Source: Macrostomum lignano (lineage: Eukaryota). Taken from it: a DNA stretch of 64,000 bases. Where the stretch lies: assembly GCA_002269645.1 (NCBI GenBank), contig NIVC01000206.1, positions 248,001 to 312,000 of the forward strand, in the 5' to 3' direction. The translations under genes and the position numbers were made by a program. This document shows positions 1 to 64,000 of this stretch, in pieces (positions within the stretch are counted from its first letter, which is position 1; each line of letters opens with the position of its first letter). The notes beneath the pieces are model-generated. The model made no database searches and was not told the DNA's origin. It was given only the letters and a program-made list of their open reading frames with translations.

Positions 1-154
1 GTAAGTACATGTACAGTACACGCCACGCCTTTTTGTTATTATTTTAGGGCGCGCCAGCATCTCTATGGCTAAATATCGTGAGTTACAACGCCGCAGCTCC
101 TTTAACTGGTGATGCCCAAACTGCAGTTTAGCGGACAATGAGGTTGCCGTAGTT

Positions 155-781
155 GCAGCGGATGAGGAACGTGAGCAGGTTGCTACAGCCAGCGAATCTG
201 AGGATGGAGCTGCAGCGGATGAGGAACGTGAGCAGGTTGCTACAGCCAGCGAATCTGAGGATGGAGCTGCAGCGGATGAGGAACGTGAGCAGGTTGCTAC
301 AGCCAGCGAATCTGAGGATGGAGCTGCAGCGGATGAGGAACGTGAGCAGGTTGCTACAGCCAGCGAATCTGAGGATGAAGCTGCAGCGGATGAGGAAAGT
401 GAGCAGGTTGCTACAGCCAGCGAATCTGAGGATGAAGCTGCAGCGGATGAGGAACGTGAGCAGGTTGCTACAGCCAGCGAATCTGAGGATGGAGCTGCAG
501 CGGATGAGGAACGTGAGCAGGTTGCTACAGCCAGCGAATCTGAGGATGAAGCTGCAGCGGATGAGGAAAGTGAGCAGGTTGCTACAGCCAGCGAATCTGA
601 GGATAGAGCTGCAGCGGATGAGGAACGTGAGCAGGTTGCTACAGCCAGCGAATCTGAGGATGAAGCTGCAGCGGATGAGGAAAGTGAGCAGGTTGCTACA
701 GCCAGCGAATCTGAGGATGGAGCTGCAGCGGATGAGGAAAGTGAGCAGGTTGCTACAGCCAGCGAATCTGAGGATGGAGCT
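155..781 (+). repeat. 57-bp minisatellite, about 11 copies, encoding (AADEEREQVATASESEDGA)n
   Basis: Unit starts at 155 and 212. The frame from 128 has no stop and runs into the ORF at 791. Confidence 0.95.
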
Positions 782-1239
782 GCCGCAAAGTTGCTCAAGT
801 TGCTGCCGCAACATAAATCTGCGGCACAGCTTACAGATGATGAGCGCGAACTCACTTCCTCGACGGTAGCGAACTTGCTGAATCCAACAAATCTAATTAG
901 AGCTGCAAACCGGTTTCGCGAAAGAGGACGGCCAGAGGAGCCTAGGGATTTAAACTTCCAACTGCAGTTGGAAGCCTTGCCCAACGGATTTCTCAGAAGT
1001 GGTGTCCAGGTTGAATTAGGAAGACGACACTTAGTATTTGCTACTAATCATCAGTTGACACTACTGAGTAGTGCCCACGACGGCCATTTGTGCAACTTTA
1101 CTCGATTCATGGCTTTCTCCGTGCTGAAGGACATCTGAAACAGGTAAGCATGCAATAGGTCAATATTACGATCGTACTCAGCTCTAATATACAGAATTCG
1201 AATCCCCGGAACTATTTTTGAATCCTGATGAATCATACA

Positions 1240-1580
1240 ACATCTCGTCTTCTCTCCACTCTCCTCTTTTCCTCGTCTCTCTCCTCTCTTCTCTCTTGTC
1301 TCTGCTCTCCTTTCTCCTCTTTCATCTCTGCTCTCATCTCTTCTCTATATTCTCTTCTTTCTACTTTTTTCTTTTTCCTCCCTCTCTCCTCTGTCATCCT
1401 ATATACTAAATCTATCTTCTATTATCTCTCCTCTCTTCTCTCATCTCTCATCTCTTCTCTCTTCTCTCCTAACATTTCTCTCCTCTCTCTTCTCACTACT
1501 CTCTCTGCCTCTTCTGTTCTCTCCTCTCTACTCTCTCTGCCTCTTCTATTCTCTCCTCTCTACTCTCTACTCTTCCACAT
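1240..1580 (+). repeat. CT-rich low-complexity tract in the MULE intron
   Basis: Degenerate ctctct sequence. Confidence 0.9.
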
Positions 1581-3339
1581 CTCGCCAAATAAGGGAAGGA
1601 GAGAGAGGCGGATGTTGGGGTGGCTGTCTCGATGACAAAAGCAGACTAACTTTAAAAGAGTTTAAAACACACACCCACTAACACACAGAGCTTTCATTTT
1701 TATACATAGGTATAGATTATACAATTATTGGATATAGGTTCTGAAGGTTTTTTCGTTGATCAGCTCACTTTGTACGTGATTATAGCTATATACATGTGTG
1801 TACTGTATCCATGTATTGCAATTCCGCCGTTTTAAACTAATGGCAGGTCCCATTAGCGTTTGTCCTAATGTCTGGAAGAAAAAAGCGCGACTACAAGGCA
1901 ATCCTGCGTGAAATTCGGAGACTAGTTCCTAACATGGACCCGACGAGTTTTGTCCTGGATTTTGAGCACTCTGTGTGGAAGGCGATCCGGAGGGTCTTCC
2001 CAACTGCTAGTGTTCGTGGCTGCAATTTTCACTGGACTCAAGCAGTTTGGCGCAAAGTCCAGAACATAGGGGACTTCAACAGTCCTATCAAGAAGATGAA
2101 GGCACGCAAAAGTTCGTCCGGAAAATTATGGCCTTGCCTTATTTGCCTGCGGACACTATTGTGGCAGCCTTTGACGAGCTTCGGTCAGAAAATGCCGTTG
2201 CAGCTGACGAACGTCTAGTTGAGCTCTGTAATTACGTTAGCAGCACCTGGCTAACTGAGGGCCATCAATGGACTCCAGGAGACGTTTCTGTATTTGGCCA
2301 GCCAATACGAACCAACAACAACAACGAAGCCTTAATCGCAAAGCGGGACGACGGAACCTGCACTTCTACCTGCTGGTCCAACTTATTTAGCTCGTATGAT
2401 GAGGCTGCCCTAGTACCTCTTCAATCCAATCTGCTATCTAGAGGTATGCTTTCTCGTGAACAACGGAAGACGTATGGAACTGTTCAGTCCCGTCTGTTCC
2501 GATAGTTCGATTCTGCAGTAACCGAACCGTACGACAGCTTCTTCGAGCCTGTGGTCGGCTGTGTAATCCCAAGTGATCGAACCCTCTCAGGACAATGGCC
2601 TGTGTGCTGGATGACGGCCACAGGCACAGAGCGGAATCTGTTGGACGGCCGCCTGTGCTAATGACGTTATAGCCATCTATATGTTAGCAAACAATTGAAA
2701 GTTATTAACCATCTTTCAATTCATAATATTTGCATGTATTGTTAATTATTTCGAATAGGATTCTTCTTCACTGCTATAGTTTATCGCCAATTGACAACTT
2801 CTGTACTTTCAACTTTCTGCTTTTCATTTTCGAAGACTATAATTGGCTGTTTTTTTCTGTTGTAAAACCCATTAAAATCCCCAATAATCACAAATCGCTA
2901 TGCCATGTATATTTTCATGTTTTAATATTCGGTATTTTGGAAATTAAGTCTATTTTCTTCTTTAAACTTAAAATAAGTGTACATGCATGTACGAAATGTC
3001 TGATTTTAACGTAACAATTAACAAACCAATGCCTTGTAGCTGTGAGCAAATATTTAACTAACTAACTATTAAAATATACTCATTAAAAATTATGCCTTTT
3101 TGACGTAAATTTCCTTGAATTTGCAATAATCAATAAGGCCCTAGACCTACAAGTCCTAAGCCCTTATTAACTTTCATAAAATAAATTGAAATAAATTTCA
3201 GTGTAGAGATATAACAAAGTCAGTGACGAAATCAACGCAAAAACAATAAAATACGCTCGTATGAAGAGTTTTGAGTACTACCTCTTGTTCATGAGCATGC
3301 ATATTATCTTACAAACAAAATTAACTTATATTTTTAAAA

Positions 3340-3418
3340 CGTGTCACCGAAACGTCCAAAATTGTCACCGAAAAGGCTGTCACCGAAACGTCTTGTCACC
3401 GAAATGTCCAGGGACCAA
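3340..3418. mobile_element. Probable right terminal region of the MULE element
   Basis: Four tandem gtcaccgaaa motifs ending gtcaccgaaatgtccagggacc, about 0.9 kb downstream of the transposase stop. The left end would lie outside the window. Confidence 0.45.
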
Positions 3419-4769
3419 TTTCTTTACCGTCTTTGCATTTTGCTTATATCTGCTTCCAAGGACCCCCCCCCCCCCCTACCGTGAATCCTGGCTACGCGCC
3501 TGCATATGGTTGTACGGGTGCAGCAGTGCTGAGAGGAGCAGAAACTCCTGGTAGCAATGGATTCGTTATTGCCTAAATATATAAAATATTGTGTTTTATT
3601 GCAGTTTGATTAATAATTTACTTACTGTTAGTCGGGAAAAATGCAGAATACTGCAGAGCCGTGGAATTAACGAACTTATTAATCCCAATTGCATGTGAAT
3701 GCCGCGCACGTGTGTAGTATAGCTCTGATCAAAGACCTCCCTTCAGGAAAAACTACGTGTATAATTACAGGGCACAGCACCGCTCATTACCAGTACATGC
3801 AATTGTCCTGCCTGGGCAAAACAGCGCTCTCAGCATTGACTAGACCTTATGTCTCGAGGCCTAAGCCTCGCACATAGGCCTAGTCTTTAATTCAGCCCTC
3901 AAATCTTTGTCCGCAATGACCGGGAGAGATCTCATACGTCTCATTAGTACTAATGGAGTCTCAGGCCGTGCACTTTTTCACAACTGGGTGATATACTATT
4001 GATACTTAGAATTTAATGAAATATGAATGACAGAAAATCTTAAAGTTAATGGCATCCGGCAGGCTTGGAAAAAACAATGTAAGTTGTTCGCACATACAGT
4101 ATATGATAGAATGTTATGAATGTATGCGATTTGTCGAGAAAATGGTTAAAATATGAGGATTTATTTTTGGGGTTACAAACAGCAAGGATAACTAAAATAC
4201 AAAAAAATGATGCTGACGTACAATCTGAACAGTGAACACCACAAAAGCGCAAGTCTTTATTGTTTATGGCTATTAGACCTTTTCTGCAATAATATTTTAG
4301 GTGTCTCATTTAATACAACGACAGTTAAGCAACACAACACGAGCAGTATATACTCGATTCAATAATTTACATTAGGATTCATAATTAATTAATTAATATC
4401 TTTACGCCTTCACCTTCGAAAGAATACAGAAACAATAAAACATAGCTGCAGCTATGCCAACAACACAGAGCCGCATTGTGCATTATGACAATAAATTAAT
4501 TATGAATAGAAAATAAATAAGCAATGCGGCAATCTTCAATGACAGGGCAATTCATGTCCTATAGGACTATAGTAAAGATGAAATAATAGAATTAATAAAT
4601 TAAAACACAGACATGAAGTTACATATAACACGAGCTGGCGAAATATCATAACGTCAAAATTTGTTGCTGTATTTTGAAGTACAGTTTGCAAGCGTTCTGA
4701 TTTTTTTCACCGCGGGTAATTCATATCCTCCCTAAAATATCAATAACTTTTAAGGGGCGCCAGCTATAG

Positions 4770-5560
4770 AGGGGGCACCAGCTACAGAGGGGGCGCCAGT
4801 TATAGAGGGGGCGCCAGTTACAGAGGGGCGCCATGCAGCTACAGAGGGGGGCGCCAGCTACAGAGGGGGGCGCCAGCTACAGAAGGGGGCGCCAGCTACA
4901 GAGGGGGGCGCCAGCTACACAGGGAGCGCAAGTTAGAGAGGGGGCGCCAGCTACAGACGGGGCGCCATGCAGCTACAGAGGGGGCGCCAGTTACAGAGGG
5001 GGCGCTAGTTACAGAGGGGGCGCTAGTTACAGAGGGGGCGCTAGTTACAGAGGGGGTGCCAGCTACAGACGGGGCGCCATGCAGCTACAGAGGGGGGCGC
5101 CAGTTACAGACGGGGCGCCATGCAGCTACAGAGGGGGCGCCAGTTACAGAGGGGGCGCTAGTTACAGAGGGGGCGCTAGTTACAGAGGGGGCGCTAGTTA
5201 CAGAGGGGGTGCCAGCTACAGACGGGGCGCATTCCGCTACAGAGGGGGGCGCCAGTTACAGACGGGGCGCCATGCAGCTACAGAGGGGGCGCCAATTATA
5301 GAGGGGGCGCCAGTTACAGATGGGGCGCCATGCAGCTACAGAGGGGGGCGCCAGTTACAGACGGGGCGCCATGCAGCTACAGAGGGGGGCGCCAGTTACA
5401 GACGGGGCGCCATGCAGTTACAAAGGGGGCGCCAGTTACAGAGGGGGGGGCAGTTACAGACGGGGCGCCATGCAGCTACAGAGGGGGCGCCAATTATGGA
5501 GGGGGCGCCAGTTACAGAGGGGGCGCCAGCTACAGACGGGGCGCGCCATGCAGCTACAGC
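4770..5560. repeat. GC-rich minisatellite, core ggggcgccag(c/t)tacaga, about 18-30 bp variants
   Basis: Direct inspection; explains the ORFs at 4833-5708. Confidence 0.95.
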
Positions 5561-5668
5561 GGGGGACAGAAGATTTTCATCTAAAATATGCAGCTGGCAA
5601 TTCTGGCACTCCCGTAAACCCCACTATACTGCATGCATGATAAAATCACAATCATTCTCGGCCGGCTT

Positions 5669-8600
5669 TCAACCTGATCTCCGACAGAAAAGCGTCTTAG
5701 CGGCGTAGCGCTGAAACACCCGGCTCAGACACCAGTAGAGGAAGGGGCAGGCGGCGCTGTGCAGGTAGACAAGAGCCTGCGAATAAGGATAGACGCTGGT
5801 GAGCACGGCTGCCAGATGCGGCCTATCCTGCAGCAGAAAATCCTGCAGCACAATAATCAGATCCTTGGGAAACCAACAGAAGAAGAACACGGCCACCAGT
5901 ACCACCACGGTGCGGACTGTTCGCTGCTGCAACACCCGGGCATGGTAGGCGGCCGTGGCGGCGGCGGCGGCGGCAGCGGGAGTCGGAGCCGGCCTGCAGT
6001 CCTCATCGTGCTGTCTGTCAATAAATGGCGTCTCAACGACTCTGAGCGACAGAGAAGCGACGGCCTCTGTAGCAGCCGATGGGGCCTGGATGGCGTGCCT
6101 CTGACGCTGCTGCTGCTGTTGTTGTTGTTGTTGTTGTTGTTGATGCCGGCCCCGCTGGGTCACCTGGTCAATGGGCCTACGGGAACGGTCTGACTGCAAC
6201 ATGGCACAGCCAGCCGTCAATGCCCCGCTCACCATAGGACAGGGGCCTTGCACCACCGCGTCGCCGCGTGAGTGTGCAGAGGGCATGTCGGTGAGCCTGC
6301 CACCAGGTCCACCAGGGTCAACCCCAGCAGAGGGGCCGGAATTCCAGCTTTCGTGTCCGTGGCCAACGGACCTTCCACCCCACGCCTGACAGTCCAGCAC
6401 TGGCGGCCAGCCCCGATGGGGTCTAGCCAGTGTCTGGAGCTGCTCGGAGGCCTGCTGGATGTGAGGCTGCTGCTGCTGTTGCTGCCCGCTGGCCAACCGA
6501 GCAAACTGGCGACTGATGAACCGGGCGGTGAACCCGTAGGAGAAGGCCAGGACAATGCACGGGGACAGGAACAGCATGAACAGAAAGTAGGCCGAGAACG
6601 CTTTCTGCACTGACTGACCGGTCGGGTAGCGCCGAAACTCCGAGCACAGGTACATCACTTGGCGGTTACCAATTTCGAACGGTAGAGTGGTCAGGTTTAC
6701 AATGTCCTTGACGAAGATTTCTTCAAGGGAGACGGCGAACAGGGCTGGGATGGAGGCCACAACGGCGCAAGCCCATATGGCCGCTGCCACCACGCGGTAA
6801 CCGCGCCCGCCGGCGGGGTCGGCGGAACAGCCCGATTGTCGAGGGCAGCGGCAGCGCTCTGGCGGGCTCGGACAATGGCGATAGAGGCCAGGGAGAAACT
6901 GTTCACGCTGAAGGCCAGGCCTAGAGCAGCACGGAGAAATAGCGTGCAATTAACCCAGCCATTCTAGCCCGCCCCCCTACACCGCAACCCCACAACCCAG
7001 AGATTCTAGCCCCCACCTCACATACACACACCGCAACCCCCAATTCCGTGCAATTAACCCAGCCATTCTAGCCCTCCACACCGCAACCCCCAATTCCGTG
7101 CAATTAACCCAGCCATTCTAGCCCTCCACACCGCAACCCCCAATTCCGTGCAATTAACCCAGCCATTCTAGCCCTCGACACCGCAACCCCCAATTCCGTG
7201 CAATTAACCCAGCCATTCTAGCCCTCCACACCGCAACCCCCAATTCCGTGCAATTAACCCAGCCATTCTAGCCCTCCACACCGCAACCCCAATTCCGTGC
7301 AATTAACCCAGCCATTCTAGCCCTCCACACCGCAACCCCCAATTCCGTGCAATTAACCCAGCCATTCTAGCCCTCCACACCGCAACCCCCAATTCCGTGC
7401 AATTAAACCCAGACATTCTGCCCCCCCCCCCCACACAGCAACTTCCAACCTTGTGCAATTAAACCCAGACATTCTGACCCCCACCCCACATACACACACC
7501 GCAACCCCCAATCCTGCGCAATTAAACCCAGACATTCTGACCCCCACCCCACATACACACACCGCAACCCCCAATCCTGTGCAATTAACCCAGCCATTAC
7601 GAGCTATAGCCCCGACAAACACACACCGCAACCCCCAAACCCCAATTTCCACCGCAAGCCAGATCGTCACAAGAATTGATATTTAAAATCAGAAACTAGT
7701 TCTACTACTACCATACGTAGCAAGCTTGGGATATCGAGATGTCAAGATTGCTCAATCGGCACTGAGTCTAATTAGTACTCGAGCCAAGAAAAAACTTCAG
7801 TGCTTGCAAATCAGGCTGTTCTCCACAGACGAGACGCTCTGATTTCATGCCTCATTAAGTCCTCCTTTTTCAACTTTTTCTAATCAGAACAGATCCCTGC
7901 GTGTCTCATTTACAATAAAAAGCTCCACGAGTTCTGCGCACATCTTGTAAAAATATTATAAAATATAAGAAGAGCTGAACTTGACATTGGAACTGAAAAA
8001 AGTCAAGTCAGAAATGTATTGAGACAAAAATTGGCACATCAATTTTGCTGGCTGAAAAGCCAGCTTATACCGAAATCGTGTATTGGCAATCGCTCTAGCT
8101 CACCCTTCCCGCAAATAGCTAGCAAGTTACATTGTCGGCTGATTTTCCATGCAAGAATGGCATTCTTGCACTCTTTTGCGTGCAGGAATGGATGTCTATG
8201 GTAAAATCTCACTGAAAAAGCATTAGGCGCAGAAATGCATTCCTGCACGGTTTTGTGCATTCCTGCACGATGAATCAGAATGAAAAAGCGATGCAACTCA
8301 ACCCCCCACCTTTCCCCCGGCACACACGCTGGCCAAGTTACCACAGGAACAAACTCACGTTGAGCCAATAGAAAAAATTAAAAAAAAATTAAAAAATCGG
8401 AGCATAACCTATTACTAATTTCCATTCGAACTACGCACATCCTTGGACTACCGAGAAATCTAGAAGACCGAAGACGAAAAATCTCACAAAATTTGTCCAA
8501 AAACAAAGAACGAATTTTTGTGATAAAGCCCACAAAAGAAATGGCTGCATTAAAATCGTCTGTGCTCACTACGACGACTGGTGGAAAAGGATGCCGTGTG

Positions 8601-9273
8601 GCTATGCCTAGCTAACGAAGACAAAAAAGCCAGAAATCGAACCACACTTTTGGTGTGTGAAAAATTGCAATTTAAACCCACCCGTGGCGAACCCACCACC
8701 CACAGTCACTTCAATTTTAACCCTTCCCGCAGCACACCCACCACCCCACAACCATATCATTTTAAACCCTCTCGCAGCGCACACCCACCACCCCACAACC
8801 ATATCATTTTAAACCCTCTCGCAGCGCACACCCACCACCCCACAACCATATCATTTTAAACCCTCTCGCAGCGCACACCCACCACCTCCTACAATCATTT
8901 CAATTTAAACCCCTTCCAGGGTGCACAACCACCACCCCACAGCCCAATACTCACCTTCAACAAACACAATCAATTTACAGCCGATTAGTCCCAAGTGCCA
9001 GCTGTGGTAGAAAAGGCGAACAGCCGAGATGGGGATGCAGAAACACGTGACTAGCAGATTCGAGCCCGCCAGATTAACCATTATGTATGATATGTGGCGT
9101 CGCAGGTCTCGATACCGGATGCTCAGGTAAAGAAACAGGCCGTTACCGCCAAGTGACAGGACGGAGATAAGCGCGTACAGCGCGATGAGAAACAGGTCAG
9201 ACATGTCCAGCTTCCGGAGCCCGGATATCCCGGCGCTAATGTACATTGTAACGTCATACTCGCTCTTGTTAGC
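5669..9273 (-). CDS. Class A (rhodopsin-like, peptide-receptor type) GPCR; exons 9273-8955 and 6920-5669; one frameshift near 6810-6840
   Basis: TM1 GN, TM2 NLAGSNLL, ECL1 WHLGLIGCK, split Gly codon g|gc across gtgagt..ctag, TM3 SVNSFSLASIAI, TM4 IW, TM6 FFFCWFP, TM7 CPFLY. An acceptor ttgcag before 9273 suggests a further upstream exon. It could be a pseudogene or an assembly indel. Confidence 0.85.
6950..7620. repeat. 50-bp intronic minisatellite in the GPCR intron
   Basis: Unit ccgcaacccccaattccgtgcaattaacccagccattctagccctccaca. Confidence 0.95.
8680..8940. repeat. 47-bp short tandem repeat next to the GPCR donor site
   Basis: accatatcattttaaaccctctcgcagcgcacacccaccaccccaca repeated. Confidence 0.85.
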
Positions 9274-9649
9274 CTGCAATTATTGGGCAAATTACCGCAA
9301 TGTAATTCAGATAAACCTAGCTTGGAGTATATTAAACAGTCTGCATTTAGAAGACTTACCGGATCGAAAGACATTGTCAGTTATCTATAGAATAAGTAGA
9401 ATGGGTCTCTGCTGTAAGAACCTTTTTGTGAGGAAAAAAGCTAGCCACTGCAGTTACGGCATCGAGGGTATTTATGAGCTCAAAAGATCCCATTGCGTGC
9501 CTGAGCGTTTCCAATTCGATGCCGCCAGATTGTCTGTCAGCCAATTGCTACGGCCTGAATAAGTTGTGGACCCTGCAGTCAGGGTGAACAAAGTAGACAC
9601 AGAAAGAGAAGATACAGGGAGACAATACACACGAGCCAAGAGACGGAGG

Positions 9650-10710
9650 GAGAATAGATGGAGAGAGAGTATAGATAGGGGGAGAATAGATGGGGAGAGA
9701 GTATAGATAGGGGGAGAATAGATGGGGAGAGAGTAGATAGGGGGAGAATAGATGGGGAGAGGGTATAAATAGGGGAGAATAGATGGGGAGAGAGTATAGA
9801 TAGGGGAGAATAGATGGGGAGAGAGTATAAATAGGGGAGAATAGATGGAGAGAGAGTATAAATAGGGGAGAATAGATGGGGAGAGAGTATAGATAGGGGA
9901 GAATAGATGGGGAGAGAGTATAAATAGGGGAGAATAGATGGGGAGAGAGTATAAATAGGGGAGAATAGATGGGGAGAGAGTATAGATAGGGGGAGAATAG
10001 ATGGAGAGAGAGTATAGATAGGGGGAGAATAGATGGAGAGAGAGTATAGATAGGGGGAGAATAGATGGAGAGAGAGTATAGATAGGGGGAGAATAGATGG
10101 AGAGAGAGTATAGATAGGGGGAGAATAGATGGGGAGAGAGTATAGATAGGGGGAGAATAGATGGAGAGAGAGTATAGATAGGGGGAGAATAGATGGAGAG
10201 AGAGTATAGATAGGGGGAGAATAGATGGGGAGAGAGTATAGATAGGGGAGAATAGATGGGGAGAGAGTATAAATAGGGGAGAATAGATGGGGAGAGAGTA
10301 TAGATAGGGGGAGAATAGATGGAGAGAGAGTATAGATAGGGGGAGAATAGATGGAGAGAGAGTATAGATAGGGGGAGAATAGATGGAGAGAGAGTATAGA
10401 TAGGGGGAGAATAGATGGAGAGAGAGTATAGATAGGGGGAGAATAGATGGGGAGAGAGTATAAATAGGGGGAGAATAGGTGGAGAGAGAGTATAGATAGG
10501 GAGAGAATAGATGGGGAGAGAGTATAGATAGGGGAGAATAGATGGGGAGAGAGTAAAGATAGGGGGAGAATAGATGGGGAGAGAGTATAGATAGGGGGAG
10601 AATAGATGGGGAGAGAGTATAGATAGGGGGAGAATAGATGGGGAGAGAGTATAGATAGGGGAGAATAGATGGGGAGAGAGTATAGATAGGGAGAGAATAG
10701 ATGGGGACAG
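9650..10710. repeat. Purine-rich minisatellite, about 32 bp
   Basis: gggggagaatagatggagagagagtatagata units. Confidence 0.95.
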
Positions 10711-11134
10711 AAGCGATCGATAGATGGGGATGAGGAAGATGGGGAGAGCTCATTCGAGCCTTGTATTCCTAATTCGTGTCGTAATTCGAATAATAATGAG
10801 CCCGGAAACTGATGACCGCATATTCGAGCAAGTGAAATATGCATAAATAGCTCGTATGCTTATAATTTTGTGCACAATTAAATGAAAAAGTTGATCAAGA
10901 GAAGAAACGACGAAATCCCATCTCCCCAGAGACATGTGATATATCAGCCGGAGCTAAGGCAGAGGGGTTCAGTGCCAGTGCACTGTTAAAAGAACTCGAA
11001 CAGACACTAGAAACCCCTATTTCCGATGAGTTCCGCACGAACTGGCACTAGCTAATGATACATCTGAGCGAAAATGGAGCTTCTGTGCTGAAACTGATGC
11101 GAGCTGTATTAATCCCTCTTGTATAGAATTGTAT

Positions 11135-11965
11135 AGAAATCTCTCCAGCATCTCTACAGCATCTCTTCGGCATCTCTTCAGCATCTCTCCAGCATCTCTC
11201 CAGCATCTCTCCAGCATCTCTACAGCATCTCTCCAGCATGTCTTCAGCATCTCTCCAGCATCTCCCAACATCTCTCCCAGCATCTCTCAACATCTCTCCA
11301 GCATCTGTCCAGCATCTCTCCAGCATCTCCAGCATCTCTCCAGCATATCTTCGGCATCTCTCCAGAATCTCTCCAGCATCTCTCCAGCATCTCCTCAGAA
11401 TCTCTTCGACATCATGTCTCCAGCATATACATATCCAGATTCATCCCGCAACTCTCCAACAACTTTCCAGCATCTCTTCGACATCATGTTTCCAGCATAT
11501 ATCCAGCATCTCTTCGGCATCGCTCCAGAATCTCTCCAGCATCTCTCTAGCATCTCTTCGGCATCTCTCCAGAATCTCTCCAGCATCTCTCCAGCATCTC
11601 CTCAGCATCTCTTCGACATCATGTCTCCAGCATATATCCAGATCCATCCGCAACTCTCCAACAACTGTCCAGCATCTCTTCGACATCATGTCTCCAGCAT
11701 ATATCCAGATCCATCCGCAACTCTCCAACAACTGTCCAGCATCTCTTCGACATCATGTCTCCAGCATATATCCAGATCCATCCCGCAACTCTCCAACAAC
11801 TGTCCAGCATCTCTTCGACATCATGTCTCCAGCATATATCCAGATCCATCCCGCAACTCTCCAACAACTGTCCAGCATCTCTTCGACATCATGTCTCCAG
11901 CATATATCCAGATCCATCCCGCAACTCTCCAACAACTTTCCAGCATCTCTTCGACATCATGTCTC
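11135..11965. repeat. Compound tandem repeat (11-bp ctccagcatct core merging into about 60-bp units)
   Basis: Direct inspection. Confidence 0.9.
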
Positions 11966-12907
11966 TTCTCATTTCCTGACCCTAAACACCATCTCGTCTT
12001 CCAGAAGAGTCTCTAGCATCAACGCTCTTCGTTGTATCATTTTGGAATGATTTTTTAGGGCTCCCACCAATGAGGCCTAGTTGTTCCACACATACAATGT
12101 CTGGATGTGTGACACAATACAACAGAGGACTCCTTTCGCTCTATGCCAGGATCCTCGGTCTAAAAAAGCATTTGGTTGCACTAAAAAAATTTTCACTGCA
12201 TCACTGCACCAAATCTATTAATCCCCAAGGCCCGGCTTGAATAGAAGAGAAAGACAGGTTTTAGTTGGAAAAAAACAACCAACGGACAATTAGATGGGGC
12301 AGGTGTGCGCCCTCGGGGGGAATAATATCTGTTGCCAAGGCTATAATCAGTCCAGCTTGCTCCACAAAAACAGCAGGCACGGCGCAGCTGTGGCTACGCG
12401 TGCATCTGAACAAGTGCAACGGACTCTGTAATAACGGCTTGGCTCGCTCAGGACTGCAGCTGCGAACAGACATTCACAGACTTGCTGCAGTGGCAAGCGG
12501 TCCCATCCGAACACGATAACACGAAACTATACAATCACGATCAGCATTGAGTAGCCTTCAATGATCAATTGTCTCGATGCTCCTCCGCAGATCCTCCAGT
12601 TTGTGCTCCTTCGTTTTCTAGCCATTTTCTGCGTTTCGTCCAGCAAACCACAGCGAAGCCTTTAATCTGGTGGCGTGGAAGTTCACAACGCCGAAAACAG
12701 AATGGGAAGGAGCGTGCAGAGATGTTATTAGGCGTTGTGATATGTAGGTCTTATGGAATCCAGCTGTTTCTCAGGATGACAGACGCGCATAAACTTACTG
12801 ACGAAAGGTAAAGGCAAGACTGCCGATCTTCAGACGATATGGCGTTGAGCTGACATCCAGCTGGCAGCTCTAAAGCCGAGCTTATAGGGCTTGCATGTCT
12901 AAATATA

Positions 12908-13161
12908 CACTGTAAGTCAAACGTGGCCACTAAAGAGCCACAAAGTGGCCCACTAGTGGCCGTATGTTAATGTGGCCGAATGGTAGCCAAACTCATTGTG
13001 GAAGGAAAAACCTTTTTTTCCTTGTCAGTTGCGAAAAAACTTCCCTAGAACGACTTAAGTGGCCGTACGGTAGACCTATTTTGAACTTTTTGGGCCACCA
13101 TTGGGCTACCTGCTTTTGGCCACCCTTCGGTCACTTTTTCGGCCACTTTTGATTTACAGTG
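12908..13161. mobile_element. 254-bp MITE with CACTG termini (CACTA/EnSpm-like), flanked by TA
   Basis: Left tacactgtaagtcaaa against right tttgatttacagtgta (15/16 inverted match including the TA flanks); repeated internal gtggcc/ggccac motifs. Confidence 0.75.
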
Positions 13162-15219
13162 TAGAAATAAAACATCATGACTCAATGAGGCGTAGAAGCC
13201 AGCGCCTCATCAGATCGAGCTGCCAAGGGTAGAGCTCATGAATTTGACCGCCGCCCTAGTGGTCTTGAGGTCTTGTAGTGCAGCTTTGATGCTTGCCAAG
13301 TTTGAGCCCAACTGGTTGGTTTTTGCTCGGAAAATTATCGATCGCACAAGCGGCTGGAACTCCACCGGTCGCAGAAACACGAACTGATTCATATTATCCA
13401 AATCGGAGCAGATGCCCATAAGACAATCGCCAGAGGAAGACCTGAAGTGGCAGTTATACTTCTCGGAGAAGAGTCTCAACTGCGACGCCAAGTTTCGAGG
13501 CAGCGCAAGCACACAAGCCGCACTGTGCATGCGGTGCAGCATCCGACAACATCAACCAGGTCCTTCTTCGCAGAAGCAGAACTCCGCTCTTTGCACCACT
13601 CGTCGTGTTCCAGTTGTCGTTCATGACAGCCAGACAGTTAATTTTCTTGAGGTCGCACTCCACGGACACCTTTGAAACTGCTTCAGCCAGGTGATAGAGG
13701 ACAACGATAATGAGATAGCTATATTTCGCTCCCTTGCTCGTCTCATCCAGATGCAATGCTTAACTGCGTACCCCTCCGCGTCTCTCATTCAGAAAGCAGA
13801 AAGACAGACACTGACAGACAGAATGGCAGGCAGACAGGCAACCGTGCAGACAGACAGAAAGGACAGTAATGACAGACTAAAATAAAGATCAGTTAGTTTA
13901 AAAGACATCTTTAATTAGTTGGCATTGCGGAATCCGCAAATTTCACTCTGTACCCGTCAGTTTTTCTTGTCATAAAAAGTCAAACGGAGACAGTCATTAG
14001 TCAGCAATGCAAAGGCTCCGTCTCGCACGCGACAGCATAAATTGCTGTCGAGGCGGGATATCAGCAGTCCTGCACGAGGCAGATCGAAGGCCCTCCTCTC
14101 TCGTCAGCAGGCTTCAAATGGATTGAAGAGAAAATTATCCCGGAATTAATTCCATCCCAGGAGTTCGCGCGCTTCGGTGAGCGCAATGAGTTTAGCTTAG
14201 TTTATTTTCACCTGTAGCTGTCCAGACTGCATGCCTGTCATCAGCCAACAGTGCCGGGTCTGTAGGAAGTAACCCCATAGCTACAAAGGTAGGCAAGGCC
14301 GACGCAGGAAGTGCGCCAGCGGATAATCTCGTCAGGCCTAATCAGGGTCGACTTCCGCGTCGGTTTCCACTTTCTTGAGGTGGTTGGAGGCTGTAAGCTC
14401 ATCTGCGATCTCGGGAAGCCCCGCATCAAGGGGATTAAGGCTAGATTGGATACCGGAGGGATAATGACAGACCGGGGGGCCCAGCTGATCAAGCGTATAT
14501 ACGAGACTAAAAAGGAATCTAAGAATTACTTTCCCTTTTCCACTCTCCTTTGCCGCTTCACCTGCCGCTCGTGGTCTTAATTATACAGAACACCAAAGCA
14601 GACTGCGCGCTGTCAAGGTGAAAGAATGCCCTGTTTTTTACTAGTTGAGTTGGGAGCACAGCAGCTTGCGTTGCAGCTGCTGCAGTTTGACGTCTGGCTC
14701 TCAGCAGACATGATTGTGGTGATAGCTCGGAGTGCGCCGCCCAGGGAGGTCCCCCAGCAGCGTCGCCAGCAGCTGTGTTGCTCTCTGAAAAGGAGAGTGT
14801 GATGGCCTGGGCTGGGGATCGCTCCGCAGCCCTGGCCATATGGTCTGCCGCTCCCACTGACTACGTTTGTTTGCACTCTGTTTGTTCCCCTCTCACTGAC
14901 TCACCGGAGTCACCCCTTCTGAACACTTCCCCCATGCTACGTATGCACCATTCGTACGCGTGTTCCATGCATCGTGGCACAGCGCGCCTGGCTATGTTGG
15001 GGCCCAGGAGCCCACAAATATATGGCAAAGCTAGACGATACGGTCTGGTTTACATCTCTTATTCCTGTCTGCCACTCGGGAGCCAATTCCCAGTGCATAG
15101 CGAATCAAGACTTCGTTCTCGAGTCATTACAGAGAGTTCAGCCCTGCGGGGGTGGTTCGGAGGTAGCGCATGAGCTGATTTAAATTTTCGGGTTTTTGCA
15201 CGCTTCAGTAATTGACGTG

Positions 15220-15600
15220 TGTTGGCCCGAGGCGAGTCTGGCTCACATGAAGAGCGGTTTTGTCACCGGAATTACAAAAACTACAATTGGCGTTGGTGGG
15301 TCCTGATCCACGCTTTGATGCGCGACTCGGGCACGAGAGGGGACCGGAGGCGCCAAATTCAGTAAGGTGTCGGCTAGCTCATTCCCTTGGATCCGTACAA
15401 GTCCTGGGGCCGGAACCCACCAGTTCTAGTGGTGCGTACAGACAGACGGGGAGACAGGGGAAGAAGCACTTCTTGAGAGCCTTTAGTTAGAGCGCCGTCA
15501 TCTTTTCTGATCGTGGCTAATTTGGACATTTTGTCCATCGTAATGGCCAAGCCTAGGAGTAGGTCTTCACCAAGTCTTGCGATCAAACTCATTGCAGAAT
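15220..15600 (-). mobile_element. Degraded non-LTR retrotransposon remnant (R1/LOA-like)
   Basis: Minus-strand peptides KLATIRKDDGALTKGSQEVLL (resembles the pre-RT linker) and NANCSFCNSGDKTALHV (resembles the C-terminal zinc knuckle), with the RT missing between them. Confidence 0.4.
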
Positions 15601-15744
15601 TGGTAGCGCCGCCATTTACATTCTAATTTCCTTGGCCTCGCGCCAAGACTTGGACTTGGGCCATGTCCTCCGGTTTTCATGACACGGCGGTTTTGTGTAC
15701 AAAAAAGTTTGCGGCTTGTCCTACGTTAAAAACTAGCAGTTAAC

Positions 15745-16045
15745 GACTCTCTCCCCTGTCTCCCTCTCTTCTCTCCCCTGTCTCCCACTCTTGTTTTCCT
15801 TGTCTCCCTCTCTTCTCTCCCCTGTCTCCCTCTCTTTTCTCCCCTGTCTCCCTCTCTTCTCTCCTTTGTCTCCCTCTCTTTTCTCCCTGTCTACTCTCTT
15901 CTTTCCCTGTCTACTCTCTTCTTTCCCTGTCTCCCTCTCTTCTCTCCCCTGTCTCCCTCTCCTCTCTCCCCTGTCTCCCTCTCTTCTTTCCCTGTCTACT
16001 CTCTTCTTTCCCTGTCTCCCTCTCTTCTCTCCCCTGTCTCCCTCT
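15745..16045 (+). repeat. 22-bp CT-rich minisatellite (tctcccctgtctccctctcttc)
   Basis: Direct inspection; reverse complement of the array at 17465-18260. Confidence 0.95.
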
Positions 16046-16099
16046 CATACTCGCGCACCCCTTCTCCCCATTATGTACATGTAAATCCATTCATGCAAA

Positions 16100-16410
16100 G
16101 GGGTTGTACTCGTAGCCTAGTAGGGGTTGCAGCCTAGTAGGGGTTGCAGCCTAGTAGGGGTTGCAGCCTAGTAGGGGTTGCAGCCTAGTAGGGGTTGCAG
16201 CCTAGTAGGGGTTGCAGCCTAGTAGGGGTTGCAGCCTAGTAGGGGTTGCAGCCTAGTAGCCTAGTGGTCAGAGCGTCGGACTCACGACTTGAAGGTCGGG
16301 GGTTCGATTCTAGACTCACTCGGAACAATTTGTGTCCTTGAGCAAGGCACTTAACTCTGCATTAGCTGGGGTAACTGAGGGTGTGTGGTGACTTTCGAAC
16401 ACACACAACT
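16100..16410 (+). mobile_element. tRNA-derived SINE with a CORE/V-like central domain and a tandemly amplified head
   Basis: A box tagcctagtgg, B box ggttcgattc, then gtgtccttgagcaaggcacttaac; 8 copies of the 17-mer gcctagtaggggttgca at 16115-16250. Confidence 0.75.
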
Positions 16411-17464
16411 AGTAGTGGATGTCAAATTATTGAAATGACAATCTTCTTTACATCGAAAATGTCAAAAGCCAATCGAAATGACTTTTTTTCTCTCTTGCGG
16501 TTCCTCCTCCTCGCAAAACGCTAGCAAAAAATATTGATGACAAGATACCCCGCCATTAACCAAGTAACCGGTTATACAAAGAGTCTTTGAAACAGGATAT
16601 TAAGAAGGGGGAGCAGAAAAATTCGCCCCATCAGTTGCTTTGAGCAGAAAAAAGCAGATTAAATGATAATTTTAAATACAAGGCCGGCCCACGTGAATTC
16701 AAATTTGTCTCTCGATCTGCGAGAAAACAGAAAGAAAATTTCCCTCTTTTAGTTAATTTAAAGTTCACGTCTGTAAATAATATATTGTCTGTCTAGTCCA
16801 GAAAGTTGTGTTATATAGGCATATGAGACAAACAATAAATGGCACAGCAAGATAGAGGAACAGAAAAAACACGATATCAGGATATGAGTTTTACTTATTA
16901 ATCTACTATCGTGATTCCGACAAATCATCAGGTTAGAGGAATGCAAAATTCACAGAAAATAAAACATAAAAAATAAAACTAATAAGTAAAACAAGTAGAG
17001 CTACTTCTAAAAAAGAGAGAATTTGAAACAGAGAAAATTTTGTAGTTTTTTTTCACTAAACAGAAAATGCTATAACTATATTTAAACAAATCTTCACCAT
17101 AAATATGCAATTAAACAGATAAACCATTATGCTCAATAAAGTACAAGACGAACTTTAATTAATTTACGCAAACATGTTTCTAATAGAAACTAGAGATCAT
17201 TTACAACAATAACAGACTTTTTAAAAAAAAAGCGAATAAAACGGCAATATGTAATTTTGATGTAACTAAATATAGGGCGTAGGAAAATCACAGAACACAG
17301 AGTGCTTGGATGGATCATAATAAAAGGCTAATATTGGTCATCATAGTGGCTGCCTGCTGTCTTATTAAAGACGGCGTTTTATCAGCGAGTATTTGTCACA
17401 GAGTGAATAAAAATTGGCACACAAATAAGACTTAAAAAAGAACAGCCTCTGAGTTAATATTAAA

Positions 17465-18260
17465 GAAGAGGGAGACAGGGGAGAGAGAGATGGAGACAGG
17501 GAACAGAAGAGAGGGAGACAGGGGAGAGAAGAGAGGGAGACAGGGTAGAGGAAGAGAGAGACAGGGAACAGAAGAGAGGGAGACAGGGGAGAGAAGAGAG
17601 GGAGACAGGGGAGAGGAAGAGAGAGACAGGGAACAGAAGAGAGGGAGACAGGGGAGAGAAGAGAGGGAGACAGGGGAGAGGAAGAGAGAGACAGGGAACA
17701 GAAGAGAGGGAGACAGGGAAGAGAAGAGGGAGACAGGGGAGAGAAGAGAGGGAGACAGGGGAGAGAAGAGAGGGAGACAAAGGAGAGAAGAGAGGGAGAC
17801 AGGGGAGAGAAGAGAGGGAGACAAAGGAGAGAGGAGAGGGAGACAGGGGAGAGAAGAGAGGGAGACAGGGGAGAGAAGAGAGGGAGACAGGGTAGAGGAA
17901 GAGAGAGACAGGGAACAGAAGAGAGGGAGACAGGGAAGAGAAGAGGGAGACAGGGGAGAGAAGAGAGGGAGACAGGGGAGAGAAGAGAGGGAGACAAAGG
18001 AGAGAGGAGAGGGAGACAGGGGAGAGAAGAGAGGGAGACAAAGGAGAGAAGAGAGGGAGACAGGGGAGAGAAGAGAGAGAGACAAAGGAGAGAAGAGAGG
18101 GAGACAGGGGAGAGAAGAGAGGGAGACAAAGGAGAGAGGAGAGGGAGACAGGGGAGAGAAGAGAGGGAGACAGGGGAGAGAAGAGAGGGAGACAGGGGAG
18201 AGAAGAGAGGGAGACAGGGGAGAGAAGAGAGGGAGACAGGGGAGAGAAGAGAGGGAGACA
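17465..18260 (-). repeat. 22-bp GA-rich minisatellite immediately 3' of the TM9SF3 stop
   Basis: gagagggagacaggggagagaa units. Confidence 0.95.
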
Positions 18261-18315
18261 GTGGAGCGAAGAGAGGGAGACCGAAAAGAAGAGAAGAGCA
18301 GAGGCAGAGAGCAGT

Positions 18316-21300
18316 TCAGTCAGTCTTCACATTAGCATAGATAGTTCTAACAAACAGGCTAGCGGCAAGGAAGCCAACAGCCCCGCAAATGAGAGCTAAG
18401 CCGGAGCAGAACAGAGCCATGAAACTAAAATAAAACGCAGTCTGATACAGGCCGTACATCCGAGTCTTGAAGAAGAAATAGTACACAGCGTAGACGTACA
18501 AATACACGGCCGTAGACGCGCCAGCCATAAAAGAACACCATTGCCAGCGATAGTCCTCGGAGTTCAATAAGAAATAGACGCACACAATAGTAACGCAGGC
18601 CGTGGCACAGAGTAGCAAGGCGAAAGCTAGAAAGCTAAATCCGTACACATAGTAGATTTTGTACGCCCAGAATGAGGTGAACACGTAGTACATTTCTACG
18701 AAAATTGAAGCGAACGGCAGTAGGCCGCCTAATAGGCAAATAATTAGCGGTTCCGCTAAGCAGTGACGCTTCTCGGGCAGTGGCCTGTAATTGACAGGGA
18801 GAGACTGTTAGCCATGGTTTCCCAGAGACAGTATCTGCAGTAGAAGGCTGTTAGCGATGATGGTTTCCACACACCTATAGGTTTAAACAAACTCTCTACG
18901 ATAAACCAAAATGGGATAAACACACCAAGATAAACCAAAATGGGATAAACACACCAAGATAAACCAAAATGGGATAAACACACCAAGATAAACCAAAATC
19001 GGATAAACACACCAAGATAAACCAAAATCGGATAAACACACCAAGATAAACCAAAATCGGATAAACACACCAAGATAAACCAAAATCGGATAAACACACC
19101 AATATAAACCAGAATAGGATAAACACACCAAGATAAAACAGAATAGGATAAACACACCAAGATAAACCAAAATCGGATAAACACACCAAGATAAACAAGA
19201 ATGGGATAAACACACCAAGATAAACCAAAATCGGATAAACACACCAATATAAACCAGAATAGGATAAACACACCAAGATAAACCAGAATAGGATAAACAC
19301 ACCAAGATAAACCACAATGGGATAAACACACCAAGATAAACCAGAATAGGATAAACACCTTAAGATAAACCAGAATAGGATAAACACACCAAGATAAACC
19401 ACAATGGGATAAACACACCAAGATAAACCACAATGGGATAAACACACCAAGATAAACAAGAATGGGATAAACGCACCAATATAAACCACAATGGGATAAA
19501 CACACCAAGATAAACAAGAATGGGATAAACACACCAATATAAACCACAATGGGATAAACACACCAAGATAAACCACAATGGGATAAACACACCAAGATAA
19601 ACAAGAATGGGATAAACACACCAAGATAAACCACAATGAGATAAACACACCAAGATAAACCAGAATGGGATAAACACACCAAGATAAACCAAAATCGGAT
19701 AAACACACCAAGATAAACAAGAATGGGATAAACACACCAAGATAAACCAGAATAGGATAAACACACCAAGATAAACCACAATGGGATAAACACACCAAGA
19801 TAAACCAGAATAGGATAAACACATCAAGATAAACCAGAATAGGATAAACACACCAAGATAAACCACAATGGGATAAACACACCAAGATAAACAAGAATGG
19901 GATAAACACACCAAGATAAACCACAATGGGATAAACACACCAAGATAAACCAAAATCGGATAAACACACCAAGATAAACCAGAATAGGATAAACACACCA
20001 AGATAAACCAGAATAGGATAAACACACCAAGATAAACCACAATGGGATAAACACACCAAGATAACCCAGAATAGGATTAACACATCAAGATAAACCAGAA
20101 TAGGATAAACACACCAAGATAAACCACAATGGGATAAGCGCACCAAGATAAACCACAATGGGATAAACACACCAAGATAAACAAGAATGGGATAAACACA
20201 CCAAGATAAACAAGAATGGGATAAACACACCAAGATAAACCACAATGGGATAAACACACCAAGATAAACCAGAATGGGATAAACACACCAAGATAAACCA
20301 AAATCGGATAAACACACCAAGATAAACAAGAATGGGATAAACACACCAAGATAAACCAAAATCGGATAAACACACTAAGATAAACAAGAATGGGATAAAC
20401 ATACCAAGATAAACCAGAATAGGATAAACACATCAAGATAAACCAGAATAGGATAAACACACCAAGATAAACCAGAATAGGATAAACACACCAAGATAAA
20501 CCAAAATCGGATAAATACACCAAGATAAACAAGAATGGGATAAACACACCAAGATAAACCAGAATAGGATAAACACATCAAGATAAACCAGAATAGGATA
20601 AACACACCAAGATAAACCAGAATAGGATAAACACACCAAGATAAATCACAATGGGATAAAGACACCAAGATAAACCAGAATAGGATAAACACACCAAGAT
20701 AAACCAGAATGGGATAAACACACCAAGATAAACCACAATGGGATAAACACACCATGATAAACAAGAATGGGATAAACACACCAATATAAACCACAATGGG
20801 ATAAACACACCAAGATAAACAAGAATGGGATAAACACACCAATATAAACCACAATGGGATAAACACACCAAGATAAACCAGAATAGGATAAACACATCAA
20901 GATAAACCAGAATAGGATAAACACACCAAGATAAACCAGAATAGGATAAACACACCAAGATAAATCACAATGGGATAAACACACCAAGATAAACCAGAAT
21001 AGGATAAACACATCAAGATAAACCAGAATAGGATAAACACACCAAGATAAACCAGAATAGGATAAACACACCAAGATAAATCACAATGGGATAAAGACAC
21101 CAAGATAAACCAGAATAGGATAAACACACCAAGATAAACCAGAATGGGATAAACACACCAAGATAAACCACAATGGGATAAACACACCATGATAAACAAG
21201 AATGGGATAAACACACCAATATAAACCACAATGGGATAAACACACCAAGATAAACAAGAATGGGATAAACACACCAATATAAACCACAATGGGATAAACA

Positions 21301-24300
21301 CACCAAGATAAACCAGAATAGGATAAACACATCAAGATAAACCAGAATAGGATAAACACACCAAGATAAACCAGAATAGGATAAACACACCAAGATAAAT
21401 CACAATGGGATAAACACACCAAGATAAACCAGAATAGGATAAACACACCAAGATAAACCAGAATGGGATAAACACACCAAGATAAACCAGAATGGGATAA
21501 ACACATCAAGATAAATCAGAATAGGATAAACACAATTAAATATGCAAGATACGAGTACTAGGATAAGCAAAACAAATCAGTATTAAACAGAAGGGACATA
21601 ACCCAGACCGCTCACCTGGGCACAGCATTGAGCCTGCAGGGCAGTTTAGAAGGCCGACCGCACAGATTCCTACCCAGCAGAGTGCCAATTAGGCTCAACG
21701 GTAGCAGAGCGAATGTGACAATAGCCAGCACTGATAGGCCTTGACTCGGCGTTAAGCTGCGCGACGAATGATAGCCCACAGCAACCAGGTTAACAGGGAA
21801 AGCCACGCCGCAGATCAGGCTGGGCGGCAGCAGAGCCTGAGCGACACCCTGACGAATCCAACGCGGAGACGCAGCCTGACCATTATTGCTACTACTACTA
21901 GTAGCAGTTGACGCTAAATAAAATCTCGAATATAAAGCTGCGCCAACGAATCCGCCGATAGGCGACGACGCCGAATAGAGGAAGATCGCGGCCGAGACCA
22001 GGCCGGCCCGTTCGCCGTTCATGTCGACGGACATGGCTAGCAGAATGAGGCACAATACTACAAAGGACAGCTGCACGCCCGACCCCACTAGGATGGAGAA
22101 GGTTGTCGGCTGCGCCGGTGGACGAAACACATCGCCGTACACCTGTGGGGGGAGATTTCGGTCCCGTGACAGGCTTTATTGGTACCTCAAGGGCGATCAT
22201 CCGATGGACAGGGGAATCTTAGGGGAGATTCTGTCAGGTGGGAATCTCATGGGGGAGATTCTCTCTCAGGTGGGACTCTCATAGGGGCAATTCTCTCTCA
22301 GGTGGGAGTCTCATAGCGGAGATTGTCTCTCTCAGGTGGGAGTCTCATAGCGGAGATTGTCTCTCTCAGGTGGGAACTCATAGTGGAGATTGTCTCTCTC
22401 TCAGGTGGGAGTCTCATAGTGGAGATTGTCTCTCTCTCAGGTGGGAGTCTCATAGTGGAGATTGTCTCTCTCTCAGGTGGGAGTCTCATATAGGGGAGAT
22501 TCTCTCTCAGATGGGAGTCTCATAGGGGAGATTCTCTCTGAGTTGGGAATCTCATAGGGGAGCTTCTCTCTCAGTTGGAAATCTCATAGGGGAGATTCTC
22601 TCTTAGGTGGGAGTCTCATAGGGAGCTTCTCTCTCAGTTGGGAGTCTCATAGGGGAGATTCTCTCTCAGGTGAAAGCTTCATAGGAGAGATTCTCTCAGG
22701 TGGACTCTCATAGGGGATTCTCTCAGATGGTACACCCCAATATCCCAGAGTGAAAAAACGAACCTGTTTCCAACCGAATTCGTCGCTAAAGCTCCGCTCC
22801 AGTTCCCATTGGCTTTCCTCGGCTCGGCTATACCTAGAGTAGTCACGTCTGAGCAGTCTGGTGAGCAGGAAAGCTACCAGGCACACTAGGAAAGCGGCCA
22901 TAGCGAAGCTGTTGCACAACGAGAACCAGTGAATGTGATGGTGAAAGAAGCTCGGGTCCAAGTACTTGTCAAAGCGTTTGTCGAACGGCACGTCCGACTG
23001 ACGGAAAATCACCTTTTTTATTTTTAGGGTGCGGGAGGGGCAGGTTTTGAAGGCTGGAAATTAATTGCATAAAAATTGTGACCGATGACTGTAAGACTCC
23101 GCTTAGTAGGAAAATGAAAATCTAATTTTGCTGAAATATCGATTGAGAAACCGGCATTAGACGATAATCTCGCTTTGGAGATTTATAAGATAGATAATTT
23201 CACCACGGATATTGACAGATAATTTCACCACGGATATTGACTGATAATTTCACCACGGATATTGACAGATAATTTCACCACGGATATTGACAGATAATTT
23301 CACCACGGATATTGACTGATAATTTCACCACGGATATTGACAGATAATTTCACCACGGATATTGACAGATAATTTCACCACGGATATTGACAGATAATTT
23401 CACCACGGATATTGACAGATAATTTCACCACGGATATTGACAGATAATTTCACCACGGATATTGACAGATAATTTCACCACGGATATTGACAGATAATTT
23501 CACCACGGATATTGACAGATAATTTCACCACGGATATTGACAGATAATTTCACCACGGATATTGACAGATAATCTCACCCTAGACATTACAGACTGGTGT
23601 TCCACCCCAAAGTTTATAGACTGATAATCTCACCCTAGACATTACAGACTGGTGTTCCACCCCAAAGTTTATAGACTGATAATCTCAGCCTAGAGATTAC
23701 AGACTGGTGTTCCACCCCAAAGTTTATAGACTGATAATCTCAGCCTAGAGATTACGGACTGGTGTTCCACCCCAAAGTTTATAGACTGATAATCTCAGCC
23801 TAGAGATTACAGACTGGTGTTCCACCCCAAAGTTTATAGACTGATAATCTCAGCCTAGAGATTACGGACTGGTGTCCCACCCTAGAGGTAAGAGACTGAT
23901 AATCTCACCCTAAATATTAGACTGATAATCTCACCCAAAAGGTAACAGACAGATAACCTCACCCCAGAGATAACGGACAGATAATCTCACCCAAGAGATA
24001 ACGGACAGATAATCTCACCCAAGAGATAACGGACAGATAATCTCACCCCAGAGAAAACGGACAGATAATCTCACCCGAGATAACGGACAGATAATCTCAC
24101 CCCAGAGAAAACGGACAGATAATCTCACCCGAGATAACGGACAGATAATCTCACCCCAGAGAAAACGGACAGATAATCTCACCCGAGATAACGGACAGAC
24201 AACCTCACCCAAGAGATAACGGACAGATAATCTCACCCCAGAGATAACGGACAGATAATCTAACCCTAGAAGAAACAGACAGATAATCTAACCCTAGAAG

Positions 24301-25583
24301 AAACAGACAGATAATCTCACCCCAGAAGAAACAGACAGATAATCTCACCCCAGAAGAAACAGACAGATAATCTCACCCCAGAGAAAACGGACAGAATATC
24401 TCACCCCAGAGAAAACGGACAGAATATCTCACCCCAGAGAAAACGGACAGAATATCTCACCCCAGAGAAAACGGACAGATAATCTCACCCCAGAGAAAAC
24501 GGACAGATAATCTCACCCCAGAAGAAACAGACAGATAATCTCACCCCAGAGAAAACGGACAGAATATCTCACCCCAGAGAAAACGGACAGAATATCTCAC
24601 CCCAGAGAAAACGGACAGAATATCTCACCCCAGAGAAAACGGACAGATAATCTCACCCCAGAAGAAACAGACAGATAATCTCACCCCAGAGAAAACGGAC
24701 AGAATATCTCACCCCAGAGAAAACGGACAGATAATCTGACCCCAGAAGAAACAGACAGATAATCTGACCCCAGAAGAAACAGACAGATAATCTGACCCCA
24801 GAGAAAACGGACAGATAATCTCACCCCAGAAGAAACAGACAGATAATCTCACCCCAGAGAAAACGGACAGATAATCTCACCCCAGAAGAAACGGACAGAT
24901 AATCTCAACCCTGAGACTGAAATTTTATCCTAGACAATCTTATTTGGCACAGAACTCGCTCACTTCCAACCCCCAGGTGAACAGACCTCGTAGGAAAAGG
25001 CAATCCGAGCCCCAGGCCTGATAAGCCGCTTCGCTGCGCTAGTGAGATTGACGTCTACAATTTGACCGTTATTAATGCCGATTTGAAAGCGCTTATGCGT
25101 CCACAAGTAGTATCTGTCTGAGTCGGACTCGCTAACCTCTCCAACAATGCCCCAGACTGGTAGGTCGTCAATAAACAGCTGATACCAATACTGATTTTGC
25201 ACGGCATAGATTAGCTGCTGAGCAGTGTCCTCAGTCAGCACAATTCTGCAGTAGGTTGTCCGCCTAACTGGCATGTTAAAATCGATATCTAGGCCGGCTA
25301 GTTCGAGTTCAACGCCTTGAAACGCTTCGCCAAGTGTTTCGTGATAATGCGCAATGCCTTCTTTAGGGCCTCGGCAGAATGGCAATGAGAAATAGGAATA
25401 AGTCTCCTGCCGATTGTGGTATGGGCCGACAGTGTTCATCCAGACCACCACCTCTTCTCCGTCTTCGTACACGTGATTGTGCTCATCGGCTGAGACTAGC
25501 GGCGCTAATGATAGCCACAGATAAATACAAAACAGAAGCCATGTAAGAAATGCGATTCGTTGCTTTAATTCACTACTGGCCAT
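18316..25583 (-). CDS. TM9SF3: Transmembrane 9 superfamily member 3; exons 25583-24987, 23012-22764, 22142-21616, 18784-18316; about 613 aa
   Basis: Signal peptide, then [43 protein letters not shown]|[18 protein letters not shown]|[36 protein letters not shown] and a C-terminal VKTD. All junctions are GT-AG and in phase. Confidence 0.95.
18895..21535. repeat. 29-bp minisatellite, about 90 copies, filling TM9SF3 intron 3
   Basis: gggataaacacaccaagataaaccaaaat and variants. Confidence 0.97.
22240..22720. repeat. About 30-33-bp minisatellite in TM9SF3 intron 2
   Basis: ctcataggggagattctctctcaggtgggagt-like units. Confidence 0.9.
23190..24900. repeat. Compound minisatellite in TM9SF3 intron 1 (25-bp, 55-bp and about 28-bp blocks)
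   Basis: Periods read directly (23193/23218; 23568/23623); shared core gataatytcacc. Confidence 0.95.
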
Positions 25584-25699
25584 ATCAAGTAGTAGCAGTC
25601 AGTGTGGTCCGGCTGGGCCAGTCTTGAAATCTGAAACCAGCAGGTTAGCTGCTTTGCATGCTGGTAACCATTTTAACACTGCCTTCCTCTTCTCCTTAC

Positions 25700-26530
25700 A
25701 TCCCAGATCCCCCTGCATCCCTGATCCCCCTGCATCCCTGATCCCCCTGCATCCCAGATCCCCCTGCATCCCTGATCCCCTGCATCCCAGACCCCCTGCA
25801 TCCCAGACCCCTGCATCCCTGATCCCCCTGCATCCCAGATCCCCCTGCATCCCTGATCCCCCTGCATCCCTGATCCCCTGCATCCCAGATCCCCCTGCAT
25901 CCCAGATCCCCCTGCATCCCAGATCCCCCTGCATCCCTGATCCCCTGCATCCCAGATCCCCCTGCATCCCAGACCCCCTGCATCCCAGATCCCCCTGCAT
26001 CCCTGATCCCCCTGCATCCCAGATCCCCCTGCATCCCAGATCCCCCTGCATCCCAGATCCCCCTGCATCCCAGATCCCCTGCATCCCAGATCCCCCTGCA
26101 TCCCAGATCCCCTGCATCCCAGATCCCCCTGCATCCCAGATCCCCTTGCATCCCAGATCCCCTGCATCCCAGACCCCCCTGCATCGCAGATCCCCCTGCA
26201 TCCCAGATCTCCCTGCATCTCTGATCCCTCACAATCCTGATCCCCTCACAATCATGATACCTTCACATCCCTGATCCCCTCAAATCCCTGATCCCCCTAC
26301 ATCCTCGATCCCCTCACATTCCTGATCCCCTCACATCCCTGATCCCCTCAAATCCCTGATCCCCCTACATCCTCGATCCCCTCACATTCCTGATCCCCTC
26401 ACATTCCTGATCCCCTCATATTCCTGATCCCCTCATATTCCTGATCCCCTCATATTCCTGATCCCCTCACAATCCTGATCTCCTCACATTCCTGATCCCC
26501 TCACAATCCTGAACCCCTTACATCCCTGGC
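25700..26530. repeat. 17-18-bp minisatellite just upstream of the TM9SF3 ATG
   Basis: ccctgcatcccagatcc units grading into cacattcctgatcccct. Confidence 0.95.
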
Positions 26531-29137
26531 TTTAACCAGATAGGTCAAACGATGCTATCTAAAGTACATTTAAGGCGAAAAAACTCAAGCCAAGCTTCGA
26601 TATGAATTGGCAAGATTATAGAAAAATATATAGGCCACAATTGTTTCAACCTGTTTATTTTAGTTAATAATTAATTTGCAAATAAACATGAGTTTCGCAA
26701 ATTAGTTATGATAATAATAATATAGTAAAGAAGCATAACCACAGTTACAAGAGCGTATTAAAAACTTAAGCCAACCACCCACCCAGAAAAACCTTGGAAC
26801 ATAATGAGCAGTTGATAGTTAATAGTATTAAAACAGTGAATTACATAATAATAATTCAACAAACGTCAGAAACATTCACCACCTGAATCTTTCATCACCT
26901 ATCACTCATCAAAAAAGCTAGCATTTTGGTTGCACCGTTAACTAAAAAAAAAAAACCAGACATTTCACACAGCTAATTTATTGATTAAATTCATTTGCTA
27001 AAGAAAATTAGCACACGAAGGATTCAATCAAAATCATGTAGTAAACTGATCGGACAGAAGCAACAATTGCAAAACAAAATTAGCACAAAAAAGACGAAAA
27101 TTCGAACAGAAAAATATGATTATTCATCATATTTATCAATTCATTTGTGCTTTTGAGTCCCTACATTAAATCTTTAACATTTAAATTTTACAATCCAGCA
27201 TGCGAACCGCGTGGTGTTTTAACTCGCTTAACTCAAATTCCAACCATAGATACTAAAAATACCAAGTTAGCATCGCCTTGTCTGGTCTACTCAGTTCAGT
27301 AGCAAAATTAGCGTTTTTTGCTAATTTTAGAACTGAGATGGAAAATAGATTTGATTTCGCAATTGCATTTAATAGGTCATTTAGGTATGGGTGATTTCAA
27401 TATGAAACTTTAAACCTACTAAACCATTAGAATAGGCGATTCTAGTAAGACACCTGAACACTTTACCTTTTGATAACCGATATGTATCGAAAATAACTTT
27501 TCTCACTAGTCGTGAAATTCAAATTAGAAGTCAAAGCGAGACAAAGCACAACTGAGCTCGGGATTATATAGGCAGATTAAAATTTTCGGATGCAGTTGAA
27601 TTGATATTAAAAATAATTCCGTCACAGAAACTCAATGAAAAATAAATCAATACCAGCAGCATCGCGACTCTGCGCTGCTAGCACAATCACAAAGTGTGCA
27701 AGTGTGTGTTATTGGAACGCTGTACGCCCGTTGCTTTCTTGTAGAGTGACGTCACAGGTAAAAAATGAATAAATAATAAATGTGTGAACCCGATATGATT
27801 ATATACCATGTCAGACACTGAAATATAATGAGGATATATTAATGGTCGTTACGAAGAACAATTAATAAATTAATTATATAGTAAAAATACTCGATGGCGC
27901 AATCAATTGCTAATGTAATATTACAAGTTTACCTTATGCAAAGGTTCCGCGGAGCAGGTGAAGAAGAACAAAGTGTACTTTATTGAGGACAAAAAATACA
28001 TATATAATAGCGATAACTCTGGGGCAAAGCTAGCAATATACGGGGACAGGTATATGAGTTGCAGAAAACCTAAAGAACTACTAAACTGCCTTGGCCAAAT
28101 CTGACAATTAAAAGCGGGAAGAGAAGCTCAACTGTCTTTCCGAAAGAAAAATATCAGGCACGAAAATTAGCAAGGTAGCAACAGTAGCTCAAAAGAGATT
28201 CTATGCGGAAATGAGAAGAGGAAATATTAATTATGAACCAAAAAGTTTATTAGGAAAACAATGCCAACAACTTTACATCGGGTGCAATTAAAATGATGCA
28301 CTACTTACTCAACAATCTAATCAGTAAGCAGTGTGCGTATTAAGGATATCAGAGAAATACCAGTCGAAAATTTGTAGCAAATTTATTATTGCCATTAATA
28401 AAAAACTGAAAATGAGCTTGCACAACCCAGGCCTTCCGTTTTGGTGTACATACGTTTGAATGTCTGTCTGTCTGTCAGCCTGTCTGTCTGTCTGTCAGCC
28501 TGTCTGTCTGTCTGTCAGCCTGTCTGTCTGTATGTCCTGTCTGTCTGTCAGCCTGTCTGTCTGTATGTCTCGTATCTATTTATCAATCCATCCATCTATG
28601 TATCTATCTACGCTCGTATCTCAACACTTTAGTGCACCTGCCAATCACAAAAACATATCTCAAAACACGGAAGGCCCGAACTGTGTACATCTCAACATCG
28701 CAGGAAATCACTGCTGAATATGTACGGCTCGTATTGCATGCTATGAAGTTACACGCAAAGCACATGAAATGACCTCAAAAACTCACAAAAGACACCAAAG
28801 AGCAGGCGACCAAACAAAAATGTCTACAACGGTTGGTCAGAATTAAGACTAGTAGACACATATGGGTAACTCACTACTCGCCTGTTAGAAGCATTTATTA
28901 AGTAGTATTTAACTGGCATGCAGAAAAACAAGAAACAAGTAATTTACCCAATTCTATGTACAGCATGGCAGGGGCAGTTACAGAGAATTCATTATAAGCT
29001 ATAACTTCAACCGGAGGGTTCCAATTCCGACACCAATGTTACTGTGCAGTAGAGAACAAAAAAACAAATTAAACAGTAATATCGCGTATACTACTAGTGG
29101 AACTAGTAGTTTAAACGGACATTTATCTATAATTGAT

Positions 29138-32100
29138 TTATTGTTGTTGCTGCGACCTAACCGGGCATAGAAAATCCTCTTTATCCTCGATAAAATATTG
29201 CTTCTCATGCAGGTAGCTTTTCACTCTGATTGGCAATGGCAGCCGGTCGATGTGGTCGCGGCGAGTTCTGGCTAGAATTTCAAATCGGCACAGGTGACTC
29301 AGCGAGGTCATCACGGTGAATCTAGACAGGGGATACAGCATCGACACTTGAATTGGCGGCATGCCAGGCGCGCTGGACGATAGAAAGTAGTGAAAATTGC
29401 CAGTCTTTGAATAAGCGACCGCACTTTCAATGAATTCTACTATGGTGCTGGCCGAATGGTTCTCCGGCTGCGACCAGAAGCTGAACTTGCCTGAAATTAT
29501 TCACGATGGGGCGGAATAGCGAAGTGTGAACTTACTATTTACATCTGGGAAGCTAGTTGCTATGCAATGGGGATCTGGGAAGCTATTTGCTATGCAATGG
29601 GGATCTGGGACGCTATTTGCAATGCAATGGGGATCTGGGAAGTTAGTTGCTATGCAATGAGAATCTGGGAAGCTAGTTGCTATGCAATGGGGATCTGGGA
29701 AGTTAGTTGCTATGCAATGAGGATCTGGGAAGCTAGTTGCTATGCAATGAGGATTTGGGAAGCTAGTTGCTATGCAATGAGGATCTGGGAAGCTGGTTGC
29801 TATGCAATGGAGATCTGGGAAGCTAGTTGCTATCCAATGGGGATCTGGGAAGCTAGTTGCTATTCAATGGGGATCTGGGAAGCTAGTTGCTATGCAATGG
29901 AGATCTGGGAAGCTAGTTGCTATCCAATGGGGATCTGGGAAGCTAGTTGCTATGCAATGGGGATCTGGGAAGCTAGTTGCTATCCAATGGGGATCTGGGA
30001 AGCTAGTTGCTATGCAATGGGGATCTGGGAAGCGCAAGCTGTAACCGAATAAGTTCGACAACTTATGCCAACTCCATGTACGCAACTGCAGTGCGCATTA
30101 TTTAAAAGTACGCAAGCCAACACGTGTTTGGCAAGAACGTACACTAGAAAGGGGGGAGAAGCTTAAAGTCAGCTAGCGAATTTCATAAAAATTAATAATT
30201 GCTAGGAAGCAAAAAAAGTTGTTTTCTTGTGCTTGCTCTCTCTCTGTCTCTCTCTCTCTCTCTTAAAAGGGCAAATAGAGAAAACTGTGCCAAAATTCTG
30301 GTAGCTGGCAGTTGACGGGCACAGAGAGCGGTTGGGTAAGAAACGAGAGAGGCGCGCGCACACAGACACAGAGTGCAAAAACGTGCTTTGCATTGCGGAT
30401 ATGTAGATATATCGCTATTAGTCCTTACTAAGTATTTTTATGGTATGGCGCGAAGGGAAGAGAGACGAAGATTTTTCCTTAGGAAACAGGGAAACTAGGA
30501 GAAGTAAGAGGCGCGGAGCGAAACAGACACAAGGCAACTGCAAGTGTGTGTTGAACTGCATTCCATCCGAAGCCTGGACTAAATCTATCTAAATAGCATT
30601 ATGCCGAAGAGGAAGGTCAGCTGTCAAGAGCTGGGCGAAGTTTGTTGGTGTGGTGGTTTTTAGCTGGATTTAGGACAGTTAATATCCGTATGCCCCAACA
30701 CCTAAATAATCCCTTTGCCAACACCTGAATAATCCCTTTGCCAACACCTGAATAATCCCAAAAATTCCAAAAATCCTTTTGCCATGTGAATAATCCCTTA
30801 ATATCCATTCAATAAGGAACCCTAATAATACTTAGCCAACAGTTTAATAAGTGCAATACAGCACAGAATCAGTAAGCTGATTTCAAACGGCACAAGCTTA
30901 ATAGTACAAAGCAATAATCACTCTCTTGTGTGTGCACTTTAGGGACAGAAAAGACAGGAGAGGCGGCTGCGCTGAAGCACAGGGGGTGATTTTTCTTCAA
31001 TTCGACCGACACTATCAGCAGGGGGTGGCATGCTGCTGGAGTTCGTGCGTGCATTTTTATGTGCTAGCTAGGCCAGCCATTCTCCTTATATAGTTTGCCA
31101 TCCCACGCATGCTGTTGCCGTATTTCCGCTGCCTTAGGGTAACTCAGTACAGCATATACATTCATATCAAAATACTATCGGCCTAGGCAGTTCAGGAATC
31201 CTCGTAACCTAAAAGTATTCCATTTCCATAATTCTCCTCCGCTTCTTTTATTCTCAGCTTCACGCGGGCCAACAAACAAATAAATGTAGTAAATGATTAG
31301 ATCTACCTGTCTACTTCTTGCTCTCCGATAGTCTATTTCTAGCTGTACCATTGTCTACTTTCTAGCTCTCCGATAGTCTATTTCTAGCTGTACCATTGTC
31401 TACTTTCTTGCTCTCCGATAGTCTATTTCTAGCTGTACCATTGTCTACTTTCTTGCTCTCCGATAGTCTATTTCTAGCTGTACCATTGTCTACTTTCTTG
31501 CTCTCCGATAGTCTATTTCTAGCTGTACCATTGTCTACTTTCTTGCTCTCCGATAGTCTATTTCTAGCTGTACCATTGTCTACTTTCTTGCTCTCCGATA
31601 GTCTATTTCTAGCTGTACCATTGTCTACTTTCTTGCTCTCCGATAGTCTATTTCTAGCTCTACCATTGTCTACTTCTTGCTCTCCGATAGTCTATTTCTA
31701 GCTCTCAGATTGTCTACTTCTAGCTCTCCGATTGTCTACTTCAAGCACTACCATTGTCTACTTCTAGTTATCCCATTGTCTACTTCTACTTCTAAAAGTA
31801 ACCTACTTCTTTTCCTCACAGTCCACTTCTATCTCTACCATAGTCTGCTTCTATCTCTCCAATAGTCTACTTTCAACTCTCCCTATAATCTACCGCTATC
31901 TCTCATAGTCTACTTCTATCTTTCCTCATAATCTACTGTCATCCCCTATAGTCTACTTCTAACGCAGGCAGTAAATAATAAGTTGTGGTCTCAGGCACAG
32001 AGTGATTACCCAAATTCGTAGTCCTACTTTATGATCGTGATCCGCAATAAAATCAATGCAGCGTACAGATCATATTTGCTATAAACAGCAGAGAATTAGT

Positions 32101-35100
32101 GGCGGAATGGGCAGTGCAGACGGACCAGATTGCAACATGTGCTACAATTTTCTACTAGCGCTACTTAGCGGCTAAACCGCTCCACCAAAACCATTAATAA
32201 CTAGGAAGCCATTACGAGCAATAGAAGATTAACCGCCTTGAGTTTGCCCATAGGGTGAGTATTTTATTACCAGCTTATCTCCCCCCACCAGGCTCTGATT
32301 TTTTGGAGCTACTGTATAAGCAGGAAGCTCGGGTCCCTTATCATTGCTGTTCTCTGCCTAAGAGCAAAATAAACATATAATTCTATATGTACAAGTAATA
32401 TGCTAGATTAAGGACTAAACTATAAAATGCCCGTCAATGGACCCACATCCTCAGCCAGCCTCCCAGATCCTCAGTTGCTGGGCCAGCCTCCCAGATCCTC
32501 AGTTGCTGGGCCAGCCTCCCAGATCCTCAGTCGCTGGGCCAGCCTCCCAGATCCTCAGTTGCTGGGCCAGCCTCCCAGATCCTTAGTTGCTGGGCGAGCC
32601 TCCCAGATCTTCAGTTGCTGGGCCAGCCTCCCAGATCCTCAGTTGTTGGGCCAGCCTCCCAGATCCTCAGTCGCTGGGCCAGCCTCCCAGATCCTCAGTT
32701 GCGGGGCCAGCCTCCCAGATCCTCAGTTGCGGGGCCAGCCTCCCAGATCCTCAGTTGCTATGCCAGCCTCCCAAATCCTCAGTTGCGGGGCCAGCCTCCC
32801 AGATCCCCAGATCCTCAGCTGCTGTGTCAGCCTCCCAGATCCTCAGTTGCTGGGCCAGCCTCCCAGATCCTCAGTTGCTGTGTCAGCCTCCTAGATCCTC
32901 CAGCGCCCCCGGCAGCAACTCACCCTTGTTGTGCTCAATCCTGGTGTGATAAGTCTGGCTCCTGGCCCGGAAGCTCAGGCTCACAATATAAGAATCGTGG
33001 GCCGAATCGCGAACAAGAAACGTTCCATCTGGCCGGTTATTTAGCATGTCCTCGGCGTCTGTGCAGCTTAGCGGGCCGAAGTACCACGGTTTCTGGGGTG
33101 GAGTGGATAATTAGAAATTGTTATTTTAAAGCATATTGTACGCACCGAATATATAGAACTAAAAAACACATTTCGAAATTGCCTAAATCAAACTACTTGT
33201 ATACCTAAAACTAATATCTCTTAAACTAAATTATAAACTAAACTATACCTAAAATCTCTTCAAGCAAAACAGAAACCTTTTACATATAATATACTCAAAT
33301 CTAAATAAAACCAACCCTTCAAAATAAAGTTTTCACAATCGCATTCTGACTACAAGGTATTTATATTCAATATGTTTTCATAGTTTAAACATTAGTCAAA
33401 GAAAACAATGGCCAAAATAACAAAAACACACAGGAACAACAGTAGCGCTTGTTGAGGTCGCGACCTAATTTCTGACTCTAAGAAATATAGTACGAAGATT
33501 GAAAAACTGTTCTGCAATGGAAACAGTAACACAAAGATAGATATGATCAAAATCCATCATTCAATACACACACAGCACTATGCACACACAGATTAGCCTA
33601 TGATAGCAAACATTTACCCTACCTAGCTAAATTGTGTGGTTGCAACTGTCAGGAAACAGAAACACAGATAGAGAGAGAGAGAGAGAGAGAGGGTATAGAG
33701 GGTGCAGAACACCTAGTCTGCTGCCATAATAATTTCGTGCCAAAACTAAGTTGGCACTGCGCCAACTCCGGCCCCCAGTTGGGGTCCACAAGGTCAGCTT
33801 GGCACAAACAGAGAGAAAGTGACTTTCCCAGTAAGGTGGTAATTTTAAGGTCACACAGAATTTGGCACAACTGCACCTGCACCAAGAATTGATGGGTGCA
33901 ACAAACTCGGTTTTCGATGCTTTAACAAAAACTAACGGAAATGCAGCAGTTGGCGTATTAGTTACATTACATTAGGCAAGGTGGTGAAAATAATAATTGC
34001 AATACGAGTGTACTCTATTTTAACCGTATTTTTTTATTCTCATGAAACTTTCTGCACGATTTTTATGCTTTTGTGGTTTTATACACTCGCCTCAGTTTTC
34101 AGTAGTTAAGCGACAAAATTTTCTAGGTTGCTGAAATCGATCCGGTTCTAGATGAAAAAATACAGCCTGCCTGCCTGTGTCTGTCTGTCCGTGTCTGCCA
34201 TCTGTGTCTGCCTGTCTGTGTCTGCCTGTCCGTGTCTGCCTGTCTGTGTCTGCCTGTCCGTGTCTGCCTGTCTGTGTCTGCCATCTGTGTCTACCTGTCC
34301 GTGTCTGCCTGTCCGTGTCTGCCTGTCTGTGTCTGCCATCTGTGTCTGCCTATCTGTGTCTGCCTATCTGTGTCTGCCTGCCTGTCTATCTGTATCTGAC
34401 TGTCTGCCAGTCTGCCTGCCTGTCAGTGTCTGCTGGTCTAGCTGTAACTGCCTCTCTGTCTGCCTATCTGTGTCTACCTGTCTGCGTCTGTCTGTCTACC
34501 TGTATCCGAGGAACTCTCCAAAACCAGTTATTAATAGCAGTTACTAATGCATAATTTGGTTAGCTACTAAGCAATTCATTTACTTGCATGGAAAACTGAG
34601 GCTTTCATTCTAATAATGAAGAAAAAGCAGACAATCTAGTTGTAGGTCTACACTTGGCACTGTGCCAACAGCACAAATAAGTACTATGCGCCTAGTAGCA
34701 AGCTTAGCTATTTGTGCTACCGTTTTTTTCGTTTATTACGCATATAATAATAAGAAATTCGCAGACGCAGTATAACTATACTTAATAATATAATATAACT
34801 AGTAAACACAGGTTAACTATAGGTGTGGCGCCATCAATCCAACAAGTTCGGCATTAATTTGTTCAGCAGACTAAGAGCGTCAGAGAAAACTCGATGTTGT
34901 AAAACCTAGCAGGAAAGACAGTTGCCTGCCAGATTATACGCCCTAGCAACCATGGCGTCAGGAGGAGACAGACGGACATAGCGGAATAGTTCAGGGTGGG
35001 CCAGCCAGTCAAGTTCGCCCAAGCCTTGGCTTGGTGGTCCAATATCAATCTATCTTACCTGCCTATAAACCCTATTCGTTTCCATGTGCAGTTGGCAACA

Positions 35101-35116
35101 ACAAGTCCTTCGCTTC

Positions 35117-35159
<43 letters not shown>

Positions 35160-35625
35160 CTCTCCTTATCTCGTCCGTCTGGTGGCCTTGGCTTCCGTTG
35201 CATCCCTGCGTAGCTCAAACAGTCTAAGCTATTAGTTTGCTGGCAGTGCTAATGTATAGCTCTATAATCCCTACATGCTTAATATGGTGGGCTGGCTAAG
35301 GCTAAAAAACTGACTACTATTGTTCCCTAATCCCACACATACTCTGGCGCAATCCTTATTTTTAATTTGCATTTTCAGACATCAACTCGAAAATATAACA
35401 AATCAGATTTTCAAAATTTGCCTTCAGAAAATATTATCGTAAAAACAGAGGCAAAGCCGACAAACACCAAGACAGACAAACAGACAGACACACACACAGA
35501 CAGACAGACAGACAGACTGACAGACAGACAGACAGACAGACAGACAGGCAGACAGACAGACAGACGGGCAGGCAGACAGAGAGACAGACAGGCAGACAGA
35601 CAGACTGACAGACAGACAGACAGGC

Positions 35626-35674
<49 letters not shown>

Positions 35675-35697
35675 GGCAGACAGAGAGACAGACAGGC

Positions 35698-35730
<33 letters not shown>

Positions 35731-38387
35731 GGCAGACAGACAGACAGACAGACAGACAGAGAGACAGACAGGCAGACAGCGGCTGCAGGACAGAGAGAAC
35801 AAAAGGTTCAGACAGCAAAATCCCGTCTAGTCTCGTTCAGTTCAGTCCAAAAATCCAACAAACGCACACACAGCCGGCCTAGAAAGATGGATGACTCCAC
35901 CATCACAGTAGCGTGAAAAGCCGATAGCGGCTATTAAAAAGTCCGATACCCAAATACCCCCTCGCCCTCCTAATCGCAATCGGATTGGACTGCGCCGCTG
36001 ACGCTGATGAAGGCATCAGTTTAAGCCAAATAATAAATTATGGACTATATATCTATGCCAGCTTAACTGTCATCGTACAGTGATATAGTGGCCAGCGGTA
36101 GATGGATAAATAAATATCCGCATAGGATTGCTGAGTTGGCTTGACCGCAATTCTGGGGAAAGCTGCTTAAACTCAGAAATAGTGCAACAACGAAATTCTA
36201 CTAACAAAATTGCTGGATTCTTGAGCTTTTGGGATTGGGAGTTATATAATGAGGATTTAAGGTACTTACATACTATGGGAAATATCGAGACTCAAAGACA
36301 CAATATGGTGAATTTAGCGACTCAGACACAGAATATGAGAAATCCTAAGACTCGAGGCCACAATATATAGAACCCAGGGACTTAAAGTAACAATATGGGG
36401 AATCCAGGGACTTAAAGAAACAATATGGGGAACCCAGGGACTCAAAGACACAATATGCGGAATCAAGGGACTTAAAGAAACAATATGGAGAATCCAGGGA
36501 CTTAAAGAAACAATATGTGGAATCCAGGGACTTAAAGAAACAATATGGAGACTCCAGGGACTCAAAGACTCAATATTGGGAATTTAGAGGCTCAAAGAAA
36601 CAATATGGGGAATCCAGGGACTCAAAGAAACAATATGGGGAATCCAGGGACTTAAAGATACAATATTGGGAATTTAGGGACTTAAAGACAATATTGGGAA
36701 TCTAGGGGCTCAAAGACACACTATGGGAAAATCAGGGACTGAAAGACACACTATGGGAAATTTAGGGACTCAACGACACAACATGCGGAATTCAGGGACT
36801 CAAAGATACAATATGAGGAATCCAAGGACTCAACGACACAATATGTGGAATCCAAGGACTCAACGACACAATATGAGGAATCTAAGGACTCAACGACACA
36901 ATATGTGGAATCCAGGGACACAAAGATACAATATGGGAAAATCGGAGACGAATTCTCTGAGAATCCAACAACCCTGAGATTTTCACTCAACATTAGTCAC
37001 TCACCCGCTTGAGTTGGCTGAGATTTTCCAAGAAACCAATAGCCAATTTGCTAGCGGAAGACTGTCGCTGCAAGGAAGAGCCTGCATCAGCGGACGCGGC
37101 CACCTGCTGCTGTCTAGATGCTCTCGGTGGTAGCCGAGGCGGCAATCGCTGTTGCGGCAAAGCCGACGCAGGCGCAGCCGGAGTCGCCGCCGGCCTGGTT
37201 ACTATGGCAACGCCAGAATTTCCACCCGAACCAGCAGCAGAAGAAGCTAAGGAGGCCGCGGCGGCGGCTGACAACGGCACGGGCCGGTGCAGCGGCGGCG
37301 CCGTCAACAGCTGGAAAGCTGAAGGCGACGTGGACGAACCGGCAGACGACGAGTTGGACCGAGGAGGCGGCGGGCGTTGAAGCAGGTGCACGGGACTGAG
37401 ACCGGTACGCCGTAGCGGACTTGGCGGATCCGGCGTCTCCGTCTGGAAGCTCCTGTGCTGCTGCTGCTGGCGACGTCGCTGACGGTGGGACGGTGGCAAC
37501 GGTGGAGGCGAGGGCGGGAGAGGCGGCAGCGGCTCCGAAGGCGGAGGTGGAAGCAGCCGAGACGTCTGCTGTTGCTGCTGCTGCGGCTGCTGCGAAGGCA
37601 TCGGCGGAGGCGGCGACGGAGGCAGCTTACACGCTGCTTGCCGATGCCCATCAGTGAGTGCAGAAGCTTTGTCGCTGATCCGATCAACAGATGATGACGA
37701 GGATTCATTCTGCCGACGAAACAGATTCTTCAATTTCGCCCGAAACCCGCCGCCACCGCCTCCGGGAGGCTTGGACTTGGCAGCGGACGCCGTTAGCAAG
37801 GATTTCTCCGACGATGGGGCCAGAGAGTTGGACAGCTGATGCGGACTCGGCGCCGGGCCCTGTGACACGCTGCGGCGCCTGCCGCCGAAACCGGCCAGCC
37901 ATTGTCGCCGGCGCCGTTTAGCCTGTTGGCCAGACTGCACTAATTGGCACGCTGTCAAAGGCCGGCAAGGCGGTATGTGGTTCACTGGGCTGTAGTTGCG
38001 GCGAGACTTATCGTTTGCTGCGGCCACGGCGGTGGCGGCAGCTGCGGCCGCTGCCGCTGCGGCGGCGGCTGCTTCAGCTGAATCGGCGGGACAAAGCGGA
38101 GGGTGCAGCGGACAGGAGGCGGCCCGAGGCTGCGCCAGTTGCTGCGTCGGCGCGGGCTGATGCGACGCCTGGCGCGGATGCCGGCGCAACAGCAGGCTGG
38201 CGGCTGTGGAGCGCGCCGGGACAGGGGGCGGTGGAGGGGTGGGCGGCCGGGGCTGCGGCTGCAGACTGTACTGATGCTGGTGGTGCCGCATGGTGGCATC
38301 AGTATTGGGGAAGGTGGCGGCGGCGGCGGCTGCTGCTGCGGTTGACTGCATTAGCGAGCCGGGCCTGTGCCTAGTGCTGTCAATCAT
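29138..38387 (-). CDS. SOCS7: SOCS7-like suppressor of cytokine signalling; exons 38387-37005, 33092-32924, 29490-29138; about 634 aa
   Basis: Pro/Gln/Ala-rich N-terminus; SH2 domain [31 protein letters not shown]|[17 protein letters not shown]; SOCS box [24 protein letters not shown]. Junctions are GT-AG, phases 0 and 1. The start ATG is uncertain (38387 or 38351). Confidence 0.9.
29540..30035. repeat. 30-bp minisatellite in SOCS7 intron 2
   Basis: atctgggaagctagttgctatgcaatgggg units. Confidence 0.95.
31305..31750. repeat. 45-bp minisatellite in SOCS7 intron 2
   Basis: Unit starts at 31396, 31441 and 31486. Confidence 0.95.
32445..32900. repeat. 28-bp minisatellite abutting the SOCS7 exon 2 donor
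   Basis: ggccagcctcccagatcctcagttgctg units. Confidence 0.95.
34160..34500. repeat. Degenerate (tgtctgcc)-type microsatellite
   Basis: Direct inspection. Confidence 0.9.
35470..35780. repeat. (GACA)n microsatellite
   Basis: Direct inspection. Confidence 0.95.
36290..36945. repeat. 30-bp degenerate minisatellite in SOCS7 intron 1
   Basis: ggaatccagggactcaaagaaacaatatgg-like units. Confidence 0.9.
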
Positions 38388-40744
38388 GCACGCGTTGCCA
38401 TGCAAAAAACGGCAACAATAAATGCAGAAATTTATAAATTTGTACACCACCAGATTTCATTGAATCAATAATTTCACAAGTTGTTGAGACTCTTGTAGGA
38501 TTTCAAGGCTTCTATCAATTATCAAATTTGAGTACTCTATAAACATGAAGTCTGTAGACTTTTACAAGTTCTTAAGTCAATTTTATTCAAAACTAAGTTG
38601 AATACAAATTCCAGACTCAATTTTTAAGACTCAACTTTATGACTATGATTAGAACATATTATATAAATCAAAGTTTTTTTTTATAAACTATGTCCTTAAA
38701 TTCTTAAATTTACAATGTATACTAGAAATTCTGGCCTATAGACCATTTCTAAGACTAACAGGCTAGCATAGTGCGATGACATACAGAATAAAAAACTGCT
38801 GGAATGGTATATAAACATTTCAAAAAGTGTCTATGAGTATTATCTAGTGCATCATGAAAAAAGTTTCTGGTATAGCAAGGAGCACCTAAAATGTGTAGGT
38901 GTCTAATGCACATCTATAGGTTTTCTAAAAGCTCTTGGTGCATATCCATAGGTTTTTTAATGAAAATATTTGAATGCTAAAATATTCTAATATTCTAAAA
39001 AAGCTTGGGTTTATAGTGCTATACTAAATACTTTTTAAATTTATTATTATATTGTCATTGTTTACTATATATCATTGCATATTACAAATTGTACTAATGT
39101 AATTTTAGTACAATTTATTAATGAGAAAAAAATAAATAAACTATAGAATAGCTTTAAAAATGCAAAAGTCTTCAAATAGAACTCTTAGCAAGCATTTGCA
39201 TTCAGCATAATCATTGATTATACAAAATAATTACTGCATTTTCTAGCATCTATGATCTAGTATAATCTAGACTAGCTACTTAAGTATAGTATTAATTCTT
39301 AATACTTGGTTAATATTAAATTGAAGGTTAAAACATAAGATTCCAATAAGATTTTAAACATTTTAAAAATATTTTTTTAATAATTTTTTATTCTTTTTAT
39401 AAATCTTACTTTTTTAAATAAAAAGATCTAGCCTACTTTATTTTTGAAAGTTGATCAAAAGTTTTGTAAGTTTTCTAAATTCTTTATCTTAAATTTCAAT
39501 ACTTTTAGCAGATGATTCTTTTATGTTCCCCTGCCCCTATAAATTTCAAATTTTCATTTTTTCAGCTGAAAATGATTTTTTCAAGTAAATTTAATGTGAA
39601 ATTTATACCTTAAAATTGCTTATGCTTAATTGGATAGCTATATTAATTCTTTAAAAAAGTTAGCATAAACTTATACAATCAACTTTTTTACTTTAGCATG
39701 AAACCCAAATTGAAAGGGAATAAAATTATTCAATCCATAGTTCAACATATAGAAAAATAACATGCAGTACTGGCAACGCACCCAACATAATTCAAGAATA
39801 ACGTACCTAGCTTCCACTATTGAGGACAATGTCAATGAAGGTAATATCCAACTAGGCCAGGCTGCCCACACTTATGAACCACAACTGTAGGTCACAATAA
39901 AGGTATGAAGCCTACTCAGTTAGTACAGATTACCAATTGGACTTGTGAAGCCTCACAACCTTAGCTACCTATTGACCTCCCATTTGAGATGGCATTAGAG
40001 TGATTAGACCAAATTCCTTAAGGATTTCTATCTAACAACATCTATATTAAAAGAATAATAGCAAGCATCAGCCCTATCTCCATAGTTCAGAACATCCTGA
40101 ATATATACCAGACTAAAATCTAGCACAATTTATTTGGTAAACTAGTGTATGCCAATTTTTTCTAACCCTGAAAAATTGTAATCTTTTAAAAAATGAGGCT
40201 CATTATGAGCTTTGTTTTTGGTGACGCAGTGTACCGAATGACTTTTTTTTGCTAATATTCTTTATAGCAAAAAGTTAATATATGCCAAGATTTCTTTAAT
40301 TCTTTCAAAATAACTACTTTCCATTTAAATTTACTTTTATTTTACAATTTGATTCCGCAACTGCAAAAACATGTATGCTACTTTTTCACTATACATTTTA
40401 TATGCCAGATTAAAAAAAATTGTATACCAAGTGTATGCCAAGTCATGAGTGTATGCTAGATTAATCTAGTATACCACCCTTCTTCCAGACTATGGCCCCA
40501 TATCTTGTTGTTCATCTTTAATTAGCTCAATATTCTTGCATTATGTAAAATATGGTTCTTAGATAGGACTTTTGATATTATCAACATGCTATTCAAGTAA
40601 CTATACTCCATTCATTATTATGTCCAAGAAGGTATAACTATAAAGCAGGTTTTGCTAGCTTTTGCAATAATGTCAGGTAAGTCTTTGCTTAACTATATAG
40701 TTATTTTTACTCATTGAGATAGGGCCTTAGCAAGCAATGAATAT

Positions 40745-41745
40745 AATCCACTTTGGTAACATCCACTTCGGTAACAGCCACTTTGAAAACAAAAAAATGA
40801 CTACTTTGATAATAGCCACTTTGGTAATAGCCAGTTTGGTAAAAAAGCAGATTTATGATTATCAACTTTATATCTTTATGGTAATTAATTACCTTTTGCA
40901 ACAACAAAGGGCTAGGCAGCATATTGAAATTGAAAATTCAAAGTAATTAATAAAAGGAAAAAATAGATTCTATAGTTTTAAGTTGTTAACTTAGATAATC
41001 TAATGTGCATCATATTTAATCAGTTATACCAAGATGGAATTTTTGTACAAAATCCTAGATGTATTTCGTGCACATTGACAAAAACTTGTGCACTTGTGCG
41101 CATATTTCTAGCAAACTTGTGCAACTTTAAAAGGTTTATATGCGTGCAACTTATTGTTCTAAGAAATATTGCATAACTAATAACTTCAAAAAAAATTTAA
41201 ATATTGCACTTGTTGCAGTAAAACAAAGTTATTCCATATTTAAAAACAAAGCCTCTGCAAACTACATTAAACTCAAAAGAAAATTATAAAATTTATTTTA
41301 ACTTTAACAAAACATTGTAAAAAAGTTGCTTAAAAATTCAATTTCAAGTGCCAAAGAACTTGCATGGTTTTGGTTCCAAAATTATCATGCAAAGATTCCA
41401 TCTTGGCAGTTACAAGATGTCTTAGTGCATGTATCTAAGGTAAGATATAAGGTCTAAAGTAAGGTATTTTAATCTGGAAATTAAAATAGATTGGTAAAAA
41501 CACTTTTAAACAAGTTAAACATATGTACTATGTAGATGAACATTCTCTCAAAGTGTATGAGAATATATCTTAATTATTTTTGTTGTTCTTCTTTTAAAGT
41601 TCATAGTTGCATTCTTTTGAAACATATCAATTATTATATACATGTACTATTATTCTAAGTTTTTACCATAGTGGCCATTACCAAAGTGGTCATTTTTTGT
41701 TACTAAACCAAAGTGGCTATTACTAAAGTTGACTATTACCTTAGC
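40745..41745. mobile_element. Old, decayed TIR element of about 1 kb
   Basis: Left gccactttg..aacaaaaaaatgactactttgataatagccactttggtaa matches the reverse complement of the right end (ttaccatagtggccattaccaaagtggtcattttttgtt..ccaaagtggc). Confidence 0.55.
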
Positions 41746-43330
41746 AATCTAATCACAGAGGTCTACCTTCTAGACTTTGAAGCTGCAGCTTGGTAGGCTA
41801 CCAGCCTACCATACTCCCAAAGATGCTGTTTTGTGGGGAAAATTCTTGTGTGCAACAAGGTCCCAGGCAGCCATGTGCGGCCTGCACGGCGTGCAGCCAA
41901 AAGGCGGAAATTATTTTGGCATGCGCCGCGCAAATATTTTATTCACTCCACATTTTTGGTAATGACAATTTTTTTATTTTAAATTGAATGTCTCACGATA
42001 ATAACACAATGTGCATAACGAGAGATCTTTTTGTGTATCTACAATAAGGAAAACAACTTTTGCGTGATGCAATACAATTTTCAGGCATTATAAAATAGTA
42101 TATAATAAATACAAACTATAGTATTTTGTTTAAGTATTTCTTTTTTTCATTTTTATTTGAAAGTGTGTCTTGCATTAATTATTCAATGCAAAGCTTACCG
42201 CTTACATAGATAGGCCTAGATCGGTAGATCTAGATCCCTTGTTGCCACAATGCCACTTACCTGTGCTGTCCTAGTTTACTATGGATAGTTTCTTTTCTTT
42301 ATTTGAATTTTAAATCTCTCGTTAAAAATTTAAATCTAAAAAATCTAAAATTTAAATTTAAAAATTTAAAAAGTCATTTAGCTTGGCGTGCATGGGGTAT
42401 ATATGTGATTTGACCTTCTGCGTGCGGCGTGCAAGGGCAAAAATTATTTTCCTGTGCATTAAGCATACTCAGGACTATGGATAGGCTATCTCTTTCACTG
42501 CATCAAAGCTATTTTTTACCAAGTATAACAGCAAGTCCTACAGGCTATAGCACTATAGCAAGGATATCTGGTGGACTCAGGCAATTGCAACTTTATTTGG
42601 ATGCTTATGGCCCTGCCCTGCCTGCCAGTGGAGCATATGAATGACATTATCTTACCTAACCTAAATGAAAAATATGTTTATAATGACATAGGAATTTATT
42701 ATTTACCTAGGCTAGGCCGCCTAGGCCTAGTCCCAACTAATTGGCACTAAACTAAAGACAAAATAGGCCTATACAGGCTAGGCCTAGGCCTATAATAGTA
42801 TAAATATGAGGTAAGATTTCAAATAAGATGAGATTACAAAATCACTATATACCGCTTACATTAGGCTTAGGCCCACTTTTACTAAAAATGGCCTATCTTT
42901 TTTTTAATATTAGGGCCTATTACTATTAGGCCCCTAAGTATTATTATTAATATAGGTCTAATAAAAAATAAATTTAGAAACGAAATTTTCAAAGATTAAT
43001 TCTCGGGAGTTGTTCTAATTTTGATTCCGGGAGTAGCCATATTAAAAAATTATCGAAAATAACAAAACAAACGCTATTCCGTCGTTTGCTCTGCAGCTAA
43101 ATTGTAAAGTCAGGTGTAGGCCTGATGAAAGCGAATATTGCATAAAAATAAGACAATTTTTTGACTTAAAAAAGTTCTTGTAAAGCTTACAAGATAAAAC
43201 AAATTTTTTAACTGTCTAAGCGAACTTCACTTCACTTCTTATTTTGCACATTTGTAATTAGCAGTTAATGCACTGCCACTAGTGGTATGTTTTTTTATTT
43301 TTGACAAATATCGTCGTCGTCACTATTTAC

Positions 43331-44607
43331 CAGTGTTGGGCAAGTTACTCAAAAAAAGTAACTTGCGTTACTGTAACTTAAGTTACCACTTTTTAAAAAG
43401 TAACTTACGTTAGCCTAGTAACTTTGAACAAAAACCCGGTAACTTTTAAGTTACTTCCGTTACTTACTTCCGTTACCTATGTTATTAACAAAATTTTCTG
43501 CTTTTTTAACATTGCAAATGTGATGGAACAGCACAAATGATCGCGAAAGCCAGGAGGAAGAGTACAACAACATTAATTTCAGTAACTGTATTAAATTTTA
43601 ATCACTTTAGGCCCTTTCCGTAAAAAGAAGAGAAGCTGAAGGTCAGAAACGTTAAACGCAAAACGCAATTTAATTTTTAATAACATTATAAGTTATAATA
43701 CACAAGGACAACTTAACGTAACTTCAGTTGTCCTTGATAATACATCACTCGTAATAAGTACCTGGCTTTATACTCCACTCTACAGTCTGCTTTACTAGTC
43801 TTTTTATTTATTTTCAATTATTATCATTAATATTAAATTATTGTGCAGTGCAGTGCAGTGCCAGTGGACTTTAGTGGTGTAGCCAGGGAGGCCGCCTTAA
43901 CAATCGTTGGGGCGGCAACTTCACCCCACCTGCAAGACACCCCACCTGGGGGTGGGGTTGGGCGTGGCGGGTACCAAAAACCATGAGGCGATTGAGTGCC
44001 TGCGGCGCTTAAATGAGTGCCTGCGGCGCTTAAATGAGTGCCTGCGGCGCTTAAATGAGTGCTTGCGGCGCTAAAATGAGTGCCTGCGGCGCTAAAAGTG
44101 GCAATGGCATGAGGCATGGCCAGCCAGGCCAACCCGCCCCCCCCAATTAAAATTCCTGCATGGCTACGTCGATCACTGAGTGGATTTGTGGAGACTACAG
44201 ATGAATTTCTTTCTTTGGTTGTTTGTTTCTAAGAACTAAACAAAATATTTTTATTAACTTAAAAACGAAAAGCAAAAATATTTTACCGAAAATAACAAAG
44301 TAAAAACATGTTTCAAGTATTTCTTTATTAATTACAGCGTAATACCGTATGATATTATTCACTTAGTTTTGAATTTAGGAATGAAAAATGCTAAAAATGT
44401 GACAACTGGCGTAATAGCTAAGCATATCAGTTTTAAATTTAAATATTGCGATTGTTGCAAAGTAACTGTAACGGACTTCCGAAATTTGAGTAACTTACCG
44501 TTACTCCGTTACCAAAATAGGAAAGTAACTTGCGTAAGGAACGCTTTACGAAAAAGTAACTTGCGTTACCATTTACAAGTTACTCGGTACGGAAGTGCCC
44601 AACACTG
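43331..44607. mobile_element. Non-autonomous hAT DNA transposon, 1277 bp
   Basis: TIRs cagtgttgggca / tgcccaacactg; perfect 8-bp TSD ctatttac at 43323-43330 and 44608-44615; dense subterminal gtaac/gttac repeats. Confidence 0.92.
43862..44178. mobile_element. Possible nested MITE with an internal 21-bp tandem repeat
   Basis: GC-rich insert in the AT-rich hAT body; degenerate ends cagtgg..gtgtagcca / tggctacg..cactg; about 5 copies of tgagtgcctgcggcgcttaaa; no clear TSD. Confidence 0.45.
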
Positions 44608-45762
44608 CTATTTACGATAATTAAAACCTATACGTGATAAAAAATTCTAGTTCGAAACCCGACAAGCAAGACAAAAGGCAAAGGCAAAAAGCAAAAGGAG
44701 CAGCAGAAACTTATTTGTAAAATACAGTAAAGTGCATGCTAAAACATCTCTTTTTTAAATCCATGGCTTACAACGCACAGGAAAAAATAGATATAAATCT
44801 CTAATTCTTAGAGTTCAAGCAAGGACTACTAGACAAAATTCCAGTGGTCTTGAGTTATTTGTTTATAATAATCATGAAATTAAAATTCCGCATTGAAATC
44901 AGACACTCAGCCTAAATAGAAAAAAAAACCATTAGACGTTCAGATACATTTAATGCTTCTATTATTTTTAGTATCGTACGAGCTACTTTTCGAGAGTTTC
45001 AGTTTTCGCACTTTTTGCACCTTAACGATAATGAGACATAGCTCGTACAATCTTTGATAGAAAGACTGAAAATTGATTACAAAGCCAATCTTCTCCAGCA
45101 ACTTTCAAGAGAATTTTCCTTCAACACTCGTTGCCGTGGACTTTGGCCAGAGATTCGGCAACGGCCGGGTTGCGATAAAAGTGCAGCTATCATGCCTGCT
45201 GAACTGCTCCCTATGAAATCGATGGCTTATGTAAAACGACTGATCATTTCTTATTTCCAGGTTGCGCTAATCTTATTGTCTACTTTCAGCATGGAAAGTC
45301 TGTCAACTGTGCCAGAATAAGTCCGCACGATAATAACGTACGTAATATCCAAGTCAGTACAAGATTTAAACAGATTGCTACAATTTTATTAATGCGTTGA
45401 AATAGTATCTCGCAATTAAAGTACATTATACATTTACACAAAAAATCCGATGCACTATTGCAAGTAAATTCGTAAGACTTGAAACGAAACCGAGATGTTC
45501 CAATGTACTTTAGTTGCTATAATCGAAAATTTTCTATACATGTTAATTTATCCAAATGAAATGTAAAACAACATTGGTCCTACTACAGGCATTGATAAAA
45601 TGTTTTCTTTAATCAATAGACTAAGTTAAAGTTGACGTTGAACACATACTCTGAAAATTATATCGACAAGTCATTTTTATTGATATACTACGCTTTTAAG
45701 TAAATGCTTCACTTTAAAATAAATAGAAATGTAATAATCAGTATATATTAAATTTTAAATAA

Positions 45763-46553
<791 letters not shown>

Positions 46554-47059
46554 TGACTTTAGAAATATGGCCATAAAATATAACAGTTGGTCACCGAAAA
46601 TACCGCACAGAAGTACAAAACAAGTTATGTTGCCTGCCGCTTGCTTGTGGAAGCAATTTCGAATGTAATGCAGCATTGAATTGAATATGGATTCAGTGAT
46701 AGACAGCTCTTTAGATCTGCACTCTTTGGACTTTGAACGAAGATTCACTCTTTTTGAGCACGACTGAGTACTTAGGTTGTCAAATCGCTCAATGCGCCAT
46801 CGTGAGCGACAGTAGTGCAGCAATGTCAGAGGGGTAAGCAATTGTTTCTTAGAAAGCTGCTGAATCGATTTCTTGACGACAGGCTTGCCAGTTTATTGAC
46901 GTTTACAGTCTGCAAGTGAATGCAAGGCACGCTGGTATTGATCACCATAGGTACCAGGCTGAAACATTTAACTGTCTACTTAGTTGCGAGTATCTATAGA
47001 CCATTAAAGCGCTGCAGATAATGCATTGTAGAGAAAGGACAAATGCAATTTCTGTCTCA

Positions 47060-48035
<976 letters not shown>

Positions 48036-48656
48036 TTACTCTCCCAGCTAGAGCAGTCTACAGCGGCTCCTGATAGGCCAGCCCAACACTGAGCAATCGG
48101 CCCTGCTAATCAGCAATTAATAATCCAATTGTAAGCTTCTGACTACAAACTATGCAGCTATGCTCATAGAGACTGCAGGAAGGGGAAGTGCAGCGAGAGC
48201 CGCAGGCCACTCCCAGCAACGGGAGCGGCCCACCCAGCGTCCCAGTAACTACTGGCATATAAGCTGCAGCCTTGGCCACCCCATCAAGCGTCCCCATTGC
48301 CGAACTAAATAAAGTATATCCCACAGCACCCGTCCCGCACTCCCAATGCCAAGCCTATAGGGAGCTTCCCTCTCAGCATCATCGACTGGGCCACCAAATT
48401 CCATTCTGTTCTCCTCTCTCTCACTCTCCCAGTCTAGCCCCAGCCACCTGCTCCCCTATTGTTCTTCACTCACCGTCCATCTATTTAAAAACACCAGTTT
48501 TGTCGCACAAGCATACAAATCGTATTGTAAGCATCTTAGCGCTTTTATACAGGCACCGGTCCGTACTATAGGAGTCCTATACTACACTTTTAGTCTTTTC
48601 TTTTTAAGATTAGCACTTTTATAATATAATCGTAATTCTTAGAAAGTCAGTTTAAA

Positions 48657-51600
48657 ATGCGACTTTATCGAGCGGTGCTGACTGCTGTGCTGGTGCTGGC
48701 AGGGGTGCACATTGCCTTGGGCTCGCTATCCATTGTGCTGGGCACAATATCTTCTATTCAAGCTGTGATTTGGATGGCCCATCGCGTGTCTCCGATCTGG
48801 TCTGGCGGATTTGTGAGTCTTTAATTGTGACTATTGATGCCGGGATCATCGTTTTGATTGACAGGTGCGATTGGGAAAATTGCTTATGGAAGCTGAGATA
48901 GGGACACTGAGATTGGAGCGGCATTGGAGAGATAAGGAGAGAGAGGCATTGTAGAGAGGAGGAAAAGATTTTAGTAAGGAGGGTGAGATTTTAGTAAGGA
49001 GAGCGAGATTGTAGGTAAAGGAGAGTGAGATTGTAGGTAAAGGAGAGTGAGATTGTAGGTAAAGGAGAGTGAGATTGTAGGTAAAGGAGAGTGTGAGATT
49101 GTAGGTGAAGGAGAGCGAGATTGTAGGTAAAGGAGAGTGTGAGATTGTAGGTAAAGGAGAGCGAGATTGTAGGTAAAGGAGAGTGAGATTGTAGGTAAAG
49201 GAGAGTGAGATTGTAGGTAAAGGAGAGTGAGAGATTGTAGGTAAAGGAGAGTGAGATTGTAGGTAAAGGAGAGTGAGAGATTGTAGGTAAAGGAGAGGGA
49301 GATTGTAGGTAAAGGAGAGTGAGATTGTAGGTAAAGGAGAGTGAGATTGTAGGTAAAGGAGAGTGAGATTGTAGGTAAAGGAGAGTGAGATTGTAGGTAA
49401 AGGAGAGTGTGAGATTGTAGGTGAAGGAGAGCGAGATTGTAGGTAAAGGAGAGTGTGAGATTGTAGGTAAAGGAGAGCGAGATTGTAGGTAAAGGAGAGT
49501 GAGATTGTAGGTAAAGGAGAGTGAGATTGTAGGTAAAGGAGAGTGAGAGATTGTAGGTAAAGGAGAGTGAGATTGTAGGTAAAGGAGAGTGAGAGATTGT
49601 AGGTAAAGGAGAGGGAGATTGTAGGTAAAGGAGAGTGAGATTGTAGGTAAAGGAGAGTGAGAGATTTTAGGTAAAGGAGAGGGAGATTGTAGGTAAAGGA
49701 GAGCGAGATTGTAGGTAAAGGAGAGTGTGAGATTGTAGGTAAAGGAAAGCGAGATTGTAGGTAAAGGAGAGTGAGATTGTAGGTAAAGGAGAGTGAGATT
49801 GTAGGTAAAGGAGAGTGAGATTGTAGGTAAAGGAGAGTGAGATTGTAGGTAAAGGAGAGTGAGATTGTAGGTAAAGGAGAGTGAGATTGTAGGGAAAAAT
49901 AGAGTGAAATTGTAGGGAGAAGGAGAGTGGGATTGTTGGAAGAACAGTAAGATTGCAGTGAGAAGGAGAGCAAGTTTTGTGCGAGATGGTGTGAGCAGTG
50001 GACGCTGAACTAGGTTAAAATTAGCTATGGAAAAGTGCAAAGAGTAAGATTGGATACATTCCCTAATGAGCATAGAAGCGGATATCTGATACTGTCATAC
50101 TGCCTGCAATTCAATGATTGCAGAGAGCAGTGGTGCAGAACCATCAGTAGCTTAGTTAACGCAGCTAAATTATTCCATCAATGTGTCAGAAAATTAGGTT
50201 ACAGTTTCACAAAGCTATATACCTAATGGGCAAATGCAGGTCTGACCTCAATTCGAAATTGACATGGAATACACGCATCTACAGCTGCAGATCAAAGTAA
50301 AATTGGATTACTCCTGGAGAAAAGAATTCACCGAACCAAGCCCAAACTTTTCTTATTCCTAACGAAATCAATTCTGTTCTCTCTCTGTGCGTGAGTTTGT
50401 GTGAGTTATAGAAGCTATAAAAAGGCCAGATTCGCTGTCTGATGAAGCTTATTTATGCTTGTGTCTGAGGTGACTGCTGCACTTTTGCACATTACTAATA
50501 CTGTGTATAAGAGTGTAGGATTGCCGCTCCAAATACTGTAGGATTGCAGCTCCAAATACTGTAGGATTGCAGCTCCAAATACTGTAGGATTGCAGCTCCA
50601 AATACTGTATGATTGCAGCTCCAAATACTGTAGGATTGCAGCTCCAAATACTGTATGATTGCAGCTCCAAATACTGTAGGATTGCAGCTCCAAATACTGT
50701 AGGATTGCAGCTCCAAATACTGTAGGATTGCAGCTCCAAATACTGTAGGATTGCAGCTCCAAATACTGTAGGATTGCAGCTCCAAATACTGTAGGATTGC
50801 AGCTTTAAATACTGTAGAATTGCAGCTCCAAATACTGTAGGATTGCAGCTCCAAATACTGTATGATTGCAGCTCCAAATACTGTAGGATTGCAGCTCCAA
50901 ATACTGTATGATTGCAGCTCCAAATACTGTAGGATTGCAGCTCCAAATACTGTATGATTGCAGCTCCAAATCATGTACTAGATGACCCTGTAGCAAACAT
51001 GTAGAGTCAATGATAATTTCATGCCAAGCAGAAATTTAAAGCAGAATTGATTCGATGATTACGAGCCTCGTAAAACGAGAACAAGACTGATTTAATTAAT
51101 TTATTGAGGCATCGCTTGCTTGGCTTTAAAAACATTTTCAGTTTGACAAATTTGTACTTTTAATACCCGCAGTTCCTGGTCACTGGCACGATTGGTGTGG
51201 TCTGCGTTAAAAGGCAAACTGTCTATATTGTGAGTCCTATTGCTTACTACTTATAGTAGCTAACTTACTACGTTGATGTCAATTTATTTCTTCAGTTTGA
51301 TCATCAGAGTCGCCACTTTGAGTAACACGAGCTTTAGGCATCAGCTCATCGACATCTCCCAACAGATCCTCTGCTTCTCAGCCTTCTCCGTCGTGTCTCT
51401 CCTGACTGCCGTGATCAGCATCCAGCTGCTGCGGCTCGGCCTGGTGAACCACACCACGGACGGCCACACCTACCAGAAGGAGACTCTCGACACCCTGCTG
51501 CTCTGCGCCCTGGGAGCCGCTGGCACAGAATGCGTCGTCTGCGTAGTCAGCGGCATCGTCAGCTGCCGACTGGCCAAGCTGGCCAAGTCCGAGGCCGGCG

Positions 51601-51719
51601 CCAAGCGGGAGGCTGTGTTCCACGTGGAGGTCTACGGCCAGAAGGACGTGGTGGTGGTCAGCCGCAGCGGCGTTGATGGCAAAGTGGAGCGGAAGCTGCT
51701 TGACGCTAGCGAGCTGTGA
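48657..51719 (+). CDS. TMEM196: TMEM196-like / CD20-like four-TM protein; exons 48657-48812, 51173-51229, 51366-51719; 188 aa
   Basis: MRLYRAVLTAVLVLAGVHIALGSLSIVLG..SPIWSGGF|FLVTGTIGVVCVKRQTVYI|ILCFSAFSVVSLL..SCRLAK. The SPxWSG motif and TM layout match the TMEM196 family; three phase-0 GT-AG exons. The first two exons are absent from the ORF track. Confidence 0.8.
48965..49900. repeat. 22/24-bp minisatellite in TMEM196 intron 1
   Basis: gagattgtaggtaaaggagagt units. Confidence 0.95.
50510..50970. repeat. 23-bp minisatellite in TMEM196 intron 1
   Basis: gattgcagctccaaatactgtag units. Confidence 0.95.
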
Positions 51720-52232
<513 letters not shown>

Positions 52233-52828
52233 GTCTTTCGGTGTGACATCAGCATCAATCATCATCTATACATACTGGCTATGAAACCAGCTAAAGATTT
52301 TTTTTCAAGGATTCAAATCATGGTCACGTTGAACTCATACAAATAAAGCACAACAAGTTTCAAGTCTTTATAATTGTAGTAAAAATAAATAGCTTATGGG
52401 TGCAGTTTTTCGACTAAAATTGTTAACAAGCTCTACAAAAGTCTCAAAAAGAATTAAACTTATGATGTATCTATCTACTAAGGAAAGAATAAGGACTACA
52501 TGCACAAGATATCGACTGCTCTGAGCCGCAGCGCTGTTGCGGTAATCACGTGACTTTAAATTAAAATGTAATCGGATTGAAAGAGAAAAGGTGCCTATAA
52601 TCAAGTGTACGGGTAAGTTTCTATTTACGAGTACACTGTGCCAAATGAACATCAAGGTCCATAAAAAATATTTTATGTAAATAATTGCAAGAAGCATTCT
52701 GTCCATTCTGCTGACTCATGAATACATGCAAGCGCGCCAATGCTGTTACACAGACACGAACTCATGCACACGCTCTCACAGGGTGTACTGCTATGGGGGG
52801 GCGGAGTCATCAGGTGACGAATCTACAA

Positions 52829-52959
52829 GTTGCTGTTGTTGTTGATGATGTTGTCGTTGATGATGTTGTTTTTGTTGCTGTTGTTGTTGTTGTTGCTGCT
52901 GCTGTTTTTTTGCTGTTGTTGTTGTTGCTGCTGCTGTTGTTGTTGTTGTTGTTGGCGTT
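52829..52959 (-). repeat. (CAA)n/(CAG)n tract at the 3' end of the retrotransposon
   Basis: ttg/ctg/atg triplets on the plus strand. Confidence 0.95.
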
Positions 52960-52973
52960 GCCGTACCACGGTC

Positions 52974-54281
52974 CTACTCTCTCTTCAGTCTAACCCGTTC
53001 TCGGAACTCGTTCCAAAGGGCCCGGCATTCTTCGGGCATGGCGCATAAGTCACCCATCTCCGTGATGCCGGTCTTCCTCCTGATGTTGTCCATCACTGGG
53101 CACTTCAACAGTACGTGTTCCGTGCCTTCCTCCTCGAGATTGCACAGCCGGCACGTTCCACTCTCCCTGGCTCCAATCCGAGCACCATACTCCGCCAGCT
53201 CCGTGTGGTGTCCGGTCCTGAACCTGGCAAAATCGCGCCTGGCCGCTCTGCACCACTTTCCTTCCTTCCGCCAGTCCGGCTGCTTCTTCGCGTAGATTTC
53301 CTTCGCCCTCTCGTGCTTCCACTCCATCCTGCCTTCCAGGGCTCTACGAATGTGGTTAGTGGCCGCTTTCCTTGTCCAGACGTCACCTTCCTCGCCTCGT
53401 CCCTCTGCCGCCAGCCTGTCCGCCAGCTCATTTCCTTCCACTCCGACATGTCCTGCCACCCACTTCATCGTCAGGGTTCTTTCAGGCCACTTTGCGATCT
53501 TTAGCCAGCAATGCCTCACGTCCTGCCATTCACCCTTCCATCTGTCCTGGAAAGCCCGGAGCGCTGCTTGACTGTCACTCACGATGGTGGCCGTTTTCCA
53601 GTCTGCCGCGTCCAACCAATCGATTGCCATACGGAGTGCCCTGATCTCGGCTTGCGTGGACGAGCATCCCTGTCCCGCTGATCCTCGAGCTTCGCCCTGC
53701 TTCGTGCTGCCCCGGTAGATGATGAGACCAGCTCCACCTTTACCGTCCTTGCCCACCGACCCATCTGTGTACAGGATGTAGTCGGTGTCTCTGTTCGCGA
53801 TCCAGCTCTCTGCGGTTTCCTTGTTCTCTTTCTCGGTTGCCTGCCGGTTCGTGAGCTCCTCCAAGGCAACCTTAGTTCTGATTTGAACCCACGGTGGGAT
53901 TGGCCTGCTCCGCTCTTCCGGCTCCGGCTCCGGTAACGCCAGTCTGGTCCAGTCCTCGCGACACTTCTGCCTCCAGTTGGGCTTCTTCAGCCTCTTCTTC
54001 ATGCGCCTATTGGCCATCTCATTCCTAGGCGAGTCCGCTGGTAGCCGTCGGTAGCTATCATAGGTCTTCAGCGTCTGGAACTGCAGCCTGCTTTCCAGCG
54101 ATGGTAGCCCGGCTTCTTGCAGCACCATTTCCACCGGCGTGCTGGCCAGTACTCCGGCAATGGCTCTGGCGGCTGCCCGCTGGCACCTCTCCAGCTTCTC
54201 CAGGTGTACCTTGGCCAGCCATGGGTACCATGCCGGGGCCGCGTACTCCAGAATCGGTCTCACTAGCGCCAGGTAGGCCAA
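52974..54281 (-). CDS. Retrotransposon C-terminal part: post-RT region, RNase H, CCHC knuckle
   Basis: AYLALVRPILEY; YTDGS; WVAGHVGVEGNELAD; CRLCNLEEEGTEHVLLKC. Confidence 0.9.
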   Translation of the reverse strand: MAYLALVRPILEYAAPAWYPWLAKVHLEKLERCQRAAARAIAGVLASTPVEMVLQEAGLPSLESRLQFQTLKTYDSYRRLPADSPRNEMANRRMKKRLKKPNWRQKCREDWTRLALPEPEPEERSRPIPPWVQIRTKVALEELTNRQATEKENKETAESWIANRDTDYILYTDGSVGKDGKGGAGLIIYRGSTKQGEARGSAGQGCSSTQAEIRALRMAIDWLDAADWKTATIVSDSQAALRAFQDRWKGEWQDVRHCWLKIAKWPERTLTMKWVAGHVGVEGNELADRLAAEGRGEEGDVWTRKAATNHIRRALEGRMEWKHERAKEIYAKKQPDWRKEGKWCRAARRDFARFRTGHHTELAEYGARIGARESGTCRLCNLEEEGTEHVLLKCPVMDNIRRKTGITEMGDLCAMPEECRALWNEFRERVRLKRE

Positions 54282-56430
54282 TCTCCAAGTTTAGACCTCC
54301 CTCCAAGCAACACAGCTTCTTCAGCAGGTGTGTCCTCGCCCTGGCCTTCGTCGATAGCATCCTCACGTGTTCAGCGAACGTGAGCTTTTGGTCCACCGTG
54401 ACCCCGAGGTATCGGGGGGCCGAGGTCGTTCTGATGATGTCATCTCCAATTCTCAAGTCGAGTCGCATTCCTCGCTCCGCTTGGTTGTTGCTATAGACGC
54501 ATGACTCGCACTTCTTAGTGTTCAAGGGGAGGTACCAGGCCCTGGTCCACTCGTGCACCTTCCGTAGTGCCTCCTGGACTCTAGCACATGCTCTGCCTAC
54601 TCGTTCTTCGGTGCTCCATAGGGCTACATCGTCAGCGAACATGCGGAATTGGACGCCGGTAGTCCCGCATTCCGAGGGCAGGTCGTCGATGAATACCAGG
54701 AACAGCAGGGGGACAGTACCGCCCCCTGTGGAAGCCCCTGCTTCATACACACCACTGCGCCTTTCTCCTCGCCTAGCCGCACCCAGTTGGTGCGATTGAC
54801 TAACCAGGCTTGTATCCATCTGATCATCCGGCCGTCAATCCCTTTCTTCAGCAGCTTCCAGAGCAACCCTGTTCGCCACACCTTGTCGTACGCCTTGGTG
54901 AAATCTAGGGTGGTCAGAACGGTCCGTTTCCGATCGTTAAACCCGTCGCTGATTTCCTGGCATAAGCTCAGCACCTGGTCCGTGGTTGTTCTGCCCTGTC
55001 TAAATCCGGCTTGGGCCTCCGTCAGCAGTTTCTGGTTTTCCAGCGTGTGCTTCAGACGGTTCGCCAGGACTCTTTCCAGCCACTTTCCAATCGTCGCAGT
55101 GAGACATATCGGGCGGTATGACACGATGGCCTCTGGATCCTGATTCTCCTTCAACAGGGGCACAATCTCGCCGGTTCTCCAGTTCTGTGGGACTTCGGCG
55201 TGCGCCCATGAGCGTTGGAACAGCTGGGCTACCGCTTTGATCATCTCGGTGGGCAGCTCCTTGAGTAGCCTCGGGTGGATTTTGTCTGGTCCCGGCGCCT
55301 TTCCGCCGTCCAACTCGTCCAGCGCATGCTGCACCTCCTCCAAGGTGATGTCGTCTCCCTCGTTCCGACCCGACTGCGTTCTCTTGAGCGTCCGATCGAC
55401 CTTTCTTCTGAGCGCTCTGTCCTTTTTCTTGATCTGGTAGCTGCTTACCGCCGCATACTCCTTGGCGAATGCTGTGGCCTTCTCTCTGGGCGTGATGTAC
55501 CTGCGGCCCTTGTGCGTAAGCACCTCGGCCGGGGCCCTTGGGGCACTCCCGGTGCAACCTCTCACCAGTTGCCAAATTTTGTCCACAGCGTTGCCCCCTG
55601 CCAGCTTCTCTTTCCACTTCAGTCTTTCGAGGTTCCTGGTTTCTTCCTTCGCTCTCTCCACCGCTTCCTGCGCTTCCTCGACCTGATCTTCGTCATTTCT
55701 GTACCACACCACTTTATCTCTCTGCTCGGCTATATCCGCTACCTCCCTGTCCACCACAGGCTGTCTGCCTGTGACCTTGATCAGTCCCACGCACCGGTAA
55801 GCCGCGTCCAGAATTTTCTCTCTGATGGCGTTCTCCATGTCCTTAGTCTTGCTTCGCATACCGATCTCCTCCGTAGCCGCCTTGAGCTCCGCCCTGTATC
55901 TTGACCAGTCCGCCTTCCGCCAGTTCCATGCCCATCTCGTCGGCCCGACCTCCCCTTTGCTGTGATGTCCGGCTTGTATGATGATCGGGGTGTGGTCGGA
56001 TTCCGACTGCTTAAGGCATTTCCAGGTAGGGCTCCATTGTTTCCACACCGCAGAGCTGCAGCATGAGATGTCTGGCGTGCTGCTGCCCTGGCCGGTTCTG
56101 CCTCGTCTGGTATGGCTGCCGTCGTTGAGTAGCACCGCATCATTCTCGGTCATCCATTCCTCCCAGGCCTCTCCTCTGGTGTCTTCCACGGCGCTGCTGT
56201 CCCAGGATGGGCTATGGGCGTTCAGGTCTCCCAGCCACCAGGCCTGGCCATTGTCTGCGATCTTATTCATCTGTTCTGGGACCTTGTCCTTGCTGTCCCT
56301 TACCGGTGGCGCGTACAGGTTGTAAAAGCGCTGTATAATTCCTCCCGGCCAGTGGATCTCGATACCCAGAGCTTCCAGATCGCCCTTGTTCCCTGCGTCG
56401 TCCTGTTCGACTCCTGGGCACTTGGGGCCG
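54282..56430 (-). CDS. Retrotransposon APE (C-terminal half) and reverse transcriptase, frameshifted at 54708-54712
   Basis: ORFs 54624-56270 and 54058-54819 join at LSP/LLFLVFIDD; FADD catalytic motif present. Confidence 0.9.
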
Positions 56431-58290
56431 CTTGGGGGGGGCTCGCCCTGTCTCCAGCACGATCCTAAACGGCAGGTCTTCTCTGACGAAAAAGGCCACT
56501 CCTCCCCCTCGGGCTTGCTCCCTATCCCTGTCTTTCCTGAGGATCCGGTATCCCGGCAGACTTGGTATCTTATCCTCTGCGCGAAGCTTCGTCTCTTGGA
56601 TCGCGATGATGTCTGCTTTCCATACTGCAGCCATGTTGTTCAATTCCGGCATCTTGGGGCTCAGTCCGTCGCAGTTCCACTGTATTATGGTGATCCTGTC
56701 TATCTTGGTCGTCTCCTTCTTCTTGCTCCCCAACTTCTCTTCCAACCTCTCTCCCTCGTTACTCTTGCAGTGTAGGCACATCCATCCTCCATGTTCCTTC
56801 CACCGCTTCACCAGCACCCTGCTGCTAGTGCCTGCGCATCCTTGGTGGACTTTGGCTCCGCACGAGTGGCACTCGAGGTTAGCTTTCCGTAGTCTGCCTC
56901 TGCACTCCGCGCACTGTCCCTTCAGTTCAGCCTTGGTCTGTTCTGGTCGTTCTTCGTCGGGCCGCTGCGGGGTGTCTTCCGTGACCTGACGATCCACAGC
57001 TCCGTCCTCATGCCTCGGGCACTTCCAGCTAGCCCATTTCTTTCTGCTACCGATCCGGAGCTGCGCAGCAGTAAGCTTAGCGCACTTAAGGTGGCACCAG
57101 CGTCTGCTCTCCGAGCACACCACGCTCCACTCCCTTCCGACCTTTTCCCCGCAGACGCAGCACGGCCACTCCGGGTGGTTGCTGTCTACATTGGCCATGG
57201 CCCTTCTTGGCTCCTTGGCCGCCTCCTTTGACTTCGCACTCTGTTCAACCTCCTCTCTCGTCCCCCCACTAGAGGGCGATCTCCGATCCTCCTTCTGGCT
57301 CCGTCTACGCGGCCGTAGCTCGATCACTTCGACTTCATCGGCGTGATATTCTTCGCCTTCTTCCTTTTTTCTCGGCTTCTCTATCCTGTTGCTTTCGCTG
57401 GCCAAGTCCGTGCATTCTCGACACATCCAGGTGGCGTTGGCTTTGGCGTACCTACTTCTCCCCGAGCATGCCGCATGTAGCAGCCCTTTGCAGCTCGGGC
57501 ACTTCAACGGCTTGTGTCTAGCCTGGAACGACGCTTTGCACTGCTTGCATCTTCCCTTGGCTTTGGCTGGAGTCGCCGGGGTAACCGTGCTGGGTTCTTC
57601 CTCTGGCCACCTGCCCGTGCAGCTCTTACACACCCACGTTACCGCGTCACGGAACTTACTCAGCTGCTTCCTCTGCTCCCCTGAACATTTCTGGTGATAT
57701 TCTTTACTGCAGTCCGCGCACTGTAGGCGTCTACTACCAGCCCTCAGCGTGGCTTGGCACGCCGCGCATTGTGTCTTGCTCGCCTTGGGGTCACACTTCT
57801 TACACCTCCATTCTCCTTTTCCTCTGCTGCACCTCTCGGCCTCGGTCCTCGACAACATGGTGCACCCCAGGTGGACGTTCGCGTTGCATTCACTGCACAC
57901 CACTCTCACACTCCTCAACTTCTTGCATTCCACGCACTTCGCCTCTTCTTCCTCCTCTTCACCCTTCGGCCCAGGGTTCTTCTCCACATCGCCGGCTTGT
58001 TCCAGTTGTCTCCACTTACTTCCGTCTGGGTCTGGGTTTTCGGCAACGTACTTCGGACCATGTTCGTAAGAGTGCCTGTTTTGTAGCCACTCCCTCAGGG
58101 CGCACCGCGTGAAGGTCTGGTCCCTAGCGCCGGGAGACGTGTGTCTCCCCTCCCGGTAGGCTCCGGGAGCCTGCTGCTGCTGTTGCTGCTGTTTTTGTTG
58201 TTGTTGTTGTTGATTGCGGAGTGCGGCTCCTTCAGATGGGGACCCAGCCGAGGGCACCCAGGAGCCGCGCCACCAAGTGACGATAGGCAA
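56431..58290 (-). CDS. Retrotransposon N-terminal part: leader, 2A peptide, five PHD fingers, start of APE
   Basis: LEQAGDVEKNPGP; C4HC3 repeats; ITIIQWNCDGL. Confidence 0.85.
57967..58020 (-). other. 2A/StopGo ribosomal skipping peptide (KWRQLEQAGDVEKNPG|P)
   Basis: Exact match to the D(V/I)ExNPGP consensus with the typical upstream L-x-Q-A-G. Confidence 0.85.
58055..58151 (-). ncRNA. Candidate HDV-like self-cleaving ribozyme
   Basis: Minus strand: P2 GGACCA/UGGUCC, P3 ACC/GGU, L3 UUCACGC, P1' GCGCCCU, P1.1 UC/GA, P4 GGGAGUG/CACUCUU, J4/2 ACGAA. The P1 5' strand is not contiguous. Confidence 0.65.
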
Positions 58291-58437
58291 GGTCGTGCTA
58301 GCCGATGGGACACTGGACGTCTCGGTTTCTGGCGCTCTTCGACACCCGATGGTCTGGGTGCCTCCCCTCCAAGACGAAGACGCGGCGCCGGGCAGGAGCT
58401 AAAGCCGGGGCTCCAGTTCGTCCGTAAAGGTCGACGG

Positions 58438-58464
58438 GTGTTGGTGTTGTTGATGTTGTTGTAT

Positions 58465-58540
<76 letters not shown>
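58438..58540 (-). repeat. (CAA)n tract at the 5' side of the retrotransposon
   Basis: ttg triplets on the plus strand. Confidence 0.95.
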
Positions 58541-58616
58541 GAGGGGTCAGCGGAATTGGAATGCCCTTAAAAAATAATCAAACTAACAAACCCGAGCGCT
58601 GGCTGCCTCCCAGAGT

Positions 58617-59297
58617 CTACTGAAGCTCAATAGTCAAGCTCTGTCTTCGCCTTCTTGTTGGTCTGAGCAACAGCAGCTGCATTTGCTCTTCGCGAGATTC
58701 AGCAGCAGAAGCAGCGCTGGGCTCTCTAAACTTAGCTCGCCGATTTTCTGCTGCAGATCTTCGCTGGGATTTTCGTCTGACCATCAGTTGCGTTGAAAAC
58801 TGAGCAATTGACAGGAGCAGCAGCAGGGCCAGCAGCAGGTCGCCGCCTCCTCCGGCGCTGTCAATCAAACCTGCCCGCACTGCTTCCAGAGTTGCTATGG
58901 CAACACCGTTCGACAGCCTGGTGAAGGGGAACATGTAGCGAGAGGGCACTCCGGTTGCTTCCTCGGAGGCCGCGTAGGCGAAGGTGTTGAAGCAGCCGAC
59001 TCCAATGCCGCAGGCTAGGGAGAAGGGCCACTGCAAGCTGCCGGGGTCGTTAAGTACACCTAGCCAGCCAATTAGAGAGCAGAGAACAGTAAGAGAGCCG
59101 AGCATGTACACCTGGATGTTTGCAGTTGGTGCTATTTGTCAGATTAATTCTGCTATAATCAACCAATGTGTAGTCATTCAATCAACCAATCAATCAATCA
59201 ATAAATTTATCAACGAATGAATCAATCAAAACAATTAATCAATCCATCAATCAATCAATCAGTCAATCGACCAATCAAACAAAACAATTAATTAATA

Positions 59298-59330
<33 letters not shown>

Positions 59331-59482
59331 ATGGATCGATCAATCAATCAATCAAAACCATTCATCAATCAATCCATTAATTAACCAACCAATCAATTAG
59401 CAATCGATCAATCAATCAATCGATTAACCAACCAATCAATTAGCAATCAATCAATCAATCGATTAACCAACCAATCAATTAG

Positions 59483-59514
<32 letters not shown>

Positions 59515-61675
59515 TAACAAACAATCAATCAGTCAAGGGGCACCCACCGTCAGCAGTTTTCCATCAGTCAGAAAGCCACCGAACGCACCGCCAGCCACAA
59601 AAGCCAAGCTGGAACCAGCCGAAAACGTCAGAGCGGCTGTCAGAGCCTCAGACGAGGACAGCCGCAGGGTGTCATTGTCAGACTGTTGATGAGACAAGGC
59701 GACAGGCGGAGGCCGCTGCTGTACGGAACTGATGAGGCCAGAGCGAAGAAGCAGAAGCAGGAACAGCCCGTCTGAGATCAGAGCGGCAACTAAGCGTTCG
59801 AGCAGCCACAGCAGCACAGTGCGACTTTTGTCGAACTCCTCCTTGAGTTTGAGTACAATGAGTCATGGATGCTCAATTCAAGTTATTTGTGGGAGGAGGA
59901 TCTGATGCCAATGTGATTCAGATTTTCATTTCGACTGAGATTTCAAATAGACTGTCAAATATGATTTCTATTAGGATTTTTTCAGACTTTCTATTAGAAT
60001 TTCCATTAGGATTTCTGTTAAAATTTCTATTTGGATGTCTGTTAGGATTTTTATCAGGCTTTCTATTAGGATTTCTATTAGGATTTCTATTAGGATGCCT
60101 ATTATGATGTCTGTTGGAATTTCTATTAGGATTTCTATACGATTTCTATTAGGATGTCTATTAGAATTTCCATTAGGCCTTCTATTAGGACTTCTATTAG
60201 GACTTCTATTAGGACTTCTATTAAGACTTCTATTAGGACTTCTATTAGGACTTCTATTAGGACTTCTATTAGGACTTCTATTAGGACTTCTATTAGGACT
60301 TCTATTAGGATTTCTGTTTGGACTTTTATTAGGATGCGGTTGAAATGCGAACGGGATCGAGTATAACAAATTTAAACAGACCGCAAATTTCGCACCTGAG
60401 ACAGACTCAATAGGCGATTAGGCCAATCTCTTCTCTCTCGAATTCTGTCAATAACGCTCCCGTTTAACTGCGTCCCCACGTTGCTATCCGCCTTAGCTGC
60501 TGCCCGCTGCCACCTTCTGCTTGGTCTGCGAGAGAACAGCGCCACCCCCAGCAGAGCCACCGCGCACTGACCGCCACCCAACGCGTAGAAGCCGCCTGTC
60601 CATCCAATTCTCGCCAGTAGCTGAGCAAATCCTGTCAACAGAAAAAATGCAGCCAACGAATTTCCCTGAGAAAAAGTGGTGGCCAACACTCGCAGGCGGC
60701 TGGTTTCCGGGAAATGATCGTCTATGGCCAGGGCTAGGACGGCCAGAGCGATAGAGCTCGCCGTACCGGATAGGACTGCGTCGGTTAGGACCAGGTGACC
60801 GGGATCGGAGAGTCCCGCCGACAGGACGCAGGACGTCAGGGAGAGAATGCCGACTACAGCTGAGCAGAGCCTGTAGCTTATCTGTCAGGCGGGAGTTGAG
60901 GATGTACTTTTAGCTGAGTGAGTGAGTCTCTATCCAATCAGGTGAGTCTCTATCCAATCAGGTGAGTCTCTATCCAATCAGGTGAGTCTCTATCCAATCA
61001 GGTGAGTCTCTATCCAATCAGGTGAGTCTCTATCCAATCAGGTGAGTCTCTATCCAATCAGGTGAGTCTCTATCCAATCAGGTGAGTCTCTATCCAATCA
61101 GGTGAGTCTCTATCCAATCAGGTGAGTCTCTATCCAATCAGGTGGGTCTCTATCCAATCAGGTGAGTTTCTATCCAATCAGGTGAGTCTCTATCCAATCA
61201 GGTGAGTTTCTATCCAATCAGGTGAGTCTCTATCCAATCAGGTGAGTTTCTATCCAATCAGGTGTGTCTCTATCCAATCAGGTGTGTCTCTATTCAATCA
61301 GGTGAATTATAAGCACCGCAGTTTTCAAAGTACATTAAGCCGCAAACTATAATGCTGCATGTACGTCACCTTAAACAGATCGATAACTCCAGACCACAGC
61401 GGTACGAACAGGAACACAACAGCGCTGTGACTGCAAACCAGCCAATGCATCGCCTGCCTGTCGCCGTACATGTAGTCGGCTGGCACCTGGCTTTGCAGAT
61501 TCGCCACCAGAAGATTTCGGCATCGAATGCTGAATCCAATAAAAGCAGACCAGAGCAGGCCGGTGCATATGAGGGAACAGGCGTGCAGCTGGCTCAGGGC
61601 ATTCGCTGGCTCTGATGTTGAAGAAGAACTCGAAGCAGAAGACGATTGTTGTTCCAATCTTCGATAGGCTGACAT
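58617..61675 (-). CDS. MFS transporter, monocarboxylate (SLC16)-like; exons 61675-61370, 60881-60396, 59841-59548, 59111-58617; about 526 aa
   Basis: Four phase-0 GT-AG exons giving many hydrophobic helices. AIDDHFPETSRLRVLATTFSQGNS..LLARIGWTGGFYALGG parallels the MCT pattern YFxKRRxLAxG..GWR. Most of exon 2 is missing from the ORF track. Confidence 0.75.
59150..59530. repeat. Degenerate (AATC)n microsatellite in MFS intron 3
   Basis: Direct inspection. Confidence 0.9.
59965..60330. repeat. 12-bp repeat (tctattaggact/tt) in MFS intron 2
   Basis: Direct inspection. Confidence 0.9.
60921..61305. repeat. 20-bp minisatellite, about 19 near-identical copies, in MFS intron 1
   Basis: gtgagtctctatccaatcag units. 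Confidence 0.97.
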
Positions 61676-62309
61676 GATTTTTTTTGCCACAGAAAAATGT
61701 ACGAATTGTTCGTTACCGTAGCTGCGATTGAGTTGCTATGCTTCTTTTATGAGCAATTTCTTATCTTCTGCATACAGTATGTAGACGCCTTTGCCTTTAA
61801 CTGGGTGTACAATTTCGATTTTGCACGCTATATTACAAAAGTAGGTCTGCTAACGTGACTTGTTGGTGAATGTGCCAATGGGTAATAAGATACTGATAAG
61901 AATTATGTGTATAAGCGTGGCACTGCATGCACAGTGCCTGTACACGTTTATAGCTCATACTTGTACGATCGTACGTAAGGCGGCCATTAATATGCATGTA
62001 TACTAATGAATTGAAGCTTATACTTCTTTCGGAGGCTTGATGTAACTTCAGAACTGTCGATCTACACACAGCCATGCAAAACGATGATGGTCATAAGAAA
62101 GTCCGAGAAGCGATGTAAACTAAACAGATTCCGCGGTATACGCGGCCACATTCGTTGGGGCTTGGAAGCACGAAGACACGGAGAGTGTACATTCCGCGGA
62201 CGATTAGAGAGTGAGGATCGCTGTACACTTTGTGTGAGCGTGTGAATGAGTGCTTGCGTTTGTATCCGCTCAAGAACAGCGGAATGGAGGTCTACGGGCA
62301 TTTACGTCT

Positions 62310-62945
62310 ATATAGTCTACAGAAATTTACGTCTAGAGTCTACAGTCGTCTACTTCTTAGTCTACAGACGATTACTTCTATAGAGTCTACAGACATTTAC
62401 GTCTAGAGTCTGCAGACATCTACTTCTTAGTCTACAGACGACTACTTCTATAGAGTCTACAGAAATTTACGTCTAGAGTCTACAGACGTCTACTTCTTAG
62501 TCTACAGACGATTACTTCTATAGAGTCTACAGACATTTACGTCTAGAGTCTACAGACGTCTACTTCTTAGTCTACAGACGACTACTTCTATAGAGTCTAC
62601 AGACGATTACTTCTATAGAGTCTACAGACGTCTACTTCTTAGTCTACAGACAATTACTTCTATAGAGTCTACAGACGATTACTTCTATAGAGTCTACAGA
62701 CGTCTACTTCTTAGTCTACAGACGACTACTTCTATAAAGTCTACAGACGACTACTTCTATAGAGTCTACAGACGATTACTTCTATAGAGTCTACAGACGA
62801 TTACTTCTATAGAGTCTACAGACGTCTACTTCTTAGTCTACAGACGATTACTTCTATAGAGTCTACAGACAATTACTTCTATAGTCTACAGACGATTACT
62901 TCTATAGAGTCTACAGACGTTTACTTCTATAGTCTATAGACGTAC
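62310..62945. repeat. About 23-25-bp minisatellite between RPL18 and the MFS gene
   Basis: agtctacagacgattacttctatag and variants. Confidence 0.93.
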
Positions 62946-63375
62946 AGACTTCATGAATTCAAGCTCAAATTTGACTAATGTCAATAATTAAACTTATTGA
63001 TACTTCAAACATAAACGTTTGGCATCCAGGGTCCGAGTTCAGGGTGCGAAATTTTAACGCTAATGTGCCACGTGACAAACGCTATGACAAAAAACCCAGC
63101 ACATAATCCGTCCACCAAGTATTTTCATAGATGATCAAGTTTAACCCGTTGAAACACGAACAGAGAAGAAAAAGAATTCGGGCACTTAAACCAAATTAAG
63201 ATTTTTTAATCCACGCTTGCAACAACGTCACCAATGAGCAACCTTCTTCCAACAGCAAGTGTATTTATCGGTGTGGTTAATTATAACAACTCGACTAAGC
63301 TGCTGGTCTCCAAGAGCAATAACTGTTTTCAATCAATATTTTCAGTCGGCTAGGACTCTCTCACTCTTCTTAGTC

Positions 63376-63648
63376 TTAGTTGGTGAAACCGCGCGAAGCC
63401 CGGCGACCGCGGGCCTTCTCAAATTTGCGACCCTTCGATCGGACCACCGGCTTGGTGTGCGAGTGCGGCACGCCCGGCGGCCGGCCGAAATGCCGCTGGG
63501 CGGCCCGCTTTCTCGTGCCCTGCACCAGCAGCGTGTTCTGGCCTTTGGGGGCCCGCCTGGCCAGCTCGTCGAAGGTGATGATCTCTCCGCCGGCTGCCAG
63601 GAGGCGGGCGCGAGCCTTCTCAGTAACCCGCAGGGCGCACAGGGTCAC
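63376..63648 (-). CDS. RPL18: 60S ribosomal protein L18 (eL18), last coding exon
   Basis: [58 protein letters not shown]; acceptor ccgcag at 63649. Upstream exons lie outside the window. Confidence 0.95.
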
Positions 63649-63744
63649 CTGCGGTAAGAGATTAATAGGTGTAGAAAGATTTTAATTGACTATTCAAAGC
63701 TCAACTATAGTAATAAGAGCTACTAACGCCAATACTTAAGTCGA

Positions 63745-64000
63745 AGCTTTGGCGCCACAGTAGCCTAGCTAAGATTTTGGCGCCACAGTAGTCTAGCTAA
63801 GATTTTGGCACCACAGTAGTCTAGCTAAGATTTTGGCGCCACAGTAGTCTAGCTAAGATTTTGGCACCACAGTAGTCTAGCAAAGATTTTGGCGCCACAG
63901 TAGTCTAACTAAGATTTTGGCGCCACAGTAGCCTAGCTAAGATTTTGGCGCCACAGTAGCCTAAGTTTTGGCACCTCAGTAGCTTGTCTTTGGCGCCACA
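63745..64000. repeat. 28-bp minisatellite in an RPL18 intron
   Basis: gattttggcgccacagtagtctagctaa at 63773, 63801 and onward. Confidence 0.93.

Follow-up and report, generated by a model that had tools for sequence, protein, structure and literature searches.

A 2A StopGo Motif, the Reading Phase of Its Target Tract and a Predicted Split Ribozyme in an Ingi-Like Retrotransposon of Macrostomum lignano

The 64,000-nucleotide stretch of Macrostomum lignano DNA analyzed here (contig NIVC01000206.1; the window, in whose coordinates all positions are given) carries on its minus strand a full-length Ingi-like non-LTR retrotransposon of about 5.2 kb (52955..58171) with a 2A StopGo motif near the N-terminus of its protein. 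The single 2A motif of this element is in itself known and ordinary, and a second, decayed copy proposed upstream of it is not supported; the design around the motif varies a known one. It comprises a reading phase that appears to be set by the CAG/CAA target tract, a predicted HDV-like ribozyme with a split P1, and complementarity between the 5' and 3' ends. From the phase we consider it rather likely that translation enters upstream of the predicted ribozyme cut. Such a phase rule would give the 2A motif a concrete purpose, namely a fixed N-terminus whatever the entry point, and end pairing would give bipartite derivatives a reason to keep both ends. Both bear on the translation of single-ORF, ribozyme-cut LINE RNAs, on the role of their 2A motifs and on the rarity of clades with bipartite SINEs, which only a few clades make, 'for unknown reasons' in the accessible text of PMC5786205. 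Phase rule, 2A purpose and end pairing are all testable by short reporters in this species, for which transgenesis is described (PMC8629364). Among the partly accessible texts found by our literature search, no paper dealt with target phase, leader-supplied starts in retrotransposons, a split P1 or LINE end pairing, although figures in older ribozyme papers and supplementary 2A tables may show a split P1 or this peptide.

Organization and Classification of the Element

The element was delineated by its open reading frames, by Pfam matches to PHD, Exo_endo_phos, RVT_1 and RNase_H, and by comparison with a sister copy. It is preceded by a (CAA/CAG)n target tract (58172..58213, minus strand) whose glutamine frame is the 2A frame, and the first base of the element, G58171, completes a CAG of this tract; a (CAA/CAG)n tail with the remainder of the target tract follows at 52830..52954 (minus strand). 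The coding region of the window copy consists of four overlapping minus-strand frames broken by three frameshifts in the assembly. The first piece (56263..58169) encodes a ribozyme-coded leader without an in-frame ATG, the 2A motif, four PHD stretches and the beginning of the apurinic endonuclease (APE); the others, assigned from ORFs and Pfam matches, encode the remaining APE and the N-terminal part of the reverse transcriptase (RT; 54624..56639), the C-terminal part of RT (54058..54834), and RNase H with a zinc-binding C-terminus (52974..54290). An earlier sequence-only reading placed the 2A motif upstream of a PHD/APE/RT polyprotein; these domains do follow it, although in this copy they are split over the four frames. 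The sister copy, which shares 98% identity along 5,350 bases and differs in its flanks, is broken at other places, and therefore the frameshifts of the window copy represent either separate decay or assembly errors.

One ORF with APE, RT and RNase H and no ORF1, as seen in the window pieces and in an intact relative of 1,483 aa, is the layout of Ingi elements, and the Ingi-type set of a 5' ribozyme (predicted here), an N-terminal 2A motif and bipartite derivatives is present as well; clades with bipartite derivatives are listed in PMC5786205. The element thus passes the layout tests for the Ingi clade and would, by its sequence features, work like L1Tc/ingi, an assignment by layout and not by RT placement among named references: the RT tree was built without named Ingi, L1Tc and Vingi references, and none of the 120 homologues listed was named Ingi. 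A protein search with the N-terminal region returned no match among longer proteins. One protein match of 100% identity is assigned to Macrostomum lignano, in agreement with the stated source. As described in the accessible parts of PMC3383444, PMC3708506 and PMC4035085, L1Tc of Trypanosoma cruzi and ingi of T. brucei share with the window element the 5' HDV-like ribozyme, a single ORF, the N-terminal 2A motif, APE, RT and RNase H, and also have internally deleted bipartite derivatives (NARTc and RIME). Unlike them, as far as those texts go, the window element has PHD fingers after the 2A motif, a CAG/CAA target, a P1 split by two hairpins, and a ribozyme inside the open frame, with no in-frame ATG in this copy.

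The 2A Motif and the Upstream YVAENPDP Site

The class A 2A-like motif KWRQLEQAGDVEKNPGP (57967..58017, minus strand) was assigned from the ORF and from a genome-wide pattern count. The agreement with the 2A consensus noticed earlier holds: the C-terminal GDVEKNPGP (57993-57967) is in frame and conforms to the GD(V/I)ExNPGP of class A 2A peptides, and a skip is predicted between its G (57972-57970) and its final P (57969-57967). The surrounding open frame (58398..56263, minus strand), which includes HGPKYVAENPDPDGSKWRQLEQAGDVEKNPGPKG, holds both this motif and the upstream YVAENPDP. The coding pattern G-D-[VI]-E-x-N-P-G-P has 122 exact matches in the genome versus 0 for the reversed control, and thus the motif is not a chance occurrence. 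We read 100 of the 2A loci, which fall into 36 clusters, and found an N-terminal 2A motif in 26 of the 120 RT homologues listed from other sources. Between positions -19 and -10 the window motif has one Leu, plus a Trp at -16, and at least two Leu are present in 25 of the 36 clusters; the Leu count in this helix region is reported to track skipping activity (PMC13405545).

Motifs of this kind are known from Ingi and other APE-type LINEs, at times ahead of PHD (PMC3708506, PMC3894237), and the earlier statement that they are established there is borne out by PMC3708506. The animal representatives, such as Ingi-1_AC of Aplysia and the sea-urchin STR elements, likewise have the 2A motif near the N-terminus of a single ORF, at times followed by PHD; the accessible passages of these papers treat it as a down-regulator after the ORF start and mention no ribozyme, target phase or flatworm (PMC3708506, PMC3894237). 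The noted order, with the 2A motif behind a ribozyme as in L1Tc, agrees with the predicted ribozyme fold directly upstream (58171-58055).

YVAENPDP (58027..58050, minus strand) had been read as a decayed NPGP motif about 15 codons upstream, i.e. as the first of two original 2A motifs; it starts 20 codons before the real motif. This tandem version, which we regard as very improbable, draws on four of seven retained consensus positions, a score reached by 2,108 of 100,000 leader shuffles (nominal p 0.02), and on the identity of its 24 bases with the real motif at 13 positions in the window copy and 15 in the sister copy. Against it, the D, E and G are all changed, and with the latter the PGP that class A 2A peptides require (PMC12338488) is lost; a homologous upstream helix is missing too, the 36 bases upstream of the site being ribozyme P4, J4/2 and P2 and agreeing with those upstream of the real motif at only 7 positions. 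The proposed family alignment also speaks against it, with DVExNPGP in no copy at this site, K instead of E at the x position in the sister copy and in a derived SINE, and ELDP or GPAD in the nearest related families. Across the 36 clusters, the score of an upstream second motif reached 4 in two and 5 in none. Finally, the DNA of the site is kept by the non-coding SINE and overlaps the end-pairing segment described below, eight bases of which encode part of YVAE. YVAENPDP was therefore rejected as a dead 2A motif, and by these comparisons its DNA is a putative end-pairing segment plus linker.

Phase of the Leader Relative to the Target Tract

A target tract, defined as (CAR)3+ at 90-400 bases upstream of the 2A motif, is present in 55 of the 100 loci. 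Tract and 2A motif are separated by a multiple of three bases in 39 of these 55 copies; counted by distinct insertion the figure is 32 of 46, and by cluster, each represented by its first copy, 18 of 25 (binomial p 9e-5 for the clusters, without correction for kinship and thus overstated, since the families are related). The in-phase leaders have 14 different lengths, from 129 to 270, and members in phase occur in all five CAG-targeting RT clades, whose RT identity to the cluster-9 query is 25-54%. Before the first in-frame ATG, the 18 in-phase clusters have no stop in the tract frame versus 29 in the other two frames (1,863 bases). The searches at 5' ends added in-phase leaders for two clusters that had been off phase or tied (240 and 246) and for a new family (201), and 8 of the 10 full ends of cluster 9 are in phase.

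The frame thus follows the tract and not the ribozyme core or the cut, because shifts of the core are compensated downstream and the codon position of the predicted first base varies. In clusters 7 and 17 (56+175, 56+181) and in cluster 21 (19+212), the core is off by one or two bases and the total is in phase; the predicted first base takes the third codon position in most families and the second in clusters 5 and 9. An in-frame ATG is contained in the leader of 15 of the 18 in-phase clusters. The other three, with none before the 2A motif, are the window copy, cluster 17 and cluster 9, which yet has intact 1,483-aa frames; in the window element, the frame continues with neither stop nor ATG through the ribozyme into the glutamine frame of the tract.

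The rule has exceptions. Sixteen of the 55 copies and seven of the 25 clusters are off phase, one of the latter with an intact 1,518-aa frame and a junction differing by a base. Non-coding SINEs give a mixed stop control, the tract frame being interrupted by a stop in L003-5, L033, L242 and L258 and free of stops in L034/35, L237 and L238. Foreign marine relatives show no bias toward the glutamine frame (3 of 11 in phase; Fisher p 0.025, in a small sample in which some tracts are possibly not true junctions), and seven of their eight off-phase leaders have a Met of their own. Polyglutamine precedes the 2A motif in none of the 120 homologues, whose gene calls begin at Met.

Predicted HDV-Like Ribozyme with a Split P1

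The HDV double pseudoknot can be fitted by hand to the 5'-terminal 117 bases of the element (58055..58171, minus strand), and six related sequences show compensatory changes. In this fold, P1 is formed by 58171-58170 and 58131-58127 with 58103-58097, P2 by 58123-58117 with 58060-58055, and P3/L3 by 58116-58104; 58096-58095 is the P1.1 partner, and J4/2 contains CGAA at 58066-58063. A 38-base insert of two abutting hairpins (58132..58169, minus strand) splits P1 into 2+5 pairs, giving a predicted four-way junction. An Rfam search found no ribozyme match, only three unrelated weak ones. In the six related sequences, 95.1% of 162 cells are paired versus 39-48% for slid partners, a comparison that favours the structure, as it was derived from the same sequences. 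Two-sided changes affect 8 of the 29 pairs, including four of five in P2 and one of two in P1.1; P1 and P3 are invariant in this set, and the outer P1 bases covary with their partners between clades. The J4/2 CGAA, whose C we take to be the catalytic C of HDV-like ribozymes, and the G1.U pair are present in all six sequences; the J4/2 C is missing from the sister copy.

The insert interrupts what would be a continuous P1 of 6-7 bp, which is present in several families and in the derived SINE, where the 38 bases are missing. The fold of the insert has a z score of -2.83; its counterpart in the next family adopts the same fold, but with a z score of 0.11. Of 12 elements anchored by hand and drawn from four clades, 10 have inserts of 34-49 bases that are unrelated in sequence and fold as two hairpins (0-18 of 300 shuffles); the remaining two, both copies of cluster 7, do not show this fold. 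On these grounds, the ribozyme of the window element is predicted to be HDV-like with a split P1. R2 ribozymes resemble it in the HDV fold and in co-transcription with the host; in R2, as in those families of the present set that have an unsplit P1, the 5' strand of this stem can come from target bases. The R2 ribozymes of PMC3774820, as far as its accessible text goes, differ in having large loops in J1/2 and P4, a P1 stem of 6-7 bp with no hairpin pair inside it, and no 2A motif.

In cluster 6 (L180, L181), a family that does not target CAG, the flanks vary, P1 is split and J1/2 contains an in-frame ATG of the family's own. Cluster 9 (L184:7071-7200) combines a minimal ribozyme, nearly devoid of P4, with a full two-hairpin insert, and its copies are young and near-identical.

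Possible Routes of Translation Initiation

Our tentative explanation of the phase is that the AUG ending the flatworm spliced leader serves as the start codon and that the 2A motif sheds the ribozyme-coded leader peptide. A read-through transcript would be trans-spliced at a CAG of the tract, and the leader AUG would fall in the 2A frame because every AG of the CAG tract ends a Gln codon. Ribosomes would traverse the ribozyme and skip at G-P, leaving the protein with a fixed N-terminal Pro, and a later ribozyme cut would restore the exact 5' end. An element out of frame would acquire a blocking upstream frame even with an AUG of its own, and so leader splicing at the tract also explains the phase in families that have their own ATG. 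The observed parts of this model are the 2A motif, the open frame, the phase rule across families and spliced-leader genes ending in ATG. The published 21-mer of the M. lignano leader (PMC8629364) has 61 copies in the genome, and 16 of the 47 read are followed by GTAAG and are leader genes. In 36 of the 39 in-phase copies, the closest AG on the upstream side lies in frame. A flatworm leader AUG can start translation (PMC9851317, citing Cheng 2006); the ORFs initiated in this way by an in-frame 3' AUG of the leader are those of host mRNAs, with no transposable element mentioned in the accessible text.

We hold this reading only tentatively, given the lack of any observed junction and the poor setting for an acceptor: none of the 47 leader copies read (of 61) is joined to a 2A-LINE, and the tract contains no pyrimidine run, the leading trans-acceptor motif of M. 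lignano being [T/C]TNCAG (PMC8629364). No spliced-leader loose end is among those listed for contigs of four sequencing runs over the window and a cluster-9 locus; with junction repeats masked and runs that are possibly DNA, this weighs neither for nor against the model, and one contig extends 130 bases beyond the junction. In L1Tc, RNAs made from the internal promoter are not spliced, and the ribozyme acts co-transcriptionally (PMC3383444); cutting of this kind would remove the acceptor first, which argues against the leader model. The off-phase copies and clusters, the in-frame ATG of most in-phase clusters and the mixed SINE control also count against it, and the single Leu of the 2A helix region counts against the skip step. 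A still broader proposal, that a whole flatworm LINE radiation outsources its start through CAG targeting, a leader AUG, a translated four-way-junction ribozyme, 2A discard, ribozyme recutting and an end clasp, appears rather unlikely in its entirety.

Other copies of the 21-mer have different settings. In L122, L123, L125-L131, L151, L159 and L161, it lies inside the end of a repeated element, next to a shared upstream word and with no GTAAG after it; this repeat is possibly a DNA transposon with a leader-like sequence. L121, L134, L136, L153, L155, L156, L160 and L162 are several leader-headed retrocopies, seemingly of one transcript whose trans-splicing used different acceptors.

Next in standing to the leader model are two explanations that we consider improbable, to the same degree. 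In the first, a host AUG starts translation in a polyglutamine frame, the uncut ribozyme is read through, and the 2A motif frees the element protein from the fusion. Its expected phase and stop pattern are those of the leader model; moreover, in-frame stretches of 306 and 185 open codons precede, respectively, the sister copy and one copy from the next family, and the Gln runs continue past the tail. However, among the 39 in-phase copies only 9 have the Gln frame as their longest open frame on the upstream side, a stop lies 7 codons upstream of one intact copy, the flanking frames have no Pfam match, and the absence of bias in foreign relatives is left unexplained. In the second, the ribozyme drives a cap-independent start on the cut RNA, at or near its 5' end and without an AUG, and the 2A motif removes the variable leader. 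An AUG-less, ribozyme-driven start was proposed for R2 and L1Tc, and HDV-like ribozymes of retrotransposons are said, in second-hand accounts, to promote translation (PMC6765202, PMC13725137; cf. PMC8501958); splicing is unneeded, and co-transcriptional cutting fits. Under such a start, the phase from cut to 2A motif should hold, but its value modulo 3 is 2 in clusters 5 and 9, against 1 in most families (the first-base assignment depends on the predicted 7-bp P1), and the phase from core to 2A motif, which should hold too, varies.

A less probable alternative is an ordinary start at an internal AUG, the tract phase being inherited from an ancestor without present selection. The in-frame ATGs of most in-phase leaders, the common ancestry of the families and the position of the 2A motif in published 2A-LINEs, 40-80 residues from the ORF2 start (PMC3708506), agree with it; the 14 in-phase lengths, the compensated shifts, the lack of stops before the first ATG and the three clusters, including that of the window element, without any in-frame ATG speak against it. 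Repeat-associated non-AUG initiation is hardly credible, as the tracts are short and mixed with CAA.

Complementarity of the Element Ends and Derived SINEs

Just 3' of the ribozyme, the 8-base segment 58048-58041 (minus strand) is the exact reverse complement of 52963-52956 (minus strand), which lies at the 3' end of the element, one base before the tail. For 19 elements, one per cluster, we matched the 70 bases that follow the ribozyme core, taken as a fixed window, against the final 40 bases of the element, 17 of the 36 clusters being excluded for want of a usable 3' end. Runs of at least eight Watson-Crick pairs were found in 7 of the 19 own end pairs versus 9 of 342 mismatched ones (0 of 50,000 permutations), and the paired words differ from family to family. 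The excess extends over the last 100 bases (12/19 versus 29/342) and falls to background further in; a control window shifted by 60 bases is also high (6.42, 4/19), within this last-100-base signal, whereas shifting the 5' window abolishes the excess. In the 7 usable of 11 foreign elements, the mean run is 7.9 versus 6.9 (p 0.016). These results suggest that the 5' and 3' ends may pair in the cell, and the segment after the ribozyme may thereby hold the ends together for copying.

A non-coding bipartite SINE joins the DNA of the YVAENPDP site to the last 150 bases of the element at a 5-base shared word. The SINE derived from the family of the window element (L003, L004, L005, L007; about 1499-1770) is about 270 bases long, with a continuous P1 and an AT-rich P4, and has high contig depth in one sequencing run. 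Another SINE, at L171:5098-5392, has a very high copy number, and an empty-site allele is present in all four runs.

Genomic Neighborhood

The LINE is inserted in the tail of a separate bipartite SINE (58215..58430, minus strand), made up of the 5' end and the 3' end of a different 2A-LINE family (3' end of L186); the two halves of this SINE have 41 matches in this genome (G000), and insertions are likewise nested in tails at C273, C497 and C734. About 450 bases upstream of the element, on the same strand, a 173-codon open frame (58617-59138, minus strand) without a Pfam match is probably the terminal exon of a host gene. Neither AATAAA nor ATTAAA lies between this frame and the element, and thus read-through from the upstream host gene is possible. 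Further upstream, 63376-63681 (minus strand) is an exon of 60S ribosomal protein L18 (Pfam PF17135), and minisatellite arrays with units of 10-33 bases occupy 60040-60330, 60920-61300, 62300-62930 and 63750-64000 of the window.

What the first reader, a model, noticed from the sequence alone, without database searches (positions are those of the whole stretch)
58055..58151. HDV-like ribozyme at the retrotransposon 5' end with a hairpin inserted into P1
Seen in sequence (minus strand): GGACCAG-ACC-UUCACGC-GGU-GCGCCCU-GA-GGGAGUG..CACUCUU-ACGAA-CAUGGUCC. P3 (ACC/GGU) equals that of antigenomic HDV. L3 differs, but the P1.1 partner changes with it (UC/GA instead of CC/GG), and the catalytic C sits in a CGAA J4/2 at 58066. 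The oddity is P1. Its complement AGGGCGC exists only as AG (58151-58150) plus GGCGC (58131-58127), separated by a perfect hairpin GGGAGAC-ACAC-GUCUCCC. An upstream hairpin CUCCCGG/CCGGGAG also overlaps the predicted cleavage site. A second option is GUGGCGC near 58267-58273 (G-U wobble, one mismatch) with a long J1/2 across the CAA tract. HDV-like ribozymes at the 5' ends of L1Tc/ingi, R2 and RTE elements are established. A split-P1 or switchable version is my inference and I do not recognise it as described.
Basis: partly seen in the sequence, partly recalled or inferred. Interest (0 to 1): 0.85.

Follow-up and report, generated by a model that had tools for sequence, protein, structure and literature searches.

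The report
HDV-like ribozyme with hairpin-split P1
A genuine HDV-type self-cleaving RNA sits at the front of a decayed animal retrotransposon, as in many such elements, but the helix that sets its cut site is interrupted by a conserved hairpin, and only a cleavage assay can show whether it still cuts.

Summary
The sequence is as described. On the minus strand, 58124-58055 is a textbook HDV-like core: P2, P3, L3 UUCACGC, P1.1, P4 and J4/2 ACGAA with C58066. It lies about 60 nt upstream of a 2A peptide, at the 5' end of a degenerate 2A-PHD-APE-RT-RNase H non-LTR retrotransposon in an animal genome.

Five related 2A-bearing elements from public assemblies carry the same ribozyme in the same place. 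All five helices covary (98% of cells paired; 21 of 24 pairs with compensatory changes). The family is therefore real, although Rfam detects none of its members.

The P1 oddity is also real. Only GGCGC is contiguous with the core. The last two pairs (AG/CU) lie beyond a perfect 18-nt hairpin. Among relatives, three have an ordinary 6-bp P1, one has a mismatch and one a 1-nt bulge. The best-scoring relative (L001, core deleted) keeps the same hairpin and both flanks, with a compensatory stem change. The insertion is therefore lineage-wide, not a copy-specific accident.

Whether the split P1 forms and cleaves is unproven. Nearest-neighbour energies disfavour closing the junction (+2.8 kcal/mol).

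Verdict: a genuine ribozyme of a known kind. The hairpin in P1 is a plausible new variant.

The parts
58171..58215 (-). (CAA)n(CAG)n tract immediately upstream of the element. It has the same repeat type as the element's 3' tail.
58150..58169 (-). Upstream hairpin CTCCCGG-AGCCTA-CCGGGAG. Its last two pairs use A58151 and G58150, the proposed first two P1 nucleotides.
58150..58151 (-). AG: proposed proximal two nucleotides of the P1 5' strand (pair with C58098 and U58097). The predicted cleavage site is 5' of A58151, or 5' of G58150 in the G.U register.
   Evidence: Read from sequence. Conserved in L001. Pairing not demonstrated.
58132..58149 (-). 18-nt perfect hairpin GGGAGAC-ACAC-GTCTCCC, inserted in the P1 5' strand.
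   Evidence: -13.2 kcal/mol, z = -3.3. Homologous hairpin in L001 with pair 6 changed A-U to G-C, pair 7 changed C-G to U.G, and the loop fully changed.
58127..58131 (-). GGCGC: distal five nucleotides of the P1 5' strand (pair with 58103-58099).
58125..58126 (-). J1/2 (UA).
58117..58124 (-). P2 5' strand. 58123-58117 pair with 58062 and 58060-58055.
58104..58116 (-). P3 (ACC/GGU) enclosing L3 UUCACGC. U58113 and G58108 are the conserved L3 U...G. U58112 and C58111 form P1.1.
   Evidence: PMC3774820
58097..58103 (-). P1 3' strand GCGCCCU.
58095..58096 (-). J1/4 GA (P1.1 partners).
58068..58094 (-). P4 hairpin (7 bp, 13-nt loop).
58063..58067 (-). J4/2 ACGAA. C58066 is the candidate catalytic cytosine. 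The C and the two As are invariant in all six family members.
58055..58062 (-). P2 3' strand CAUGGUCC (A58061 bulged). It contains an ATG (58061-58059) that is one base out of frame with the 2A.
57967..57993 (-). 2A ribosome-skipping motif GDVEKNPGP.
   Evidence: PMC3708506
52974..57966 (-). Retrotransposon coding region, broken by at least three frameshifts. PHD-type fingers about 57768-57619; APE about 56685-55980; RT about 55124-54394; RNase H about 53786-53400; zf-RVT about 53183-53088; stop at 52974-52976.
52829..52954 (-). (CAA)n/(CAG)n 3' tail of the element.

Best explanation
The region 58151-58055 (minus strand) is the 5'-terminal HDV-like self-cleaving ribozyme of a 2A-PHD-APE-RT-RNase H non-LTR retrotransposon.

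Proposed mechanism:
1. The element is transcribed as part of a longer read-through RNA.
2. The ribozyme folds into the nested double pseudoknot.
3. C58066 in J4/2 acts in catalysis and the RNA cuts itself at the 5' base of P1. This frees an element RNA with a 5'-OH.
4. The 2A motif about 60 nt downstream then frees the protein from whatever leader peptide was translated.

In this lineage the P1 5' strand carries a conserved 18-nt hairpin between base pairs 2 and 3. P1 would then be a three-way junction: AG/CU + hairpin + GGCGC/GCGCC. The cut falls just 5' of A58151, or of G58150 in the G.U register.

Shown: the anatomy, the family-wide covariation of the core, and the conservation of the hairpin in one relative.
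Inferred: that the split P1 forms, that cleavage occurs, where it occurs, and the read-through plus 2A logic.
For: 1. All core elements are present and canonical.

2. The same ribozyme sits upstream of the 2A in five related elements from unrelated assemblies: L017, L020, L021, L024 and L025.
- On a structure-registered alignment, 98.4% of cells pair. Shuffles give 59% and slid partners 32-48%.
- 21 of 24 pairs show double changes.
- L3 U1/A4/G6 and the J4/2 C..AA are invariant.

3. P1 3' GCGCCCU is matched by GGCGC two nucleotides before P2. It is completed exactly by the AG that abuts the hairpin, with no unpaired nucleotide at the junction.

4. L001, the best-scoring RT relative (43% identity), shares GAGGGGAG-N8-CTCCCGGCGC at the same spacing.
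- 18 of 18 flank and stem-base positions are identical.
- 7 of the 8 apical positions differ, yet pairing is kept.
- The hairpin therefore predates the split of two divergent lineages.

5. Despite that age, the window's core is flawless. This argues that the core stayed under selection alongside the hairpin.

6. Similarity between L001 and the window starts at G58152/A58151 and there is none upstream. That is what cleavage at this point would produce in progeny copies.

7. Precedent for loose P1 requirements: an active R2 ribozyme has a 4-nt P1 (PMC3774820).
Against: - No cleavage data exist.
- Closing the three-way junction with the AG/CU pairs costs +2.8 kcal/mol in the nearest-neighbour model. 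In this copy's context it costs +6.7, because the upstream hairpin holds A58151 and G58150.
- AG next to the hairpin would arise by chance about 1 time in 8.
- L001 has lost P2 5', P3 5', most of L3, J4/2 and P2 3'. Its P1 3' strand (GCCACCU) would mismatch GGCGC at two positions. It therefore gives no covariation across the split. It also shows that the hairpin can persist without the ribozyme.
- Strict sequence conservation of the flanks fits a protein- or DNA-level signal as well as it fits a helix strand.
- Single P1 mismatches are reported to abolish activity in other HDV-like ribozymes (PMC3774820).
- Relatives with a normal P1 show that the fold does not need the hairpin.
- The covariation alignment was registered by hand to the structure.
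Confidence: 0.4

Rival explanations
1. The core is a genuine family ribozyme, but the hairpin-bearing version is catalytically dead or very slow. The hairpin with its conserved flanks would be a separate 5'-terminal element. It could be a binding site for the element's own protein, a promoter or initiator signal, or a translation element. The 5' end would be made in another way.
For: - L001 keeps the hairpin and flanks although its ribozyme core is deleted.
- The flanks are conserved in sequence (18/18), not merely in pairing.
- Energies disfavour the proximal P1 pairs.
- P1 defects often kill HDV-like ribozymes (PMC3774820).
- L1Tc sets a precedent for a dual-function 5' end, promoter plus ribozyme (PMC3383444).
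Against: - The window's core shows no decay. All helices, P1.1 and the invariant nucleotides are intact, although the hairpin is old.
- GGCGC and AG are exactly what P1 needs.
- L001 is itself a dead copy with an in-frame stop, so its deletion may be private to that copy.
Confidence: 0.3
2. The ribozyme works with a short 5-bp P1 (GGCGC/GCGCC) and cuts between C58132 and G58131. The hairpin would be leader sequence that is cut off.
For: - The 5 bp are contiguous and sit at the family's normal distance from P2.
- A natural, active R2 ribozyme has a 4-nt P1 (PMC3774820).
Against: - C58098 and U58097 would be left unpaired between P1 and P1.1. This breaks the P1/P1.1 stack, and no family member has such a gap.
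- The -1 nucleotide would be locked in a 7-bp helix.
- A hairpin removed by cleavage would not be inherited by progeny copies, yet it is conserved in L001.
Confidence: 0.1
3. P1 is formed with a distant upstream partner and a long structured J1/2 that contains the CAA/CAG tract and both hairpins. The candidates are GGGUGC at 58259-58254 (6 bp, one G.U) and the reader's GUGGCGC at 58273-58267.
For: - The partners exist.
- J1/2 of hundreds of nucleotides is known in R2, and structured J1/2 domains are known in Agam-2 (PMC3774820; PMC4908430).
Against: - A 6-mer of this pattern is expected by chance within about 150-1000 nt.
- GUGGCGC has a mismatch at position 2.
- The nearby GGCGC would compete for the same strand.
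- The 215-nt upstream block shows no similarity to the element or to L001.
Confidence: 0.05
4. Chance resemblance: there is no ribozyme here at all.
For: - Rfam gives no hit even at E <= 10.
- Shuffled sequence yields about 0.5 core-like hits per 128 kb.
Against: - The site is the only hit in the window and lies exactly in front of the element's 2A.
- Five relatives have the same fold in the same place, with covariation in every helix.
- Rfam also misses the relatives whose structure is fully canonical.
Confidence: 0.03

Closest known systems
L1TcRz / Pr77 of Trypanosoma cruzi L1Tc (ingi clade)
   Same: - An HDV-like ribozyme occupies the very 5' end of an APE-RT-RNase H non-LTR element.
- That element also encodes an N-terminal 2A peptide.
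- The proposed role is release of the element RNA from co-transcripts (PMC3185411, PMC3383444, PMC5814959; PMC3708506).
   Different: - The host here is an animal.
- PHD fingers lie between the 2A and APE.
- Sequence similarity to Pr77 was not tested.
- L1TcRz is described with an ordinary P1 and a promoter function. Here P1 is split by a hairpin, and promoter activity is unknown.
CPEB3 ribozyme (mammalian intronic HDV-like ribozyme)
   Same: - Nested double pseudoknot.
- Its L3 is UUCACGU (primer sequence in PMC10919898). This is identical to L017 and 6/7 identical to the window's UUCACGC.
   Different: - CPEB3 lies in an intron of a host gene, not in a mobile element.
- Its P1 is contiguous.
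- The Rfam search, whose library should include a CPEB3 model (from memory), returned no hit here.
R2, R4 and Dong retrotransposon ribozymes
   Same: - They process the 5' end of a non-LTR element from a co-transcript.
- P1 is the most plastic helix: 6-7 bp, mismatches at its top, and an active 4-nt P1 in Nasonia vitripennis.
- Dong sits in (TAA)n repeats and cuts at the repeat/element junction. The window's element is likewise flanked by (CAA)n/(CAG)n (PMC3774820).
   Different: - These elements have a restriction-like endonuclease and no 2A.
- The plasticity described is in length, mismatches and the origin of the 5' strand. A helix inserted inside P1 is not among the variations described in the passages read.
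drz-Agam-2 type ribozymes with a P1.2 peripheral hairpin
   Same: An extra hairpin is attached to the strand that leaves P1. It is shown to tune activity by up to about 1000-fold (PMC4908430).
   Different: - P1.2 lies in J1/2, after a complete P1, at the distal ends of P1 and P2.
- Here the hairpin lies inside the P1 5' strand, two pairs from the cleavage site. Five more P1 pairs follow it.

Membership tests
HDV-like self-cleaving ribozymes | Nested double pseudoknot with helices in the order P1-P2-P3-L3-P3'-P1'-P1.1-P4-J4/2-P2' | tested here: met
   All strands are present in the right order. It is the single descriptor hit in the window.
HDV-like self-cleaving ribozymes | Helices supported by covariation among homologues | tested here: met
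   Six sequences: 98.4% of cells paired against 59% in shuffles, and 21 of 24 pairs with changes on both sides. Caveat: the alignment was registered by hand.
HDV-like self-cleaving ribozymes | Catalytic cytosine in J4/2, followed by purine-rich nucleotides and then P2' | tested here: met
   C58066 lies in ACGAA. The C and the AA are invariant in all six members.
HDV-like self-cleaving ribozymes | Conserved L3 U and G (reverse wobble), 3-bp G+C-rich P3 and 1-2 bp P1.1 | tested here: met
   L3 is UUCACGC, with U1 and G6 invariant in the family. P3 is ACC/GGU. P1.1 is UC/GA and covaries with GC/GC (PMC3774820).
HDV-like self-cleaving ribozymes | A 6- or 7-bp P1 whose first nucleotide is the cleavage site | tested here: inconclusive
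   Only 5 bp are contiguous. Seven pairs are possible only across an 18-nt hairpin. Closing that junction is disfavoured by +2.8 kcal/mol. Relatives have a 6-bp P1, or a 7-bp P1 with one bulge. The norm is taken from PMC4908430.
HDV-like self-cleaving ribozymes | Mg2+-dependent site-specific self-cleavage giving a 5'-OH and a 2',3'-cyclic phosphate | not testable with these tools
   Needs an in vitro transcription and cleavage assay.
HDV-like self-cleaving ribozymes | Match to a curated Rfam covariance model of the clan | tested here: not met
   No hit at the gathering score or at E <= 10. The fully canonical relatives are missed as well, so this reflects how narrow the models are.
2A-encoding APE-type non-LTR retrotransposons (ingi-like layout) | APE, RT and RNase H domains in one direction, a D(V/I)ExNPGP motif at the N-terminus, and a simple-repeat tail | tested here: met
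   Pfam hits to PHD, Exo_endo_phos, RVT_1, RNase_H and zf-RVT. GDVEKNPGP lies at 57993-57967. The (CAA)n tail is seen. Clade assignment by RT phylogeny was not done.
2A-encoding APE-type non-LTR retrotransposons (ingi-like layout) | Pr77 hallmark sequence of the trypanosomatid L1Tc/ingi group | not tested
HDV-like ribozymes with a J1/2 peripheral domain (P1.2) | The extra hairpin lies between the end of a complete P1 5' strand and P2 | tested here: not met
   The hairpin (58149-58132) is followed by five more P1 nucleotides (58131-58127) before the 2-nt J1/2.

The most novel reading that the evidence does not exclude
A natural HDV-like ribozyme whose substrate helix P1 is a three-way junction. 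A hairpin conserved across divergent retrotransposon lineages sits two base pairs from the scissile bond. It stays on the 5' end of the cleaved RNA. It would then serve both as part of the ribozyme (a folding gate that sets when P1 can close) and as a 5'-terminal signal of the element RNA.
Probability: 0.3. Interest if true: 0.7.

Novelty: new variant of a known kind. Interest (0 to 1): 0.5.

Why it matters
First, the result links two known 5' devices of non-LTR retrotransposons outside trypanosomes: an HDV-like ribozyme and an N-terminal 2A peptide.
- In at least five animal-type elements the ribozyme lies directly upstream of the 2A.
- This suggests a conserved module. The ribozyme cuts off upstream RNA and the 2A cuts off upstream peptide, which suits elements expressed from read-through transcripts.
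- The paper that catalogued these 2A elements does not mention ribozymes (PMC3708506).
- Rfam does not detect this ribozyme group.

Second, if the split P1 is active, it would widen the known tolerance of the HDV fold at its most sensitive helix. It would also give a natural case of a helix inserted next to the cleavage site. That is of interest for ribozyme folding, for annotation descriptors that demand a contiguous P1, and for engineered switches.

If the split P1 is inactive, the conserved hairpin marks an unrecognised 5'-end signal of this retrotransposon lineage.

Tried and rejected
- Rfam scans of the window, of the 400-nt region at E <= 10, and of seven related loci gave no ribozyme hit.
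- The first protein search, with the whole 675-aa ORF, found nothing. The poly-Q and poly-E stretches probably swamped the word index.
- A loose HDV descriptor gave dozens of spurious hits and at first missed the candidate because of the P2 bulge. It was replaced by stricter versions.
- Thirteen metagenome loci with APE relatives (L003-L015) have no 2A and no convincing ribozyme.
- L016, L018, L019, L022 and L023 are 5'-truncated or lack a 2A and ribozyme.
- MAFFT alone misaligned the six ribozymes. An N-padded, structure-registered alignment was used instead.
- The covariance model R1 found only its own training sequences and nothing new.
- The genome-contig scan for the hairpin motif returned more than 120 chance matches in G+C-rich bacteria. 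None had a core beside it. The single viral contigs match also had no core beside it.
- The 215-nt block between the two CAA tracts was tested as a second ribozyme copy or as a truncated 3' end of the element. There was no significant similarity and no tRNA-like gene.
- Alternative helices are much less stable than the two-hairpin fold. These were CUCCC/GGGAG and CCGGGAG with the second CUCCCGG.
- The papers by Webb et al. 2009 and Ruminski et al. 2011 are not held. I could not check whether sea-urchin or amphioxus ribozymes described there belong to this group.
Full report
**1. The observation**

- P1 proximal 5' strand: AG, 58151-50.
- Inserted hairpin: GGGAGAC-ACAC-GTCTCCC, 58149-58132.
- P1 distal 5' strand: GGCGC, 58131-27.
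- J1/2: UA.
- P2 5' strand: 58124-17.
- P3: ACC/GGU.
- L3: UUCACGC, 58113-07.
- P1 3' strand: GCGCCCU, 58103-097.
- J1/4: GA. It pairs with U58112 and C58111 as P1.1.
- P4: a 7-bp stem, 58094-68.
- J4/2: ACGAA, with C58066.
- P2 3' strand: CAUGGUCC, 58062-55, with A58061 bulged.

The upstream hairpin (58169-58150) and the alternative partner GUGGCGC (58273-67, mismatch at position 2) are also present.

**2. The setting**

The ribozyme lies at the head of a minus-strand non-LTR retrotransposon running from about 58170/58151 down to 52829.
- A 2A motif, GDVEKNPGP, lies at 57993-57967.
- It is followed by several PHD-type fingers, an APE endonuclease, reverse transcriptase, RNase H and a zf-RVT finger.
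- The element ends in a (CAA)n/(CAG)n tail at 52954-52829.
- The reading frame is broken at least three times, so this copy is dead.
- A tract of the same repeat type lies just upstream (58215-58171) and another at 58540-58437.
- The genome is an animal's. There is a rhodopsin-type receptor ORF at 5669-6949, and the element's relatives are annotated in molluscs, spiders and crustaceans.
- Odon et al. place 2A sequences at the N-terminus of ORF2 in several metazoan non-LTR clades, sometimes with a PHD domain before APE (PMC3708506).
- The RNase H domain points to an ingi-like element. That is my inference; no RT phylogeny was made.

**3. Chance**

- Rfam finds nothing, even at E <= 10.
- A semi-strict core descriptor ignores the P1 5' strand and the L3 sequence. 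It hits the 128 kb of both strands once, at this site.
- Block-wise dinucleotide shuffles give 0.47 hits per 128 kb. That is about 0.001 for the roughly 300 nt in front of the ORF.

**4. Relatives**

No close copy exists in the window or in the protein collection. The best RT hits are 43-54% identical. Two more protein searches and twelve contig look-ups recovered related elements, and many of their proteins begin with a 2A.

Five of these elements carry an HDV-like ribozyme between the flanking DNA and the 2A.

| Locus | P1 (5'/3') | P2 (5'/3') | P3 (5'/3') | L3 | J1/4 | J4/2 |
|---|---|---|---|---|---|---|
| L017 5493-5570 | GCGG(A)GAC / GUCCCGC | CCGGA / UCCGG | ACC / GGU | UUCACGU | GA | CGAA |
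| L020 258-318 | GGAUCU / GGAUCU | GCAGCU / GGCUGC | GGG / CCC | UUUAUGC | AU | CAAA |
| L021 119-195 | GGUCCA / UGGACU | GCACCA / UGGUGC | GCG / CGU | UGCACGC | GC | CAAA |
| L024 10-74 | GGUUGC / GCAACC | AAGAG(A)G / CCUCUU | GCC / GGU | UUCAUGU | GA | CAAA |
| L025 3034-3104 | (U)GUUCC / GGAACC | GACUCC / GGAGUC | GCC / GGU | UGCACGU | GC | CAAA |

I built a structure-registered alignment: loops masked, and the window's hairpin, L017's bulged A and the P2 bulges removed. The pair count on it gives:
- 98.4% of cells form standard pairs, against 59% in shuffles and 32-48% when partners are slid;
- 21 of 24 pairs change on both sides;
- every helix covaries, including P1 and P1.1.

L3 U1, A4 and G6, the J4/2 C, and the two As are invariant. 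The L3 U and G are the conserved reverse-wobble pair of HDV-like ribozymes (PMC3774820). L3 UUCACGU is also the CPEB3 L3.

The alignment was fitted by hand, which inflates the numbers. Six independent sequences that satisfy a double pseudoknot at the same place in homologous elements are nonetheless hard to explain otherwise. Rfam misses all of them. A model built from them finds only the one site in the window.

**5. P1**

The family norm is a contiguous 6-bp P1 with 1-3 nt of J1/2 (L020, L021, L024). L025 has one mismatch. L017 has a 7-nt 3' strand matched across a single bulged A.

The window also has a 7-nt 3' strand.
- Five of its nucleotides are matched by GGCGC, at the normal distance from P2.
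- The remaining C58098 and U58097 can pair only with G58150 and A58151, on the far side of the 18-nt hairpin.
- A G.U-first register (G58150.U58097, G58149-C58098, C58132 bulged) is also possible.
- No perfect contiguous partner lies within 2 kb upstream. Only 6-mers are found, such as GGGUGC at 58259.

The hairpin is not a private accident. L001 is the contig of the best-scoring RT relative.
- It has GAGGGGAG-N8-CTCCCGGCGC at the same spacing, just upstream of its own 2A.
- The 18 flank and stem-base positions are identical and 7 of the 8 apical positions differ.
- The stem is nevertheless kept: pair 6 changes A-U to G-C and pair 7 changes C-G to U.G.
- Similarity between the two loci begins at G58152/A58151 and there is none upstream.

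L001 has, however, lost the stretch from P2 5' to L3 and the stretch from P4 to P2 3'. MAFFT places a deletion between two CGC triplets. Its P1 3' strand reads GCCACCU. It cannot therefore test pairing across the split, and it shows the hairpin surviving without the ribozyme.

**6. Energetics**

- The hairpin is very stable: -13.2 kcal/mol, z = -3.3.
- In the nearest-neighbour model, adding the AG/CU pairs to close the three-way junction costs +2.8 kcal/mol.
- With this copy's upstream hairpin, which uses A58151 and G58150 for its last two pairs, the cost is +6.7 kcal/mol.
- These models ignore pseudoknots and tertiary contacts, and the upstream context of a dead insertion may be irrelevant to the master copy.
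- They still count against easy formation of the proximal pairs.

**7. Weighing the models**

*Split P1, active.* This is favoured by four points.
- The AG, the hairpin and GGCGC fit together with no unpaired nucleotide.
- The core is intact in a lineage where the hairpin is old.
- The boundary of homology with L001 falls at the predicted cut.
- A hairpin upstream of the cut would not be inherited, whereas one downstream of it would.

*Ribozyme crippled, hairpin as an independent 5' signal.* This is favoured by L001, by the sequence-level conservation of the flanks and by the energies.

*5-bp P1 with the cut at 58132/58131.* There is a precedent in the active 4-nt P1 of Nasonia R2 (PMC3774820). 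However, it leaves two unpaired nucleotides between P1 and P1.1, and it predicts loss of the hairpin from progeny.

*Distant P1 partner.* This has no support beyond a 6-mer that is expected by chance.

I put the models at about 0.40, 0.30, 0.10 and 0.05, and chance resemblance at about 0.03. The remainder covers cases I have not thought of.

**8. Comparison with what is known**

- HDV-like ribozymes at the 5' ends of R2, R4/Dong, RTE, baggins and L1Tc are established (PMC3774820; PMC3185411).
- L1Tc combines such a ribozyme with a 2A.
- P1 is described as 6-7 bp (PMC4908430).
- Known extra hairpins (P1.2) sit in J1/2, after a complete P1. Here five P1 pairs follow the hairpin, so that description does not fit.
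- None of the passages I read describes a helix inside P1. The two key survey papers are not held, so absence from the literature is not proven.

**9. Verdict**

This is a real member of a known ribozyme class, in an element type where the ribozyme-2A pairing seems not to have been pointed out for animals. Its P1 architecture is unusual and shared by its lineage, and its activity is untested.

Noticed in passing
window 58055-57967 (minus strand): There is no in-frame ATG between the ribozyme and the 2A. The only nearby ATG (58061-58059, inside the P2 3' strand) is one base out of frame and opens a 48-codon frame. In the relatives (L017, L020, L021, L024) an in-frame ATG lies 18-34 codons upstream of NPGP. 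The 2A frame in the window stays open back through the ribozyme to 58290. This could be a private indel, or translation could start without AUG.
   Followed up: partly
window 58170-58153, compared with a primer in PMC3774820: The 5' end of silkmoth Dong, as given in a primer after (TAA)7, reads GCTCCCTAAAATCCTACC. The window reads GCTCCCGGAGCCTACC right after its (CAG)n tract. Both are repeat-flanked elements with 5' HDV-like ribozymes. This may be coincidence.
   Followed up: no
window 58169-58163, 58156-58150 and 58136-58130: CTCCCGG occurs twice, and CCGGGAG between the two copies is complementary to both. The 19 nt between the CAG tract and A58151 could therefore be a template-switch product made at integration, or part of an alternative pairing scheme. 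The alternative helix is much weaker than the two-hairpin fold.
   Followed up: partly
L001 nt 36-69: L001 can form a second, mutually exclusive and stronger hairpin: GGAGGUGGU-A-GCC...GGU-GCCACCUCC (9 + 3 bp). This places the conserved CUCCCGGCGC in its loop. L001 also has an in-frame TAG at 858-860, so it is a dead copy.
   Followed up: partly
window 58216-58436 (minus strand): A 215-nt unique block lies between two (CAA)n tracts. It is not similar to the element's 5' or 3' end and is not tRNA-like. It could be a short non-autonomous element that uses the same tail.
   Followed up: partly
whole window: The density of mini- and microsatellites is very high: 49 TRF rows at score >= 200. Examples are a 29-nt unit x 91 at 18900-21534, (CTGT)n at 47062-48035 and 51720-52236, and a 9-nt unit CTCCCCTGT x 68 at 45827-46441. 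The complement of that 9-nt unit resembles the hairpin arm GGGGAGAC.
   Followed up: no
window 5669-6949 (minus strand): An ORF with a rhodopsin-family 7TM receptor domain (Pfam 7tm_1, E = 2.7e-13). It was used only to infer an animal host.
   Followed up: no
window 58617-59111 (minus strand): A 164-aa ORF directly upstream of the CAA tract. It has a leucine-rich stretch that looks hydrophobic and no Pfam hit. It may be the 3' exon of a host gene whose read-through could transcribe the element.
   Followed up: no
L018 1074-1157 (minus strand): A weak let-7-like hairpin: 30.5 bits against a gathering score of 53.5, E = 0.032. Probably chance.
   Followed up: no
proteins P0037-P0113: Twenty of the 102 APE relatives begin with a 2A-type NPGP motif. 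Several ORFs extend 50-90 residues upstream of it, so gene callers read through the probable ribozyme region, as happens in the window.
   Followed up: partly
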